Assembly (NCBI GenBank): GCA_964525635.1
Contig: CAZGJX010000090.1
Span: 1 to 17,052, forward strand
Length of the DNA: 17,052 nucleotides
Direction of reading: 5' to 3'
From: an uncultured archaeon
GTDB taxonomy: Archaea; Asgardarchaeota; Lokiarchaeia; Sigyniarchaeales; SOKP01
In this document: positions 1 to 17,052 of the stretch, in pieces
Layout: each line of letters begins with the position of its first letter
How positions within the stretch are numbered: the stretch's first letter is position 1
The notes under the pieces: generated by a model
Databases searched by the model: none
What the model was told of the DNA's origin: nothing
The model's input: the letters and a program-made list of their open reading frames with translations, nothing else
Position numbers and translations under genes: made by a program

Positions 1-23
1 GCATTTCCAAAGAATTTATTGCT

Positions 24-56
24 AAAAAAAAATAATAAGGAAAAAAAAATAAAAAA
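24..56 (-). terminator. Oligo-T tracts downstream of protease A (archaeal-type terminator candidate)
   Basis: A9 (24-32), A9 (41-49) and A6 (51-56) on + read as T-tracts on the minus strand, starting 11 nt after the stop at 68-70. Confidence 0.5.
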
Positions 57-67
57 TTTATTTTTAT

Positions 68-268
68 TTAATCCTCAGCGGGAAAAGAATCAATTAATCC
101 TACATAATATTGAGCAACAAGTAAGGCATCAATAATATCAATTGATCCATCTGCATTAACATCTGCTAATTCTGGATAAAAAGGATAATACTCTATTCCA
201 ACATAATATTGTGCGATCTTAAGTGCATCAATACAATCAATAAATCCATCATTATTCACATCCCCTAA
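68..268 (-). other. Dockerin domain of protease A
   Basis: Two Ca-binding loop-helix repeats, DVNNDGFIDCIDALKIAQYYVG and DVNADGSIDIIDALLVAQYYVG, matching the DxNxDGxxxxxD dockerin pattern. Confidence 0.88.
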
Positions 269-3200
269 AACATATGGCTGTGGTCCAACAGAGACCAATA
301 CACTACTTCTCAAAGAATGACCATTTAATTCATAAAAGAGAATTTCGATTCTATAAATACCAGGTGGAGCTAAATCATAAACTAGATCAACAATAATTGG
401 TTGTCCTGAATACCATTTTCCAGAATCTTGTAATAATCCATCTACATATACCTCCCATCTATCTGGGATAGAGCTATTTGCAGACCATATAACGCGTAAG
501 TATTCTTCCTCATAATATATTTCACGACAATAAGAGCGTTGAATTAGTTCTTCGAGGAAAGGTTCGGGATTAATATATATATTATTATCCTCGTTCGTCT
601 CAATTACCTGTCCATATGTATCTACAAAACATATTATTTGATATTCATCGAAAGGTAAAGTTGCTGTTCCTTTACAAACTACAGATCTTTCTTCTTCAGT
701 ATTAAATCCTCCAGATATAAAACAATCTCCTAAATCATGTGTTTCATTATTATTATTTATCGCAATAAAACGAACATAAAATCCTGATGTATAAATATAT
801 CCGCTATTTGATATATTAAATGAGAATTCATAATCAAAAGTAATATTATATGCGTAATATTCCTCATTACTTAGTTTATATTCAATATCACTGGAAATAA
901 AAAAGTCAGGTGAATATTCATTAATGAATAATGGTTTACTACCAAGATTATTATTTTCATTTAACTCAAACACTTCATCAGTAAAATCTGTGTATTGTCT
1001 TATTTCATAATCACCATATGGTAGAGTAATTCTTCCTGTACATTCTACATTTTTAGACTCATGTTTCCCTAAACCATCAACATAACATTTCCCGAGTTCA
1101 TAAACATCAGTTCCATTAACAGCCGTAAAAAGAACATAAAATTCTTCTGAAGTTCCATATTCATAATTATAAACACTATTGGATATTCGATAAGTAAATG
1201 TTATTCCATCCTCATTAAAGACAAAATCACTAAGATCATCTTGGATCCACCCTATGCAACAGAGATCTGGTGCATATGTATCTCCAGGAAGGTCTAAATT
1301 TTCATAATTACCATACCTATTGTTATTTTCATTTTTTTCATCTATATGATTATAACAGTCTACATAATACATCAATTCATATTGCCCACGAGGTAAACTA
1401 ATCGTTCCACTACATTGTGCAAATTCTGAGTGAAGGGAATCTAATCCATTAACAAAACATTCTCCTAAGTCATAAATTTCTCTAGTTTCTAAGTTTCTTG
1501 CAGTATAATTGATATAAAATCCTTCTTGTGTTTCAAATCCAGAATTTCTAACATAAGCTGATAAATCGTAAGAAAATAATACATTATCTTTGCTAAAAAA
1601 TGCATCAGTTATTTCAAATAAAAAAGCATCACAATCACCTTCAATATCAGGTAAAAAGGTGTCATATGTAATTTCTAATGGATCTGGATTAACATAATTA
1701 TTATTGTCATCATCTACTTCGTTAATGTTTGCATTGGAATCCACAACACTATTAATCTCATAATCCCCCACAGGTAAGGTTATTGTTCCAGAGCATCGTA
1801 TAGTTTTCATTTCATTAGGATTCATTCCAGATATAGAACATAATCCAAGTTCATAAACTTCACCGTTAATTAGGTTTTTTGCTGTGAACCTAACATAAAT
1901 TTCTTCAGTAGTCCCCACATATCCATCATTGGTTATATCAGAAGATAGATCATAAGAAAACGTTATTATATCTTCTCCTAATATTGGATCACTGAACTCA
2001 ATATTCGTATAAGAGGACCTAAGATCAGGCATTAAATGATCAAGGTCAAGTATTAATAGTTCCGTTCTCATTTGATTATTATTCAATTCATCCCTCTCAT
2101 AAACACGATTAAATCTATCTAATCTTTGTAATATTTGATACTCACCGAAAGGTAATGTAATTGTCCCTCGACAATTTACATAATCCCCTTCTAAATGTTC
2201 CAAATAACCTATAGAAATTTCTCCTAGATCATGAATGTACCCACTATGAATATTTCTTGCAGTATAATGTATAAGAAATTCATCCGTTATATCAGCACTT
2301 CCTTTATTAAAGATATAAGAAGATATATCATAAGAAAAAGAAACATTATTTTCCCCTAAGTTAATATTATCAAGTGCAATATTAATTTGGCTATCATATG
2401 AGGTTATATCAGGTAGATATCCATATGGTATAATTCTGGCAGTTGGATCTCCTAATAGATTTAATGATAGATATTGATATTGATAATAAATAAGATCGGA
2501 ACTCACTTTTCCATGATCTAAAGCATCAATTTTAGCATCTTGTAATGCATTACCGATATCAGGCCTTCTTTCTCCTAATAAAGCATCATAGAATTCACGT
2601 CTGTAACAATCACCTATACCATCTGTATTAGGATCAACAGGATCACATGTCCAACCATATTTATAATTACCAAGATATGCAAATGCTCCATGCTCAGAAT
2701 TTACCCAATGTTCTCCAATAGAATCTTCCTCATCTAGGTCTGAAGCTCTACAAGCGGTACTGTATATAAAATAATATTTATCATTATTCAGAGCGTCAAT
2801 ATTTTCAGATCTTAATTTCATATTTTCTGTAGGAGTACCATGTCCCTTATGATTTATTATATGGACCCCCTGATCACGTTCTATGATTTCGAGGAGATGC
2901 TGTGCATCCCAAGTAAAATCTCGTTCGTATAGAGTCTCTATATCGAAATATTGAGGAAACTGAACTGTATTATAATTATGATTCGTACAAATACCAAGAT
3001 GTTCTTCATCATAAATTAGCTCATCCAGGAATTCGGCTCCATATATATCCGATGCAGTATAATCATATTCCTCATATTCTATCCCCATATATTCACCTAC
3101 ATTTAAAAGGCTATATAAATAAAAATAATCATTATCATCTCTCATTTTTTCATCATGAAAAATAGTTTTTCTTAAAAAATTTGAAAGTTCTTGTTCATTT

Positions 3201-5149
3201 TCAACTGGAGCTCTTCCAATAGTAACACGAAATCGAGTATCAATGCTAAAAAAATTATTCCAATCCTCTTCTTCACCATATATCCCATCATTATCATGAT
3301 CCCAAGAATAATCTAAAGATATATAATACTGATCAGAAGGGATAGGATCATCATATTTAGAGATCATCTCCAAAGCTTCAAAATGCCTTACAGGGACAAT
3401 ATTCTCATCTCCTCCAAGAAGAATATATATAGTACCCCAATTTTCATAAGCATCTTTTATAAATGTTTTTATCTTTTCTTGATTATCATCCCAATATTTA
3501 TATTGAGAATATATTTCTTCAACTGTTATAATTTTTGTACTAAATCCTAAATTGGATTTATGATCAACAAAATCTTGAAAGGTAAATTCTCTATTGGAAT
3601 TTTGCAAATTTTCGTTCGTAATAATTACATAGTCATACGGTCCTCTATCTCTCTTAAATAAATTATCCCGTGGCTTAATTACAGCCATAGGATCTCCAAA
3701 AATTTGAAGACTAAGAAATAATTGTCTATATTGCCAATTATCCCAATTATCTCCACGTCTAGTATCGCTTTTTGCATCTTGTAATGCTCTACCAATCTCA
3801 TCGATTCCCTCTCCAAAAATGGCGTCATAGAATTCACGAACAAACTCTTGTTCTGCTGTATCTGTTGTTGTTTTATCAAGACCCATAATATATGTTTTTC
3901 CAAGGGCAGCAAAAGCACCATTTTCAGCGGTTATAAATCGTTCTCCAACGGAATCTGTTGAGAATTCGGGATATTTACCTTGATCAACTTCATTAGCAAA
4001 AGAAAAGGCATCTCCTTGTGCACTATAAAGGAAGAATGGATAGTAATTATCCATTTCTGAAACATAATCATAATCCATTTTCATCATTAAATCATGACCA
4101 ATAAATAGATTTTCTTCTTCTATAGGTGGATCTAAAAATGTTTGATATGGCCTTCCATAATGATTTAAGATATGAATCCCAGAATCTGTATAAAATTCTA
4201 CGTCAGAAGGATCCAATAAAGTTATAAAAGGAGGGTTATATCGATCTCGTTCATATAATGTATCTACCTTAAAAGAATCGTCAATCTTCTTTGTTTGATA
4301 TCCATGATCAGTACAATATTCATTACTACTATACATATATAATTGTTCTAAATATTGCGCACCAAATACAGCTAAAGGATAAGGTAAATTTGAAGCTTCA
4401 TTATTTCCTATAAATTCACCTGTCATCAGACATTTAGATAAATAAGGATATTGATAAATACTATTTATATGGTGTTCATGTCGGAGTGTCTTTTTTACAA
4501 AATTTGAAACTTCTACTACAGAACCAACAGGTGCTCTTCCAACATAAACTTGGGCAACATCACTAGCGGAAAGAAGCGTTTGCCAGTCGGCATATTCTCC
4601 ATAGAAGCCATTATTATTATGATCCCAATCATTAAATACAGAAGCATAATATTGATCTGTATACCAACTATAATCTTGCTCATCATATTCCCAACCTATA
4701 GGAGGAGCTTCAGTTCCCAAATCTACAAAATATCTTACAGGTATTATATTTGAATCCCCACCTAAAAGTACATAAGTAGTACTCCAATAGCGGAAAGCAT
4801 GTACAATGAAATTCCGTATCCTCTCTGCATCATCTCGTCCATCAAACCTAGTTCTTATCTCTTCCACAGTTACTATTGTTGCACTAACACCATTTTCGAT
4901 TTTACTTTCAACAAGATCTTGAAAGGTATAAGCCTCGTTAGAATTCTTTAATAGTTCATTGGTTATAATAACGTACATACATAATCCTTCTATATCATCA
5001 ATAGATGCCATCATAGGTGTTTCATCTGAAGATGGAAGATTTAATTCAGATTCTTCATAAGCTGTTTTATTAAATTCATTTAAAGGAAATAGTGTTAATA
5101 GAAAAATTGCTATAAATGAAATTGTATAGATTTTTTTATTATTTAACAT
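68..5149 (-). CDS. Secreted multidomain cysteine peptidase A (1693 aa): signal/anchor, inactive C25, active C25, 5x CARDB-like, Ig-like, dockerin
   Basis: N-terminus KKIYTISFIAIFLLTLF. Two gingipain-like blocks, each YVIIT...YxLLGGD...DQYY...GRAPV...GDP (nt ~4978-3683 and ~3637-2440). Second block has GHG (H770) and TAC (C800). Five PD-x...G.Y......D..N...E..E.NN repeats (nt ~2416-560). C-terminal duplicated GDVNNDGFIDCIDAL / ADVNADGSIDIIDAL. Confidence 0.92.
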   Translation of the reverse strand: MLNNKKIYTISFIAIFLLTLFPLNEFNKTAYEESELNLPSSDETPMMASIDDIEGLCMYVIITNELLKNSNEAYTFQDLVESKIENGVSATIVTVEEIRTRFDGRDDAERIRNFIVHAFRYWSTTYVLLGGDSNIIPVRYFVDLGTEAPPIGWEYDEQDYSWYTDQYYASVFNDWDHNNNGFYGEYADWQTLLSASDVAQVYVGRAPVGSVVEVSNFVKKTLRHEHHINSIYQYPYLSKCLMTGEFIGNNEASNLPYPLAVFGAQYLEQLYMYSSNEYCTDHGYQTKKIDDSFKVDTLYERDRYNPPFITLLDPSDVEFYTDSGIHILNHYGRPYQTFLDPPIEEENLFIGHDLMMKMDYDYVSEMDNYYPFFLYSAQGDAFSFANEVDQGKYPEFSTDSVGERFITAENGAFAALGKTYIMGLDKTTTDTAEQEFVREFYDAIFGEGIDEIGRALQDAKSDTRRGDNWDNWQYRQLFLSLQIFGDPMAVIKPRDNLFKRDRGPYDYVIITNENLQNSNREFTFQDFVDHKSNLGFSTKIITVEEIYSQYKYWDDNQEKIKTFIKDAYENWGTIYILLGGDENIVPVRHFEALEMISKYDDPIPSDQYYISLDYSWDHDNDGIYGEEEDWNNFFSIDTRFRVTIGRAPVENEQELSNFLRKTIFHDEKMRDDNDYFYLYSLLNVGEYMGIEYEEYDYTASDIYGAEFLDELIYDEEHLGICTNHNYNTVQFPQYFDIETLYERDFTWDAQHLLEIIERDQGVHIINHKGHGTPTENMKLRSENIDALNNDKYYFIYSTACRASDLDEEDSIGEHWVNSEHGAFAYLGNYKYGWTCDPVDPNTDGIGDCYRREFYDALLGERRPDIGNALQDAKIDALDHGKVSSDLIYYQYQYLSLNLLGDPTARIIPYGYLPDITSYDSQINIALDNINLGENNVSFSYDISSYIFNKGSADITDEFLIHYTARNIHSGYIHDLGEISIGYLEHLEGDYVNCRGTITLPFGEYQILQRLDRFNRVYERDELNNNQMRTELLILDLDHLMPDLRSSYTNIEFSDPILGEDIITFSYDLSSDITNDGYVGTTEEIYVRFTAKNLINGEVYELGLCSISGMNPNEMKTIRCSGTITLPVGDYEINSVVDSNANINEVDDDNNNYVNPDPLEITYDTFLPDIEGDCDAFLFEITDAFFSKDNVLFSYDLSAYVRNSGFETQEGFYINYTARNLETREIYDLGECFVNGLDSLHSEFAQCSGTISLPRGQYELMYYVDCYNHIDEKNENNNRYGNYENLDLPGDTYAPDLCCIGWIQDDLSDFVFNEDGITFTYRISNSVYNYEYGTSEEFYVLFTAVNGTDVYELGKCYVDGLGKHESKNVECTGRITLPYGDYEIRQYTDFTDEVFELNENNNLGSKPLFINEYSPDFFISSDIEYKLSNEEYYAYNITFDYEFSFNISNSGYIYTSGFYVRFIAINNNNETHDLGDCFISGGFNTEEERSVVCKGTATLPFDEYQIICFVDTYGQVIETNEDNNIYINPEPFLEELIQRSYCREIYYEEEYLRVIWSANSSIPDRWEVYVDGLLQDSGKWYSGQPIIVDLVYDLAPPGIYRIEILFYELNGHSLRSSVLVSVGPQPYVLGDVNNDGFIDCIDALKIAQYYVGIEYYPFYPELADVNADGSIDIIDALLVAQYYVGLIDSFPAED

Positions 5150-5423
5150 ATTTAAAATTTACATTGTTTTAAGTTAATTCATCTAAATATAATTTATTTT
5201 AAATAGTTATCTGGTAACAAAGTGAAATACAGAAAATATAATTGTTTTTAGGTCCAATAGAAATTTAAAGATGTAGTAAATTATCAAGGAGATTATAGAT
5301 AATTTAGAAATTAAAGGCAAATATCTTTTTTTTTTTTGTATTTAATTAAAATTTTAGACCTATTGGGGTATAACATGAAATTTGGATTCCAACAATATAT
5401 TAATCTATATGAAAAAGTATCAG

Positions 5424-5438
5424 ATGTAGATATAAATA
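5424..5438 (+). promoter_or_regulatory. TATA-box-like promoter element of 7TM-longin gene A (ATGTAGA-TATAAATA)
   Basis: Conserved in the paralogous intergenic region (13646-13660). In both copies the element ends 54 nt before the ATG. Confidence 0.55.
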
Positions 5439-5491
5439 TTTATCATATTTCTATTATATAAATAATAAATACCTTTCAAGAGCATTGATTA

Positions 5492-6559
5492 ATGAATTTA
5501 AATTTTAGTTTAGAATTTTATGTATATCTAATATGTTCTGCCCTTTGTTTCATAATTTTTATAATTTTACTCTATACCGCTTTTAAGAATAAAAAGGAAG
5601 TGTTATTCTTATTATCCTTCTCAATTTTTTGCTTTATGTTAAATTTTATTGTTAATAGTTCTGCTGTATTACTAATGGATAAATTTTTATTTATTTTAGG
5701 AGCATACGCATTGTTTGGTAGCGTTTTTTTTATTTTATTTTTTATCGACTATACTTTACAAGAGCATTTCACAGCTAAAAAATTAACTTCAATTAGTGTA
5801 ATTGGCACATTATTAATTATTGCTTCATTTCAAGTAGATGCTGTGACAGCATTTTATGATTATGGCTTTCCCTCTTTAAAGAGAAATGGGTATTTTTCAA
5901 TATTATTTTTATTAATGCTTCTTATTTTTGTCATTTCAATAATGTATTGGGTAATTAAAACAATTATGAATACTCCAAATCATTTAAAAAAGAATTCGAG
6001 ATATTTATTATATGCTGCTGTAATGTATCTAATTGGAATTATTTTTCTCTTTTTACAACAAATAATTATTGTACCATTCTCAATTATTTTTAATATCATA
6101 GGAATGATAATAATAATTATTGCAGTAATAAAGGAGCCTAAAATTCTTTATATTCTTCCTTTCAAAACATATAGATTAATTGTGATTTTTAAAAAATCAG
6201 ATGTGGAAATTTTTTCTTATAAATGGGAATCTTCAGATATCAGTGATGATCTACTTGGGGGATTAATGAGTGCAATTAATAAAATGGGATTAGAGGTTAT
6301 AAATCAAGGAGAATTACAATATATTGCCTATGAAAAGGGTATTTTTCTAATAAAGAGAACTAAACATCTTGTTTTTGGATTAATTGTAAATAAAACTTCA
6401 AAATTCCTAAATAAATGCCTTTCCGAGTTCTCAATAGAATTCCAAAATAAATATGAATCTGTACTTAAAAATTGGAATGGAGATCTTGGTGTTTTTAAGG
6501 ATGTAAATACTTTATTAGAAAAACACTTTGGGTATATCCCTTCAAGAATTCCTCAGTAA
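5492..6559 (+). CDS. 7-transmembrane protein with C-terminal cytoplasmic longin-like domain (copy A, 355 aa)
   Basis: Seven hydrophobic segments in aa ~8-213. Soluble C-terminal domain (from EPKILY, nt 6134) with a beta-beta-alpha-beta-beta-beta-alpha-alpha pattern: RLIVIF / EIFSYKW / DDLLGGLMSAINKMGLEV / YIAY / FLIKR / VFGLIV / SKFLNKCLSEFSIEFQNKY. Paralogue at 13714-14778. Confidence 0.8.
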   Translation: MNLNFSLEFYVYLICSALCFIIFIILLYTAFKNKKEVLFLLSFSIFCFMLNFIVNSSAVLLMDKFLFILGAYALFGSVFFILFFIDYTLQEHFTAKKLTSISVIGTLLIIASFQVDAVTAFYDYGFPSLKRNGYFSILFLLMLLIFVISIMYWVIKTIMNTPNHLKKNSRYLLYAAVMYLIGIIFLFLQQIIIVPFSIIFNIIGMIIIIIAVIKEPKILYILPFKTYRLIVIFKKSDVEIFSYKWESSDISDDLLGGLMSAINKMGLEVINQGELQYIAYEKGIFLIKRTKHLVFGLIVNKTSKFLNKCLSEFSIEFQNKYESVLKNWNGDLGVFKDVNTLLEKHFGYIPSRIPQ

Positions 6560-6567
6560 ATATCTCT

Positions 6568-6864
6568 TTAAAAGTTATTATATGCATACTCTTTTAAAAG
6601 AATAATTTGCCTTTCTAAATCCCCTCTCTTTCGCTACTTATGGCTCGATACTCTACCATAAATTGTATATTGATTCTCTTTTCTTATAGAAGGAGATAAT
6701 TTCTTTTGAGTATGATGATGTAAGATTCTTTCAATCTCAATATGAGGAATCCTTCTGTGTCCACCAAGAGTTCTATAACATAGAATCTGTCTTTCTTTAT
6801 CCCATCCTCTCAGAGTCTTACAACATACACCTAAAAGAGCAGCTACGATTCCAATAGAATACAT
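6568..6864 (-). pseudogene. tnpA: IS607-family TnpA (MerR-type HTH + serine recombinase) N-terminal remnant
   Basis: YSIGIVAALLGVCCKTLRGWD...RTLGGHRR is a MerR-like HTH, followed by the serine-recombinase motif IYGRVSSHK. The frame continues past the TAG at 6634-6636 as RKRGDLERQIILLKEYA (family consensus roughly RVSS.KQ..DL.RQ) to a TAA at 6568-6570. The rest of the catalytic domain and tnpB are absent. Confidence 0.85.
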
Positions 6865-7153
6865 ACGCTCTGATCTCCAAAATAAATCTGAAAACCATTA
6901 TGGGATCTTCATAATAATAAGATTTATAATAGGTTTAAAATTGAAAATAAAATTGTCAACTCTGATGAACACTCCAAAATTTGAAATATGTAAATAATTT
7001 TCATTTAAATCTAAAATAATAAACAATAGATGATGTAATTTATAATGGTATATGAAATAAAACTAGCTAATTTTTTTTAAATTCACGAACATTACTATTA
7101 CTTGAATATTCTTCTTGTTATAATTCTATTTTTATTAAATTATAATTATGATT

Positions 7154-7166
7154 AAAAAAAAAAAAA
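7154..7166 (-). terminator. T13 tract downstream of protease B
   Basis: A13 on the + strand, 9 nt beyond the stop at 7176-7178. Confidence 0.5.
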
Positions 7167-7175
7167 TATTTTTGT

Positions 7176-7376
7176 TTATAATTCAGCAGGAAATTGATTA
7201 ATTAAACCTACATAATATTGAGCAATAAGTAAAGCATCTACAATATCAATAGATCCATCTGCGTTAACATCTGCCAATTCAGGATGGAATCCTATAATAT
7301 TCATACCTACATAATATTGAGCAGTTTCTAAAGCATCAATAATATCGATGAATCCATCGTTATTCACATCACCCAA
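7176..7376 (-). other. Dockerin domain of protease B
   Basis: LGDVNNDGFIDIIDALETAQYYVG...ADVNADGSIDIVDALLIAQYYVG; nearly identical to the dockerin of protease A. Confidence 0.88.
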
Positions 7377-10300
7377 AAAAAGTGGTTGCTCTCCAATAGC
7401 AACTTCTAAAGTGCTTGTCATACTATGACCATCACTCTCTTCAAATATAGCATCGTATGTATAAATACCTATAGTTGTCTCATCATAAATAATCTCAACA
7501 TGTATGGATTCTCCTGAATTCCATGTCCCGCTCTGTATTAATTCTCCATTTCTTGTTATTTGATAAGTACCTGGGAAGTCACTTGTTGGAATCCAAGTGA
7601 GTAAAATACCATCTGTAAAATAGCGTTTACCTTCAAATAAAGATGAAGGATTTTGATAGATTTTTACATTACTATTTACACCTTGAGGGATCCCTATATC
7701 TGCTGTACTCTCGTCTACTAGAATAAGAACATCAATTGCTAGCACACTTTCACCTGTTGCAATCGCTTTCCAAGTTATTGTTAAAAAACTTAGATTTGAG
7801 CTTGGACCTACTCCTGATGCATCAAATCCGCTCACTACTGCCCATCCCTCTATGTTTTGGATATCTATAAAACTAATAAAACCATCTGGTCCAGCAACTA
7901 TATCTTCTATATTAATTACAGTAGGATTAAAAGTAAAATTAAAATTATATGCAGCAACCTTCTGAATTCCTGAATCAACATATACTTGAGTATCGAATAT
8001 ATCTCCTACACGTTTATCTGCTACATCACTTATAGTAACATATCTATTTTGAAGAAGAATTACTGTTACATGGCTACCCACACCATAAGGAGTACCTATA
8101 ACAGCAGCAGTCTCATCTTGTAAGATAAGAACATCAATTGCTAGCTCACTTTCACCTACCCCAATTGCTTTCCATATTATTTTTAGGAATCTCAGATGTA
8201 TGCTTGGATCAATACCTGCTTCATTATATCCCGTCACTGTTGCCCATCCATTTGAATTTTGTATATTAACACTATTTATAAATCCATCTAGTCCCGCAGC
8301 TATACTTTCCATTATAACTACATCAGGATTAAAAGTAATATTAAAAAAATATCCCGATACTTTCTGACTTCCTGAATTAATATAAACTTGAGTATCAAAT
8401 ATATCTCCTACTATCTTAAATCTCACAGAACTCATTCTTACATTTCCAATTACTTTCACATAACTATTTATATCATAGGGACTACCTATAACATTTGCAG
8501 TTTCATCTTGTAAGGCAAGAACGTCAATTAATAACTCAGATTCACCTACTTCAATTGCTTTCCATGTTATTATTAAAAAATCTATAATTGAACTCGGATC
8601 AACACCAGCTGAATTAAAACCACTAACCGTTGCCCATCCAAATGAATTTTGGATATCAATAGCACTTATAAATCCCTCTGATCCCGTAGTTATATTTTGC
8701 AAATTAACTACTAAACGATTGAAAGTAATATTAAAACTATAAGCAGCAACTTTCTGATTTCCTGAATCAACGTAAATGTGAGTATTAAAGATTTCACCTA
8801 CAATTTTACGTTTTACAGAACTTATCCTTACACTTCCAGCTGTTCCCATGATTGGATCAGAATTTATATATATATTATTTTCCTCATCCATCTCAAGCAC
8901 GTTATTATAACAATCTACAATACACATTAATTCATAGTATCCGGATGGTAAGGTAATTGTTCCATTACAACTTATAAATTCTAATTCATTATGGTTTAAT
9001 CCATCAAGATAGTATTCTCCCAGAATATAATCTTCTTCAGTACCTTTTATAATTAATTGAATATAAAATCCTTGTGTTGTTCCATATCCGTAATTACCGA
9101 TATTAGTCCATAAATCATAAGAGAAACTTATTTCATCAGCTCCAGAGATAATGTTATTAAATTCAAAGAAAATCTCACCGTCACAATAAAAGTCAGGTAA
9201 ATAATTGGTTTGTGTAAGTTCTAATGGTTCAAAGTTTATATGAACATTATTGTTCTCATTCAATTCAACCACTCGATTATAATGATCCATAGTACACACT
9301 AATTCATATTCCCCGTATGGTATAGTGATTTTACCCCTACAGTCTATAGATCTTATTTCATATGTATCTAATCCATAAATCGAAGAAGAATCTAGATTAA
9401 AGATTTCGTCACCATTAACTAAATCAAAAGAAAAATAGATTCGATCTTCATATTTATATCCAAAATTAGAAATATAAGTTGATAGATCATATGTGAAGCT
9501 TATCATACCTTCATCTTCTATAGTAACATCACTTAGTTTATATTGAATTTCATCAATAGGACTAAAATCCGGTGCGTATTCGTCTCTCGAAAAAGTTAAG
9601 TTTTCCCTATTAATAAATATATTATTATCCTCATTCGATTCAACTACTTGATTATCATAATCTACCCAGCTAATTATTTCATAATCCCCATAAGGGATGG
9701 TCATCCACCCGTGCAAACCCTGTTTTTCTTCTATTTCATTCTGGTCTAATCCATCCACATACATATAACCTAAATCATGGAGTTTTTCACCATTTCTTAA
9801 GGCGTAATAAATCCAAAATTCTTCTGTTGTTTCCCATTCGCAATTTTTAACATAGGCGGATACTCCATAATAGAAATTTATTTCATCTTCTTCAAGAGAA
9901 ATATCACTTAAGATAATTTCAATATCATTGTAAGGAACAAAGTCCGGCATTAAGATATCTTGAGAGATTATCAATGGATAAGAATCATTATAAACATTAT
10001 TGTCATCATCTGTCTCTATTATAGTACCATCATAATCTACATTGCAAGTGATTTCATACTCACCAAATGGTAAGGTAATAGTATCCTCGCAAACTGCAGA
10101 TTTTATTTCATTAGAACTAAGCCCATCTATATAATATTCTCCTAGTACATACACATTTTCACCATTTTTGGCAGTATATTGAATATTAAAACCTTGTGTA
10201 GCCCCTACATAACCTTCATTAGATATATCAGAAGTTATTATATAAGAAAATGTTATTTCATCGTCTCCTATAACAACATTACTTTTTATAATATCAATAT

Positions 10301-13300
10301 CATTTGAAGTAATATCCGGCAATAAACTACCTGGCGCAAGTATTAAAGGATCTGATTCGAACATAAAGTTGTTCCCCTCCTCTAACTCATACACATCATT
10401 ATTACAATCAATATCATGCAATAATCTATACTCCCCATATGGTAATGTAATTCTACCTACACGACTTGAAGGTATATTATTATTAGGAGATAGTTCATTC
10501 ACATCATACTCTCCTAAAGTATGAACATCATCTCCCCATGCAATAAAACGATTAGAAAATCTTCCTGCATTTTTACCTCCCATATTCCTAATCCCAGATG
10601 ATATCTCATAAGAAAAGGTAACATTATTATCTTCATAGATAATATCCTCTTCATTTATTACTATCTTAATATTATCATATGAAACTAAATCAGCAGGTTC
10701 TGATTCCTGTATAATTACAGCGGTAGGATCTCCAAAAAGATTTAGGGAAAGAAATTTATATCTTGAATATTTAAAGTAATGTCTAGTCTCTCCTCGAAGT
10801 AAAGCTTTTTGTTTTGCTCCTTGTAATGCTCTACCGATCTCATCTATACCACCGAATTGAAGGTTATAGAATTCACGCAAATTATTCTGGTCAGGGCAAT
10901 CTGTAATAAGAGTTGCTGACGCCCCTAATCTAGTATTTCCAATGATAGCAAATGAACCATTCCTAAAAGTTAACCAATGTTCTCCAATAGAATCTCCTTT
11001 ATCAAGAGCTAATACGTTACATGCACCAGCAAAGATAAAAGGATATTTTGTATTATTAAGAGAATTAACGTCTGTAGCATCTAATTTCATAAAACGCCAA
11101 TGTTCTATACCATGTCCAACTTGATTTATTATATGCACTCCATGATCACGTTCAATGAATGAAATGAGGTCATCTTTTGTCCAAAAAAAATCTCTTTCAT
11201 AAAGGGATTCATTGTTATAATATTGCTCAAATTGTCGTGTGATATAACCATAATTAGTACAAAGACCATTGGTTTTAGGATTATAATTTAATTCATCTAG
11301 ACAATCCCCACCATATATATCAATACCATCTATTACTCCCATATGTTCGGCTAGGTTTAAAACACTGTAAAGATAAAAATCATCTCTTCTATCTCTCATT
11401 TCTTGCTCATGGAGAAGTGTTTTTCTCATGAAATTTGAAAGATCTTCTTCCGAGCTAACAGGAGTTCTTCCAACTGCAACCTGAATTTTATTAGAAATTC
11501 TGAAAAAGGCTTCCCAATCCGCCTCTTCTCCATATGTCCTATCTCCATCATGATCCCAAGAACCATCTAAAGAAGCATAATATTGATCTGAGGGAATTGG
11601 TTCATTAGCTTCTGGTTTTATATGTCCTAAAAGCGGGCTTTCAAAATACCTAATTGGTACAATATGATCATCCCCTCCGAGAAGAATATATCTAGTATCC
11701 CATAACCCATATGCATCTTTTATAAATTCTCTTATCTTTTCTGGACCATCCATCCAATGCCCATATTCAGCATTAATTTCTTCGATTGTTATTATTTTAG
11801 GACTATATCCTTGGGTTGATTTTAAATTAGTAAGATCTTGAAAATTATACTCTCCATTAGAATTTTTTAACGCTTCATTAGTGATAATAACATAATCGTG
11901 TGGTCCTTCATCTATATCAAATATACTCTCCTGCTTCGGCCTAAGTATTGCCATAGGATCTCCAAAAACTTCAAAGTAATTAAGTATGGTTTTCTGCCAA
12001 TTTAAACCCCAATCTGCATAGTATCGCTTAAAAACCTCTTCTTTTGCCACTTGTAATGCTCTGCCAATTTCATCTATGCCATCCCTAAAAATTGCGTCAT
12101 AAAATTCACGAATAAGCATCTGGGAAAAATCATCTGTGAGATCTGAAGATAAATAACTAGTAGGGGAAATGGATATATCTCCAATGGCGGCAAATGCACC
12201 ATTAGGTGAAGTTATAAAGCGTTCTCCAATAGAATCATGTGAAAAATGAACATAATTATGATGACTATCATAATTCTGATCTATTTCATCTGCAAAATTA
12301 AAAGCAGAACTCTGATAAGAAAGGAGAAAAAAAGGATTATCATTGGCAATAGATGCAATAGTATCAATATTAAATTGCATTAGATTATCATGTAAAATCC
12401 CTAAAAGTTCATCATAATCAATCCATCCTCCTACTTCTCCACCCGGAGCTACAGCCGAAAGTGGCCGCCCATGATAATTTAAAATATGTACTCCCTGTCC
12501 ACCCTCAATAATATCTACTAAAGCAGACTTCGTCCATGAATTAATATGAACATAGGGGGAATCGTAATAAGTTCCATCTCGTTCATAAAGTGTTTCAAAG
12601 TTATAATCATTAGAAATCTTCCTTGTTTGATAACCATGAGCATTACAATATGAATTACTATCATACATATAGAGCTGATCCAAACAATCAGCACCAAATA
12701 AAAGGAAAGGAGGATCAAAATCCATATCCATTCCCACAAATTCACCTGCCATTAAACCACTGTATAAATATTCAAGATTACTGCCATATCTCACTTGAGA
12801 TTCATGGAGGATTGTTTTTCTCACGAAATTGTAAACCTCTTCTGTTGAACCAACAGGTGCTCTCCCAAGATATATATCTCCCATTTTACCACTGTTAATT
12901 AATAAATTCCAATCTTCCTCCTCACCATATACTCTATCATTATCATCATCCCAAGTGATATGTATCGTTGAATAATATTGATCAGTATAATGATCATAAT
13001 CCTCTGGCTCCCATTCATCTCCAGGCATAGGCGCACCTCCAGTACAAAAATACTTTGGAGGTATAATATTAGAATCTCCTCCTAAAAGGATATATCTAGT
13101 ACCCCATTTATTGTATACATCTATGATAAAATTACGTATTTTATCCTGCAGTTCATATCCTCCATAATTATCATCTATATCTTCAACGGTCACTATTGTT
13201 CCGGTTATATCTTGATAACTTTTATAGTTAAGAAGATAATGAAAACTATATCCCTCATTATAACTTTCTAACATTCTACTCGTAATAATAACATATAAAA

Positions 13301-13472
13301 ATGATCCTTCATCATCAATAGCGGAAGTTCTTGGTCCCTCATTTAAGAATTGCAGATTTGAATTTGTTTCTTCAAAAATAATTTTATTTAATTCATTTAT
13401 AGGAATTGTCGTTATTAGAAAAATTGCTATAAATGTAACTGTATAAATTTTCTTTTTCGTCAACTTAATCAT
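7176..13472 (-). CDS. Secreted multidomain cysteine peptidase B / scaffoldin-like protein (2098 aa): signal/anchor, inactive C25, active C25, 5x CARDB-like, 3x cohesin-like, Ig-like, dockerin
   Basis: Collinear paralogue of 68-5149. C25 blocks at nt ~13298-11950 and ~11900-10720, the second with GHG (H787) and GAC (C818). Five CARDB-like repeats at nt ~10697-8850. Three ~130-aa repeats at 8837-7656 that protease A lacks. C-terminal dockerin. Confidence 0.92.
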   Translation of the reverse strand: MIKLTKKKIYTVTFIAIFLITTIPINELNKIIFEETNSNLQFLNEGPRTSAIDDEGSFLYVIITSRMLESYNEGYSFHYLLNYKSYQDITGTIVTVEDIDDNYGGYELQDKIRNFIIDVYNKWGTRYILLGGDSNIIPPKYFCTGGAPMPGDEWEPEDYDHYTDQYYSTIHITWDDDNDRVYGEEEDWNLLINSGKMGDIYLGRAPVGSTEEVYNFVRKTILHESQVRYGSNLEYLYSGLMAGEFVGMDMDFDPPFLLFGADCLDQLYMYDSNSYCNAHGYQTRKISNDYNFETLYERDGTYYDSPYVHINSWTKSALVDIIEGGQGVHILNYHGRPLSAVAPGGEVGGWIDYDELLGILHDNLMQFNIDTIASIANDNPFFLLSYQSSAFNFADEIDQNYDSHHNYVHFSHDSIGERFITSPNGAFAAIGDISISPTSYLSSDLTDDFSQMLIREFYDAIFRDGIDEIGRALQVAKEEVFKRYYADWGLNWQKTILNYFEVFGDPMAILRPKQESIFDIDEGPHDYVIITNEALKNSNGEYNFQDLTNLKSTQGYSPKIITIEEINAEYGHWMDGPEKIREFIKDAYGLWDTRYILLGGDDHIVPIRYFESPLLGHIKPEANEPIPSDQYYASLDGSWDHDGDRTYGEEADWEAFFRISNKIQVAVGRTPVSSEEDLSNFMRKTLLHEQEMRDRRDDFYLYSVLNLAEHMGVIDGIDIYGGDCLDELNYNPKTNGLCTNYGYITRQFEQYYNNESLYERDFFWTKDDLISFIERDHGVHIINQVGHGIEHWRFMKLDATDVNSLNNTKYPFIFAGACNVLALDKGDSIGEHWLTFRNGSFAIIGNTRLGASATLITDCPDQNNLREFYNLQFGGIDEIGRALQGAKQKALLRGETRHYFKYSRYKFLSLNLFGDPTAVIIQESEPADLVSYDNIKIVINEEDIIYEDNNVTFSYEISSGIRNMGGKNAGRFSNRFIAWGDDVHTLGEYDVNELSPNNNIPSSRVGRITLPYGEYRLLHDIDCNNDVYELEEGNNFMFESDPLILAPGSLLPDITSNDIDIIKSNVVIGDDEITFSYIITSDISNEGYVGATQGFNIQYTAKNGENVYVLGEYYIDGLSSNEIKSAVCEDTITLPFGEYEITCNVDYDGTIIETDDDNNVYNDSYPLIISQDILMPDFVPYNDIEIILSDISLEEDEINFYYGVSAYVKNCEWETTEEFWIYYALRNGEKLHDLGYMYVDGLDQNEIEEKQGLHGWMTIPYGDYEIISWVDYDNQVVESNEDNNIFINRENLTFSRDEYAPDFSPIDEIQYKLSDVTIEDEGMISFTYDLSTYISNFGYKYEDRIYFSFDLVNGDEIFNLDSSSIYGLDTYEIRSIDCRGKITIPYGEYELVCTMDHYNRVVELNENNNVHINFEPLELTQTNYLPDFYCDGEIFFEFNNIISGADEISFSYDLWTNIGNYGYGTTQGFYIQLIIKGTEEDYILGEYYLDGLNHNELEFISCNGTITLPSGYYELMCIVDCYNNVLEMDEENNIYINSDPIMGTAGSVRISSVKRKIVGEIFNTHIYVDSGNQKVAAYSFNITFNRLVVNLQNITTGSEGFISAIDIQNSFGWATVSGFNSAGVDPSSIIDFLIITWKAIEVGESELLIDVLALQDETANVIGSPYDINSYVKVIGNVRMSSVRFKIVGDIFDTQVYINSGSQKVSGYFFNITFNPDVVIMESIAAGLDGFINSVNIQNSNGWATVTGYNEAGIDPSIHLRFLKIIWKAIGVGESELAIDVLILQDETAAVIGTPYGVGSHVTVILLQNRYVTISDVADKRVGDIFDTQVYVDSGIQKVAAYNFNFTFNPTVINIEDIVAGPDGFISFIDIQNIEGWAVVSGFDASGVGPSSNLSFLTITWKAIATGESVLAIDVLILVDESTADIGIPQGVNSNVKIYQNPSSLFEGKRYFTDGILLTWIPTSDFPGTYQITRNGELIQSGTWNSGESIHVEIIYDETTIGIYTYDAIFEESDGHSMTSTLEVAIGEQPLFLGDVNNDGFIDIIDALETAQYYVGMNIIGFHPELADVNADGSIDIVDALLIAQYYVGLINQFPAEL
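7656..8837 (-). repeat. Three tandem cohesin-like domains (~130 aa each; aa ~1546, 1676, 1810 onward)
   Basis: Repeated VG(E/D)IF.T..Y(V/I).SG.QKV..Y.FN.TFN..V......I..G..GFI..(I/V).IQN..GWA.V.G....G..PS....FL.I.WKAI..GES.L.IDVL.L.DE. The G...V.V / F...(Y/F)(D/N)P.V / L....(F/W)KA...G.S.L pattern is cohesin-like. Also visible as DNA repeats with ~390-400 nt period. Confidence 0.75.
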
Positions 13473-13645
13473 ATATTAACATTGTTTCAGTTTAGTTTAT
13501 TAATATAAAATTTAGTCACTTAAAAACCTTCCTTGTAATAAAAAGAAACATACAAATCATAATTTTTTTTTTATTTTAAATTGAAATAAATAGAAAATGG
13601 GATTTGTAACTAATAACATATGAAATAAGATGAAATTGAATTCAA

Positions 13646-13660
13646 ATGTAGATTTAAATA
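13646..13660 (+). promoter_or_regulatory. TATA-box-like promoter element of 7TM-longin gene B (ATGTAGA-TTTAAATA)
   Basis: 14/15 identical to 5424-5438, with the same 54-nt spacing to the ATG at 13714. Confidence 0.55.
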
Positions 13661-13713
13661 AGAGAGATGAATCTTTCTTATCAATAATAAATATATACCA
13701 AGAGCAATAATCC

Positions 13714-14778
13714 ATGACTTTAAATTTCAGTATGGTGTTTTATATATATCTAATATGTTCCGCTATTGGATTGATAACGTCTATAATCTTTTCCTAGATG
13801 GTATTTAAGAAGAGGAAAGCGGTATTATTATATCTCTCCTTTTCAATATTATGCTATTCTTTATATTATAATGCAAGTAGCCTTGCTTTCTTGTTTATGG
13901 ATAAACCTATATATATTTTAGGAGGATATATGCTATGTGCTAGTGTTCTATTTCTGATTTTTTTCATAGATTATACTTTACATGAAACAATTACAGTTAT
14001 AAAACTATCAGCAATTAGTGCAATTTTATCATTATTAATTATATCAATTCTTCAAGAAAATGCAATTAAAGAATTTTATGGTTATGGATATCCTTCTTTA
14101 AAGAGTGCAGGTTATTTTTCTATATTCGTATTTTTATTGACTTTTATTTTTGTTGTTTCAATTCTGTATTGGGTAATTAAAACCCTGATAAATACCCCAA
14201 AACAATTAAAAAAAAAATCTGAAAAATTATTATATTCAGCTCTTATTTATATAATTGCATCCTTCTTCTTTCTTATTCAACAAATGATTTGTGTTCCAAT
14301 ATCAGGATTTTTCACAATTGCTGGAATGATAATTATGATTGTTGCTATTATGAATGAACCAAAAATCCTTTATATCTTACCATTTAAAACTGATAGATTA
14401 ATTGTAATTTATAAAGAATCAGATGTGGAAATTTTTTCTCATCGATGGGGACCTTCAAATATGATTGATGATCTTCTCGCTGGATTTATGAGTGCAATTA
14501 ATAAAGTAGGATTAGAAGTGATAAATCAAGGAGAATTAAAATATATTGCTTATGAAAATGGTGTCGTATTAATAAAGAGAACAGAAAATCTTATATTTGG
14601 ATTGATTGTAAATAAAACTTCAAAATTTCTAAATAAATGCCTTCACGAGTTCTCAATAGAATTTCAAAATAAATATCAACATATACTCAATAATTGGAAT
14701 GGAGATCTTGGTGTTTTTAAGGATGCAAATGTTTTATTAGAAAAACACTTTGGATATATCCCTTCAAGGATTCTATAG
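13714..14778 (+). CDS. 7TM + longin-like protein copy B; true start 13714, interrupted by an in-frame TAG at codon 28 (13795-13797); may be a pseudogene
   Basis: 13714 reads MTLNFSMVFYIYLICSAIGLITSIIFS*MVFKKRK and aligns without gaps to copy A MNLNFSLEFYVYLICSALCFIIFIILLYTAFKNKK. The remaining 326 codons are open and homologous to copy A. Confidence 0.8.
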
Positions 14779-14839
14779 AAAGCTGTTATTTCTTTAAGGA
14801 AAAATATGCGGAGAGTGGGATTCGAACCCACGAAGGACT

Positions 14840-14878
14840 GTTGGCGACAGTGAAATTCGTTTTTTCTTCTTCCTGTCT
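14840..14878 (-). other. tRNA intron 2 (39 nt, variable arm) with relaxed BHB/BHL motif
   Basis: Central helix UGGU/GCCA, bulges ACA and ACA, intron stem GACAG/CUGUC. The exon-side helix is weak. Confidence 0.78.
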
Positions 14879-14906
14879 GTACCATTGCGACCTCAACGCA
14901 ACGCCT

Positions 14907-14956
14907 TTAGTCATCTGAATCAATATAATGATGTATTCAATATAATGATACATATT
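14907..14956 (-). other. tRNA intron 1 (50 nt, D-loop, about position 21/22) with BHB motif
   Basis: Central 4-bp helix GGUC/GACU, 3-nt bulges UAA and AAA, and intron stem AUAUGUAUCA/UGAUUCAGAU. Confidence 0.8.
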
Positions 14957-15172
14957 TAGACCAGACTTGGCGATCTCCGCATTTTTTGCTTCCTATTTTA
15001 GTTTTTAGTTTAACAGATATAAGATATACTAATTAATTATATAAAATAATAGATATATTAAATGTTTTACTATCTAAATATTCAATTTATTATCATGTTT
15101 TCAAATTTATTAGTTTAAATATTTGGATTTTAAAGAATTAATAGATCTATTTAAAATATTTTGATTTTATAG

Positions 15173-15421
15173 ATGTTTAGTGCTGAGGAGTTATTATATA
15201 TATATTTAGATGAAATTCTTGAAAATTATCCGGAAATTAGAATAGAAGATATAAAATCATTAACCAAATTAAGGGAGGAGCTTCGAATAGGGAAAGAGAG
15301 GCTTATTCAATTAATAGATAAATACCTTATTAACAAATTTGGAATAGATTTAGCAAAAGAAATAAAGCAAAGGTTATGGCCAAGTAATACTACATTATTA
15401 AAAAAATATAAGATTCGATAA
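15173..15421 (+). CDS. Small hypothetical helical protein, possible HTH; possibly truncated
   Basis: 82-codon ORF in very AT-rich DNA. SLTKLREELRIGKERLIQLIDKYL resembles an HTH. The last 7 codons lie inside the direct repeat at 15399-15450. Confidence 0.5.
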   Translation: MFSAEELLYIYLDEILENYPEIRIEDIKSLTKLREELRIGKERLIQLIDKYLINKFGIDLAKEIKQRLWPSNTTLLKKYKIR

Positions 15422-15450
15422 CAATCACAGAACAAAGTTCTTACTAATTA
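15399..15450. repeat. ~52-bp direct repeat, copy 1
   Basis: taaaaaaatataagattcgataacaatcacagaacaaagttcttactaatta matches 16722-16772 at 47/52 positions (4 substitutions, 1 indel). Confidence 0.9.
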
Positions 15451-15483
15451 AATTGAGTGTTAAGGATTAATAATTAATATAGT

Positions 15484-15496
15484 AAAAAAAAAAAAA
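15484..15496 (-). terminator. T13 tract immediately after the zinc-ribbon membrane protein gene
   Basis: A13 on the + strand abutting the stop codon at 15497-15499. Confidence 0.45.
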
Positions 15497-16153
15497 TTAA
15501 TTTTTTTCTATCTTCATCCCACATTGAGGACAATATTCCATGTTACCTTCAATCTTTGTATTACATTGAGAACAAGAATTTATTTCTTTTGTATTTGTTG
15601 TTGATGGTAAAGACGTTTGATCTTTCCATAAATCTCCATCAGAACTTCGTTTTTCAGGGGATGAGTATGATTTTGAATATTTATAATTCCTAACATAAAG
15701 ATACCCACCTATAATTCCAATAATCAATGCAATAAATGATAAAATAACTGCTGCACCTGGATCCATAACATCCCAAACACTATAACCTCCCCCGGGATCA
15801 ATAATTTCTGTTACTCCGCCTAGATATATTATTAATGCTAAGAAGAGTAGGATACTACTTATTATTGTTAATCTTACAACACCAGCCTCTTTGTATTTCA
15901 TTTTATAAGCGCTATAGAAATAGATTATTATAGATATTAAGATCATAATAGTAACAACAGCAGACAATCCTATTAAATCGGGATTGTCTGTAAAATCAAC
16001 AATAGATTGACTTGGGTCATAATAATAGACTAAACCCCATATCCAGACATACATTCCTACACCCATAAGGTCGAAACCTATTGCGGGTGTTAAAAGCCCA
16101 ATTATCAATAAAATTCCAGTTAAAGTTGGAACTAAATTAATTTTTTCTGACAT
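15497..16153 (-). CDS. Four-TM membrane protein with C-terminal zinc ribbon (218 aa from MSEKINL)
   Basis: Four hydrophobic segments, a Ser/Thr/Lys-rich linker, then CSQC-x10-CPQCG. The ATG at 16153 is preferred over 16234 because the extra 27 codons are low-complexity TA-rich sequence. Confidence 0.8.
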   Translation of the reverse strand: MSEKINLVPTLTGILLIIGLLTPAIGFDLMGVGMYVWIWGLVYYYDPSQSIVDFTDNPDLIGLSAVVTIMILISIIIYFYSAYKMKYKEAGVVRLTIISSILLFLALIIYLGGVTEIIDPGGGYSVWDVMDPGAAVILSFIALIIGIIGGYLYVRNYKYSKSYSSPEKRSSDGDLWKDQTSLPSTTNTKEINSCSQCNTKIEGNMEYCPQCGMKIEKN

Positions 16154-16276
16154 TTTTTTTGGATCTCTTATTATATATATGATTATATATATAATAATAT
16201 TGAGATTTATATATAAATATTTCGATAATTCCATTGGAATAAAAGAAGGATTTGTATCAGTAAATAAATAAATAAT

Positions 16277-16448
16277 TTACTATCGTTGATGAACATTTTC
16301 TTTAATATATTTCTTCATAAACTTCTTTAATTTGTTCCATCTGATTATTAGAACAGGCAGGTAAATCTGAAGTCAGAACGTTCGAGGTTACTTGAGATAA
16401 TTTACTAGCTCCTGGGATAAAACAAGAAATAGTATCAAACATTAAGAG
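16277..16448 (-). pseudogene. Aldo/keto reductase C-terminal fragment (frameshifted)
   Basis: LLMFDTISCFIPGASKLSQVTSNVLTSDLPACSNNQMEQIKEVYEE, then after a frameshift YIKENVHQR*. IPGA...Q...N is the AKR NADPH-binding C-terminal motif. No N-terminal part is present. Confidence 0.75.
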
Positions 16449-16591
16449 GAGTTTGAAAATATTCCATCAAAATTATGATCCCATTCTCCCCATTGTAGGA
16501 TATTTTTTTTTATTAAATCCCTTTTGCATTTATTATATAACTTAAATATTTCTTCAAACTCATCTTTTTCTGCTAATCTGAATTTTACCAT
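16442..16591 (-). pseudogene. GNAT-family acetyltransferase N-terminal fragment (49 codons)
   Basis: MVKFRLAEKDEFEEIFKLYNKCKRDLIKKNILQWGEWDHN resembles the GNAT start (R.A...D...I..L......L...GI.QW...YP). It stops before the acetyl-CoA-binding motif A. Confidence 0.6.
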
Positions 16592-16721
16592 ATAATAATG
16601 GTCTTGAAATATCTTGGAGATATTTAGGCATGAAGGTTCATATTTTGATCGAAATAGAAGAATTCCTCATTCTTTAGATAGTAATAACATTCTTCTCTTC
16701 AAAACATTTTTTTTTAAGAAA

Positions 16722-16772
16722 TAAAAAAAGATAAGATTCGATAACAATTGCAGAACAAAGTCTTATTAATTA
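16722..16772. repeat. ~51-bp direct repeat, copy 2 (hairpin + T7 on the minus strand, downstream of the csp gene)
   Basis: taaaaaaagataagattcgataacaattgcagaacaaagtcttattaatta. The minus strand can pair AUAAGA/UCUUAU and is followed by U7. Confidence 0.9.
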
Positions 16773-16828
16773 CTACCTACTACTCATTAAATATTATTAT
16801 ATTTTATTGATTTATAACAAAAAGAATT

Positions 16829-17052
16829 CTAATATCGATAATCTCGATTTTGCGCAGGAGCGGCTTCAGTTACTACTACCTTACTCGCAGCAGGACCCTT
16901 ATCACTTTGAGTGATTTCAAATTCTACTTTATCGTTTTCGTTTAATGTAGCAAATTCATCATTCTCCTTAACAATAGCAGAGTGATGAACGAATATTTCT
17001 CCTTCTTCTTCAGTTGCAATAAATCCATAACCTTTACGGTTATTAAACCATT
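16829..17052 (-). CDS. csp: Cold-shock domain protein (CspA family), 5' end outside the window; missing from the ORF track
   Basis: WFNNRKGYGFIATEEEGEIFVHHSAIVKENDEFATLNENDKVEFEITQSDKGPAASKVVVTEAAPAQNRDYRY*. RNP1 KGYGFI and RNP2 IFVH. TAG stop at 16829-16831. Confidence 0.95.
   Translation of the reverse strand, partial: WFNNRKGYGFIATEEEGEIFVHHSAIVKENDEFATLNENDKVEFEITQSDKGPAASKVVVTEAAPAQNRDYRY

Follow-up and report, generated by a model that had tools for sequence, protein, structure and literature searches.

Secreted C25 proteases of a salt-marsh Lokiarchaeon as putative cargo and catalytic adaptor of a predicted cellulosome-like complex

Two large proteases that both end in a dockerin, one of which also carries three cohesins, raise the question of whether they form a proteolytic complex of their own or belong to a larger assembly. 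Both are encoded in a 17,052-nucleotide stretch of DNA, analysed at its full length and referred to here as the window, which comes from the genome of a salt-marsh Lokiarchaeon (G000). The probable Asgard origin proposed in an earlier note on this DNA was borne out, as the organism belongs to the Lokiarchaeia/Promethearchaeota. The window contains the following features:

68..5149, minus strand: protease A, 1693 aa; signal-like N-terminus, dead C25, live C25, five CARDB-like repeats, Ig-like spacer, dockerin
80..268, minus strand: A dockerin, two Ca-binding loop-helix repeats
275..526, minus strand: A Ig/PKD-like spacer, of a kind also found between scaffoldin cohesins
551..2398, minus strand: A five CARDB-like beta repeats (stalk)
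2423..3631, minus strand: A C-terminal C25 domain, His770/Cys800 aligned to the gingipain R dyad
3665..4978, minus strand: A N-terminal C25 copy, catalytic His to Arg333 and Cys to Gly379 (pseudo-protease)
5492..6559, plus strand: multi-pass membrane protein of a Promethearchaeota-specific family, in divergent orientation to A; shares 65% identity with its counterpart next to B
7176..13472, minus strand: protease B, 2098 aa; signal-like N-terminus, dead C25, live C25, five CARDB-like repeats, three cohesins, Ig-like spacer, dockerin
7188..7376, minus strand: B dockerin
7383..7622, minus strand: B Ig/PKD-like spacer
7656..8045, minus strand: B cohesin 3, modelled, type-I-like cohesin fold
8058..8444, minus strand: B cohesin 2
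8448..8834, minus strand: B cohesin 1
8838..10679, minus strand: B five CARDB-like repeats
10707..11894, minus strand: B C-terminal C25 domain, His787/Cys818
11931..13304, minus strand: B N-terminal C25 copy, His to Arg336 and Cys to Ser388 (pseudo-protease)
13395..13472, minus strand: B N-terminus, basic and then hydrophobic with a Kyte-Doolittle peak of about 1.5; probable secretion signal
13798..14778, plus strand: membrane protein paralogue in divergent orientation to B, within a two-gene unit duplicated in tandem

Pfam confirmed both C25 open reading frames, with two Peptidase_C25 domains (E 1e-84 to 1e-88), four to five CARDB repeats and a Dockerin_1 domain in A and B. The two dockerins score 38-40 bits against a cut-off of 22.9 (PF00404), have both repeats intact and match PDB dockerins at E 6e-11; the earlier note called them almost identical, but they share 76% identity (52/68). 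The peptidases had also been described as neighbours, and both are present, yet the gene of a 355-aa membrane protein lies between them. As the note had it, cohesins are found in the larger protease alone: the three Pfam Cohesin matches are all in B (E 9.6e-9, 36 bits in relation to a cut-off of 24.1). The third repeat was modelled as a nine-strand sandwich with a pLDDT of 96, its top 44 Foldseek matches are all cohesin-containing chains, and an all-PDB VIA search also gave cohesins as best matches (Z 16.2, rmsd 1.8 over 126 residues; cohesin chains at Z 15-16). These results rule out a generic Ig/CBM fold for the modelled repeat, which is predicted to be a type-I-like cohesin.

Each protease has two C25 domains and keeps the His/Cys dyad in the second one, while the N-terminal copy has lost both residues in all six tandem homologues. 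The dyad aligns with that of gingipain R, although the alignment is weak outside it. A and B thus share the Pfam C25 assignment (peptidase family C25, clan CD) with gingipains and PorU, but are very distant from them (PDB E 0.001) and differ in their tandem dead-plus-live domains; nothing points to a role in pathogenesis. The Pfam C25 propeptide is seen in single-domain C25 relatives, whereas it was not recorded for A or B.

The earlier note suggested a census of dockerin-bearing enzymes, which in G000 gave 25 dockerins and 17 cohesin domains. The 25 loci carry one kind of dockerin: nine are assigned to GH9, GH5 and GH16 hydrolases, including GH9-CBM3 enzymes, and four to proteases, of which two are C25 and two are S8; other carriers include a solute-binding protein and an inhibitor of the chagasin type. 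The observation that no glycoside hydrolase or CBM is present therefore stands for the window and fails for the genome, where dockerin-bearing hydrolases and CBM3 are encoded elsewhere. Eight of these hydrolases are intact (three GH9, four GH5 and one GH16), and a further GH5 is split by a frameshift. Catalytic motifs are intact in the three GH9s, both glutamates are kept in the four GH5s, and the similarity of the GH9-CBM3c to cellulosomal Cel9G reaches E 5e-182.

Six scaffoldins contain 12 of the 17 cohesins and are built as signal-(cohesin-Ig)n-Loki-CTERM-type tail. All six end in a short motif followed by a transmembrane stretch and a basic tail, in line with non-SLH anchoring scaffoldins, which combine cohesins with a surface anchor such as a C-terminal transmembrane helix; when the tails were scored alone, four of six passed the NF033507 Loki-CTERM cut-off, and none did so as a whole protein. 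The minimal genomic definition of a cellulosome (PMC11557425) asks for at least one dockerin-fused glycoside hydrolase, of which G000 has eight intact, and its second criterion is answered by five proteins with two or three cohesins (3, 3, 2 and 2, plus protease B with 3); up to four cohesins per protein are found in G002. With 8-9 dockerin-bearing hydrolases G000 falls in the 'low' class of the same study, in contrast to the canonical clostridial set, which comprises 22-70 dockerin-fused lignocellulases, a CBM3-bearing primary scaffoldin with many cohesins and a dockerin-bearing GH48. No CBM3 was found on any cohesin protein of G000, whose assembly is fragmented; CBM3 sits on enzymes, and the maximum is three cohesins per protein. 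GH48 was not found in G000 or G001. Lacking a CBM3-bearing primary scaffoldin, the system is to be regarded as a variant of the cellulosome and not as a canonical one.

Since the closest modules are bacterial and the assembly consists of 245 contigs, one of which (C110, with a scaffoldin) shows system genes only, the genes might come from a contaminating bacterium through binning or assembly. This is barely credible and already largely refuted. The same system is present in five separately assembled genomes, and the cohesins are joined in one polypeptide with Lokiarchaeial Loki-CTERM tails. An actin-family gene is found on scaffoldin contig C10, and the GC3 of A (0.157) and B (0.183) is native in relation to the genome (0.172 +/- 0.04), both of which argue against contamination; the spirochaete loci, by comparison, have a GC of 37-47%. 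The neighbour gene in the window belongs to clusters that are 100% archaeal. Depth along the window is broadly even in four sequencing runs. Independent Logan contigs match the window, and a single contig covers positions 6474-8901, with the three cohesins and the dockerin, with 0 differences; DNA of the window was found in salt-marsh metagenomes.

We consider it probable that the secreted cysteine proteases A and B have been recruited into a genome-wide cellulosome-like complex at the cell surface of one Lokiarchaeial genus, in which B is a catalytic adaptor, and which combines bacterial modules and Asgard anchors with a native C25 protease. Cultured Lokiarchaeia strains are slow peptide fermenters, and the earlier note saw a protease complex that suited this lifestyle; the census weighs against it, because more dockerins are borne by hydrolases than by proteases and dedicated membrane-anchored scaffoldins are encoded elsewhere in the genome. 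Ca-dependent cohesin-dockerin binding would load dockerin proteins onto these scaffoldins, the CBM3 of the enzymes, rather than of a scaffoldin, would hold the cell to plant debris, and GH94 phosphorylases would use the products inside the cell. They are encoded in all five genomes with the system and also in relatives without it.

One dockerin and three cohesins on a protease fit the layout of the polyvalent adaptor scaffoldin (PMC11557425), and the catalytic scaffoldin that the note had proposed agrees, on sequence grounds, with this arrangement, which is conserved across the genus. The B dockerin would plug into an anchor and its three cohesins would offer new sockets, turning one site into three, which would probably favour protease-type dockerins such as that of A. 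Tethering by the N-terminal hydrophobic segment of B, as previously suggested, is unnecessary: this segment is most likely a secretion signal, because a similar N-terminus is found on the C-terminally anchored scaffoldins, and B would be anchored more simply by docking onto them. The proteolytic branch so added may supply nitrogen from plant or biofilm protein, process and recycle the complex, or both.

Which cohesin takes which dockerin is inferred from sequence. The protease-borne cohesins form their own clade (support 1.0; three genomes and a further assembly), those of B sharing just 36-46% identity with the anchored cohesins, and the dockerins of C25 and S8 proteases cluster weakly apart (support 0.85, in a tree of 60 residues). 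These two clades make the recruitment of A by B plausible. Taken with position 15 of the first dockerin repeat, which is polar in the protease dockerins, they also indicate that the proteases could form a separate sub-network. In its strongest form, the B cohesins would accept protease-type dockerins exclusively (A, B itself and the S8 proteases) and build a self-contained branched proteolytic network apart from the cellulases. Five of six tandem-C25 homologues carry cohesins, and A shares with one S8-dockerin gene a variant of an upstream motif that is common to several scaffoldin and hydrolase genes and absent from B. However, the usual recognition positions 10/11, 17/18 and 22 have the same residues in protease- and hydrolase-borne dockerins, the weak tree may mirror gene history instead of specificity, and the 12 anchored cohesins are a ready tether for A and B, neither of which has a C-terminal anchor. 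We think this network unlikely and prefer the shared surface complex.

The system was found in all four genomes of the genus and in one other Lokiarchaeon, G035, and not in 65 other genomes of the family. CBM3 occurs in exactly five of 301 genomes of the phylum, which are the five carriers of the system, and GH48 in three of these five (G002, G003 and G035) and nowhere else among the 301, always with a dockerin and an intact catalytic motif; this co-distribution represents at most two independent lineages. Dockerin-bearing GH10 is also present in sister genomes. The C25-C25-CARDB-cohesin(-dockerin) architecture is kept in G001 (three paralogues), G002 and other assemblies, while hydrolase, cohesin and dockerin are joined on one enzyme in most G035 enzymes examined and in the GH48s of G002 and G003.

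Signs of turnover are also visible in G000: a frameshift within the cohesin of the GH5 on C47, a frameshifted Ig-Ig-dockerin gene on C60, and one scaffoldin gene whose start codon has become CTG. As many dockerin carriers show no recognisable catalytic domain, the modules might no longer pair, with cohesins as rigid stalk or adhesion domains and dockerins as Ca-binding tags of a decaying system. To this we assign a very small probability, given that, in two lineages, cohesins and dockerins have always expanded jointly, that both Ca loops are intact in nearly all dockerin copies, and that within the proteases constraint is strongest on the dockerins, whose dN/dS is about 0.2, compared with 0.43 in the live protease domain and 0.31-0.58 in the cohesins.

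The closest non-Asgard dockerins belong to Spirochaetales (57-73% identical, same consensus helix), and the cohesins share 31-49% identity with spirochaete ones. In the proposed complex, cohesin, dockerin and hydrolase parts would come from bacteria, and Ig spacers, anchor and C25 protease would be native Asgard. Spirochaetales MAGs encode CBM3-bearing scaffoldins with 6-10 cohesins, and the 'Zod' isolate prefix that they share with G001 suggests a single site. As the Asgard dockerins and those of the presumably co-occurring Spirochaetales are near-identical at the binding helices, docking across species was also considered: archaeal cohesins would capture Spirochaetales enzymes, and dockerin-tagged proteases would home to bacterial scaffoldins and digest them. 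G000 keeps its sockets yet has no GH48, and scavenging for other organisms has been raised in PMC11557425 and PMC12484212. Descent after transfer, however, explains the sequence likeness equally well, and the genus has many enzymes of its own, so we hold such docking to be quite improbable, although it is compatible with the shared surface complex. The combined version, in which the genus's surface cellulosome is still plug-and-socket compatible with neighbouring cellulolytic spirochaetes, captures their enzymes and uses its cohesin- and dockerin-bearing C25 proteases to bind the scaffoldins of other species and break them down as a nitrogen source, is rather improbable as well.

Assembled as predicted, the shared surface complex would give an archaeon a cellulosome-like machine, and Asgard genomes would be a source of GH48 and CBM3 within it. 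Some Lokiarchaeia would then act as primary degraders that attack plant polymers in anoxic sediments, those of salt marshes included, beyond peptide fermentation, and cellulose is suggested as a concrete enrichment substrate for these organisms, whose cultivation is very difficult. Bacterial cohesins between Asgard Ig spacers and ahead of an Asgard sorting tail, with a native protease family as cargo and adaptor, would indicate a surface machine domesticated after transfer; the Asgard archaea are related to the ancestor of eukaryotes, and this genus among them seems to have taken over from bacteria the plug-and-socket machinery by which cellulose-digesting enzymes are assembled on the cell surface.

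Cellulosomes are known in anaerobic bacteria, and anaerobic fungi have them too, built of unrelated modules (PMC12484212); the descriptions found of archaeal cohesin-dockerin systems concern non-cellulolytic ones (PMC9012536). Our literature search found no published account of a cellulosome-like enzyme scaffold in any archaeon and no precedent for a multi-cohesin scaffoldin that is itself a protease. The clostridial cellulosomes of Acetivibrio thermocellus, Ruminiclostridium cellulolyticum and Acetivibrio cellulolyticus share the type-I-like cohesin fold, the duplicated dockerin, dockerin-bearing GH9-CBM3c and GH5 (GH48 and GH10 in the Asgard sister genomes), S8 proteases, cysteine proteases and protease inhibitors as accessory dockerin carriers (PMC12484212), and the scaffoldin classes of polyvalent adaptors and non-SLH anchors (PMC11557425). 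The Asgard system differs in its archaeal host, in having one cohesin-dockerin type and no CBM3 primary scaffoldin, SLH, LPXTG or X-dockerin, in scaffoldins with a maximum of 3-4 cohesins alternating with Asgard-type Ig spacers before a Loki-CTERM-type tail, in its few dockerin-bearing hydrolases, and in a polyvalent adaptor that is itself a protease.

The MAG-predicted cellulosome-like structure of Ca. Stygibacter (Cloacimonadota) is a direct precedent for C25-dockerin, with a dockerin-bearing gingipain-like C25 and S8 peptidase, dockerin-bearing hydrolases and a multi-cohesin scaffoldin; however, it is bacterial, its hydrolases are GH18 and GH57 and not cellulases, the authors describe a scaffoldin that bears a CBM and is non-catalytic, and cohesins on a protease are not reported (PMC8542988). 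Paenibacillus guangzhouensis also combines enzymes that carry cohesin and dockerin with separate surface anchors, but these are SLH anchors, the GH families are mostly non-cellulolytic and there is no multi-cohesin protease (PMC11557425). Among archaea, ANME show a dockerin with up to five cohesins and dockerin-tagged solute-binding proteins, as in G000, according to the part of PMC9012536 available, which reports no dockerin-borne cellulases for ANME or Archaeoglobus; the Asgard system, in contrast, is dominated by GH9, GH5, GH48 and CBM3, and its modules are closest in sequence to Spirochaetales. The non-cellulosomal archaeal cohesin/dockerin system of Archaeoglobus fulgidus is represented by PDB 2xdh, which is among the best fold matches to the B cohesin.

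The cohesin-dockerin observation is real and larger than first noted. It started from two large predicted secreted C25 proteases:

68-5149, minus strand: protease A, open reading frame of 1693 aa
7176-13472, minus strand: protease B, open reading frame of 2098 aa

Both share one domain order, running from a basic-hydrophobic N-terminus through two Peptidase_C25 domains, five CARDB-like repeats and an Ig-like spacer to a C-terminal dockerin, with 44% identity across the first 1530 residues. Protease B shows three additional 130-aa repeats ahead of the Ig-like spacer, with 58-62% identity among themselves. Both proteins do end in a dockerin, but the two dockerins, described in the earlier note as almost identical, share 76% identity. 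Contigs from four public runs agree with the window except for a single substitution; they show no indels, and one of them covers all three B repeats plus the dockerin. The window is also tandemly duplicated: a unit of two genes, a protease and a divergent membrane-protein gene, occurs twice (4241-6551 and 12573-14773), and the two membrane-protein genes show 76% DNA identity. The head-to-head pairing was not seen at five orthologous loci and was regarded as a local tandem duplication. ARAGORN found no tRNA genes in the window.

The second C25 copy carries the residues aligned to the gingipain R dyad (His770/Cys800 in A, His787/Cys818 in B), while both dyad residues are gone from the first copy in all six tandem homologues. 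Each protease is thus predicted to have one dead and one live C25 domain. Together the two copies make up a genus-level clade (100/100), separate from the single-domain Asgard C25s. C25 itself is native to the host lineage: 39 of 41 related genomes carry it. Since the Pfam C25 propeptide is present on most single-domain relatives and unrecorded for tandem forms, a pro-domain or substrate-binding function may have passed to the dead copy.

The Pfam match of the B repeats is marginal (36 bits summed over three stretches), no usable conserved word was found in the cohesin alignment, and the third repeat, used as a sequence query against PDB, gave no matches and was placed solely by fold comparison. 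The AlphaFold model of B cohesin 3, made from an alignment of 16 genome-internal homologues, has nine strands and a pLDDT of 96. In Foldseek its first 44 matches were cohesin-containing chains, with R. flavefaciens ScaC and clostridial type I cohesins on top. An independent structure alignment against all PDB gave Z 16.2 for cohesins (rmsd 1.8 over 126 residues) and 12.2 for the best non-cohesin. The modelled fold thus bears out the tandem cohesins proposed for B. The A and B dockerins retain both Ca loops, and their PDB matches are cellulosomal dockerins. A predicted complex of B cohesin 3, A dockerin and two Ca, run without controls, scored 0.14 against a mark of 0.32 and was counted neither way.

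The census of G000, the window's own genome, found 25 dockerins and 17 cohesin domains. The dockerin carriers include eight glycoside hydrolases (three GH9 with CBM3, four GH5 and one GH16) and a further GH5 whose cohesin-dockerin tail is broken by a frameshift. Others are two C25 and two S8 peptidases, a chagasin-type I42 inhibitor, a family-5 solute-binding protein and ten remaining proteins, including one of at least 6377 aa and one pseudogene. The earlier note had envisaged a complex of C25 proteases with no glycoside hydrolase or CBM; the proteases do carry dockerins, but genome-wide so do GH9, GH5 and GH16 enzymes, and CBM3 is present. Catalytic motifs are retained in 3/3 dockerin-GH9s, both glutamates are visible in four GH5s, and the GH9 of contig C110 matches Cel9G (E 5e-182) across its catalytic and CBM3c parts. 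Twelve cohesins are held by six proteins built as a signal, repeated cohesin-Ig units and a tail; four of the six tails passed the Loki-CTERM cut-off when scored alone, and none as whole proteins. The system is probably cellulosome-like with a proteolytic branch, a surface complex in which scaffoldins would be held by their Loki-CTERM tails.

PF09721 archaeosortase was not found in the five system-bearing genomes, though Loki-CTERM-type proteins are many. A C25 protein of about 720 aa (G000:C142:5875-8019 and relatives) is near-universal in this order; as the C25 family includes the sortase PorU, this protein could, speculatively, be the missing tail-sorting enzyme.

The genomic criteria of PMC11557425 are one dockerin-GH and one multi-cohesin protein; G000 encodes both and falls in the 'low DocGH' class. 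A canonical cellulosome has a CBM3-bearing primary scaffoldin and GH48, whereas neither was found in G000. By gene content G000 therefore lies within the minimal genomic definition and outside the canonical one. No cellulosome in Asgard or other archaea was found in full-text searches of a literature collection with few subscription journals. The planctomycete 'planctosome' is a comparison system. The partners that PMC9012536 reports for ANME scaffoldin-like proteins are solute-binding and S-layer proteins, not cellulases, whereas G000 dockerins are borne also by cellulases. The G000 system would be a new variant of the cellulosome theme, in an archaeon.

An Asgard host is supported by the database labels on homologues (Lokiarchaeota or Promethearchaeota), an actin-family gene on a scaffoldin contig, and the window's neighbour gene, which lies within 100% archaeal clusters, mostly Promethearchaeota. 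Window DNA is contained in salt-marsh metagenomes, possibly of one campaign and possibly including the source sample.

In the other three genomes of the genus, dockerin matches number 19, 11 and 15 and cohesin matches 14, 14 and 5; G035, a Lokiarchaeon of another family, gave 23 for dockerins and 15 for cohesins. Among 301 genomes of the phylum, the cohesin type of this system was found in six, CBM3 in exactly the five system-bearing genomes (the genus's four and G035), and GH48 in three, all among these five; outside them, dockerins occur in six genomes only, in one or two copies. Because the five stand for no more than two independent lineages, the distribution is given without a statistic. 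The single cohesin of G201, another genome of the phylum, sits in an isolated protein whose C-terminal tail differs, and was not taken as an instance of the same system. A GTDB scan with a scaffoldin query gave no matches. Three further Asgard MAGs, one of them labelled Hodarchaeota, have lone cohesin-dockerin proteins (L161, L164, L165) without cellulase genes in the neighbourhood; the cohesins of these proteins cluster with Lokiarchaeial cohesins. Metagenome contigs without an assigned host carry GH48/GH5/GH10-dockerin clusters of the same style.

Architecture varies among these genomes. B-type proteases were found in two congeners, three in G001 and one in G002. G002 also encodes a GH5 followed by four cohesin-Ig units and a Loki-CTERM tail (L054:6725-11290), a predicted membrane-anchored catalytic scaffoldin. 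Further catalytic scaffoldins are the GH48-Ig-cohesin-dockerin proteins of G002 and G003; full-length Asgard GH48 exoglucanases with such tails lie at L055:9982-12903 and L056:8450-11365. In G035, most enzymes examined (L063, L157-L160) are catalytic scaffoldins too: they finish with a cohesin and a dockerin joined by roughly five linker residues. The anchors observed there carry one cohesin each; head-to-tail enzyme chains without a multi-cohesin scaffoldin are possible there.

The best non-Asgard dockerins in GTDB belong to Spirochaetales MAGs (57-73% identity, with the consensus helix in common), which also have related cohesins within CBM3-bearing scaffoldins, in up to ten copies. The MAGs Zod_Metabat.749, Zod_Metabat.855 and ZodW_Metabat.242 contain large CBM3-dockerin-multi-cohesin scaffoldins with 6-10 cohesins (L148:3528-14207; proteins P0082, P0085, P0090), along with dozens of proteins that carry dockerins, GH9 and GH5 among them. 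These MAGs seem to encode a full cellulosome; no paper on a spirochaete cellulosome was found in the literature. The nearest relatives of the Asgard GH48 are Firmicutes enzymes (Mahella australiensis cluster, 71%). Sequences related to the Ig spacer occur in other Asgard classes; the spirochaete scaffoldins examined showed no such spacer, and GC3 of the system genes equals that of the host. The simplest reading would be bacterial origin followed by domestication. Deep nodes of the FastTree cohesin and dockerin trees are weak, therefore no donor or direction is claimed.

By simple counting on AT-rich DNA, which gives rough ratios, dN/dS is 0.18-0.20 for the dockerins, 0.43 for the live C25 and 0.62 for CARDB; on these values the dockerins are the proteases' most constrained part. 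Type I dockerins are usually recognized through positions 10/11, 17/18 and 22. These are common to all dockerins compared, which predicts a single broad specificity. Counting against this prediction, B-type cohesins form their own clade (FastTree), and the protease dockerins a weak cluster in which position 15 of the first repeat is Lys, Glu, Gln or Thr in the C25 copies; such residues might leave only one of the two binding faces working. Protease B would dock by its dockerin onto an anchored scaffoldin and act as a catalytic adaptor, presenting three extra cohesin sockets with a possible preference for proteases such as A; B may also branch on itself. Bacterial cellulosomes are known to include proteases and inhibitors as accessories, for which functions in processing and the recycling of nitrogen have been proposed (PMC12484212, PMC5301203), and a dockerin-bearing C25 is predicted in Ca. 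Stygibacter (PMC8542988). The dockerin-bearing chagasin-family (I42) cysteine-protease inhibitor of G000 (L021:2570-4036), with an orthologue in the sister genome bin106, has a parallel in clostridial cellulosomes, which include protective inhibitors.

Among the public runs listed for the scaffoldin cluster there was no RNA run. Upstream of several scaffoldin and GH genes lies a TATA-like box with a TTCA-N7-CCA element in front of it; in the ranking for this motif, A was 38th of 2717 and B 198th. As a system-specific regulon marker it was rejected: held-out cohesin/dockerin genes were unenriched overall (p = 0.24) and the top matches were mostly general secreted-looking proteins. The element lies about 78 bases before the start of A (upstream of 5149) and before about 40 other G000 genes, many with secreted-looking products, and is possibly an activator site for the secretome.

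Signs of decay were also seen in G000: a frameshift within the cohesin of the GH5-cohesin-dockerin gene (C47, L005:5900-5925), a frameshifted Ig-Ig-dockerin gene (C60, L023) and a scaffoldin start codon apparently altered to CTG (L001:10808). Beta-helix (NosD-like) repeat proteins of about 1000 aa adjoin its scaffoldin genes (L001:7457-10492, L002:1039-4059), and similar-looking genes flank the scaffoldins of G001 and G002. The protein of at least 6377 aa (contig C21, L010:646-19776) has an N-terminal dockerin with LamG and CBM96 domains, and G001 shows an open frame of 11,376 codons with a dockerin.
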